Shown here piece after piece: positions 1 through 64,000 of a DNA stretch of 64,000 bases. Below the pieces are notes generated by a model that saw only the letters and a list, made by a program, of their open reading frames with translations, did no database searches and was not told the origin of the DNA. The translations under genes were made by a program, and so were the position numbers. This stretch comes from Octopus vulgaris (Eukaryota), in contig OX597825.1 of NCBI GenBank assembly GCA_951406725.2, forward strand, positions 27,838,001 to 27,902,000. The letters are read 5' to 3'. Position 1 is the first letter of the stretch. Each line of letters begins with the position of its first letter.

Positions 1-1763
1 GCCAAATATGTCTCCAAATCTCTAGTATCGATAAAATAAAGTAGCAGTCAAATCAGTACCATTAACATAGCTAACATTCTACCTAAATCAGAAACGATTC
101 ATAATATATTACCATATTTCATTCAACTTTGCTCATCATCAATTGTGGGTCGATAAAATCATGTTAATCTAGAACTGGAGACAACTATTCTCACACTTCA
201 CATTTCAGGACATGTGCCTATATCAAAAATCATAATTAGATATTACTTGCATGATAGATATGACTACAATTAATGTACAGAAAGCAGTTACATTAAAAAG
301 TGAAAAAAATGGCAAATTTGTGAAATTAGCTTTTGCTATTTTTGGAGCGGACCCTACTTTAAACAAATCCACTTCAAACAGTAACACGCTGTTCTTTTTT
401 AATAGGGCAAAGTAGGCAAATTCCTGATATCTGGTAACCATAGCGAAGATCTGTGGTAAACGACGCTGAAAAAACTAACCACGCTCTCTTCAATGTAGCC
501 CTCATTGATATTTTTCACGTTCCGCATGCACAGAAAGTTGAATGTGGAAGGAAAGTGCTTTATTCTAAGGAATATAACAAAGAGGGGTTTTTATGGAGAA
601 AATAGTTAGATGAGGCTCAACATCTCTAAGCATTCACCTGTAAGCCAAATACAAATATATAGGAGAGGACAATTACTCTCGGTAAGAAGCATGATCTTGC
701 ATTAGAAGATTCTGTGACAGGATCTAGTTGAAATTCCCCCAATATGAGGAAGATTGTGTAATCCACATGGTCAAGTGTTTGTATAGTATCAATAATTTCA
801 TCTCTTCTTTTCTTCCAATACTTCCCTTTCTGTATCTTTTCGGCGTTCGATAAATTTATTCTGTCACTTTTATTGCAATTCCCTCACTTCATCACTTTTA
901 TCCTACACTTAGAAATGCCAAATTGCATTCTGATGTCATTACTAAATACTCTCCCTTTACTGACAAAAATATCCGACTTCTTCCCAGCTTTACTGTGTAT
1001 CTTTTGACCACCAATAAATGGCAAATAATACCTATTTCTCGTTTTATTTTTCCTAGGCTATATCCAACGTTTAATTTCCTCAGATTTAGGATGCGAAAGA
1101 TAAAGAACGGTGACAAGCAGTTGATATAATAGACTATAATTTTGGAAATAGTTCGATTTATTCTGACTTTTACAATTGGTTGTTCTCTGACTGTATTTTT
1201 TTCTATTTCCCAGTTACCAGCTAAGTTATATCACAAATAATTTTGAACATTCTGAGGGAGTTCAAAATCCAGGATTGTGAGACCATGTTATGAGATTTTG
1301 GAAACGATCCATGCAATAGGCTAGCGAGTCATTTCATAGAAATTTTTGTGGCAACCATGTCGATCAACTGTTGTCACTTCAAACTACACAGCAATATTTG
1401 CATTCATTGAGATCTTAGGATTATTAATTTTTTTTTCAAGGTAGATGGACAAGAGGAACTTGATATGAAGTGTTTAGCTCAAGAACATACACCGTCCCCA
1501 TATCAAGAAATGAAAACAATAATCATACGAACATCAATGTAACTCCCTAACCACTAATCCGCGTGGTTCTAGAATTATACATATGTGATCGTGGGTGTGT
1601 TTTTTGTGAATACACAAACAGACACACAAATTACGTATATATACGTATACATACGTATATATATATATGTGTATATAATTATAAAATTATAAATATATAT
1701 CACAGCGCTACTCGGTTGAGCTGTATAAAGTGGATATCTATAACACTTATTTCTTCATTGTAC

Positions 1764-1814
<51 letters not shown>

Positions 1815-1817
<3 letters not shown>

Positions 1818-2038
1818 AAAACAAGTCAAAAATAGAAAATGCTAAGATAATTTTATAGTGAATCTTTCAGTACCGGTTTCGGTCATTTTGAGACCTTTTC
1901 AACTGTAACGATTAAATAATTAAATAAGGTCTCAAAATAACCGAAACCGGTACTGAAAGATTCACTATAAAATTATCTTAGCATTTTCTATTTTTGACTT
2001 GTTTTTTCATATATATCAACTCGTGTGTTCCTTTCCAC

Positions 2039-2042
<4 letters not shown>
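1815..2042 (+). mobile_element. Fold-back PLE 3'-end fragment: 83-bp inverted arms (1815-1897 / 1926-2008) plus a 34-bp unpaired tail, inserted in (TA)n
   Basis: Arms are near-perfect reverse complements (gaaaaaacaagtc...agacctt / aaggtct...gacttgttttttc). Tail 2009-2042 contains ACTCGTG, as does the tail of the full PLE. (TA)n lies on both sides and a hammerhead-like motif is present. Confidence 0.8.
1868..1905 (-). ncRNA. Minimal type-I hammerhead-like ribozyme, U3:A8 core variant
   Basis: Minus strand reads CAG-TTGAAAA-GGTC(tcaaaat)GACC-GAAA-CCGG-TA-CTG: stem I CAG/CTG, perfect 4-bp stem II, GAAA, palindromic ACCGGT stem III, GUA cleavage triplet. Confidence 0.7.
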
Positions 2043-2083
<41 letters not shown>

Positions 2084-2351
2084 CATATATCTTGGTGCGG
2101 TACGCTGGATAACTTTGAGATTTTCGCTGTTATTTCTAGCGGGAGGTTGCTGGTTAAGCATCGTTACGCTTCGTGCAAATTTAAATTTCATAGCCATTTA
2201 ATGCTATCGCGCCTGCGATCCACCTGTCACTGCTGGTGATATCATCAATGTAAAAATTTATTCACAGATGATATGAATAGTAGTGACATCTGATTCCAAA
2301 TCTCAGTGTTTGAATGTTTTGCGTATATATATATACTGTATATATTAAATA

Positions 2352-2390
<39 letters not shown>

Positions 2391-2414
2391 ATATAATATA
2401 TAATATATATCTTA

Positions 2415-2484
<70 letters not shown>

Positions 2485-3445
2485 CCCACATAGACTGTCA
2501 GGCGCGCGCACACACACACTCATACGCGTCCAATGCAAATACACAACTACACTAACCCTGAATGCAACTCAGTGTCAAACACACGCACGCACCCACACAC
2601 AAACAAGAATAACAAGCTATCACGAATAAAGCTCAAATGCCGAAAAGGCATGCGTGCACTCTGCCGGCGTCAAATGACAGATATGCAGCATTAATCAGAG
2701 GATTATTAAAATGACAAGAACATGATATTTATTGCAAAATTAAAGTGTGGGTTTATATATTCATGCAGAGAGACACCTAGCGCACGTACTAGACACGCTT
2801 ATCTAGAGGCATGCACGTAAATACTTCTGTGATTGAGTATATATTTTTGTGTACATATCATATATATATATATACATATATATACATATATACACACAAT
2901 TATATAAATTTACATATATGTATGTATATGCATATACATACACACACATGCGTACATGCATATATATATATATATATGTATATGTATGTAAATATATATA
3001 TTATACATGTTTGTCTGTCTTTGTGTGTGTAACTAAAACTTATTTCAATCACCAGAATTTGTGGTATTATATTTAATCCTTTAATTACGTTCGTTTCTAC
3101 GCTATCTAGAATGTATTCCATGAGTATAAATATTGAGATGGATATCAATATGAATACAAATGGATTTCCAATATTGCAGTATATATCAAAGCGACGACCT
3201 GACAGAGATGTTTGCACACGGGACAGAATGTCTAGGGATATGTCTTCCGTCTTTACCTACTAAGTTCAAATTCTTACGTCCTGTGGTTGATGTAATTGAC
3301 TGAAGACCTTTCTTGAAATTGCTGGCCTTGTGCCAAAAATTGAGATTAGTTATGCAATATGTTAATATAAAAATGCGCATCTACACTGAGAAAAGTTGTG
3401 TGAGGATATATTTAGATATTAAATACATATTTACACCTATTTTTC

Positions 3446-3572
3446 GTAAGCCTATTACGTATTCTATCGGTCTCTTTTGCCGAACAGCTAAGTTACGGGG
3501 ACGTAAACACACCAGCGACGGTTGTCAAGCAATGTTAGGGAGACAAACACAGACACACAAACATGTACACAC

Positions 3573-3625
<53 letters not shown>

Positions 3626-3772
3626 TACGGCGGGGTTCTATCTGTTTCCATCAACCAAATCAATTCACAGTGCTCTGGTCGGTCCGAGGCTATAGTAGAA
3701 GACACTCGCCCAAGGTGCCACGGAGTGGGACTGAATGCGGAGCTGGCTACTTACCACACAGTCATACCCACG

Positions 3773-3774
<2 letters not shown>
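3446..3774 (-). mobile_element. tRNA-derived SINE family A copy (3'-truncated, internal microsatellite)
   Basis: Reverse complement matches 12899-13317 (gtgtggtaagtagc...ttcagtcccact...cttgggcgagtgtcttctactatagcctcgg...tttacgtccccgtaacttagc). Confidence 0.8.
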
Positions 3775-3822
<48 letters not shown>

Positions 3823-3921
3823 TGTATGTATAAATAATATTTTATCAATTTATGTATATGTATTTGTATATATGTGTATGTAAATATATATATATATATA
3901 GATACATATTTGTGTGTGTAT

Positions 3922-4024
<103 letters not shown>

Positions 4025-4063
4025 AAAAAAGGTTTGAAAATGCAATTTAAACGATGTTTATTT

Positions 4064-4104
4064 ACTTAACCGGTTTCACTCTTTGGTAAAAGATTGTCAA
4101 AAGT
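4064..4104 (-). ncRNA. Minimal hammerhead-like motif (U3:A8) in the inverted pseudo-LTR
   Basis: Exact reverse complement of 9860-9900. Confidence 0.6.
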
Positions 4105-4118
4105 TACATTTAAGGAAA

Positions 4119-4347
4119 CATTGAATAATATGGGTTCAAAAAAAGTTTTTTACATAATTGTCACATTGAATATTATGCATTCAAAAAAGTTTTTTACATA
4201 ATTGTCACATTGGATATTATGGGTTCAAAAAAAGTTTTTTACATAATTGTCACATTGAATATTATGCATTCAAAAAAGTTTTTTACATAATTGTCACATT
4301 GGATATTATGAATTCAAAAATGTTTTTTTATACATAATTGTCACATT
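4119..4347. repeat. Minisatellite, 5 x ~44-47 bp, inside the left pseudo-LTR
   Basis: Unit cattg(a/g)atattatg(ca/gg)ttcaaaaaagttttttacataattgtca, with alternating variants. Confidence 0.9.
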
Positions 4348-4708
4348 ATTTGGGAAAATTTGGCAGAAAAGGATAAAACAAATATATTATTGGGAATTGG
4401 TTGCGTTAATTATTGGTTGTCGCAAATTGTCACATTACATGTATATATATACAATCTTTGGTATATATATACAGCGTTTTGACAGCAAAAATTAAAATGG
4501 ATTTTTTGTACATCTCAGAATATTTTAAGTATGTTTTTACTGACCTGTCAGTATTAGCAGAAAGGCTGAACTGAGAGAACAGAAGAAGTAGCCAATGTGG
4601 TGTATACTTCCCCTTTATGCATGAATGATTTTGGGGTTATCAGGAGGTTAGTATGCGGGTGTAAATAGATGTGTCCGTGCCTGCTGGTCAGACAGCGTCT
4701 GTTTGTCA

Positions 4709-5565
4709 ACAGTTTGCCTTCTGGAATTTCATAAAAAATAACAACAAAGCTGACATTTATGAAAAGTGGCTCAACTCCACCCCTATCATCCTACCCAGAA
4801 AACTACAAATAAAACCCATCCAAAATGAACCAGAAAACCAAAAAAACCTCAGGGAGAAACTAGCTTTTGAAAAATTAAAAACGGAAGTAGAACTCTTGCG
4901 GCTCAGAGCCAACACCAGTGAAGAAAAATCCAAGACCCTTGACAATGAAATGCAGATTGAAATCTCAAAACACTGTGAAGGAGCACTCCTTGATGAAACC
5001 ACCAAACTCTGGAGAAAAAACTGCGAGGATGAAGAAATAACATCCCTCCAGCGAATGGAAAAAAACAGCTGGTTCACCAATTATGAAACAGAGTTCACAA
5101 AGGAACACCTTTCAAGCAACCCATATTTTAAAATATCTACTTCAACTCACACCCCTCGCCAAAAACAAAGAAAACCAACCACAAAACACCGAACACACAC
5201 CACCCCTAACATCGACAACAACAACAACAGAACTTCCCCCAACATATAGGAATTCACTCCTAAACCATGAATATAGTTTCCAACCCACTCTAAGGAACCA
5301 ACATTACACCCAGGACAAACAACCCAAACCCTGGAATAACCAAAACTCTTCCAGGAGGCCACACCAACAACCCAGACCCTGGAACAACCAAAACCTCCTC
5401 AACAGACAACATAGCAACGGGGGACAGAATCACAACAACCAAAACCTCTTCAACAGACATGTCAACGGGGGACAGAATCACATACAGCAAAATACCGCAA
5501 ATAGAAGAACCCCCAGGATTCCTTTTTTAGGCAAGGGCATCAGTTTCCACGACACCAGATGGTAG
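4709..5565 (+). pseudogene. PLE ORF1, 5'-truncated by the inversion and split by one frameshift (~5130-5250): helical/coiled-coil-like N-terminal part and N/Q-rich repetitive C-terminal part
   Basis: ORF 4671-5249 (E/K/L-rich, e.g. LREKLAFEKLKTEVELLRLRANTSEEK) overlaps ORF 5083-5565 (PWNNQN x2, NGGQNH x2). Its A/C-rich composition matches the RT ORF. Its first codons derive from the inverted repeat, so the listed GTG start is artefactual. Confidence 0.65.
5523..5529 (+). promoter_or_regulatory. Candidate -1 programmed ribosomal frameshift heptamer T_TTT_TTA
   Basis: In phase with ORF1 codons (CCT TTT TTA GGC AAG). The -1 frame is open from 5505 into the RT ORF. Confidence 0.55.
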
Positions 5566-7835
5566 ATACCAACCCCGAAAAACCAAAAATAGTGAATCTT
5601 TCTAACCTAAACCTGTCGACACCACAAATAAAAATCCTTTCAAGAGGACTAAAATTCACCCCAACTCCGCAATACCCTAACCTGAGGGAAATACAGGATG
5701 ACATCTCGCACTTTTGCAGAAAATTACGCCTCACAGAGGAATTTTTTGACAGAAAAACTAATAATAACGACGAATCAATGGTCTGTAACAAAAGCAACTA
5801 TAATCCCATAAAAGGCAAAAACAAAACCTTAGACAAATTTTGCGATTACATCTCCAACTTCCCTTATGGTGAACTCCCACAACCTAAACTCAAACCCAAC
5901 ACCAGTAAAAGAGAATGGGAAATCATCCATACGCTACGAGACAATCATGACGTCACAATAAAGGAAGCTGATAAGGGTAGTACGGTCGTTGTTATGAATA
6001 CTGAGCAATATAAAAACTCTGTATCTCTCCTTTTAGAGGATACCACATACTACGAAAGAGTAGTCGACTACCAGCAATCCAAAACAATGACCAATCTGAA
6101 GGCACTCATTTACCAACACCGGAATGACTTGACAGCAAAGGAATGCGACTACATTACTAAATTTAATTGCAAAACCAGCACACTCTATGGGCTTCCAAAA
6201 ATACACAAGAGTCAAATTATCACAGAAGCTTGCAAAAAGTCCACTTCAATCTGCATCACTATACCACATCCCACTGATCTCAAACTGAGACCAATAGTGG
6301 CAGGCCCAAGTTGTGAAACACACAGACTTAGCAACTTTATAGATATCATCTTAAAGCCAATACTGAAACACATTCCAAGTATTGTAAGAGATGACCTGGA
6401 CCTATTAAACCATCTCCCCAAACATGCCGATAAAGACACCTTAATCGTTTCTTTTGATGTTATTAATCTTTACACCACAATCCCACATGAATTTGGACTG
6501 GAAGCCATTAAATTCTGGCTGGATAAATATCCCAATGAGATCCCGGAAAGAATTAAAAAAGAATTCATAATTGAGGGCCTCAAATTTATTCTGCAAAACA
6601 ACTTCATGTATTTCCACAACAACACTTACAGACAGGTCTCAGGGACTGCAATGGGTACGAAAGTTGCACCTACCTATGCAAACCTGGTGATGGCCTACCT
6701 GGAATCACATATCTATGAAAAATCCAAATATAAGTACGGCCAGTCTTTCCACAAATACCTGTTGGAGAACTGGAAACGCTACTTAGATGATTGCCTCATC
6801 CTATGGTCCCACACACTCGACCAACTTATAGACTTCAAAAACCTTATCAACAGTGTAAATAACAACATTCAATTCACAATGGAATATAGTCAGGACCAAC
6901 TCCCTTTTCTTGACATCCTAATCATTAAAAAAGGCGTCAACATTGAAACTGACATCCATTACAAACCCACTGACTCTAAACAATACCTTCTATTCACCTC
7001 CAATCACCCAAAACACACAAAGACAAATATCCCCTTCAACCTAGCGAGAAGAATCTGCACTATTGTCTCAAATGACACAACACGAAATAGAAGACTCCGG
7101 GAACTAAGGGCAATTCTTCTCGAAAGACATTACCCGGCATCACTAGTAGACAACGGAATAGAACGGGCCAAATCAATCAACATTCAAGACCTTCGAAAAC
7201 CCAAACACATCCACAGTACAGTCAATAGCCTCCCTTATCTCTCAACACACAACCCAAGGAATGCAGAAGCTTACACTATTATATACAACAACATTCCACA
7301 ACTAAATCAAGACCCACGCCTGAAAAAAATACTGGCAGCTCATAAAATAATAAAAAGTAAGAGACAACCTAAATCCCTAAAAAACCTCCTCACCAACGCA
7401 AAATTACACAACACAAACCCACCGCCCACCATCAAAAAATGTGGTCGCCCCAACTGTAAGACCTGCTACCACCTCATTGAGGGATCGTCGTACAAGTTCC
7501 ACTCGGGACACACATTCATCATAAAAAATAACTTCACGTGCGCATCAAAAAATTTACTCTACGTCATAAGGTGTGAAGGATGCCACGAAGACTACATAGG
7601 GCAAATGAGCCTTACCCTCAGAGACAGAATGACAGTTCACCGACAACAACTGAGGGACCCCTCCACAAGACAGATACCACTAAGTGGACACTTAGACCTT
7701 TGTGCACACAATAAGTCCCCCAAATTCTTAGTCTTCCCACTATACCAATGCTCGGACAACACCACAGACCAAACACGAATAAATAAGGAAAGTAATCTTA
7801 TTCAAAAATACAGACCACAACTAAACATACTCTAA
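5559..7835 (+). CDS. PLE reverse transcriptase - GIY-YIG endonuclease polyprotein (758 aa, intact)
   Basis: RT motifs LYGLPKIHK, LRPIVAG, SFDVINLYTTIP, QVSGTAMGTKVAPTYANL, RYLDD, LPFLDI and PLE thumb YKPTD..QYL..SNHP. Cys linker CGRPNCKTC. Endonuclease NLLYVIRCEGC..YIGQ..LRDRMTVHR. Confidence 0.95.
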   Translation: MVDTNPEKPKIVNLSNLNLSTPQIKILSRGLKFTPTPQYPNLREIQDDISHFCRKLRLTEEFFDRKTNNNDESMVCNKSNYNPIKGKNKTLDKFCDYISNFPYGELPQPKLKPNTSKREWEIIHTLRDNHDVTIKEADKGSTVVVMNTEQYKNSVSLLLEDTTYYERVVDYQQSKTMTNLKALIYQHRNDLTAKECDYITKFNCKTSTLYGLPKIHKSQIITEACKKSTSICITIPHPTDLKLRPIVAGPSCETHRLSNFIDIILKPILKHIPSIVRDDLDLLNHLPKHADKDTLIVSFDVINLYTTIPHEFGLEAIKFWLDKYPNEIPERIKKEFIIEGLKFILQNNFMYFHNNTYRQVSGTAMGTKVAPTYANLVMAYLESHIYEKSKYKYGQSFHKYLLENWKRYLDDCLILWSHTLDQLIDFKNLINSVNNNIQFTMEYSQDQLPFLDILIIKKGVNIETDIHYKPTDSKQYLLFTSNHPKHTKTNIPFNLARRICTIVSNDTTRNRRLRELRAILLERHYPASLVDNGIERAKSINIQDLRKPKHIHSTVNSLPYLSTHNPRNAEAYTIIYNNIPQLNQDPRLKKILAAHKIIKSKRQPKSLKNLLTNAKLHNTNPPPTIKKCGRPNCKTCYHLIEGSSYKFHSGHTFIIKNNFTCASKNLLYVIRCEGCHEDYIGQMSLTLRDRMTVHRQQLRDPSTRQIPLSGHLDLCAHNKSPKFLVFPLYQCSDNTTDQTRINKESNLIQKYRPQLNIL

Positions 7836-7964
7836 CATACCCCCTGGAAGCACATCCAGAGCAAGCACACAGCATATCGTGCGGGCGGGCACATGCGCGC
7901 ATCGGCACGCATAGGACACACTAGCGGGCATTGACCGCACACATACGTGGCATGCACACGCATG

Positions 7965-8000
7965 CATTATATATATGTAGGTGATGTATGTGTGTGAGTG

Positions 8001-8046
<46 letters not shown>

Positions 8047-8221
8047 ACTGTGTGCGTGTGTGTGTATATATGTGTGTGTGCGCGCGTTGTATGTGTGTGT
8101 GTGTGCACGTGTGTATATATGTGTGTGTGTGTGTGCACTGTGTGCGGGTGTGTGTGTATGTGTGTGTGTGTGTGTGTGTGTGAGCATTGTGTACGTGTGT
8201 ATGTATTTACATATGTATCTG

Positions 8222-8266
<45 letters not shown>

Positions 8267-9041
8267 TGTGTGTGTATATGCATGGTATGTGTGTATATGT
8301 TAGTACTTTGTTTGTGTGTATGTGCGGCATGTAGAGATATATTTGAGTGTGTACGCTATAGGTTTGTAATTTGTGTGTGTGGGGGGTGGTGAATTTTTTA
8401 TATATATATATGTGTGTGTATGTGTGTGAAAAAATATATGTATGTGCATGTATGTATGTATGTATGTGTGTATATATATATATATATGTGTGTATATATA
8501 TGTGTGTGTGTGTATGTGTGTGTGTGTATATTTATTTGCATGTTTATGTGTGTATAAACATGTACATTATTTGCATGCGCATTGTGTATATGTATATTGT
8601 ATGTATGTGTATTGTATATGTACGTGTACAATTAAGTGTATATATTTGTGTGTATGTGTGCACTGTATATATGTATATTGTAGGTGTGCTATATGTGCAT
8701 GAATACATGTATATGCATTGCGTGTATATATATGTATGCATTGTGTGTGTATGTATGTTATGTGTGTGTGTGTGTATATATATATTATATGTATGTGTGT
8801 TGTGTGTATATGTGGTACATCTATGTATGTGTATGTAAACACTATTTATATGTATATGTGTATATATGTATATGCATTGTCTATATATATATATATTATA
8901 TGTATGTATTGCGTATGTATATTGCATGCATATATTGTGTATGTATATTACTTACATGCTGTATGTGTGTATTGTATGTGTGTATATATATGCTAGGTGT
9001 ATTTGTGTGATATTTATATTATGTATGTATGTGTGCGTGTG

Positions 9042-9078
<37 letters not shown>

Positions 9079-9295
9079 GTGTGTGTATGTGTGTTATATA
9101 TGTGTGTATGTTATATATAGATACGTGTTATATTTGTGTGCTGTGTGTATATGTGATATATGTGGGTGCGTTGTGTGTGGGTGTGTGTGTTCTGTGTGTG
9201 TGTGTGTTGTTTGTATGTGGTGTGTGTTTGTATACTATGTGTGTGTTTGTGTGTGTTGTTGTGTGTGTGTGTGTTTGTGTGTATATATATGTGTG
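7965..9295. repeat. ~1.3 kb degenerate (TG)n/(TA)n microsatellite inside the PLE 3' UTR
   Basis: Continuous TG/TA mosaic between the ORF stop and the 3' pseudo-LTR. Confidence 0.9.
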
Positions 9296-9947
9296 TGACA
9301 AACAGACGCTGTCTGACCAGCAGGCACGGACACATCTATTCACACCCGCATACTAACCTCCTGATAACCCCAAAATCATTCATGCATAAAGGGGAAGTAT
9401 ACACCACATTGGCTACTTCTTCTGTTCTCTCAGTTCAGCCTTTCTGCTAATACTGACAGGTCAGTAAAAACATACTTAAAATATTCTGAGATGTACAAAA
9501 AATCCATTTTAATTTTTGCTGTCAAAACGCTGTATATATATACCAAAGATTGTATATATATACATGTAATGTGACAATTTGCGACAACCAATAATTAACG
9601 CAACCAATTCCCAATAATATATTTGTTTTATCCTTTTCTGCCAAATTTTCCCAAATAATGTGACAATTATGTATAAAAAAACATTTTTGAATTCATAATA
9701 TCCAATGTGACAATTATGTAAAAAAAACTTTTTTTTTGAACCCATAATATCCAATGTGACAATTATGTAAAAAACTTTTTTGAATGCATAATATTCAATG
9801 TGACAATTATGTAAAAAACTTTTTTTGAACCCATATTATTCAATGTTTCCTTAAATGTAACTTTTGACAATCTTTTACCAAAGAGTGAAACCGGTTAAGT
9901 AAATAAACATCGTTTAAATTGCATTTTCAAACCTTTTTTCTTATATA
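9296..9947 (+). repeat. 3' pseudo-LTR of the PLE (contains 4 x ~44-bp units at ~9661-9845)
   Basis: Reverse complement of 4016-4708, followed by the unpaired tail attccactcgtgcgataccccacaactcaacttt. Confidence 0.95.
9860..9900 (+). ncRNA. Minimal type-I hammerhead-like ribozyme, U3:A8 core, in the 3' pseudo-LTR
   Basis: ACTT-TTGACAA-TCTTT(tacc)AAAGA-gt-GAAA-CCGG-TT-AAGT: stem I ACTT/AAGT, palindromic ACCGGT, GUU triplet. The base of stem II is imperfect. Confidence 0.6.
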
Positions 9948-9977
9948 ATTCCACTCGTGCGATACCCCACAACTCAA

Positions 9978-10019
<42 letters not shown>

Positions 10020-10229
10020 CACGTACATAATATAAATGTGCTTTGAGACAGTGAAACAGCTGTAGGAGATATTAAAATTATGAGCTGCAAGCGAAATCTT
10101 TCCTTCTCTTATTCTCTTTGCTCCCTCTTTTTCAGTATATATGCTGACAGAAAAGCACACACACACACACACACAAAAGCACACATCCTTACATAGTTAC
10201 ATATATTCAGTCATACATCCCACATATAC

Positions 10230-10320
<91 letters not shown>

Positions 10321-11472
10321 TACCTAGGTAAACCTGCAAATATGTATGCACTTGATAGCAAGGTTGGTATAGAATGTAACCTCTATTTTCCGATGTATTT
10401 TAAAGATATGAATATGATCAAGAGAGAAAACAATCTAAGAGTGCACAGCGATTACCAATACTGCTCAGTGCCTAGACACACACAGTATGCGCTCACAGTC
10501 GTTATTCCCACCTTACAATTGATCCAATACGTCATTTTCCCAGTGACTAATCCCCATAGATTTGGTGAACTTTTGTGACTACCTACTTGCCATGCTAATC
10601 TGATTAGGTTTGTGCCTAGATTATTAAATTAATACCTATGTGTTTACACATATGCAGGTATACACATACTCACAAACTAATATATACAGATATGGGAGTG
10701 TGTGTGTGTGTGTGTATGTACATGTGTGTATGTGTGTGTAAGAATGTGAGTGCGTGGATGTGTGCGTGTAAGTGTGTGTGTGAGTGTGTGTGTGCTTGTA
10801 TATGTGCGAGAGAGTGTGTGTGTGCATATGTGTGCGTATAAGTTTGCTTGTATTGAGTGTATGTGTGTGTAGGTGTGTGTGTCTGTGTGTATATAAGTTT
10901 GCGTGTATTGAGTGTATGTGTGTATGCGTGTGTGGGTGTCTGTGTGTGTAGGTGTGCGTGCGTGTGTTTGTGTGTGTAGGTGTGTGTGCTTGTTTGTGTC
11001 TGTGTAATATATCATATAAATATAATTATATACCCGTAGAGAAATCTACAACTTACGCAGAATAGATTATTCGCCGAGGTGTGCCTATAAAAGAATATTT
11101 ATGGAAATGTGTGACTGTAACAGTATTGTTAAGTATGTGAAGATGCCATGAGCGTCTGGGTAACTATGTTGGTATATACGGGTGTAAGTATGCATGCGTC
11201 AAACACGACTTTTATGGATGAATAAAGATGGGTGTGTGTCAATAGATGTTTGTATGAGAGTGTGTAAACCTGAACTGTGTGTATGAATTCGGTTATGTGC
11301 ATGTATGGGCATGTGTGTGTGTGTCTGAGTGAGTTTGCATGCGAACCTGTTATTGCATATTTATGCTAGAATATGGGGCGGTTCTGTTATTTCTTTTTCA
11401 AAACAAATAATTGCATTCTGAATATATGTGAGTGTGCATTATACATGTATACGCGTGTATATATGTAAATAA

Positions 11473-11512
<40 letters not shown>

Positions 11513-11647
11513 ATACATATATATATATATATATATATCTGTGTGTGTATATAGATAAGTAGATACAGATATGGGCATATGTGTGTGTGCATGTGTGTGA
11601 ATATATATACACACATACACATACATACATACACACCTTTTATCCTC

Positions 11648-11835
11648 AGTCATTTACTTATTGCAATCAAAGGTATGTGCCCTTACCTGGACACCACTTT
11701 GAAGAAACTTTAGTCGAATGAATCGACTCCTCTACTTAAATTTCATGCCAATCCTGTTACTTATTCTATCGTCCCTTTTTGCCGAATCGCTAAGTTACAG
11801 GGATGTAAACACTTCAACACTGAAACAAAGATGTA
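11648..11835 (-). mobile_element. Degenerate 3' part of SINE family A
   Basis: ttattctatcg...tttgccgaatcgctaagttacagggatgtaaacac matches the family A reverse complement. Confidence 0.6.
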
Positions 11836-12183
11836 CACACACGAACATGCATACGCAAAGGCACACATAATTCACACGCACACACACACACTCTTGCTAA
11901 CATATCTACTCACGTACACACTCGTACACGCCTGCATACAAAATACAACCCGAATTGGGCTCATTGACAGAGATCATAAAAGAATATGAGAATAAATGAT
12001 ACCTAAAATTATAATATCAAAGGACGAAGATCATGAGGTGGAGAACGATTAGGAAAGGGGAGAGACAAGGGTGGGGTGAAGGAACAATGAGGAGGAGGAT
12101 TACAGTAGTAGTGATGAAGGATGATAATGAGAAAACCATCTATCTGGAATTTGCACAACATATTATATATGGCTTTGCTCTTC

Positions 12184-12571
12184 GTGTGGTAAGTAGCTTG
12201 CTTGCCAACCACATAGTTCCGGGTTCAGTCCCACTGCGTGGCACATTGGTCAAGTGTCTTCTACTATAGCCTCGGGCCGACCAAGGCCTTGTGGTGGATT
12301 AAGTAGACGGAAACTGAAAGAAGTCCGTCGTATATATGTATATATCTGTGTGTGTATGTTTGTGTGTCTGTGTTTGTCCCCCCCCCCCCCCCAGCAGAGC
12401 TTGACAGCCGATGCTGGTGTATTTACGTCCCCGTAACTTAGCGATTCGACAAAAGAGACCGATAGAATAAGTAGTAGGGTTACAAAGAATAAGACCTAGG
12501 GTCGATTTGCTCGACTAAAGGTGCTGCTTCAGCATGGCCGCAATCAAATGACTGAAACAAGTAAAAGAGTA
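12184..12571 (+). mobile_element. tRNA-derived SINE family A copy
   Basis: A-box/B-box-like head (gtgtggtaag...gggttcagtccc), internal TA/TG tract, tail ...catggccgcaatcaaatgactgaaacaagtaaaagagta. Confidence 0.88.
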
Positions 12572-12898
12572 AAATGTAACGCATCGCAAAGAAATATCAA
12601 ATTTCAACAAGAACAACAAATAATTTCAACAACAACAAAATAAACGCCGATCTTAATTACTGACATCAAGAATATCGAAATCATAATGACTGCATAATTT
12701 TTCGAAATGCTTCGATACAAATTACGTATATGAAACATAATAACAGAAAACCATTTCTTGGAAATGTTCGAGTGGCTTCAAAAACAATATTAGAACATAC
12801 AGTTACATGGCAATAAATTTCATATAAATATGTTTATATTTTAACAAATGTGTATATATGCACACACGTATGTAGATATGAATATATACAAACTTATG

Positions 12899-13317
12899 GG
12901 CGCAGGAATGGCTGTGTGGTAAGTAGCTTGCTAACCAACCACATGGTTCCGGGTTCAGTCCCACTGCGTGACATCTTGGGCAAGTGTCTTCTGCTCTAGC
13001 CCCGGGCCGACCAATGCCTTGTGAGTGGATTTGGTAGACGGAAACTGAAAGAACCCTGTCGCATATATGTATATATATATATATATATATGCGTATGTGT
13101 GTGTGTTTGTGTGTCTGTGTTTGTCCCCCTAGCATCGCTTGACAACCGATGCTGGTGTGTTTACGTCCCCGTCACTTAGCGGTTCAGCAAAGGAGACCGA
13201 TAGAATAAGTACTAGGCTTACAAAGAATAAGTCCCGGGGTCGAATTGCTCGACTAAAGGCGGTGCTCCAGCATGGCCGCAGTCAAATGACTGAAACAAGT
13301 AAAAGAGTAACAGAGTA
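12899..13317 (+). mobile_element. tRNA-derived SINE family A, full-length copy
   Basis: ggcgcaggaatggctgtgtggtaag (A box) ... gggttcagtccc (B box), cttgggcaagt core, internal microsatellite, 3' end with repeated agagta. Confidence 0.9.
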
Positions 13318-13543
13318 AACTTGCATCCATTTATATACATGCCCCCACCCACCCCATTTTTCGTTGTGCTTATTGTCCTGTATTTCCTTTTTTTGCTTGT
13401 CTTGTTCTTTGGTTTGTGTCTATGTTTTTCGTCTCTCTATGTGTTCGACGTCCTTTTGGTGTCCTGTACACATATATGCGTGTATATGTACATGTAGAGG
13501 TAGGTACGTACATATATGTTTATATATATGCATATATTTTATT

Positions 13544-13600
<57 letters not shown>

Positions 13601-13834
13601 ACATGGAAGTTTATTTTGTTTCAGACAGTCACAGATATATGAGGCAATTGTATTACTGTTTTGAGAGACAGAATATATATATATACATATATGCTAATAC
13701 TTATTTTTTGCAGCCATCAGAATAATTAAAGAAGTCTGCTGGCTCAAAGACGAGTTTATTAAAAAAAATTGCGGTCTTTAATGATATATAATAAGATTTA
13801 TTTAATACTTAATTATAGTTTATACATTCTGTAT

Positions 13835-13845
13835 TGTTATTATTA

Positions 13846-13910
<65 letters not shown>

Positions 13911-13929
13911 GTTGTTGTTGTTGTTGTTG

Positions 13930-14022
<93 letters not shown>
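13835..14022. repeat. Compound microsatellite (TTA)n(TTG)n(TTA)n(GTA)n
   Basis: Seen directly. Confidence 0.95.
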
Positions 14023-14023
<1 letters not shown>

Positions 14024-14234
14024 CAGTTTGCAAACAGAAACTAATAACGTAGGCAGTTTTACTTTCCTACAAGAAGAATGCATTAGTGGGCGTGACGAAT
14101 AACGCTGTGTTGGTATATAGCTTACAGACATCAAATATTACACACATATCTACATAAGTCATAAACACACACAGTAGCGCATATTTATATGCACACACAT
14201 ACACATACACTCGCACCTATAGATATATGTATTC

Positions 14235-14402
14235 CTTTATTCTTTTACATATTTCAGTCATTTGGCTGTGGCCCTGCTGGAGCACATCCTTGAAGGGTTT
14301 TAGTCGAAGAAATCAACCTCAAGATTTATTCATTGTAAATGTTGTACTTATTCTGTCGGTCTCTTTTGCCTTTACGGTGACATGAACAGATCAACATCGG
14401 TT
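14235..14402 (-). mobile_element. Degenerate 3' part of SINE family A
   Basis: tttcagtcatttggctgtggccctgctggagca...tacttattctgtcggtctcttttgcc is the reverse complement of the family A tail. Confidence 0.65.
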
Positions 14403-15501
14403 CTTGGACAAAGATAGATACAAAGAACACGTGCATAATATCGTTTGCAAATTGCCAGATGTCAGTATCCTGACCTTATTTGTCCTCTCCGATGAGGAAA
14501 ACCTGTGGACGTTCTAAGCTACGTAGACACATTTCTAGAGAATGAATATTGTACTGATCGACAGTTTAATCTAATGCTTTTCCTAGTAGCTGTATATATT
14601 TTTAAAATTTTAATCTTTCTATATAGGAGCAAAGATTTAGACTCAGCTCAGACGTACGTGCTTGTCACTGAAGTACAAAAATAAGGTCGAAACAACGGTG
14701 TCTGACTACCAGCAGACCATTTTCCAGGCGAAAGTCTCTTACAGAAAGTTTCACTGTTACAATATATTACAGACGTGCGCCGGTCTACGTTTTCATATAC
14801 ATTGTTATAAACCGCTTCATTTTAATTGAATTTTATGTCAAGTGTTTGTATCAATGCATCTGTATGTTCATAACATAGAAACACACATACGAATATTCGG
14901 CAATTGCCGAATGTGAAAATTTAAATATGATAGCAATAGGAAGAGATCTACAACCTACAACATGACCAACACACAACAACAATAGTGATTCCTTTCTTAC
15001 TAACGCTGTATATCTAAGAGAAGTACAAGATATGAGTCAAGCATAGTTATAAGATGTGTATCACACAACCTATAAATTTTTTCTCGATTAATTTGCTACG
15101 GAAAAATACAGAGAGGAATTAGTTTATGTTCTGGAGTAGCTAGGCTGAATATAATCGACAAAATACAAGTCTAATAATGATTAATATATTTTAAAGTGTA
15201 TCCAGCCTAGATTTCGCTCTGCTATCATGTGTGCCCTCCATTGGTCGATAGCACTTCATTCATTTTTATCTGATCCATTCTCTTAAGTTGTAGATATGCT
15301 CATGTTCCATGTATCCTATCTAGAGAGCATTTACGCTTTCCCACGTCGGCCACAGAACACTCCAAATCTTCATTTATAGACATATGGAGAAAAACGCAGT
15401 AGGTTGAAAGATCAGGATATACTAACAGCCGGTCAACCTCTTGGAAAATTACTCCAGTAGAAATGCCTAATTGTGCGATGCAGTAACAATTCGCCTCCGG
15501 A

Positions 15502-15573
<72 letters not shown>
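15502..15573. repeat. (ATG)n microsatellite
   Basis: Seen directly. Confidence 0.95.
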
Positions 15574-15575
<2 letters not shown>

Positions 15576-15686
15576 AAAAAAAAGAGGCAAGAATTCTGTG
15601 CAGGTTACTTGAAGCATAGCCAGTAAACAAGTGTCACCTTAGACTGCTGGCTGTGGACAGCTGATACTTTCCATCATTCCAAACAT

Positions 15687-16283
15687 TCTTCTTCTTCTTC
15701 TTCTTCTTCTTCTTCTTCTTCTTCTTCTTCTTCTTCTTCTTCTTCTTCTTCTTCTTCTTCCAATCAGGATTCACGCCATTAGCCACATAGAATAATCTCT
15801 AATTCGAGCCTACTCTAAGCTACTGAGAATGCGTGTGGCAACTTGAAGATCCACCCACCACACGCGATAGACTGGCGGTTGCACGGGCGCAAAAACTACG
15901 TTGTTATCCTCATTCCGTAAACGGTGGCTTTTAACGGGTGAAAATCTGAACCTTCCTGGGGTAGAGAGGATTCGCATTCTAGACTAGGGTCTGAAAGTTT
16001 ACCACACCATAGTGAAAGTTTATCACACCTCTGCCATAAAGCAGAGGAACCAGGGTTACACAATGGTTCCTCTGATTTGTGGCAGAAGTAGGAAGAAAGA
16101 GTGAGAGAAAGTTGTGGTAAAAGAATACAGCGGGTTTCACCACCACCACCACACCCCGACGGAGCTTCGTGGAGCTTAGGTGTTTTGCCCAATAAACACT
16201 CACAATGCCCGGTCTCGGAATCGATCCCGTGTTCCGACGACCGCGAGTCGGCTGTCCTAACGACTAGGCCATTGCGCCTCCAC
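15687..16283 (-). mobile_element. tRNA-derived SINE family D, ~520 bp plus (GAA)n tail
   Basis: Minus-strand head tggaggcgcaatggcctagtcgttagg...gggatcgattcc (A/B boxes), similar to 63893-64000. Ends in the (TTC)n tract 15687-15759. The 3' boundary is inferred. Confidence 0.65.
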
Positions 16284-16592
16284 TGGATGGTTATTGTTAT
16301 TGCCTCTGCTGTAGTATTTTCTGATGTTGTAGCAGTAGTTGTTGCAACTGTTATTGGTTCTCCTCTCGCTGTTATTACTTGTATGGGTCTTGATCGGGGT
16401 CTGCTCACCCACCTTGTTTAGCCTAATGTTGTTTTCGATGCTCTTATTGTAGTTGCTGTTATTGTCTTTATTGTTGTTTTTTGTTTGTTTGTTTGTTTGT
16501 TTGCTTTGGCCTAAATAAGCATAATGGTAACAAATAACGATGAGTATTATGAAGGTAATGGCAATTTAAGCGTTGATGATCATGATGGCAGT

Positions 16593-16623
<31 letters not shown>

Positions 16624-16774
16624 GTGGCGGTGGCGGCCGAGGCGGTGCTGGCGGCAGCGGCGGTAGTGGCGGCGGTGGTGGTGTGGTGGTGGCGGTGGTG
16701 GTGGTGGTGGTGGTGGTGGTGGTCAAATTGTCTTGTTGTTAACATCATCATAACAAAAGCAGCAACAAAACGAA

Positions 16775-16806
<32 letters not shown>

Positions 16807-16880
16807 AGAAAAAGAAGAAGAAGGTTATGATGATGAAGGTGATGATGATGATGATAATGATGATGATGATGATGATGATG
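16593..16880. repeat. Compound trinucleotide repeats (GAT)(GGC)(GGT)(GAA)(GAT)
   Basis: Seen directly. Confidence 0.9.
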
Positions 16881-17782
16881 AAGGAGGAGGAGACAGTTAT
16901 TATTTTGAAACTTTAATGAGGTCGTTTATGATGATGATGATGATGATGATAGTGATGAGGAAGGGTGGAGTAAACAACATTCCATGCATTACCGAAAATG
17001 AAATTCTGAGATGTTTCTGGTCAGTTCCTCTGATTGCAATCTCAGACGCCCTGACGCCATTAAGGTTACGGTTTCCAACACATAAAGAACAGTTCCAATA
17101 AAGTTTATGAAATTACGTTGTAGTTACTGACGTGAAACATAAAACGGTAGGAATGAGAACAACAATAGGAATTACAACAACAACAATAATAACAGCGGCT
17201 ATTCCCAAAATACAGAAGCGGCAGCAGCAGCAGCAGCAACAACATCGAAACCACCATCGTCAACAACAACAACAGTAATGATAATAGCAGCATGATATGA
17301 GACGGAACAGCAGCGACAGAAACGGGCGAGGAAATGAGAGAACGACAGTACAGACGAGAAAGTGTAAGAAATCAAAGATTATTATTATTGGAATGTTTAC
17401 GCCGATAGAGAGATGTATATTTAAGATGATTGCTCTGCAGAAACGTGGTCCCGGTTTCAATTCCTCCCGGTTTCAATTCCGCTAAAAGTTGACCACCCAA
17501 GGAAAAGCACATTTTATTAAAACATCTGCTCCAGCAAAGGGTAGGGAAATTTCGTAGAGTGCGTGTGGATCCAGTTATATGTGTGCATGTATGTGCGTGT
17601 GTGTGTATGCGTGTGCATATGTGTGCGGGCGTGTATGTGTGTGAGTGCGTGTGTGTATTTGTGTACCTTATATATATATATATGTACATATAAAAAAAAT
17701 ATATATATATATATATATGTACATATATAAATATATATATATATATACATATGTATATGCATATATATATATGTATATATAA

Positions 17783-17830
17783 TGGCGGTGCTCCAGCATG
17801 GCCACAGCTCGTGAGTTGAAACTAGATAAA

Positions 17831-17835
<5 letters not shown>
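17783..17835 (+). mobile_element. Short 3'-end fragment sharing the SINE A tail motif (5'-truncated SINE/LINE insertion in (TA)n)
   Basis: tggcggtgctccagcatggccacag matches ggcggtgctccagcatggccgcag near 13258-13281. Confidence 0.55.
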
Positions 17836-17892
<57 letters not shown>

Positions 17893-18589
17893 GTATACAT
17901 GCGTGTGTGTCTGCGTCATTATGTAGGTATGTATGTGCGGGTTTGATAGTATTATGAGAGCGAATGACAACGTGAACTAAAATAACGTTGCATCTATTAA
18001 TTTTTAACAGTTCGGATTAACTTCGGTGAACATAAGCATTACACTGCTGGATTTCGTCTTTAGAACAAAACTACTTATCCATTTAAACGATGCACATTGA
18101 GAAAATATACATACTCAAAGCTGTTTGAGTGTTTTACGAATAATGATACACATTCTTTTTGTTTTCAATGTTTGACATCCTCTTAATATTTCAATACAAG
18201 ATTATCAACCTTTGTACGCAGGAGGAAACATTTTGTTGCATTCTGTAACAAAATGGCCGCTATTATTTCGCTTCATATTTCGATGAGGTGTTTCAGGCGG
18301 ATACGGCAAAATAATGCCAAAACACCGGTATCGCAGAGTCCACTAGCATGGAGAATTTGTTAATACCACTTATTAAACCAATACTATGAATAACAATAAT
18401 TCTTACTATAAACACAAAGACGCGGATTTGTTAAAGTGGGGAACTGTAGATTACTTCGAAGGTACTAGCCGTATTAAATCCTGTAGTACTGGGGACAACA
18501 GCGGCACTTGAGTTGGGGTCAAAGGCAAGTGAAGTGTATCTAAATAACATATCTGCTGCCCTAATTTATATAACAATAATTATCGCCTA

Positions 18590-18785
18590 TAAGCCGGTGA
18601 GTAGGCGGAATTTTTAGCACGCCGGACAAATTGCTTAGCGGCATTTCGTACGTCTTTACATTCTGCGTTCAAATACAATCAATGTTGGTTTTGCCTTTCA
18701 TTCTTTGATGGTCGATAAAATAATTACCAGTTCACATTAACCCCTCCCCCGAAATAGCAGGCCTTGTGACAGATTTTGAAATCAA
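18590..18785 (+). mobile_element. Older SINE family B copy (Nin-domain-like)
   Basis: ttagcacgccggacaaattgcttagcggcatttcg...gcctttcattctttgatggtcgataaaa...gcaggccttgtgacagattttgaa. Confidence 0.7.
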
Positions 18786-19091
18786 TAATTATATACTTTA
18801 TATTAATTTCTAGTTGTGGTAGCAATTTTGATGGAATGAGAGAAGATCGACCTCTGTATTTAAGTGGTACTATATTTAAAGAACCCTGGTAGGATGAAAG
18901 ATAAAGGGAATTTCAACCATGAACATAGATTGCCGGAAATAAATTCCACAAAGATTTTTTTTTCCGACGCGCTATAAATTTTGTCAATTCAGTGCCTTTC
19001 TCACCTTGATAATAAATAGCAGCATGTGATAATTTCGGACATGTACTTGCATAGCAAGTGACCTGCTCTGAAATCGTGTGCTGGAACGAAA

Positions 19092-19375
19092 ACAATGGCA
19101 GCGTGGAAGGTGGTTATAAGCCATTTAAGAAACACACAAAAACCGTTAGAGTCACTTCAACATTTAAATTTAATTTGCCAAAATATTTTCGTCACTTTGA
19201 GACCGCGACCTGTTCACTGACAAAAGAGATGCCGCACGGAATTTTGTCAGTGAACAGGTCACGGTCTCAAAGTGACGAAAATATTTTGGCAAATTGAATT
19301 TAAATGTTCAAGTGAATCTAACGGTTTTTGTGTGTTTCTTAAATGACTTATAAACACCTCCCACTCTGCAATTGT
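19092..19375. mobile_element. Fold-back element: 134-bp inverted arms (19092-19225 / 19242-19375), probable PLE-end hairpin
   Basis: Arms are reverse complements with only scattered mismatches and a 16-bp spacer. Each arm contains a hammerhead-like motif next to the centre. Confidence 0.75.
19243..19293 (+). ncRNA. Minimal hammerhead-like ribozyme, G3:C8 core variant (second copy at 19174-19224 on -)
   Basis: TTTGTCA-GTGAACA-g-GTCAC(ggtctcaaa)GTGAC-GAAA-ATAT-TT-TGGCAAA: 7-bp stem I, 5-bp stem II, palindromic AATATT stem III. Confidence 0.62.
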
Positions 19376-19943
19376 GATAATTTGATTCAATATAAATATG
19401 AAGAGGACAAACTTATAGACTTTCATTAAGTTGTCCTTTTAAGTTCACGATTTCATTTACAGCTGAGATTTTGTTCCATAGTTAAGATTGTTTAAAGAGT
19501 AACAATCAGAAAGAGATATAACTAAAGATGATGCTCAACATTATAAAAATATTTTCAGCCTCATATTTTTATCATCCAGTAATAAGTATCAGTCATATTA
19601 TTATAAAGCAAATATGGCACATGTGTGATTTTAAAGGAACGTGAAGAAATGATTATATAATAAATTCGAAAAGTGTTATTCTTTCTTTTCCTTTTATCTT
19701 TTGTCATTGCTATTCATAATGAATTAAAGTGTGTAGTTTTTGCTTTTAAAAAATTTCCGGTCAAATCGTCTCAAAACTGATTTGCTTTTAAAAATTTGGG
19801 AGATCGACAAAATTTGTTTCTACACTTTTAATAAGAATTCAGCTCCCAGGGCGCATCTTCCATTTAGTTATGACCATGTGCTTTGATGCAGGAACATGAT
19901 TGTCAAATTTGCGCCTTGTTATTAGTCTACTTATTACACTAAC

Positions 19944-20262
19944 AGCGCGGCTTAGTGGTTAGCAGTATTTGACTCACGATCATAAGGTCAGGAGTTCAAT
20001 TCCCGCCAACGCTTTGTGCCCTTGGGCAAGACACTTTACTTCAAGTTCTCCAGTTTACTCTGCTGGCAAAAATGAGTTGTACCTGTATTTGAAAAAGGGC
20101 CAACCCTGTCACATTTTGTGTCACGTTGAAGTTCCCAGTGTACTACGTTAAGGGTACGTGTGTCGGTGGCGTGCTCCATCACTTGCACGTTAATTTCACG
20201 AGTAAGCTGTTACGTTGATCGGATCAACTGGAACTCTCGTCGTCGTGACCGACGGAGTACCA
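19944..20262 (+). mobile_element. tRNA-derived SINE family C copy
   Basis: ggcttagtggttag (A box), gagttcaattccc (B box), cccttgggcaagacacttta core, gctggcaaaaatgagt shared with 60053-60313. Confidence 0.8.
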
Positions 20263-21246
20263 CTGAATTGAAGAAATATTACAAGAGAAATTCAATGTAT
20301 GATACACAAATTATCTCACATTATTTAATTACAAAATTACGTCATTGCTCTTTAGTTTTATGGTAAGCATTATTTGCCGTTAACTCTAGCTTGTACTCTA
20401 TTGCTAGTGTGTGTGTCTACATATATAATCGACTACACCTGTTTCACCAAAATTTGTAACGTTTGCATCAATCTGTGCAATAGAAATACTTCTCAGAGTA
20501 AACAAAGTCTGATACTGGCAAAGGGTGCAGGAGGCAGACATATCGGTTTTTCCTATAGTAGATATCTTCACAAAATGTCCCTTTCCGCTTTAGGTTTTGC
20601 TGAAATGAACGATGCGTTGTGATTTTAATTCTGCTACGTTTAGTGATTGAAGAAATGTCTTTACTATGAGTTATGATTGCAATTTCCTTCGTGTGCATAC
20701 TTTCTGCAGTTAATTTTGTTTCGTTTATGGCTAAAACTTAAGTTGTGGTCTACGCTTTTTGGTGTTAGTGGTAAAATTCGTGGTATAACAATACATACAA
20801 TGCTTTAGCCAATCTTGTAAAAATAAAAGTAAGCATTTCAGTCTTCTAATAAGATTCAAAAGAAGTACAGTTTATTTAAAATTGGAAATGTTGTCTTTTA
20901 TGGAATTAACTTAACAGGTTTAGAGATAATGTCTGTTCTACAAAAGAAATTACTCGAATACGTTTCTTTCCAACTAGAACCACAACACACACACAAACTC
21001 GGGCGCAGACACGCTCAGACACGTAGCGCTATATATCCTTCTATAAACTTTGATATATATATATATATATACAATAAATAAATAAATAAACTGGTTTTTA
21101 AGAACTTAGAAGGCTTCTAGTGTATCAACACATCAGTGAGACAAATAATATTTTCTGACTAAGTATGCTGATGTTGTGTAAGATTTCTATAAGACTTCTA
21201 ATGTTCCCAATCTATGTGTGTATATGCGTCTCAGCCTCTGTGTATG

Positions 21247-21302
<56 letters not shown>

Positions 21303-22091
21303 TGTGTGTGTGTATGTATATATATATATATGTGTGTGTGTGTGTGCCTACACACTTCATACGTATATGTTTGTGAATACATATGTGTGTAAATATGCGT
21401 AGGTATATCTCCTTATGTGGTATAAATGGATATGTATAAAACATCGTATACAGAACTAGTTGTTTAATTTGGCATTCATAAATACTAGCTGACGCGCAGA
21501 CGTATCTCACTATGTTGATCTTATATGTACATACTTGTGTGTTTGGTTTTCTTAGTAGATAATGTGTGAGGCAGAAAAACAAGAGAAAAAAGCGATTTAC
21601 ATAAAACTAAAGTCACTTTTAGTAAAACAATGATAAAGAAATATATAATCACAGACACCCATAAAATGCACATATATAGAAGCATATACATATTCATAGA
21701 CACCAATATAAATAAATAAATACATTCATGTTTGTGTGCTTCTGTATCCGTGTGTGTGCTTGCGTGTGTGTGTGTATATAATCGTGTGTCTATATATGTG
21801 TGTGTGTGTGTGTGTATGCGTGTGCGTGTGTTTGTAAGAATAGATATACTTGTATGTGTATATATATATGGATATACATGTATGTATCTAGTTACACATA
21901 TACACACGCAAACACGCATATATATTCATATATTTTTGTATGTGTATGCACACACACAGATATATGTTTTTGCGTGTCTATGTTTGTATTCGTATGTATG
22001 TGTGTATGCATGTATGTGCTTGTATGAATGTGAGACCACAGGATTTAGCAGTGCGTGTGTATGGGTGTGCATCTCTGTGTGAGTGTATATA

Positions 22092-22137
<46 letters not shown>

Positions 22138-23718
22138 TGTGTTTGAACCTGTGAAAGTATGAAGTTGTAAAGCGATGTGTCGTGTATACAAATAGGTCAT
22201 GGCAAGATTATCTCCACTGTATTAATAAGATTAAAGATTAATAGTACGAAATGGTAGAGAAGAAATAATCTTAAGAACGAAGGCTAACGATAATTTATCG
22301 TAGAATATTTTTAATTTTACATGATGTCCAAACTTTTCTATATAGTCCATTCTCCACATTGGAAAAATAGAAAAGATTGAACGCGTATTAGAATTGCACT
22401 TGGCTGGGAATGAAAGATCTTTGAGTTTCTAGTTTGGAAAAGATTTAAGCAAAGTTACAGATGTTTAACCTATTCAAGCAGGATCGAATAGAAAATGCTA
22501 TAAAGATAGGTACAGGTGCTTGGATATAAATCAATTAATCCACGTAGTACAGCTTTATGAAATATCTTTGGCGTGTGCTGTGGGGGATAGAAGTCTATTA
22601 TGAGATTGAATACAAGGTTAGAGGATAGGTGTCGTTGTATGTGTATGTGCGCGTATTTGCTTGACCGTATGCGTGTGGTATGTGAAAGAGAGTGCATGTG
22701 TACACTATTGATTGTGTGTAGATGAGTCAAAATTCGAATGCTCACGTGTATCCATATGCAAGTATATGTGTGCGTCTGTGTGTGCGTCTGTGTGTGCATC
22801 ACTCTCTCTGAGCCCGTAAGTATATATTTGTGTGTGTATATATGTATATGTGTGTGTGTGTGTGTATGTCTGTGTGTAAATACCTATGTATGTGTGTCTT
22901 TCTGTCTGTGTTTGTCATGCTAAATACGCGAAGTTAAAGCACACTCATATCTACGGTAAGTATATATCACATGTATATATATACACAGATAAGTTTAGAT
23001 AAATACAGACACATATACACAAACACGCGCGTTCGCACTCACCCATAGCTCGCCTATTTCTCTATATGAGACTACACATTCGAAAGTTATGTACTATTGA
23101 TTTAAGATTGTAGTTAGTGGTTTTAAGGAAATATGGCTATTATCTAACAGGTTGCGTGACTATGTGGACTTCTTTCTTTCGTAGCACAAAGTAAATTTTA
23201 GAATTGTTTTAGACCAACATTGCTGTTGAAACTCAAATATCTATGATGAAGGGCCTTCTAGTGTAGAACATCCCCTCGTTTACATACCAAGAGCTATTTT
23301 GTATCATATATTTGTTTATCTACAGATGAATTTTGTACTTTATAGCTGCAATTGTGGCAGGTCGCATAACACAGCGTTGTGTCTGGTTTGCGAAAGGTAC
23401 CTCAGACTAATGCATTGAACAAGAGTTAGATATATTTGACGAGGCAGAACGATACTGACAAAGGTGTCCTAGAGTGTCCTTGCTCTAATGACTCGAGTAT
23501 ATTATGAAAACACATCTGTCTCAAAAGAGAAGTCGTTTTCCACCGGCGAAGACCGAAGGTTATTACCGTATTAAAAATTAGCACGGAAGCCGTCGAGGCG
23601 TTATACTTAAAGTAAGCGCGCACACAAACGTATTTTGTAGTGAAAATACAGACTCTTTTTCTTCTCTGTATTTTTGTGCTATATATATATATATATATAT
23701 ATACATATATATATGGAT

Positions 23719-23764
<46 letters not shown>

Positions 23765-23799
23765 ATATATATCCACATATATACATATACATATATATT

Positions 23800-23840
<41 letters not shown>

Positions 23841-23860
23841 TACATATATATGTATGTATA

Positions 23861-24592
23861 TAGCTGAATTACCCGGTAATTGCTGGGAAAGCGGGGCTTA
23901 TCCCTTGGTTCCGTTCTCATAATAATTTCGCTAATCCAATAACAATAGAAAGTATGTAGCCCTTAAAACGGTTTATGTTCATTTACAGAGAATATAGAAA
24001 TGTCTTACACATGATCTTGCTTCTAGGAATTCCCAATAGGTTTTCAATACCTACATTGTGAAGTCAGTAATGTAATAACATGAAATTAGTTACCCGAGAG
24101 TAAGAATTCAAATAAAGTAGCTCCAAAAAGTGTTTAATCCTTTCCCAGAGTACATAGAGCATAGGAGGAAATAAGGTATATATTTATTACAATCGTGAAG
24201 CATGTTACGTAATAACAGACTAATCAGATATGAGATAATAACAATTGAAAATAGATAACACTGAAAATAGCTTTTGTGCTTTCCCAGAGAATATTACCCC
24301 AGGGGCGCAAATGTCGGTATATTCGTGAATCAGTCATTAACCGAAATACGTGCATCTATTGTTTTGGAAAATACTATTTACATGTTTTAGGGTTCTACTG
24401 GATGAATTGCGAACTCTGATTGTTCAAATTCTAAGAAATAAGCATACATAATTTGATTTATCTTAAATAATTTAGAAAAATGAATGGGTTATTTCCCTTG
24501 GTTTCAAAATAAAACATATTTGATATATATAAGGATCTCTTCCAGAGGCCCTGTATCCGATTTTTTCAACAATGTGAGTATGCTATATAATA
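23861..24592 (+). mobile_element. Possible non-autonomous Helitron/Helentron-like element
   Basis: Starts tagctgaattacccggtaattgctggg (resembles CTAG..ACCCG subterminal hairpin ends) and ends ...gctatataatag. No coding sequence; resemblance only. Confidence 0.3.
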
Positions 24593-25326
24593 GCAGGAAA
24601 GGAAAGATGGACGATGGGCACGTGTGAGCAACGAGAAAGAGAAAAAGAGAGAGGGGGAGAGAGGGACAGATAGAAGGGGTGGAGAGAAAGCAAAATAGAA
24701 GATGGGATGAATAGGCATTAACTTACGTCACTAGGATTGTTTCTGTATATTAGTGAAAGTTTCGAACCCACTCACCTGAAGACGTGCAGTTACGTAGATA
24801 TCGTTGGAACATTTTAATGCAAGAATCTAAATAATATGTGAAAAACTTATCAATTACCGGCCGATAATAATGCATAGAAACGATTGTAGTGATATGGATT
24901 TAAGCCGGTTCATTTCATCATCTTCTATTGTAAATTTCTTGTACGAATTGTACGGATATAAGCTGATCGCCACTTGCACACCCGGTAGAAGGATAGCATA
25001 TGGTAGCTATATACACCGCTCATATGATGGATATGCATTGTATATAGTTATTCGCTGCAGTTACCGGTGGTTTCATTCCGTTTTGTGATCTAACCTCTGA
25101 TCCCATTATGGCATTGAACAACCCAATTACCTGAATAGCATGTTTTTTTTTGTATAACATTTCTTGATATTCTTAACAGCAGATTTAACAGCAGCAAAAG
25201 TGCACCTTACCAACTTTATATATTTTATACACCACATATACACACGCACAAACACATGCATGTATACACATATACGCATGTACGTATGTGTGCGTGTGTG
25301 AATATAATATATATATATATATATAT

Positions 25327-25535
25327 AACTAAAAATAAGGGTGTCTGAGAGGCACCACCTTGCCGAAATAGCACGTGGTTTTTAAAGTCAGGGTTTTGAC
25401 TGCTATTTCGGCATGGTGGTGCCTCTCAGACACCCTTATTTTTAGTTGTAAAAAAATTATTACCTTTTTACGTTTTTTTTTCCCATGCTGGCCACTTGAT
25501 AATATCGATACTTAAATATCGATATTATCCTTATT
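25327..25535. mobile_element. Fold-back fragment in (TA)n: 47-bp inverted arms (25327-25373 / 25401-25447) plus an extension with a 13-bp-arm palindrome
   Basis: aactaaaaataagggtgtctgagaggcaccacc(t/a)tgccgaaatagca and its reverse complement, with (TA)n on both sides. Confidence 0.7.
25390..25436 (-). ncRNA. Hammerhead-like motif with a CUGA-GA core (position 7 missing)
   Basis: Minus strand AGGGTGT-CTGAGA-GGCA(ccacca)TGCC-GAAA-TAGCA-GTC-AAAACCCT: GUC triplet, stem II GGCA/TGCC, imperfect stem I. Confidence 0.5.
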
Positions 25536-25638
<103 letters not shown>

Positions 25639-26158
25639 ATATATATAAATATATACATAACGTGTATCATATACTAGTGCATACATATATGCAAACTTGC
25701 ATATATGTGCGTGCACATATATATGTACTGTTCATTTGAATTATTTACCTGATAACTAATTAGATTCATATGGTAACCCTGTGTCCACCTTACAATTGTA
25801 GCTAATGTCTTTTAATTATTTTATGTTGTATGTTCTGTAATTCGTATTTAGCGATTTTGTTTATATATATATATAGGATGTTTAAGTGAATTATGATACC
25901 CGTGCAAGTGTAGTTATTTAGAGAATTCGGACGTAATTTTCATTACAGCATTCTATGTGGAGTGGAGATTACAATAACCCACAGACAGGTAGCTAGGCTA
26001 TCGTAATGGAAATTCCCATTTGATGAAGTGAAAGTTTATTTTAGTTAAGTCATTTTAAGACAAAGAGAATATACAGTAAAAGTCAGTAGATAGTTCAGTA
26101 GATCGAACAACAGTTATAATCGCATATATATATTTGGGTGTATAGGCTATGTTTCAGT

Positions 26159-26233
<75 letters not shown>

Positions 26234-26535
26234 TGTGTGTGTGTGTGAGGGTGTGTGTGATTAGAGAGGTATCTCTGAAAGGTCGCTCTGCGGTACAAGC
26301 TGACTTTCACCATTTTAATGACGTAGATTATACGATGTTACACTAATGCTGAATTTTGTTCTCGTGACCTGCTTCTGCCTGCTAAGAGCTTAGTTGTCAA
26401 TATTTTCGTCTATACGGCATCACATACACACAGCCAACGAGATATACATACACTCGCACACACACACATACACGCACACACACAACAACAACAACAACAG
26501 CAACTTCTGTCTCAGTAGCACATAGATACATACAA

Positions 26536-26576
<41 letters not shown>

Positions 26577-26994
26577 TATATATATATATATATTTATTTA
26601 TATATATATTTATTTATTTATCACTCGATGTATTTACTTCTAGCTTCCTATACAAACGTACACATGCATCCATCTACATAGACAAACATACACATGTACA
26701 TATGTGTGTGTGTACGTGTGTCTGTGTGTATGCATGTGTGTTTCAATGTATGCATGTACGCATGTATGTATATATGCATGTATGTATGCGTGTATATATA
26801 TAGTTCCATGTGTGCGCACCTGCAAATAGATACGTGATTTTGAACTAAGGAGGAAGGTGATATAAGATGGGCTGTTCACGACGAAAATAATACATCTTCG
26901 AAGAGAGTAGATATTAATGTATGGTTAGTTGTTTCTGCATATACATAATGGTTATTAGACAGACATATATATATATATAGAGAGAGAGAGAGCG

Positions 26995-27241
26995 AGGTAG
27001 GTAGGTTGGTAGGTAGGTAGGTAGGTAGGTAGGTAGGTAGGTAGGTAGGTAGGTAGGTAGGTAGGTAGGTAGGTAGGTAGGTAGGTAGGTAGGTAGGTAG
27101 GTAGGTAGGTAGGTAGGTAGGTAGGTAGGTGTGTAGGTAGGTAGGCAGGTAGGTAGGTAGTTTGTTAGGTTGTAAGGTAGTAAGGTAGGTAGGTGGGCCT
27201 GGATGGATAGATAGGTAGATAGATAGATAGATAGATAAATG

Positions 27242-27282
<41 letters not shown>

Positions 27283-27299
27283 GTAGATAGATAGATAGG

Positions 27300-27330
<31 letters not shown>

Positions 27331-27334
27331 GTAC

Positions 27335-27426
<92 letters not shown>

Positions 27427-27430
27427 ATAG
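26995..27430. repeat. (AGGT)n then (AGAT)n tetranucleotide arrays
   Basis: Seen directly. Confidence 0.95.
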
Positions 27431-28818
27431 ACATGCAGGTATACATACATACATACACATATACAGACAGATAGACAGACAGACAAATAGATGGATAGGC
27501 AGACATTAAATATTTCTCCTCTATCAGCAATTCTTCGTTCAAAATGTCTTTTGTAGTCACATGAAAAATATAGGCAGAATAGTACTCAACATTTTGTAAA
27601 TTTATATAGTAAAGGTTCACAATCGTTTCATCGTAATTGGATCGTCAGGGGAAAGTCGAATATATGTTAATATACGAGTTTCCTTATATATTAACATACG
27701 TAGCATTAGATATAGCTTATCATACCCAGCACCCATCCCTCAGTCCTCTTTGTTAATTGTTTTTCAATCGTAACAGCAGAAAGAAACAACAACAAAAAAT
27801 ACGAAGAAGCAACAGGCAACCAAAACTTGGAAAAATATTTCAACTACCTATGTTTATTGAGAATCAAGAGTCATTTAGACCGGTAAACTGCCGATATTAT
27901 ACAGAAAATTCATATGCGTGTGATAGCGAATCGTAAATATGCAGTTTAGCATGGGAAGCGATGTTTTTTATACACACTATGCATGTTGTTTATAAATTAG
28001 TGTACTATTGTCAAAGATCTGTGTTCGTGTGCAGAGAGAGAGAGAGAGAGAAAGAGATGTATGTGTGTTTGTATGTAATTTTTTTATGTACTATCTGTAC
28101 GTGTGTTTGGCAAGTGAATATGTGTTGTTGCAATTGTATGATCTCTCAGTGTGTAGGATGGAGAATATATATGTATAAAACATGTGTGAAATATGGGGTG
28201 GGGAGTGTGATCTATACGTATATGTGTGTTTAGGAAGGAAAAGTGTGAGAAAGCCCAATCTATGAGAAGGCCCAATGTGTGAGACAGCGCATGGGATGTA
28301 TTCGAGCTGTTAAATGCACTTTTGTGTTGTGACAGATGAAAGTGCGGCTAAGCGTGTGCGGCCAATTGTGTAAGAGCGCATGCTTGCTCCTACAGCTTGG
28401 GAATGTGTATGCATTTGTCTAGTATATAGCGTGTGCAGTTTGAAATATCCAATCGAGCTGGCAAATACTGTATATATCACAGAATATTTATATAAATGGA
28501 TGGCTAATGTAGACTACGTTGTCAATATGTATGCGTGTTCTTTTTACTGGGCATGTGGTTTTGCATGTGGCATGTGTGTTTGGTGAATGTGTGATTGTGT
28601 AAGTTCGTATATATATATATATGTATATATATTCATATACATACATATGTATATATATATATATATATACGCACACACGCGCACACACGCGCACACACAC
28701 ATATATATATACGTATATCTATATATATATGCATATTTGCATATATATGCAAACACACGTTTGCACATACACGTACGTCAACACAAACACCCATGCAGAT
28801 TCATACATAAATACACAT

Positions 28819-28980
<162 letters not shown>

Positions 28981-28982
28981 CA

Positions 28983-29123
28983 TGCTTCTTTTAGTTTGCT
29001 TCCGACCAAATCCACTTACAAGGCTTTGGTCGGCTTGAGGCTTTAGTAGAAAACCCTTGCCCGTGCAGTGGGGCTGAACTTGGAACCATGTCGTTGGGAA
29101 GCAAACTTCTTAGCACACAGCCA
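28983..29123 (-). mobile_element. 5' half of SINE family A
   Basis: Reverse complement tggctgtgtgctaagaagtttgcttcccaacgacatggttccaagttcagccccactgc...ggatttggtcgg. Confidence 0.7.
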
Positions 29124-29724
29124 TTATACTTTAGAGATTCTAGATGAGAATACATTGCGTCGATCACTGTGAAGATATCGATGTAAATGTAATATTCACG
29201 ATCGTGTGTCGGTTCATCTTTGTCGTACGATTTGTGGCCTACATATATATATATATATATGTAAATGATGTAAGAGTATGTGCGCGTCAAAAGTGAGGTG
29301 CGTTTATAGAATGTGTGCATGTGTGTTTGTGATGTACGATGTGCGTGCATGTACACACGAGAAGATTATTTGGTGGTGCATATATGGCGAGAGTGTGTTT
29401 ATGCTGGCAGCACGTGTGCACAAGTAGCACGTGCAGATGCTCTCTTGGTGTGTGTTCGCTTCAGTGCTAGAGTATGCAGTTTGTGCACGTGCGCGTGTAT
29501 GCGCGTAGTTTTGCATACATGGGCAGCATATATATATGTGAGTAATGTGTGTGTGTGTGTGTGTGTTTATTGCTATGCATCGGGAAGTTCTTGAGAGTAT
29601 CTTCAGATGTCGTCGCGCATTTGTAGTGCATGATGAGAACATTGAATTTGGGGCTTCGAGTTCATGTCGTTTGGGATAACGTCTGTGTGTGTCTGAGTGT
29701 GTATGTATTTATACATATATATAT

Positions 29725-29771
<47 letters not shown>

Positions 29772-29813
29772 CACGCATACATATATACGTGCATATATAT
29801 ATTCATATATATA

Positions 29814-29883
<70 letters not shown>

Positions 29884-30157
29884 TATCTGTGTTATATGTT
29901 TGTTACACACGAATATGTAAATGGCACATCATTTTATTCATACTTGTGTATATTTGCATATAAGTATGCCTGTCTCTATGAAATTGTATATGAGTGTAAT
30001 GGAAGCGTGTTTTGGAGTATTCCGTAAGCAAATGTGAAATATGTGTATATCCATCGATATGAAGGAACTTTTTATGTGTGATTGATATCAGAGGCTCTAG
30101 AACAGCACACGCATATGCATATATCAAGGGAAAGGAAGCATCTATATATATATGTGC

Positions 30158-30202
<45 letters not shown>

Positions 30203-30539
30203 TGTGTGTGTGTGTGTGTGTGTGAGTGAGTGCGCGTGTGCATACACGGTCAGGAGCACATGCATATTTCTATGCATTAGTTCAATGTGTATATGTTTCA
30301 CAGTTATGTTTGGATAGACACACACACAGCACAGACACACACGCACGCACACACACATGCACACACACATACACAAACATAGAAGGGATTGGTGTAAGTT
30401 TATGTGCGTATACATATGCATAATTGCGTGTGTACATGTCTGTCTGTGTATGCGTGCTCGAACCATAGTAAACGTTCATGATATTGTATTGGTTTGTTTG
30501 TAGCACGATGCTGTTGTTTTATGAAGATGTAGATGACGA

Positions 30540-30737
30540 TGGTGGTGGTGGTGGTGGTGGTGGTGGTGGTGGTGTGGTGGTGGTGGTGGTGGTGGTGGTG
30601 GTGGTGGTGGTGGTGGTGGTGGCGATGGTAGTGGTGGTGGTGGTGGTTGTGGTGGTGGTGGTGGTGGTGGTGGTGGTGGTGGTGGTGGTGGTGGTGGTGG
30701 TGGTGGTGGTGGTGGTGGTGGTGGTGGTGGTGGTGGT
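30540..30737. repeat. (GGT)n microsatellite
   Basis: Seen directly. Confidence 0.95.
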
Positions 30738-31238
30738 TTGGTGGGGTTGCTATTTGCGACGGCTATGACGACGACGGAGATGACAAGTTGCGTGCCTTAA
30801 TCCATTTCAGCAGGCAACCGGTGGAGATGAACTTGAACGCTCTGATCTGTCTTTTGAATGATTAATCTATAACCTAATGACATATGAATGTGTGGCCGTG
30901 CGTGTGAATTTTTGTGGGGAAAGGGGTCAAGTGTTATATGATGAAAAGTGCAAAGTAATTTCTTCAGTGCGCCCGAAAGCGGAGGCAGGGGGTATGAGTA
31001 GGAGAGTTGTTGGTGCTAGAAATTGATGAAGTTAAATATTAAAATAAAAGTGTGTACTTGTTGTGAGAACGATACCGCTTTTTCTGGGTAGAAAAAAATA
31101 CTCAAAGTATACACAACACGCATAGTCACACACGTATATGAATAAATATGTGCGTGTGTGTTGATCTGTATGTATGTATGTATATATATCTATGTATGTG
31201 TGCATGTATGCATACATTGCTGAGAATAAACCATGTAT

Positions 31239-31464
31239 ATAGTTCTTTACTACCCACAAGGGGTTAAACACAGAGGGGACAAACAAGGATCAACAAACAG
31301 ATTAAGTCGACCCCAGTGCGTAACTGGTACTTAATTTATCGACCCCAAAAGGATGAAAGGCAAAGTCCACCACGGCGGAATTTGAACTCAGAACGTAAGA
31401 GCAGACGAAACACGGCTACGCATTTCGCCCAGCGTGCTAACGTTTCTACCAGCTCGCCGCCTTC
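31239..31464 (-). mobile_element. SINE family B (Nin-domain-like), full-length, with 16-bp target-site duplication
   Basis: Head aaggcggcgagctggtagaaacgttagc...gagttcaaattcc, body gcctttcatccttttggggtcgataaa. Flanked by agaataaaccatgtat at 31223-31238 and 31465-31480. Confidence 0.88.
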
Positions 31465-33390
31465 AGAATAAACCATGTATGCATGCATATATGTATGTAT
31501 GCATACATGTATGTATGCATGTATGTATGTATGTATGTATGTATGTATGTATGTATGTATGTAGCGAGAAAAGTAGACAGTGCGAACGAGAGAAGGAAAA
31601 GTAATAGCAAAGCATCAATTACCCAAACGAGAAATGTTCAGGATCTAAATATCAGAAATATTAGTATGTCCCTCACACGTTTTAACAGTTATACGTTTCG
31701 GATATTGGGCTTCTTTGGGATATTAATATAGTTTGTATAAAAAGGGGATAAATGACGAGGAAAAGACAACGAAAGTTTAAGAAATAATTGAGTCGAATTC
31801 GAAGCACGTTATTATCTTCTTTATGATATATTCAATGATTCTTTTCTCCCGCTTTGCTACTCTGTTGTAAACAATGAATGTCAATTACTTATATTTATTT
31901 TTCAATAACAGATGGCAACCATAATCATTTTAGATAACATATATTTGACGTCAATACTTTCAAAGTAGTTTTATTTATGTAATGAATAATTTTTTATCGA
32001 TGTTATAGAATATAGTTTTATTTTTTCCAAGAAACATTTATTTCGTTGTGATCTTGAAGTTATAAACATATTTCTTTTGTGTTTCAAGTAATTTTTTCAA
32101 AACAAACTTTACGAAATATCTCAGATGTTTGATATTCTTTGCTAACATATGTCATAGGCAGCGAGCTCAATTTGGAGATATGAACTGGTACGCATTGAGA
32201 TACCACGCAATAGCATTCAATGGACGAAAGTAAGACGTTTATGGATGGTAAAATCAATAAACCATCCAAGAAAATATCTTTTAATATATATTCATGGGTC
32301 TTGCTGTCGTGCACTTAATTATATTTATAACATAAATTATGTAGACGTTGACATACCATTTTTCTATATTTTCAAATCATCCCAACATTTCGAAGTATGT
32401 ACCATTGTATTGTACCAGTATATAGTTGTTTATCCTTAAATAAGCGTAGATGCACCAACCAGTCCTGTGATGACATGTTTCAGTCGTAACCATCCAGTTT
32501 TTGTTCATTCTTTATTTTCTGAAACGCCATTTACCCACACTCACACACCTTATCATATGTAATGCTCTTTTCTCGAAATGCGCCTAAGTGGGATGGTTAA
32601 TAGCATTCTCAAATAGCTTAATATACCCACAAACACTTCTTGGACGGTGGTGGAATTCTTCATTACATTTATTAGGCTAACATTATTAGATTGATGGAAT
32701 TGCTGGTGGAGACTAAATATCACCTGACGAAATGGCGTACTTACGCAGTAAAGTGGAATTACGTAATTTTATTTTTAATACTGTTTTCAATTGGTTTATA
32801 TATGCACAAATTCACGTGGTGCAATTTCTCATTACGATTATGCAGACCAATTTCAACATTTTCTAGTGTAACAAGACAACTCTTTTATCTAGATAATCAA
32901 TGAAATATAATCTAATTTGAACTTAAATCATGTTCCGTCCTCCTCTGCACATCGATCGATCTCACGTCCCATATTTCCATTAAATAACTATTAACTATTA
33001 CAAAATTTTCATAGTCCTGCACTCAGAAATTCTCAAGAAGCATTCTATGCAGTCACCCACAAATATTTTCTTCAAAAAATAGCCGAATTGGAGGAAAGAG
33101 GCAGAGGATTTAGAAAAAAAAACACTATCAGCAATAGATTAAATATCGATTCCGAAATTTCGAGTATTTCAAGTTAACATTCTTTTAACTCGAAAAACAA
33201 TGAACCGAAACGAATAGTACAAGATATCCCATCCGACGTTTAAAAATATAAAATATACAAAACCACTGCAAGCAAAATAGCAATTAGTGTGCATATCGCT
33301 GTCTCTCTCTCCCTCTCTCACTGTATATACACGCACACACACACACTCTCTCTCTCACTCACACACACACACATACACACACACACACAT

Positions 33391-33442
<52 letters not shown>

Positions 33443-35660
33443 ACGAACAGATACACACCCACAGACATACACACGTATATGTGTATATATATATGTGTGC
33501 TTGTGTGTGTGTGAGTGCATGTGTGTGAGTGCATTTTGCGTGTGTGCCTACTGGTTAAGATAATGTTATTTCAAAACACAGCCTGCGTCAGTTTTTCGGG
33601 AATACCTTTTGCAAGAGCTGTAAATTTCTTAGGCATTTTTTTACCTTACATTTCAGATAAATAATGCGAGACATCAAGAGGACTCCTTAATTGAAAGGGC
33701 ACACTGTAACCGTTGTCTTAAAAGCGCAGTATAATGATACATGGATAGCCCACTTTCTGAAAATTATCAAATTTCGAAAATAACTTTCGAAAACAATTGC
33801 AAAATGCAACATCCAACAACAGTAGTTAAATACGAAACGCATGCACAGTATCCTAACACCAACAGAACTCATGAGTTTGTACAAAAAATTCAATAATTAA
33901 TCGTAAAAATAAACTTGTCAGAGCCATTAAAAATGACTTAAGTTTTCAGAATGCACCATCAGAAGAGTTGTAGATGAGGGATACTGCTACCAGTTGTATG
34001 TGAGGCGGATGTGACAAGAGAGAAACAGCCGATTCGTACAAAGTATTGGCTAACAAGAGGCTGCCTTGCTTTAGTTTTTTTTTTTTTTTTTTGTTTCCGA
34101 TGAGAATTTCGATTAGAAACAAAAGATATGCGGAGTGAACGACAGGTTATTATTCAAAGTCCTCAATGTGATTCAAACTCTCATGCATACTGGGTTTGCA
34201 GCAGCTGTGCTAGTTCTGTGAGATGTAAGCAACAAGGGATGTCATGCATCCTACTTTTATTCATAGGATGTAAGATTGAAAAGCGATGTGTACATGGAGG
34301 CGTGGGAGAAAATTGTGAAGCCCTAGATAGATAGAGTGTGTAGCGAAAGACGGTAAGTTTTTCATCACGGCGCTGCACCTTCTCATAAGACTAGGACAAC
34401 ACAATCGCAGGTTCTCGATTAACTTCAGAAACATGTTTGCCTAGGCTCACAAGACCTCAGCCGACTGGACTATTACTTATGGTATGTAGTTGAGAGAGAA
34501 GCAAAACAACAGCCCTCGAATACCATACAGCCTCCCAAGTCTGCCATAACCAACACTACGTCCGAACGGTAATCTGATTCCGACGTGTCAGGTGATATCT
34601 TACCATGGATGCTATCGCTGGATCCATTGAATAGGTGGGGTAAAAGGATTCTCAAAATTTTTTGTACCAATTTATCTTCAAATACAATTTTTCTTTGATG
34701 ACCTATGCATTTTGCATTCTAAATTCATAAAAATGGCATTAAAAACCTGTCATACCATGTACTTTCAAGAACAAATGAGGATATACTTATTGTGAGAATT
34801 CTTGACTGAGAATACAGTCAAATTTCTGATGGAGATCCAGTCAACTTAATCTCAAAATATGCGTGCATATGTATATGTGCGAGTGTGTGTGGTGTATGTG
34901 TGTGTGATCTATTATATGTATGAAGACGTAACGACGGCGTGATAAATTGTAAAATATCAGTCAGTATATATGTAAATTTCACGTGGTAAATATTGCTTTC
35001 TGCGTTAGATACAAAACCTTAAATATTTTAGAGGGTGCGCTAGTCGAAAAGAATTAGGGACATTGATACAAGGTTTATGAAATGCATGATGAATTCAATT
35101 AGCAACATCGTTAAACATATTGTTTTTTAAAATAATATAAAATATTGTCTCATTGCATTGCATTCTGAAAAGTGAATGTGTTTTTCTTACCTTTACCTGT
35201 GGAAATGAAAGAATAGGAGTGGCTGAATGCATGGAGTGCTTTACAGGGGTTTTTTGGAGTGTGAAAGCGATAGGAGAAAATAAGGGAAGTCGATTGTTTG
35301 AGGAAATATATTTATAGCACGCAAGGATAGATGTACTGGGGTTGTGTTCGTTTTTAAATCTAGGCATGAAAATCTGAAAACAAATAATTCTATGAAAACA
35401 TATTTTAAAATAAAAGTGTATTCAGTATTAGCAGCAAAGCAGCTGAAGTTATATTTTGAGATGTTGATATATGAATAATAGGGGAAGAGATATTTTCCTT
35501 TTATAATTATTATTACATTTTCTTTAAAAATAACCTAAAAGAAATTAGGAAAAGAGAGATGGTGATGCATTTATGCTTAGGGTGGTAAGGAGTGGAATAA
35601 TGTATAATGTGTGCACATGTACACATGTAGTGCGTGAGTGTGTGGGACGGAATACAATTG

Positions 35661-35693
<33 letters not shown>

Positions 35694-35695
35694 AA

Positions 35696-35729
<34 letters not shown>

Positions 35730-35992
35730 AATATATATATATATATGTATATGTATATGTGTGTATATATATGTATGCATATATGTACACATTAGTATAT
35801 ATGCCTATACATGTGTATACATACACACACACACGCATATATATGTATGTATATGAATTTATGTATATATATATAATACTCCTTAATGCTCTAAGCCGTA
35901 TTCTTTGAGTATTTTTTCGGAATGCTTATGTGTATTTCTATGTGACAGTAAGACTATAACATATATCTATGTGTGTGTGTGTGTGTGTGTAA

Positions 35993-36059
<67 letters not shown>

Positions 36060-37453
36060 TACATATATACATATATATATTAATATCTTCTTTTTCGCTC
36101 CATAAGTCTTTAAGCGCTATAAAGAAACCCTTCCCTGTGCCTTGTATTCATCGTTATTTCTTTCCCTCTAAAGAGTTTTATACAAATGGCAATATCTTAA
36201 AATATAGATTCGTTAATGTTACTATTTTGTTTTTCAATAAATCATCTCCCAGTTACGCTTCTCATCTTTTTAATCACCAGTTCCAATAACTTCAACACAC
36301 TGTCTTTCATAAATGATCGGAAAATATATGGACATACATGTACAATTTGTATAAAAAAAAATACACGAACGGGCGCACAGGCAAACACACAAACACTCGC
36401 ACACACACACAAACACACACACACACACCTACATGCATATGCATATCAAAATTTATGTCCTCCTTACGTTAAATCTGTAAAATTAAACAATTGATTCTGT
36501 GAAAGATGGAATGTTTTTCTAGGGTATACCGAATATATGGTACGATACAGGATATTACCGATTATGCAAACTCCGAAATATTTGGTTCTAAGGACTACGG
36601 ATACCTTTTCTTCTCTCCACTTCCCAACATCTCTCCTCACCTTCTCTCTCTCCCCTCTTTCGATTTCTCCCTCGCTTCTCTCTCTCCCTCTCATGCCCTA
36701 CCCATCTCTCTTTCTCTTGCTTGTTTCTCTCTCTCTCTCGCTCTTTCTCTCTCTCTCTCACTCTCTCTACCTCCTTCGTTTCGTGTGATTTGCTTTACTC
36801 TATTCAGAGAGGAAAGACACCAACTTACAATATAATTTTCCCTACCAGATCGATCCGGATATTGGAAATAACTCTTTGTTAGGAATCTCAAAGACGCTCT
36901 CGTACAGAAAGTTATGGCTTGTAAAAACAATAGCTGCAATGAAGCTTTGGACAGTTTTAACAAACCTAATTTGAACTAATTGATGACGTTCAACGTAACC
37001 TACAGAAATATTCTGCTTGATTTGAAAATATGCTTCATTTTAATGAAAGAGACGTTGCTGAAGTGTCCCAAGGGATCGAGGGAACGGGACATGGTTTGTA
37101 TGCAACAAGCCCACAGAAGAATTTCTTCGAGAAATACCTAGGTTGTAATTGGCCTGCTAACAGGTACAATATGTGCAGATAGTCCAACTGCTCCGTCGCC
37201 GTTACGAATATTTAATACCGTTCATGACTACGTTCAAGAGAATATTCAAAGTAATGATGGAGATTTATGATAGACAGAATATAACGGCCGATACGAATAC
37301 TACAGTAACCTCGGATTTGGGGAATTTGAGATTAACAAGATTATTCCTGACGAAATGGCATAGTTAAGTAATATTTTGTAATGTTTTATTCATTATTAAA
37401 CAGAAGTAACCACGCGACTACTGAAACGTGTATAATGATGCGTGTATGAGTAA

Positions 37454-37502
<49 letters not shown>

Positions 37503-37508
37503 TATATA

Positions 37509-37547
<39 letters not shown>

Positions 37548-37727
37548 ATATATCATATATGTGTGTGCGTGCAGGTGTAAATAGTTATAGGTAGATAGGT
37601 AAATTAATAAATATATATATATGCATAATTAACTGGAGAGATTTTTAACTGAATTGCAATTTCAATTTTGCAAATGATAAAATATTTTAGCATTCAGATG
37701 TTTGTAGAATGCAGTTAAACTTCCTTC

Positions 37728-37758
<31 letters not shown>

Positions 37759-38665
37759 TTAATGCTGTCCTTATGATTAGATGTCAGTTCTTTAGGAATA
37801 AAAGTTTACCACTCAAGATTCCTTGATCCATAACTACTTTGGAATTTAAGGAGGCTAAAAATTCAATAGTTATGAACGAAACACAAGAAAAATATAAACA
37901 GTATAAAATGAAAGTAAATGGTTTGAAAGTCAAATGAGAAAAAGAAATGATTCCGCTGAACTATTATAAATAATTAAAATGAAAAATATAACAAAAATGT
38001 CAGAATTTGATGAGATGAATATTTTTTCGTTGAGTAATCTTTCTGTGTTCCCGTTCTATTATAGCTTTATCTGCTACAAATGGCATTGTATTGGATTTCT
38101 TGCTGCGTTTTCATTTTCTGGTAAACTTAATAAATCGAAAATGTTCGTTTAATACTGCATGTGTAATATATTCTTCGTGTATAAGTTAAGGCTATGGGTG
38201 TAAATGGAGCGTGTAAAAGAGTCCCACTTCAAATATGCAAACTTTTCAAGTTGTTTCTGAAATCCATTTGACACATGATTTTAGAAAGAAAAACATAAGA
38301 AGAAAATTCAAATAGAAATAATATCGATATTTATTGGCTTCAATGAAAAAAATATATATTATTTAAAATTTAGAGAAAAATTTTTTAATTTGCATCTGAA
38401 AGAAATTTTAAATATCAGACATTAAAATTAGGTCATTGAACCATGACAGACAAACAACTTGATCTGCTTGAAATGCATCGTTACACTTGACATAGTTTCA
38501 TCACTGCCATAACAACAATGACATTACTAAAACCAATATTTCTTCAGATACTAATATTATTCATAGAGGTATAAACAAATACACATATAAATAGCTATAT
38601 AAATATCCATACATGCTCGCACACTCTCACACACACACATAATATTTTACAGGAATATTGATAGA

Positions 38666-38740
38666 CAGTGACGTCGAAGTTTCGGCTTGCTAGCCTTCAT
38701 CGATCTATGAAAACTAGCAGGTGAAATTTCGAAGTCACTG
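38666..38740. repeat. Diverged short fold-back (35-bp arms) with a partial hammerhead-like motif
   Basis: cagtgacgtcgaagtttcggcttgctagccttcat / atgaaaactagcaggtgaaatttcgaagtcactg. Minus strand reads GATGA-A-GGCT(agca)AGCC-GAAA-C...GTC. Confidence 0.45.
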
Positions 38741-38941
38741 CCCCTTCTCTTCTAATTAACGTATAATAGATGTTATACAATAATCTTCAGATTAACGTAC
38801 AGTTGCTTTAGAGATAAAATCTACCTCACACACTCTCTCGCCTCTCTCACGCACACACACATACATGGATGTATTATAGATATGAGTGTATGTATATATA
38901 CATGTGTGTGTATGTATATACACATCTATGTGTGTGCGTGA

Positions 38942-38973
<32 letters not shown>

Positions 38974-39138
38974 AAACCTTTTATCTCACCTGTATAGATA
39001 CACTCGCCTGTTCTCTTTCTCGCGACAGAATTTAAGTATGAGCCAGCGCTTCAGAGATGATTATCATAAAATGCCATGAATAGATTTTTCAGAAGTCGAC
39101 TATTTGGTTAAACAATTTATATATATATATATATATAT

Positions 39139-39389
39139 ACCGGAGTAAACACATAAATGTGAAACAAGGAGGAAAAAAAGAGTACTCAAATACCAGGGGT
39201 AGAGTAATATGCTTTATTTAAAAGCAGCAGAAATTCAACAAAACCTGTTACTCGGACTTTCACGTTCCCGTTCGTCGGATAGTTTTGTTAAAATTCTAAC
39301 AATTTTAACAAAATTGTCCGACGAATGGGAACGTGAAACTCCGAGTAACAGGTTTTGTTGAATTTCTGCTGCTTTTAAATAAAGTATAT
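39139..39389 (-). mobile_element. Fold-back PLE-end fragment in (TA)n: 89-bp arms (39207-39295 / 39301-39389) plus a ~68-bp unpaired tail
   Basis: Near-perfect inverted arms with a 5-bp spacer, (TA)n on both sides, hammerhead-like motif in both arms. Confidence 0.78.
39307..39359 (+). ncRNA. Minimal hammerhead-like ribozyme, U4C core (CCGACGA); second copy at 39237-39289 on -
   Basis: AACAAAATTGT-CCGACGA-ATG(GGAA)CGT-GAAA-CTCCGAG-TA-ACAGGTTTTGTT. The other arm has a perfect ACG(GGAA)CGT stem II. GUA triplet. Confidence 0.62.
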
Positions 39390-39391
39390 AC

Positions 39392-39460
<69 letters not shown>

Positions 39461-39944
39461 AAATATATATAATATATATATGTAATCAAATAGTATATTA
39501 GTTAACCACTTGACTTGTAAAGGAAGAACTGAAATACAAACATTTCCAATTTTTTTCTATTCTTTCATATTTATATATGAAATTTTCAGGCCAAAATTAT
39601 AAAAAACCGCCAAGCTTACAAAAGAGCGTCTACTGTGTGCAATCTGCCAGCGTTTTCTTGGAGGAATCTAAAAGTTTACGTGTATTATTTTAAGAAGCCC
39701 CTGATGAAAGGTTGTGTTACTACGAACACAGATTCTGATTACAAGGGAATCACACATATCTAAGCTTAAAATCGATTAGTTTTGCGCAACATGGTGAACA
39801 GACGAATGTAGTTACCTGCATAAAATAGTCGTAGACATACATTGATTAAAACGTCCTTCATACACTCTTTGGAGAAAGCGTAAAGGTATACGCATAGTGT
39901 AAGGACTTGCTTGAGAAAAACCAAGAAAAAACAAGGATGCTTAA

Positions 39945-40108
39945 CGTCATTTCGTCCCTCTTCAGGTTTTGATTTAAAATTTTGCCGATTTCCACTTTGT
40001 CTTTCGTTCTTTCGGGATCGTTAAAATAATTGCCAGTCTAGCACTGGACTCGATGTAATTGACGTATACCCCCCAAATTGCTGGCCTTGTGCAGAAATTT
40101 GAAACCAT
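39945..40108 (+). mobile_element. Degenerate SINE family B copy
   Basis: catttcgtccc...ctttcgggatcgttaaaa...aaattgctggccttgtgcagaaatttgaaacca. Confidence 0.6.
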
Positions 40109-41098
40109 TTATAAAAATGTAACTGATTGTCATATTTTGGCTACTCCATATAATATTATGACTTCTGTTTATTTTTTTTTTCAGATGCTGCTCCAAATTC
40201 GATGACAATAAATCCTGCTGCTGCTGATACAACACAAGTCCATATACATCAAATACGACTGCTTCTGATGTTACTATTTCCATTAGTGAGATTGAACAAA
40301 CAAACCGAAATTGGATGTTGCTTTTTCTTACATAGAAACAAAAAAATGCATAGTAATATATTTATTAAATTTGAACGCCTCTGAGATTTGAAATTAGAAC
40401 CTAAAGGATTTCGAAATTAAATGTTCACCAGAAAAATAAAATAAAATATTATTTTTTTCATTTCTTGCTTTGTTTTACTTACTTTCATGTATGTCTCCTG
40501 TTTGATAATGGAAAAGTGCATTTTTGTGACGCGACTGTGTAGTGATAAGAATGTTTTGTTTCATATTTCTAATAAATATCGCAATTTTTCATGCGTGCAT
40601 TTATACAACTTTTATTATTTTGTTGACATTAAAAAGAGTATTGAATTATTGAATTTGCTAACTGAACAAGCTCTACATTCAGTAACTCGTACGATTCATT
40701 CTGATATAACCTACTCATACACATACACACACATGCAAACACACACATATACACATATATAGTTATATATATACATACGTGAAAATCTATATATACGTAT
40801 ATATAAACCAAATAACAATACAAGGGCGCATCTTTAATGATCGGTTACAGCTGTTTCTGTGCCAACTCTGCATTCATCCCCAGTTTATGTACGGGAAAGT
40901 TCATCTTGAAAATATACGTAATATTTGCGGTTTTAAACGTAAAATTGGCACGTCATTAGACCTGCATCATAGGTGAGCTGTTACATTGGGCATCTGCTAG
41001 ACTCTATATTTTGCGTATATCAGCAGGAAAGAAAGAGCAAATTAAAATATAGTTAGGGGATAAATAATCAATATGAACAGCATGCTAGGAAAATGTAA

Positions 41099-41101
41099 GA
41101 A

Positions 41102-41137
<36 letters not shown>

Positions 41138-41223
41138 GAAGAATGAAAGAATGAATGAATGAATGAAGGAAGGAAGGAAGGAAGGAAGGAAGGAAGGAAG
41201 GAAGGAAGGAAGGAAGGAAGGAA
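41099..41223. repeat. (GAAA)n/(GAAT)n/(GGAA)n purine repeats
   Basis: Seen directly. Confidence 0.9.
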
Positions 41224-41700
41224 ACAGATGGAAAAGAACATGGTGAAGACAAAGATGGGGATGTGGGACAGGAAGAAGAACGGAGAGAGAAGGATGAAAA
41301 AGAAAAAGAAAGCTAGCGGTATGGACCGGAGGGGTTAATGTGTAGAATGGCAAGGAAGTACATAGTTACTAGTATGAAACTTCAGTTAATGCGTGAAAAA
41401 CACTTTCCGTTTAACACTGGTAACAAAATTAAACAGGCAAAAGCGTAAGACGGGTGAAATTGAAGGCAATAACAAAAGCGATATTAATAAGAGAGGAGAG
41501 AGTGATTAGAAGAAAATTAAAATAACGATACAAACACTTACAAATATAAAGGTAAAATTCCTAAAAAAATCAGCATTGCTGGGTACTGTAAGAATTCTGT
41601 GCAAGGTGATCTGTGCAGCACGATCACTAAACAAGTGTCACCAAGTGGGCAGCTGATATTTTCCATCATAACCAGCAAAATAGGCTGTGAATTTTCACCA

Positions 41701-42066
<366 letters not shown>

Positions 42067-42227
42067 TTGCCAAGAATTCACAACGACGTCCAACCGATAT
42101 GTGTAAACAAGAGAGACAGAGACAAGCAGAAACAAGGAAAATGCCACTTGTATTTGAATACTATGCAAATATTTTTTTTATATACTTTTCATTTAATTTT
42201 CCAAAATTTAATTGTTTTCCATACTTA

Positions 42228-42262
42228 CAGTTGAAAAGTCTCAATGACGGAAACCGGTTCTG
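42228..42262 (+). ncRNA. Minimal hammerhead-like motif, U3:A8 core, in a solo PLE 3'-end fragment (~42160-42320) related to 1815-2042
   Basis: CAG-TTGAAAA-GTC(tcaat)GAC-g-GAAA-CCGG-TT-CTG, followed by taaaatta..ttagcattttcta..ttgac..ttttt as at 1957-2008, then (TA)n. Confidence 0.62.
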
Positions 42263-45200
42263 AAATATTTTAATAAAATTACTTTAGCATTTTCTACCTT
42301 GACATTTTTTCCATATATATATGTATATATATATATATGCTGAAGTAGCATCTAATAAACTGTTATGGGAATTTGTGCAGAATCTGAGTCAGCAGAATTG
42401 TAGTGAGCGTTAAACATAGTAGAGTGATTTCTGTAAGCCGATGGAATTTCAGCCGACTTTGCAAAAAAGGTCACAATAATTTTTGTACGAATCTAAATCT
42501 GGTTAGGATCCACCATTCCGTATAATTCTGTGTGAAAAAGAAAACAAATGTAGTTAGTGTGAAACTGTTTACGAATTAAATCATTGGACCCTGAAATATA
42601 TCTACAAAGATTTGATCAAACCGATTCAAGTGTGAACTGTTTGCCGTTGTTATTGATTTAAAAATGTTCATAAAATATTTTTCTTTATTTAAGAAATAGA
42701 AAATAAAGGAAGAGATTATTTTAATGGTTTTGTGAATGTTTAAATCCTTTTCTGTTTTAAATTGGAGAGAAATGGGAATTAAACCCACGCTTAGGCGTGT
42801 ATTTCATTGATTTTAACATCATTACGATTACACTCTAATCAGAAGATTATATTTGCTTGCTTGACATGTTACAAGTAACAGCTGACTTTCTTTCAAACCA
42901 TAACCCCACAGTTTTAATGAAAGAAGGAAAGAGAAAATAATAATTTTTTTGTGACGGCATAAGTCGGTATAATAATTATGGAATGCATTCAGACAGTTTT
43001 TCGCCATCTCTTGAGGTGGCGGCCAATGCCGCAACAGCAGTTTTGTTCGACGCTTTTTATTTTCATTTAAATTCCTAAATTTCATTTCTCACAATAATAA
43101 ATAATAATAATAATTGTTCACATTAATAAATTTTAGGAAAAACTGTTAGTATGTTAAAAAGTAAAGCCAGTCGCCACATCAAAATGGCTGATCTGTGTTA
43201 CCACTAGTTTAACTCCAGGCAGCTGCGTATCGGTGCGACGCTCCACCCTTTAATTATGTTAATAAATACGCGTATAAAACATAAATTAAAAAGTCATAAC
43301 CGAAAGATAGTTATAGATATTTTAGTTCGTCCTGCTTTTAAATTTCTCAAGAATTACTATTCTGCCAAAACATACGTTTGAATAATTCAAATCATTGCGT
43401 AATACACCATAGAGATTATGAATAATTATTTTCGGATAAAGTTTTGCAACTTACCTCTAAAAGATTGTTTTATGTGTAGATATATGGCGTCGTAAGCTAT
43501 TCAACCTAGACTTCAGGATCGTAAGCTTATTGTGGATATGAAACTAAAATTCATCAAAAATGTTTCTAATTGGAAAGTATAAAGACACTTATTGATTTCG
43601 CATAAAAATCAATCATCTGAATCAGCCGATATATATATCCAATAATATTACTCCCTAAAGACCTGCTTTGTATATGAATATAATACGAACAAATTTAGAA
43701 GAATAATGTCTACTAGAGTGTAAATTAGTGCTAATTTGTTATGAGGTAATTAATCCCTTGAAAATACACCAGACAGACTACACTGAATACTATTTTCCGC
43801 TATTGTCTTAAAATATATCAGGTAATTTCCTAAAGAAATTGTATGTAATAGACAAGTGAGAGCAGATGTATGAAAAAGGCTACACGTGTGTGTCTGTGTT
43901 GTTCTAGCGCTGCGTATATATTAATCGTCGCGCCTCAACGTCGTTGAATTAGCAGAATATGTACGACCATTTATAGATGTCTATTAGTTGTCAGCAAATA
44001 TAAGTTTTTAAAATATGAATATAATAGATAAGCGCGAATATGAATAATCTGTATACAATTTATGTACATTTGCATGTATTGAAATGAGAGTATATAATTG
44101 ATTCTGTCTGTGTTAAATATACGTTTCACTAAGCAATTTCTGTCACACTACTCAACAAACATTCTATACTTTGAAAATTAATACTTTATCGATTCATTTA
44201 AAAGTTGTTTGTGCATGTATATGTGTCTGCGACAATCATATTGACGAAGGAATGCATCTGTGTATGTACAAGAAACATGATGGGTTCAATATGAACGTGT
44301 TTCTTTGTGAAATAATGCTCGCTGCTTATACTCACAGCAGCAATTTATATTAATGGTAGTCAGCAACAATAATTATTCCTAATTTTGGCCAAATCCAAGC
44401 AAATTGAAGAGAATGCAGTAAGTCGATTACATCCTCTCCAAGATTTGACTTGTACCGTTTTTTATAACATCCACCCTGAAAGTGTAACAATTTGATGTCA
44501 GAAAGAATTGAACTCAGAATATAAAGATACGCAAGACAAGGTTGGAGTTGGCTAAGCGTTTTGGTCCTTCTCTGCTGGACACAAAGCCAACAAAAGATAT
44601 ATAGGGCGATACAGAGACAAAAGACAATGAGGATTAACACAAAGCACGTGGAAAGTATATAAAAGTAAAATTTACAATGGAAATATAGTAAAAGAAAAAA
44701 TGACTGTAGATTGTTGGTGCTCCCACCAACGGCTGCTTTCGAAGTAAGAGGATGAAAGAGAGTTTGCAAAGAAATAGAAGGAAGAGAGAAATTTCCCTTA
44801 AGGGTTGAGAACCGTCCAGGGCTTAATTTTCTTCCTTATTATTTTTTTTTTTGGCTCCATTATTATGCAATGTCTTTTTCTTATGAGGGAGGGAACATAT
44901 GAAATAATATTTCCATCTAATTCATTTTTCCTTGTTTTGACTTTCCTTTGGGTGTCTTTGTAGATGCCGACAAGCTATTTCGTTCCTGTTGAAGCTTATC
45001 GATACAATGTAACTTGGGATTCTGAAACTAGTCGGTTTATATTCATTTAAAACATTTAGGAATTATATACGATCAATTTTCTTTCTTTTTTTTCTTACTC
45101 CCTTAACAGTGGAATAAGGGAGTGAAGAGAAAGAGGCAGGGCAATAATAAAAAAAAATTTAATCATGTACTCCTAATAGAAGTTGAGAATCACTCAGGAG

Positions 45201-45574
45201 AGACCACATATCGGCAAGATTCTCACTCATCCCGCTTACCAGGTTTTCTGCGGCAAATGTGCCTTTCTTGATTTTACTACAGACGAATTAAAAGTAGAGG
45301 AAAAACAACAAACGTTTGAGAAAAAAATTAAGTATGTCCAAAAAGATACAACGACCATAATTACAGCAAAAAAAAAGCAAAAAAAAAACATTCGGGCAGA
45401 GAAAACAAAAGTTTTAGTGTATCGTATTTAATCGTATTTTAAACGGAAAATTTATTTTCTGACTCATTTGAAGTCAGAAATTCGAGGGCTGCTGCATATA
45501 CCGCAAAACAGTCTTACCCATGCTCTCATAAATTTGCCAATTCAACGACATCAATAATAATAATAATGCTATTT

Positions 45575-46013
45575 ATTACAGGCACAAGGCCTGAAATTAT
45601 TGGGGAAGAGGAAAGTCGATTATGTTGACCGCAAGTGCTCAACTTGTACATGTCTTATCGACCCCGAAATGATATTAAAAAAAACAGTCGTTGACGCAAT
45701 TTGAACTCAGATCGATAAGCCAATAGAGATATTGTTAAGCATTTTGTCCGATGTGCTAACGATTCTTCCAGCTTGCTGGCTTGTAGTGATAGTAATTTTT
45801 TCAACTGTCAGACTTTGTGGGGCGAGTTTGTCGATTGCAACAACCTTAGTACTTCACTAGTTTTTATATTGTCGACCCCGAAAACATAATAGTTAAAATC
45901 CCCTTGGACAGAATCTAGACTCAGAACGTAAACCGGAAGAAACGCTGCAAAGAATTTTGTCCGACGTCCTACATTTTCGGTGAGCTCGATAAATAATAAT
46001 AACAGCAACAACA

Positions 46014-46083
<70 letters not shown>

Positions 46084-46270
46084 GACCAGTTATTTGGAGA
46101 AGGGGCCAAGTCGATTACATTGATCTAAGTAATCAACTGGTACATATTTTATTGACCATGAAGTGACGAAAGATAAAGTCAACTTCGGTGGAATTTGAAC
46201 TCAGACCATAAGGGCGGACACAATGCTGCTAAGCATTTTTCCCGGCGTTCGAACGATTCCGCAAACTCGA
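45575..46270 (-). mobile_element. Cluster of about three degenerate SINE family B copies separated by (TAA)n
   Basis: Repeated tcgacccc/gaccatgaa...tttgaactcag...gctaagcatttt motifs at ~45580-45780, 45810-45990 and 46085-46270. Confidence 0.65.
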
Positions 46271-47029
46271 AAATACTGATGATGATAATAGAAATAATTG
46301 CCTTTAACATAAGCACAATGTCAGAAATTCGCAAGGAGTTTATAGTCGATTATATCAACCTGAATACTTATTTGGTATTTTATTTCATCGACAATGTAAA
46401 GATATATTAATGCGTCATATTTTTTTCTTCATAAATCATATATTTATCGCACACTTTCACTGCACGACCGAGTACAGATCTGTGCTGCTTCTTGGAAACG
46501 TGCATTCTTGCTAACCTTGAACACATCAAGAATTTTCTCCATGGTGTACATAGTTCTTTTACCCAGAAAGGAATCTATTGATGTATTTCGGAACAACACA
46601 GAAAATAAAAGCTAATAATAAGAGTTACCAAGGAAAATGGGCATACTTTTGCTCTACGCATATTGGAATATCAAACCAAAGCGAATATGAAAATATGAAA
46701 AATATCCCAAACGGAAAAAGGAAATAAAAAGAAGGATCACTCAGTCATTTACGAAATCAATAACGGAAAAATAAAGCACATTTGGAAATACAGAAGTACA
46801 GACAATGCTAAAGAAATATAAAGTATCTAAGCTACATGAAGCGTTTTCTTTTTCCTGATGCTGCTTATGCAATTCTCAAATCAGATAATGTAACGCTTGA
46901 TGGTTTTCAGATAAGTTTTTTTTTTCATTTCTTATTCCTACAACGTATTCCTAAAGTGTGCAATTCTTATGTTATATTTAGCATCAATTTCAAATACATC
47001 CATACATAATATTTCTATACTTGTAGTAT

Positions 47030-47180
47030 AGGCACAGGTATAGCCGTGTGGTTAAGAAATATACATCAGAACCGCATGATTGCTGGTTCTGTTCCGTTGT
47101 GCGGCCCTTCGGGAAATTGCCTTCTGCTATAGCCCCATGCAGATCTATGTCTTGGGAGTGAACTCGGAAGGCCACCGTAT
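47030..47180 (+). mobile_element. Degenerate SINE family A head
   Basis: ggcacaggtatagccgtgtggttaagaa...ggttctgttcc...cttctgctatagcccc. Confidence 0.55.
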
Positions 47181-47187
47181 CTAACTA

Positions 47188-47301
<114 letters not shown>

Positions 47302-49506
47302 CAAAGAAAAGAAAAAAGAGAAAGGGTGAAAAGCAGAAGATAGACAGGCAGGCAGACAAACAAGCAGGTGTAATTGTATCTAAGTTTGTGAGTGTGAGAG
47401 AGAGTGTCTGAGTTTATCCCGCCACACCCACCACTACTAATTCGCAACTGTTTTTTGTACCTCCACATAGGTTAGTGATTCGGGAAAATGAAGCGATCGA
47501 CAAAGCAGCAACGTTTTAAAAAAATATTTTCCGTGGACTGTTTGATAATTAAAATCTTCAAGGTGCAGCCTCCTTATATAGGCAAGGCAAAGACTAAAAA
47601 CATAATTCATTAACATTCAACGGACTACCCGATCGAGGTTGTAAGGGATGCTTTTCAAAAACAAGATGTGTAGTTTTTTCTGTTTTTTTATTTTATTTCC
47701 CGTTTTTTTTTTTCATTTCACTAACTGTGTATAAAATTAAAATATAAAACAGTTGCATAATAAAGGAGATGATATATTATTTACAAAGAAGATAATAAAA
47801 GCTCTTAGGAATGGAAATAAATAGTTCTTTATTGAGAATGCATTATTCAAGCTAGTTATTCTATCGAGAAGGATTATAGTAAAAAAAAATGTAATCCTTC
47901 TCATGACGGCCAGTAAGAGTGGCACTTTATATAAAAAAATTGCAGGGTTTTTATCACAAATAGCATCTTAACATAATCTTTGCATCGTTTTAGAAAGTGT
48001 AAAGTGAAGGCCGATAGCAGTAATTCCAGCTCATCAGAACCTTTCAGCGAGGGTGGGTTAGGTTAAAACTTATAATTGAGAGTAAAATTTCGAATTTCAA
48101 TGAGCATGAGATTTCCCCTTTTTTTATAAGGACGTCACAGGTCGACGAAATGCAAGGTCGGTTCCACAAGTGTCTGTAATGTGGTTAACAATTGGTTTAT
48201 CTTCAATTTTGTGGCGGGGTCACGGCAATCATTGAATGTTGATGTTTGATACGACATGTGATCAGATGTGTATCAATCACTTTGGTGCAACGTTGTTCAT
48301 TTTGTTGTTAAAAACCTCAAATGATGACTCTTCTTGTTCTTTGTTTTGAAAGTATCCAAAATTCACGCACCATGTGGCGTAGTTCTCCTTCACTAAATTA
48401 TCCGAATCACTAGAAATGTTTATGTACACCATAACTATATTGGATTCATTCGACATTTTATTCTTACAGGAAATTACTCGAACTGCGAGAAAGAGCCGGT
48501 ATATCCCTTAAATGACATCTTGTGTTGCAAAATATTTACCACTATATAAAATGGAATAGTATGTATAGTAGAAGTAGAAAATATCTACAAGCAAAAACAA
48601 ACACGATCATCTCCAAATGAATTCCGACATATGGCAGCTATATCAGACTTAGACAGCAGCAAAATAACAATCTCCAGTAGTTATTGTGAAATTACATTGA
48701 AATTATGCAATTCAAATAATTAATTCATTGAAATTTCTATAATGTTTCATATTGTGCGTTCCAGGATGATTTTCAAGTAAGGTTGTTATTATTCAGGCTA
48801 ACAGTCGGCAGAATTGTTAGGGTCTCTGATAACTGTGTGGTGACGTTTCATCTCTTGAAATTTTGAGCCAAACTACCACCCAAGTTAACATGGCCTTTCA
48901 TCATTCCAGCATCACTAAGGAGAATGCGCTACTTTTATACAAGGTTTGCCACCATGGACTAAGCTTCTACTGCTAAGATGACTGACCTTCAACTGAAATT
49001 TAATTATTTTCTGCTTTCTAGTTTCCTGGAACTTCGCTGTGCAATTTTTAAAAAATCAAAACAAAATGAAAAGTAAGGATAACTCAGCAGAGTTTAAATG
49101 AACACATATGTAAAGAAATAAATTTTATAAGAAAAATAGAGACCACTCCCAAGTGAACACAATTAATGGCACGCCACGCATCTATACAACCTCAACTGAA
49201 GCTGTATCATATTGTTGGTATATCGAAAACCATAGGACGTTCATAATTTATCGCTACAGCCTCAGTTGGGGTTGTCTGGATGCGCGGCGTGAAACCATGT
49301 TGTTCTGAGATAATTCAATGTTATTTTTAATGTATTATTGGACCCGCTATTCATAATTATAAAAATGAATGTGTGCGTGTGTCTGTTTTTTTTTGTGTGT
49401 GTGTGTATGTGCATTTGTGTGTATGCATGCATGTGTGTATGATTGTGAGCGTGTATGCACATAAACGTATGTATGTATTTTTACATATACATATAAACAC
49501 ATATAC

Positions 49507-49565
<59 letters not shown>

Positions 49566-49571
49566 GCGCAC

Positions 49572-49607
<36 letters not shown>

Positions 49608-49609
<2 letters not shown>

Positions 49610-50240
49610 CGGGAAGCTTTATGAAAATAAACAAAAGACGAAGGCAGGTGGAAAACAAACGAACAATTGTATTAGTATGGCGCTCAGGAAATATAAATAA
49701 AACAAGTCTTTAACGTTTCGAGCCTACGCTCTTCAACAGAAAGATACACAGAGAGAGAAAAACACAGAAAGAAGGAGAGAAAAAAATGCGTGCAGTAGCT
49801 AACGAATCAACATGGCGATCTGATTTCGGCCAGAGGTCAAAGATCAAACATGAGACGCGAGAGCGAAATAAGGGGAGATAATAGGGTTGAGGGACCAGCT
49901 AAAAGTGCGTGGGAGGGGTCTGGATGTGTATGTATAGGGTTGGTGTATGTATTAGTATGTATAAGGGTGTGTGTGTGTGTGTGTGTGTGTATGAGAGAGT
50001 ATCAGTGCGTGGGATTGGTCTGGACGTGCGTATGTATGGGGTTGGTGTATGTATTAGTATGTATTAGTATGTATTAGTACGTATTGGTATGTATAGGTGT
50101 GTGTGTGTGTGTGTGAGAGAGTATAAGTGCGTATGCGGGGTCTGGACGTGTGTATGTATAGGGTTGGTGTAAGTATTAGTATGTACTAGTATGTATTAGT
50201 ACGTATTAGTATGTATTAGTTGGTGTGTGTATTAGTATGG
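49608..50240 (-). mobile_element. 5'-truncated PLE 3' end (3' UTR with CA-rich tandem units, hammerhead-like motif, terminus abutting (TA)n)
   Basis: Hammerhead-like motif ~100 bp from the (TA)n junction. Three ~100-120-bp units start gtctgga(t/c)gtg, with gtattagtat decamers. Confidence 0.6.
49707..49744 (-). ncRNA. Minimal hammerhead-like motif, A6U core (CUGUUGA)
   Basis: Minus strand TCTTT-CTGTTGA-a-GAGC(gtag)GCTC-GAAA-CG-TT-AAAGA: 5-bp stem I, 4-bp stem II, palindromic AACGTT. Confidence 0.62.
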
Positions 50241-50433
50241 CACATCATACTTCTATATAACTATGTATATATATGTGCGTGCGTGTGCGAGTTCATAAGT
50301 TCAAAAGCATCAGTAATATCGTTGATTGTTCTTCCATGACCCTCATGCCCAAACTGAGATTAATTTTCTCTACATTTCCGTTCTTCAACAGAAAGGAACA
50401 CGAAGAAATAAACAGAGCGAGAATAAAAAGAGA

Positions 50434-51410
<977 letters not shown>

Positions 51411-51445
51411 TATACATACACACACATACACACACACACACACAC

Positions 51446-51514
<69 letters not shown>

Positions 51515-51525
51515 TATAGATATAT

Positions 51526-51556
<31 letters not shown>

Positions 51557-51884
51557 GACAGAGAGAGATATAACCACAGCGTTGCTCAAATGCTATGACT
51601 TACTGTCACATTGTATTATATATACATCTGTGTAGACATACACACATACACATGCAATAAAATATCATAACGATAAATTAATAATATTATGTATCAAATA
51701 ATTATAATATAAGTGTCTAAAGTAATTAAAAACCAAGCAATTAAAATATATAAATAAGGGTGCAAAATGGCACCTACAATTGGTAGAAATAAGATCTAAA
51801 ATATATAACTGGAATAGCCTCACAAAATTACAAACCTTATGAGATGTTCACAGGGATTATGTGCGGCAAGCCACAATATCGTTC

Positions 51885-51982
51885 CCTAGCGGGATAAAAC
51901 TCGTAGAATGAAGTAAGTTGAGAAGACACTATCACATGCTTTCGAAATGTAACCAACAATGTTTGGTTTCACTTCAAGGAAA

Positions 51983-52039
<57 letters not shown>

Positions 52040-52695
52040 CTCAATTTTCAAGTTCAAACGGAACGTACGCACCATACACAATGCAATCCAGAGGTGCCCG
52101 GTTCGTTGGTAACAATAACGCCACGACTAACTGATATTGCAATACATGTCTCTGATAAGGAAAAATTGATCTGAAGTTGTATCAAGCAGTGAACACGGCG
52201 TGCATCCCGACTAATGAAGTGACACGCACCTTGGGCGCACTCATGTGTGTATGTAACCTTAATTCGCCTTCGCATAAATGCGTGGTGTTGTTGTTGAAGT
52301 TATCAAGTTAGATATATGTTTTCCATTACACCAGCGTTAGATTGCACACTCAACCACTGTAAAAATCAGCAAGATTGTAGCAAAATCCTTAGGGACTTTG
52401 TGGCTTATAGAATGAATAATAGGCATGAATATATACTAATAACGTTAATCAATTTGCATAAATTGGGTTGAATAAAGGAAAAAATAATGCTAAAGGCAAA
52501 ATGCTCGAATAGGCCTAGTCATTGCTTATCCGTAGCGAGATAAAACTCGCAGAATGAAGTAATTTCAGAAGACACTATCACATGCTTTCGAAATTTAATC
52601 AACAAGGTTTGGTTTTTCTTCAGGGAAAGTATATATTTATGTACTCAGTTTTTAAGTTCAAACGGAACGTATGTACCACACACAATGCAATCCAG
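51885..52695. repeat. Diverged ~170-bp direct repeat pair (~51885-52092 and ~52533-52695)
   Basis: gataaaactcg(t/c)agaatgaagtaa...agaagacactatcacatgctttcgaaat...aagttcaaacggaacgta...cacaatgcaatccag occurs twice. The first copy has an expanded (TA)n. Confidence 0.85.
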
Positions 52696-53392
52696 TGTGA
52701 TGTTTTTACCATATTTGAACGAATATAATCTCTTACTGTGAGTAATCGTTGCAGGAATAATATTTAATTTAGACCTGAGATCGCTACGTTCGCATTCCGG
52801 AGGTCATTTCTACCAAGAAAAATCTACATGGACAGATTGTTTTCGGTAGTAATGCCAGCACACGGTTCATTAATCAATTTTCTGTTGAAAAGTAGGGTTG
52901 TGTGCAAAGAAATTGGATCACAATACCCCATAGGCATTGTTTAATCTTGCAATACTGAAGACTTTCACATTAGCAGTTCAGTTGTGGCACAGGCCATTAT
53001 GGACAGAAAATGTGCCAATAATTGTTCCAAAATAGAAAGTTGTCTTGGCCATTTTCTGTTGAGAAATAAGGCCTTGTGCATCACAAAGCACTCATTACAC
53101 TCCTTGCATCTTGTTGCATTTTTCGACACCAAAAACTTGGCAATGTAGATTAGAAGCAAATCCAAACATTGCCCGAAAATGTCCTCAAAATCATGCTACC
53201 CGACCTTGTTTCCGAGGTAATTTTTGTAGTAAAAGAAGAGTTGTGCACAAAACATACCTGATTTGGTAGCCCAAAGTTTACTCAATCTTTTGATACCTTA
53301 TACGTCAAAATCGGCATCTTAGTTTTCGAATCCATAACGAAGATACATAGCACACACAGACACACACAAAATGTGCATATATATCTATCTAT

Positions 53393-53470
<78 letters not shown>

Positions 53471-53985
53471 AACGCACACACACGCGCGCACACGCACACA
53501 AACAAACATGCAGACGTATTTTCGGTTACTCTCAAACAAAACAAGCAACAATAAAGATGTGATTTTATCTGGACGGTAAAATGAATGATAGTAAAGCCAT
53601 TTTGGCCTGCATATTTGTCGTGTTTTTATATGTGCGAATGTACTTTATATGTTTATACTGTCATATTTGATAATAATCACTTATATCTATGCATGCATAT
53701 TATCTTTCTTTACATGAGGACTATCAAACTCTGATGTGGGAGAAATATGCATATAGATAAGAGTTTGCCAACACGTAAACCGACATTCACGCCCAGACAC
53801 AAAATACACACAAACAGACAATTCACGCAATTTCGCAGCACACGGGTATACGTATAAATACATTTGTACTTTTATATGCTTTATTGTGTTTGCGTTTATA
53901 GGCGCGAATGTTTGTGGGCGTGTGTACTGAAGCGAAGTTAAAGCATTCTCCGTTTACATATTGATAGAAAAGATAGAATGGATAG

Positions 53986-54061
<76 letters not shown>

Positions 54062-54943
54062 TTATGTATGTATGTATAAATATATGATGGTATATGTATA
54101 TATATATGCACATAAATACGTACATACAATACATAAGCATACATATACACGTACATAAGCGCGCACGTGCAGTAAAACACGCACACACACATAGCCATGA
54201 ACACACAGAAATATATATATGTATATATTTTGATGTGTATATATATTGATATGCATTGATGTACGTTAATGTGCGTAAGTATACGTATGTATGTAGATAT
54301 ATGTAGGCATTTGTGTGCAAAAGAATACATTAATATCAACATAAATCTGGAAAATGTGTAATCCATTGACTTAGTGAAAACATTTGCACCGATAAAAGAT
54401 TGTTTGAAATTGCACGGTGGGCAAGTTCTGTTGGCGATGCTGCAGTAATAGTATTATGGGATTTACTCAATTCTTCATTCCATATATAGGTGTAGGGAGT
54501 CATTCATGTAGAGATGTAAATTTGCACTGAGGCGTAAAAAACACAAGTTCATTTAGCTTAAACACTGTACTAAAATAACAAGTTTATGCCTTCAATTCAG
54601 TCGGACTTTTTCTTATGATGGAGATATTTACTTAATTTTATAGATTTCGTTCTATCCGAGTCTCTTTTTCTTTCGCTCACTCGCAATATTTTATGCGTGC
54701 GTGCCTGTGTGTGTATATATATGTGTGTGTATGTGTGCGTGTGTCTGTGTGTGTGCTTGTGAGTAAGTGTGTGTGTATGTGTGTGTGCTTGTTGAGTGTA
54801 TACATACTTGTATATATATATATATACAAATATAGAAAGATAGACCACAATGTAGACTGTGTGGGAATAAATGTGTAGTTGTGTGTTTGTTTGATTCTCT
54901 GTGTGTGTATAATTATACAAATACAAGAATATATACGGGTCCA

Positions 54944-55213
<270 letters not shown>

Positions 55214-55429
55214 ATACGCACATATTATACACATATGCATCAACTCCATCGTAATCATCATTATATTCGCGGTATTTATCATTTTACTTCTAACTGCTCT
55301 CGGTCTTACTGGCTCTGGTTGATTCTGTGAGAGCGGACAGCAACCAGTTGTCAGAGTTCTTAAACAGTCTCTTTCTAGTAGTAGTAGCAGTAGTAGTAGT
55401 AGTAGTAGTAGTAGTTAAACTATAATTAA

Positions 55430-56290
55430 TATTGTGGTTCAGGAGAAACGAAATCAAACAACACGAGAAATAGGAAAAGTATTCAATTCAAGTCTTACTT
55501 CCCAAAGAAAACGCCTTTATTAACCAAGGAAAGAGTCTCCATTTCGTCAGTGACTCCCTCGCATCCTGACTTCTTCTTCTCAGCTCCATGTGTGATAGCC
55601 TCCATGCTTCATTGACGTGAAAACTTACTACTGAACCATTCCTTAATAGAAGCAACACAACTAATGAAATGTGGCTTCTCTAAAATAATATGCAACGAAA
55701 TCGACAATAGTTAAGCAGCCCCTAAAAGCAGAATCCACCCAGAATCCAAGATTGCACACGATTAAACTATGCTCCATGTTTTGGAGGGATTCTGAAGCTG
55801 TCATTAATCAAGAAGCATTAAGCCAAAGCGGAAGAGTTAATGCGAAGAATTATTGTCGTCATTTTGAAGCACGGAACTAAAACCTGCAGAAAATGCTCTC
55901 ATAATTGATCATTTGTAAAGAGCATTGCTCTGCCGAGGTAATGCAAAGCCATATAATATCCAAGCCACTCGGGAAAATATTATTATGCCAATAAATTTGC
56001 TACGTCCACCTTAGTCTACTGACCTTGCTCCATTTATCATATTTTCAGATCATTGCAACATCATTTACAAGGAAATCAGTTTATTAATTTTAACGAGGTT
56101 AAAAATGATAATGCTTCGAAACGTGAAAAAAATTACACTTGGGGGATCAACAATTTGTCAAATAGATAGGATTATGTTATGGAAAATTAGGCGAAATATT
56201 CTGTTGATCAAATATATCGATCAAGAGCAAATAATAATTTTTTTTATCCCATCATAAGATGTGCAAGCACTTTCTTTCCAGTCTAATACA
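55430..56290 (+). pseudogene. Decayed mariner (DD34D-like) transposase
   Basis: Broken translations EPFLNRSNTTNEMWLL (cf. FL.RI.TGDEKW), RPP*STDLAP..YHIFRSLQHHLQGNQF (cf. HPPYSPDLAPSDYHLFRSL) and GINNLSNR*. Confidence 0.75.
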
Positions 56291-57294
56291 TGTAAAAAGT
56301 TTGTCTCACCAAATCTCACACAAAGTGGGATTAGGCTCCGAGGTAAATCTAGGTTTATCACTGTTAGGAATTATTTGTTTGAAATAGTGAAAATGTAGGT
56401 GAATGCTCATAGCAAGTATGTATTAAGAATCGAAACAGGTGTGCATTTATATTGCGTGTGAATTATTACAGTGATATCTGAAATACGACGAAGACAACGA
56501 CGGTGACATCGACGATGGTGGTGGTGGTGGTGGTGGTGTCGGTGGTGGCTCTGCTTCTACTGATGTTGTTCGTGGTGGTAGTGGTTGTGGCTTTGATGAT
56601 AACTACAAGGGTACATCGAGCACTGGAATAACTTGAGATACGATGCAAGTGAAGAAGGAAAAGTATACAAGGCCAATTTGTTTCTTACATATAGAGGGGA
56701 AAGGGAAAAGAATAAGAGGTACCCATCGTTGCTATTGCTGTTATTGATGGTTTTGCTAAGGGTTGTATAATGGAATAGAAATGAACATTAGTAGCTACGG
56801 CGGCAATCGAAGAACAACCTAATAATAAATTTAATTACAATTAAAAAACAGTATTGAATGTGAAGATTTATTAGGCCAGATCTTGCCATATTTATAGGGT
56901 GGGGTTTATGTGACAAGAATAAAAGAAATCTATCTCCATAAATGGTTACGAAAGTAGGACAAAGGTGTAACTCTTCCCATCAGCTCTCTTTGGCATTCAT
57001 TTAAAATGTATCGGTTGAAGCGACTTGAGTTTAATATGCTCAACTCAAGAACGAAAAGTGACAACCGTTCGAAGAACACTCGTGAGCCTAGCAGTATGAT
57101 CGATGCTTCATGAGACTTAATGATAGCAAAAATAGGGATGTACAAATGTATATTACATATGTATATAACATAGAGAAAATAGCACTATTAGTAACTGTGC
57201 ACATCCTACGTAAAGCACTTTCAAAACAGTGGAAATAGGAATATCTCAACAAACCACATAGAGCTGCGCTCGGTAGTGCAGTAAAATCAAGTGA

Positions 57295-57314
57295 TAATAT
57301 TATTATTATTAATG

Positions 57315-57358
<44 letters not shown>

Positions 57359-57388
57359 TATGGTGGTGGTGGTGGTGGTGGTGGTGGT

Positions 57389-57470
<82 letters not shown>

Positions 57471-57471
57471 G

Positions 57472-57514
<43 letters not shown>

Positions 57515-57521
57515 CAGCAGC

Positions 57522-57572
<51 letters not shown>

Positions 57573-57636
57573 GGTGGTGGTGGTGGTAGTAGTAGCAGTA
57601 GTAGTAGTAGTAGTAGTAGTAGCAGCAGTAGTAGTT

Positions 57637-57683
<47 letters not shown>

Positions 57684-57738
57684 TGTAGTATTAGTAGTAG
57701 TAGTAGTAGTAGTAATGTTAGTAGCAGCAGCAGCAGCA
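57295..57738. repeat. Compound (AAT)(GGT)(AGT)(AGC) microsatellite
   Basis: Seen directly. Confidence 0.95.
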
Positions 57739-58167
57739 AGAGAAAAACAAGAAAAAGATGATGAATAGGAAAGATGGCGACGAAAAACGAGAAAAAATAG
57801 GAATAAGATTGCAGCAAAATGAAGTAAACGTTTAACGGTCGCCTGTCGTTAGATATCCGTATATACAGTTGTATATGAATCAGATATTACACTAGATATG
57901 ATATTCTCTATAGGTTAAAGAAAAAAAAAAGCGCCATTTTGTGAGATATTCACTCCAAGATTTCCTTATGCCATAATGATCTTCACTGTTGAAGCATTCG
58001 CGGCGTTAGATTTGTTTGCGTAGGTAGTGGAAGATAAATCAGGTTTTATGATGTATTAGTAGTCACATAGAATATCGTAGGAGTTAGATTTACTTTCCCA
58101 GTAACGCTTTCAAGGAAGCTATTTACAGGATAGACAAGCTGGGAGTGCAGGGAGGGTTATAGACGTT

Positions 58168-58236
<69 letters not shown>

Positions 58237-58387
58237 ACACACGCACACACACACACATATGAGACTGGGATTGGAAAATAAAAAATGGGATAACATAAGG
58301 CCTAGCCTAGCATGTAAACACAATTATGAAAAAATGTTTCCGCATAAAACGGCAAATCCTTCAGTAACAATTTGATTTATTCTAACG

Positions 58388-58430
58388 TAATAATAACAAC
58401 AGCAACAACAACAACAAAAACAACAACAAC

Positions 58431-58485
<55 letters not shown>

Positions 58486-58679
58486 GCAATAATAATGACA
58501 TATGGTTGCCAAGTGGTGAACAAGACAGAAGGCATAAGGTTGCCTGTATACAGTGATTTTCTCTGCCCTAGGCGTCAGGAAGACACTCGACAAGAAGTGG
58601 AAACAGAATTGAGTGATGATGATGGAGATCATAACAAGAAGAAGAAGAAGAAGAAGAAGAAGAAGAAGAAGAAGAAGAA
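58388..58679. repeat. (AAC)/(AAT) and (GAA)n microsatellites
   Basis: Seen directly. Confidence 0.85.
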
Positions 58680-60052
58680 TAGTTTCTCGTAGGCAAAATA
58701 ACAAGGATAGGTTACAAAGAGTAAATATTGAGATACAGTCGCATGAGGAGGTGAAAGAAAGATGGTGTGAAAATGAGATGAAAACTTTGCGGAATAAGCA
58801 AAATTAGTGAATGCAGGCTTGACGCTATCCTCTTAATACAGGAGATCCTTCAACCTGGGGCAATAAAGTGACGATACAGATCGAACATCATTTGGCGTAT
58901 GTCATACAGATCGAATACCACCACCAAGAAATCAAGTCATCTCACTAATATTTCTCCGAACAACAGACACATTACATGTGTGAATGCCTCTGTGTGTGCG
59001 TGCATGTGTTTGTATGTGTGTGTATCTGTTCTTCTATATCCTGTATGTGTATGCATGCACGTAGCTATATACGTCTTAGTCTGTTAGTTAATGTAATTTG
59101 ATGGAATCTTTCAATGTACAGTGTTCTTTCGGATGGATGTTAAGAGCTGGTGTATTAGGTTTCAAAAAGTCAATATCATGTGCCATTCGCAAAGTAAAAT
59201 TCTACAAACTGACAACCAGGTAATAGTCATACAGAATAAACTCCAAAAGAGTTGTTATACGTGGAGAGGAATCTTCTATGATTGACCACATGTATTCCAT
59301 CAAACCATCCGATGCGTTTTCAATACAGCAAATACTTGTAATACATGATGGGAAGGTCGTATGAAGAATTTCAGGGTTCAACAACAAAATAATAACAAAA
59401 TATCTACAACTTTTCTGTGTTAATAAAATTATATTTTTGCAGCTTTTTGTTGTTTGTGTTATCATTTTTGCTTTTATACTTTCTTCGTTGCCAGCTTTGA
59501 TTAGGACGTTGAAGTGTGCAAGTGTAAGAAAGTAAAGTATTTTCTTTTATTCATATATATCTAAGCCGCCATTACTTTCTAAATTTAGTTGTGTGTATTG
59601 TTACGGCATTTGAGTATGAAACAGAAACTTATTCCCTTTTAGAAATGTTATAAAACGATGTTTATAGATACATTGATGTTTCTCTTTAATGTAAATCAAT
59701 ATTTTTAATTAGCTAAGCCAATTCAAACCACGTAGAAACAGTTTTCCTTTCGGCCGTTTTCTCTGCATTGCTGGAGGAAAACTTCGAAATACCATTGTCG
59801 GTTTATTTATGTGGTTTTGACGGATTGCTTTTGTGGTTTTGTGATTAGTCTTATGTATCGGTATCGGGGCGGAATTTGAAATCAGGCGTCAAAATCTTGA
59901 ACAGATACTGCAAAATGTTTCGTTCATTACACGACCATTTCTTCCAATCAATCATTCTGTGCTGGGACTTCATGTACCGACTAGGAAAGAGAAGAAATTA
60001 TATTGGGCATTGCTGAGTTTTGAACAATGATGGGAAATATTTGTAACGAATA

Positions 60053-60313
60053 TAAATAAAATAAATGCACCCTTTTGAAGCCTGGTCAAGCTCATGGGCC
60101 CGGTTTTCCGGTTTCAATGGCGTATGTGTTCCCCAGCTGGAGGGGACGCCAGTCCATCGCAGTATTACTCATTTTTGCCAGCTGAGTGGACTGGAGCAAC
60201 GTGAAATGAAGTGTTTTGCTCAAGAACACAACACGTCACCCGGTCCAGGAATTGAAACCACAACCTTACGATCATGAGTTAAACACCCTAACCACTTTGC
60301 CACGCGCCTCCAC
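60053..60313 (-). mobile_element. tRNA-derived SINE (family C-related head), full-length, with 14-bp TSD
   Basis: Head tggaggcgcgtggcaaagtggttagg...ggtttcaattcc, body gcgatggactggcgtccc, (TTTA)n tail. Flanked by atttgtaa(c/t)gaata at 60039-60052 and 60314-60327. Confidence 0.88.
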
Positions 60314-60947
60314 ATTTGTAATGAATACCGCAGATATTTTTTCTAAATGTCAAGCGACTAAGTTAGTTCAACGACAAACTTTTTGATATTCACAGTATTA
60401 TCTTATTCTGGTTGCGTAGATGAAAACGATCAACATAAATTTGGAAGTCATTTTTAAAGTTCTAATAAAATATCGAAAATCAACAATAAAATCATATTAA
60501 ACAGCAGCATAGAGAGTAAGCGAAAAGAGGATGGCTGAACATAGCTGCAACATAATAAGTTATCACGAGCTGCACACCCAGCATAATGTACGTTGGTAGG
60601 TCATAATACTAAAGTTCATGTAAATGTTGTTGTTGAGAATATATACCAGATCTTAGGATGTTGAACTGCTGACTTAGCAAAATCATTCAGTTGTCATCCG
60701 CTTAATAGCATTTGGGATGACGTAATGTAGTGGTTTGGACGCTTATTATTATCAATTTGTAACTTCAACAGAAGGTAGAGTTGGTTCACAGATTTCGTAG
60801 GCGGAGAACTGTGTTATGTCATCTAGTTGTCATGAAAAATTAATTGACTACCAACGCTTTATCTTGTAGTGTAACTCACTATGGAATGTATTACTATATT
60901 TGAAATATTTAGAGAAATTATAACATGCGAATATTGTAATAAATATA

Positions 60948-61367
60948 TATTTCTTTACTGCCCACAAGGGGCTAAACATAGAGGTGACAAACAAGGACAG
61001 ACAAAGGGATTAAGTCGATTACATCGACCCCAGTGCGAAACTGATACTTTATTTATCGACCTCGAAAGGATGAAAGGCAAAGTCGACCTCGGCGGAATTT
61101 GAACTCAGAACGTAACGACAGACGAAATACCTATTTCTTTACTACCCAGAAGAGGCTAAACACAGAGAGGACAAATAAGGACAGACAAACGGATTAAGTC
61201 GATTATATCGATCCCAGTGCGTAACTGGTACTTATTTAATCGACCCCGAAAGAATGAAAGGCAAAGTCGATCTCAGCGGAATTTGAACTCAGAACGTAAC
61301 AGCAGACGAAATGCCGCTAAGCATTTCGCCCGGCGCGCTAAAGTTTCTGCCAGCTCGGCACCTTAAG
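60948..61367 (-). mobile_element. Head-to-tail dimer of SINE family B (full copy 61131-61364 plus 5'-truncated copy 60948-61130) inside one 15-bp TSD
   Basis: Two tandem matches to 31239-31464. attgtaataaatata lies at 60933-60947 and 61368-61382. Confidence 0.88.
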
Positions 61368-61685
61368 ATTGTAATAAATATACCCTAACCAGTGCGAGCT
61401 ACCTACATCATAGTTAAATCATTAAAAAAAGTATGTTATTCCATTCTAAGTAGGCTTATGTAAATACACTTCGCTAACATTTTCGAGATGTGATAAATAA
61501 CCGGATTATTGAAACCTGGTGGTTGATATCCTATAAGTACTTATAAAATAGAATCTCTATTCTCACAATAAGAAATACAGTTTTCTTGAAATACAAATCA
61601 AATCAAATTTCTTAGTTACAAAGTGGCCTCTTATTGTGTTATATCACCAAAAGCAATTGCTTAACTTATGTTTATGTATATAAAT

Positions 61686-61722
61686 TTATTAACGAGACAT
61701 ATCTAATATGTCTCGTTAATAA
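61686..61722. repeat. Perfect palindrome, 17-bp arms and 3-nt loop
   Basis: ttattaacgagacatat-cta-atatgtctcgttaataa. Confidence 0.9.
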
Positions 61723-61782
61723 CTCCCCAAATGCTATGATCTCTCATTCTTTGATTGTTCCCAGAATATTATAGATAATGTC

Positions 61783-62208
61783 AAGGCGATGAGCTAGCAG
61801 AATCTGCTCGTGTTAAATACTTAGCAGCATTTCATCCGTCTTTGCATTCCCAGTTCCATTTCTGCCGAATTCGATTTTGTCTTTCATCCTTTCGAGGTCG
61901 GAAAAATATGAACCTGTACAGCGCTTGGGAGGTGGTGGGGTCAATGTAACCTATTTCTTTATTACCCACAAGGGGCTAAACATAGAGGGGACAAACAAGG
62001 ACAGACATAGGTATTAAGTCGATTACATCGACCCCAGTGCGTAACTGGTACTTAATTTATCGACCCCGAAAGGATGAAAGGCAAAGTCGACCTCGGCGGA
62101 ATTTGAACTCACAACGTAACGACAGAAGAAATACGGCTACGCATTTCGCCCGACGTGCTAACGTTTCTGCCTCCGAAAATGCTAGCCTTGTGCCAAATTT
62201 TCGAACCA
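61783..62208. mobile_element. Old + strand SINE B interrupted by a younger - strand SINE B (61951-62170)
   Basis: aaggcgatgagctagcagaat...ctttcatcctttcgaggtcgg...ggggtcaatgtaac | inverted young copy | ctccgaaaatgctagccttgtgccaaattttcgaacca. Confidence 0.75.
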
Positions 62209-62489
62209 CGATTATGGATAAAATTAAGATGAACGAAGAAGGTGGTATGAGTAAAAAATAAATACGAAGTGCGTCTATAAAAATTTCGTGTACGGCAAAT
62301 TGCCATTAACATTTACTTTGCCTGTCTGAAACTGTGGCAAAGATACAGAACTGTTTGGATAAATTAGTAAATTAATTCAATTTAAATGGATTCTTAAAAG
62401 TATTTTTCAACATCATATCGTTATTTTTCTATAATTTTACAAGTCAAGCTTTTACACTCACCTTTTCTCTCTTTCTCTCACATACACAA

Positions 62490-62543
<54 letters not shown>

Positions 62544-62836
62544 ATATTAAGAATGAAATGTTATTCTTCGAGACTTATTTAATATGAAACATTTACTTCG
62601 TATTGCTATCCCTTCATTCTTCATTATAATGTCTTGATAATATATTCTGTGTAATTAGAATCCACTGAAGCGAACTGAGGATTTACAAATCGAAGGGAGC
62701 ACAATATCATTCTTTATTTCAAACAATTCTACATGTTTTCTAGCATTCAATGTGGTTAACCTAATCTGGATTTTAGCAGAATGATCCAGATACGTCTGCT
62801 CGGATTTAAATTCTCCATGCCGTTGTATTTCATATA

Positions 62837-62897
<61 letters not shown>

Positions 62898-63317
62898 TGG
62901 CCGAAGCCTATCAAAGTAGATATTTTGTAGACATGAAAGTTAATTTCGAACGGAGTTAAGCTGTAAGTACAGCGAAGAGTATTCGCCCTTATAAGACGTA
63001 GCATATATATATGTATATATATATACATGTATGTATGTATGTATGTATGTATGTACGCAGGTATGTATACTCACACACATATAAAAAGAGAGAGTCAGAG
63101 ATTGATAAAATACATGAATATTTATGTTTATATATACATGTGTGTGTATGTATGTATGTATGTATATATATATATATACATATACACATGCATACATGCA
63201 TTAACGTGTGTACATGCGTAAATGTGAATCTATATATGCTTGAGTGTGATTTTTTTTGTCTATAACCAGACATGTTCTTCTTCTTTCACTCTGTCTCTCA
63301 CACACACACATATTTGC

Positions 63318-63352
<35 letters not shown>

Positions 63353-63892
63353 GCGCTCGCGCGTGTGAGCCTGTTTATGTGTATTCATATGGCGGTGCAC
63401 ATGTGAATTTATCTGTGTGCTGCCACGTGTTGGGTTTAATGCTATTCGGATTAATTCCACTAGAAACCTATTCAGCGAAAATGTGATTAGCGACCCATTT
63501 CTTACGCCTCGGCATACAGATTTTTGTTTTAATTATTTAGGTTTATGCATATTACATATTTGTTTACCGTCTTCTGAAATCCCTTCATAATTTTTTTTTT
63601 TATTATCAACTGTCGATTCATTATTTTGTCATTCTGAACATTATAATATCCTTGATGCATTACTAAGCATGTGAAAAGGTTCACTCGGCAGACAAACTTA
63701 ATATAACATTAGAATTAATTAAATTTCTTTTTGCATTTTAGGGGCTTATTTTTCTTTTCCATCTTTGTTGATTTTCTTAAAGGTTCCCAGTTTATTTCTA
63801 TAAAGCGTTCTGAAAATTAGCTCAAAAACTAGCGGTTTGGATTAAAAGGAACTTTTTTATGTGAATGTGATATAGTGTGATAGATGTAAGTA

Positions 63893-64000
63893 GAAGCACA
63901 ATGACCCAGTGATTAGGGCAGCTGACTGGCGGTCGTTGCGATTCCCAGGCAGGGCGCTGTGAGTGTTTATTGAGCGAAAATACCTAAATCTCCATGAGGC
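63893..64000 (+). mobile_element. SINE family D head (runs off the window)
   Basis: tgtgagtgtttattgagcgaaaatacctaaatctcca matches the minus strand of ~16165-16283. Confidence 0.65.

Follow-up and report, generated by a model that had tools for sequence, protein, structure and literature searches.

The 64,000-nucleotide stretch of Octopus vulgaris DNA analyzed here, referred to as the window, carries the long hairpin that the initial annotation had described. Its inverted arms (19092-19225 and 19242-19375) are 134 nt each, are 93% complementary and enclose a 16-nt spacer. The left arm is longer than first noted, reaching about 19034 through a 58-nt tail, while the apparent spacer is the 5' end of the right-hand of two copies of a pLTR unit. 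The left, inverted copy lacks 15 nt at its 5' end and has the tail, which we infer to mark a distal reverse-transcription start; the right copy begins with a G that is missing in the parent element. Both arms are 86-93% identical to units linked to the open reading frame (ORF) of a Penelope-like element (PLE), both still encode the start of the ORF peptide, and the whole is bounded by an 11-bp target duplication. The hairpin is an ordinary, decayed PLE insertion with the standard PLE layout (Table 1).

Table 1. The hairpin insertion and the hammerhead motifs of its arms, in window coordinates
Feature	Position	Strand	Remark
Left target-site duplication, TGTGATAATTT	19025..19035	.	whole hairpin flanked by TGTGATAATTT on both sides
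ORF-start remnant, MAYNHLPRCHCFRSSTRFQSRSLAMQVHVRN	19032..19124	-	parent reads MAYKHLPRCNCFRFSTRSQIKLLAMRVHLRN
Inverted 5'-truncated pLTR copy	19034..19225	-	unit positions 16-208; 87-92% identity to ORF-linked units
Optional 3' tail of inverted copy	19034..19091	-	codons of the PLE ORF start
Type I hammerhead motif, left arm	19174..19224	-	core GUGAACA at 19217-19211
Direct pLTR copy	19226..19375	+	family 5' end (G + AGATG...) to short 3' end CAATTGT
Type I hammerhead motif, right arm	19243..19293	+	descriptor match and predicted fold
Right motif, stem I	19243-19249/19287-19293	+	
Right motif, core	19250-19256	+	G3 = 19250, C8 = 19255
Right motif, extra G	19257	+	between A9 and G10.1
Right motif, stem II	19258-19262/19272-19276	+	
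Right motif, GAAA	19277-19280	+	
Right motif, palindrome AATATT	19280-19285	+	
Right motif, predicted cut	after U17 (19286)	+	
Remnant of first 11 ORF codons	19343..19375	+	MTYKHLPLCNC
Right target-site duplication, TGTGATAATTT	19373..19383	.	first 3 nt common to element end

Read from the center outward, each arm contains TTTGTCA GTGAACA G GTC(A/G)C GGTCTCAAA GTGAC GAAA ATATTT TGGCAAA, in which the conserved residues of a minimal type I hammerhead are all present (U4 G5 A6, A9, G12 A13 A14, A15.1:U16.1 and H17). The canonical C3:G8 pair is replaced by G3:C8, which remains a Watson-Crick pair and, as described below, covaries among relatives. The swapped core, together with intact stems I and II, the GAAA and a palindromic stem III, had been correctly recognized at the outset. 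The minimum-energy fold predicted for each 51-mer consists of stems I and II with the core unpaired (z -2.0 and -1.2, which is modest), and the predicted duplex energy of the palindrome is just -0.2 kcal/mol. A strict hammerhead descriptor matched only the two arm motifs in the 64-kb window, none of 5000 unit-sized Markov control sequences and nothing in 15 Markov windows, where a loose descriptor gave 1 match. An Rfam search with the hairpin returned nothing at gathering score and, by E-value, only generic hairpin and miRNA models.

A hammerhead had been reported on both strands; the motif indeed occupies both arms, but its strandedness is merely a by-product of inverted insertion. The two motifs lie on opposite strands and point away from each other, so that no dimer can form within one transcript, and read-through RNA of the hairpin is predicted to fold into a long duplex burying both, making the window copy probably inert. 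Stem II of the family is GTCGC/GCGAC, and the GTCAC/GTGAC of the window therefore represents CpG-type decays. Three other sites in the window have hammerhead-like motifs. An inverted PLE-type stub in (TA)n at 1759-2085 has a U3:A8 hammerhead (TTGAAAA GGTC TCAAAAT GACC GAAA CCGG TA) with a loop resembling loop II of the G3:C8 family; the right arm of a hairpin at 39207-39389 reads CCGACGA followed by GAAACTCCGAGTA and appears to be the decayed hammerhead, with canonical core, of a third family; and a hairpin adjoining (TA)n at 25324-25450 contains GTGT CTGAGA GGCA..TGCC GAAA TA GCAC pointing inward, a hammerhead-like motif one core nucleotide short and oriented opposite to the usual PLE stubs.

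The repeated sequence forms the terminal (pLTR) unit of a PLE with RT and GIY-YIG. At two loci (L124 and L125), opposed matches about 3 kb apart enclose an RT + GIY-YIG ORF, a 3' UTR of ~1 kb and then the unit. The unit with core GTGAACA is found in all 30 of the 30 best ORF loci, which makes independent insertion of the ORF-linked units untenable and answers the call in the initial annotation for copies attached to a PLE ORF. The joint between unit and 3' UTR occurs at 1,195 places. The unit thus sits ~1 kb behind the ORF and, in tandem, before it: one locus (L216) has the order unit-ORF-unit, a partial tandem of the kind that forms pLTRs in EN+ PLEs, with the ORF start inside the repeat. The ATG at which the frame begins (MAYKHLPRCNC...) lies within the unit, so the tail consists of ORF-start codons. 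ORF copies of the window type have 1.7-2.4 kb between ORF and unit, not 1 kb, and two older ORF-linked copies (L196, L205) have the window's loop type. The EN+ PLE hallmark of a single ORF with RT and C-terminal GIY-YIG belongs to the parent element, the window stub excluded. In the parent protein (P0001), Pfam places the GIY-YIG domain at 915-1005 (E 1.8e-5), and the linker that connects RT with EN reads CQSNCAVC; it was without a match to Pfam RVT_1 or in PDB, and its RT is assigned from motifs read by eye and from homolog names. The linker conforms to the CX2-5CxxC mark of Neptune/Nematis-type PLEs described by Craig et al. 2021 (PMC8557442), a likeness in linker motif. A first GIY-YIG sweep (148 matches, 30 loci read) recovered other PLE families with U3:A8 motifs and not the parent; L070, L075 and related loci represent another young PLE family; its open frames measure 781 aa, and a U3:A8 hammerhead lies close to its 3' end.

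G3:C8 is the state of the whole family and not peculiar to the window copy. In the 2.8-Gb host genome, a 44-nt stretch across the core is matched at least 5,255 times when 2 mismatches are allowed, and a 37-nt stretch downstream 7,904 times when 1 is allowed; reversed controls gave 0 in both cases. Rfam thus misses a family of at least 5,255 matches. A core-blind set was formed from the first 100 exact matches on contig C1, which gave 75 distinct loci, three long loci being treated separately. Within it, G3 is present in 75/77 arms and C8 in 74/80, and the exact C3:G8 version of the 20-mer is absent from the host genome. GTGAACA is the consensus, and the postulated distinct family with intact stems is real and PLE-linked, as both this set and the 30 ORF loci attest. 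Unit 5' starts pile up at positions 1-4 of ~208 nt, and 3' ends cluster at about 147-149 and about 207. Within the motif, subfamilies are told apart by loop II, which reads GGTCTCAAA or GGATTTTA, by letters immediately 5' of stem I, and by a single stem I position at which U-A is switched to U-G with pairing retained. Copies of the family also lie within multi-kilobase nested palindromic duplications on contig C1 (L062 and L063), 97-98% identical between two sites 55 Mb apart.

The 3:8 pair was also followed in other PLEs. The closest relative (P0002, 57% RT identity), a second young family in the host genome, groups with the G3:C8 family at 100 support in a quick tree built without named references, where the frames of rows L252 and L258 may be incorrect in part; the two N-termini are homologous. 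This sister family (L217-L246, e.g. L222:57-100) has CCA CTGATGC G GTCAC..GTGAC GAAA GAAC TT TGG upstream of the ATG in 30/30 loci. The motif is C3:G8, has U17, repeats the extra G of the G3:C8 family and carries a double change in its 5-bp stem II. Unlike the G3:C8 family, the sister family has C at the normally conserved position 9, as does L247 (TTGAAAC), and its open frames reach about 1312 aa. Among 13 of 27 metagenome relatives scanned for hammerheads, the descriptor matched L247 (U3:A8, extra G, U17) and L258 (C3:G8), and reading by eye gave U3:A8 in L249 and C3:G8 in L251. A distant PLE family in the host genome has U3:A8 in 6/30 loci by descriptor. In L248, about 95-145 nt after the ORF match, a CTGAAGA core is followed by GAAT instead of GAAA, a possible 15.1 variant. 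The 3:8 pair covaries, being G:C in the window's family, C:G in L258 as in the sister family, and U:A in L247, and on sequence comparison the swap is therefore a genuine compensatory change at a site homologous among these PLEs.

The junctions of inserted copies were examined for traces of self-cleavage. Of the 5' junctions, 50 fall at the predicted cut, 10 lie six nt upstream and 30 lie seven nt downstream. Eighteen of the 50 cut-site junctions are preceded by AC; of those inspected, three are fold-backs at stem-I microhomology and two are intact copies altered internally. Junctions were clean at only about half of 20 cut-site loci inspected, so that there is no sharp peak at the cut. U17 and a 2-bp stem III are each expected to slow hammerhead cleavage. 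The swap itself, likewise expected to slow it, is described as a partial rescue in the available text of PMC11167929 and PMC8495972; since the C3G/G8C double mutant partly restores cleavage of a PLE hammerhead in the former study, and the latter makes the same statement in general terms, weak activity of the G3:C8 motif is likely by analogy.

The strongest alternative retains the PLE end piece and takes the motif to descend from a hammerhead, to have ceased cleaving and to be retained for its fold, for instance as a protein-binding or promoter element. The lack of a 5'-end peak at the cut accords with this, as do the thousands of copies reverse-transcribed through the site intact and, in the portions of PMC11167929 available to us, ribozyme mutants without effect on in vitro insertion and RNA-seq without ends at the cut. 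Against these stand the three Watson-Crick states of the 3:8 pair among relatives and the retention of U4 G5 A6, G12 A13 A14 and A15.1:U16.1, a pattern expected of the tertiary pair of a catalytic core, as well as the partial activity of the double mutant in a PLE (PMC11167929, same portions). We regard such a purely structural role as unlikely. The reading that we favor, and hold with good though incomplete confidence, is that the hairpin is one pLTR-unit insertion in which a short direct copy is joined to a tailed inverted one, with a minimal type I motif whose G3:C8 pair is family-wide and which probably still cleaves weakly.

The anatomy of the insertions bears on how such copies arise. 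Of 135 loci, 68 are inverted and 67 single-armed, and inversion points vary between loci. Exactly one arm is tailed in 67/68 inverted insertions, reproducing, as the window copy does, the inverted 5'-truncated copy and one-sided tail of EN+ PLEs; in the lone exception the flanks are mirrored as well, suggesting a host duplication. Target duplications of at least 9 bp, mostly 11-14 bp, occur at 24/44 non-(TA)n loci compared with 26/1892 mismatched flank pairs. The supposition of a different target preference fails, since (TA)5 lies within 35 nt of an end in 50/75 core-blind loci as against 9.5% of random window positions; the window copy is indeed outside (TA)n, but this is not a family trait. 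The UUU triplet, likewise, stands as a predicted RNA self-cleavage site but carries no information on the DNA target, and U17 is found also in the sister family and L247. Where both arms could be clearly typed, 33/35 pairs share a loop subfamily and 2 differ, suggesting that one RNA or sibling RNAs were used; rare variants are common to both arms in 15/237 cases against a shuffled mean of 2.4, a figure that fails to tell one RNA from two. Apart from one direct pair that has (TA)n between its members, copies occur singly or inverted. The head-to-tail arrays of ORF-less monomers typical of a non-LTR retrozyme are not what is found, the unit being part of a coding element, and inward-facing pairs 2.7 kb apart on contig C1, considered as a possible TIR element, are host palindromic duplications.

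In 17/24 short copies AGATG follows a G, at a place where C or T stands in the parent, which suggests that transcription starts here and that the G was templated by the cap. A weaker explanation of the AGATG start is splicing to the acceptor CTAAC...TTTCT(C/T)AG, which would alter only the origin of the template and which we consider improbable. In both of its subfamily variants the parent does contain a CTAAC that resembles a branch point, along with a pyrimidine run and YAG, and in Drosophila, according to the available text of PMC4209133, a PLE intron has its end at helix I. The short copies, however, retain AG plus one extra G, no upstream exon sequence is common to 30 loci, and a GT..AG joint is absent from four contig sets (from guessed-RNA runs covering the unit, contigs that are weak for splicing). 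A MITE or foldback DNA transposon with an accidental hammerhead look would fit the long inverted arms and high copy number, and the initial annotation cautioned that the hairpin could be mistaken for a MITE; this reading has a negligible chance of being correct, given 67/135 single-armed loci, variable inversion points and junctions, arms ending at two different sites rather than in fixed terminal inverted repeats, long and variable duplications rather than a fixed short TSD, and a unit that is the end of an RT-EN ORF element.

Returning to the capped start, these features can be accommodated in a model of insertion. A short capped RNA would start at AGATG under the pLTR promoter, and the protein of the element would nick an AT-rich or (TA)n site on both strands. 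Priming at the distal start on one strand would yield the tail, the other strand being primed at the proximal start, after which the two cDNAs would join head to head. Cleavage would be weak, probably taking place as a dimer or with the help of protein, and the 3:8 pair would be retained by selection on the ribozyme fold. Priming of both strands by a PLE protein, and two RT starts bounding the tail, are reported in the available text of PMC11167929. In vitro, the anole PLE is described there as using the two strands without a start-site difference, and thus the strict one-tailed asymmetry is not predicted.

Many of these traits are familiar. As far as the text of PMC4209133 shows, PLE hammerheads have an extra nucleotide after position 9, a palindromic helix III, U3-A8 and opposite-strand pairs. 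The octopus motif shares with known PLE hammerheads the type I order, the unpaired nucleotide between 9 and 10.1, G10.1:C11.1, a short palindromic helix III, mostly solo copies, opposite-strand pairs and a covarying 3:8 pair (U3-A8 in Schistosoma); it differs in a G3:C8 pair unreported in the portions available, in a 7-bp stem I and in a predicted UUU triplet. The EN+ Neptune/Nematis-type PLEs, so far as PMC8557442 could be consulted, have in common with the octopus element an RT with C-terminal GIY-YIG, the linker (here CQSNCAVC), partial tandems, an inverted 5'-truncated copy, a one-sided tail and a (TA)n bias. Their tails are 30-40 nt, whereas the octopus tail is about 58 nt, and most octopus copies are stubs of about 150-208 nt with a defined 5' end. 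In Poseidon PAc of Anolis (Frangieh et al. 2024, PMC11167929, in the same portions as above), two RT starts inside the ORF start likewise define the tail, both strands are nicked and extended, and C3G/G8C is partly active. There, in contrast, the swap was engineered and ATG and hammerhead overlap, while in octopus the swap is natural, the ATG lies about 92 nt downstream of it, and inverted copies in the genome use the two starts asymmetrically. Covariation at 3 and 8 is shared with the natural core variants of Perreault et al. 2011 (PMC3088659), in whose consulted text U3:A8 is the sole variant named. G3:C8 appears as a mutant in the available text of PMC3884650, and a natural G3:C8 was not found in the literature searched, including PMC6155905 and PMC6765202, a search that covered text rather than figures and supplements. 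In that literature the pair is known solely as a laboratory mutant, and its absence from print overall remains provisional.

The most far-reaching version of our proposal, which we put forward tentatively and at somewhat less than even confidence, is that this is a natural and active G3:C8 hammerhead, new to print, fixed in a young PLE family of thousands of copies and missed by searches for CUGANGA, and that the arrangement of one tailed and one short copy records ordered two-strand priming, each nicked strand having its own RT start on RNA from the same source. If the motif cleaves, it would provide a natural example of a core pair otherwise met as an engineered rescue mutant; PLE hammerheads would use at least three Watson-Crick states at 3:8, and standard descriptors would undercount them. 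The G3:C8 family and its close C3:G8 sister constitute a ready test set for the role of hammerheads in PLEs, and the 67/68 asymmetry places a quantitative genomic constraint on models of PLE integration.
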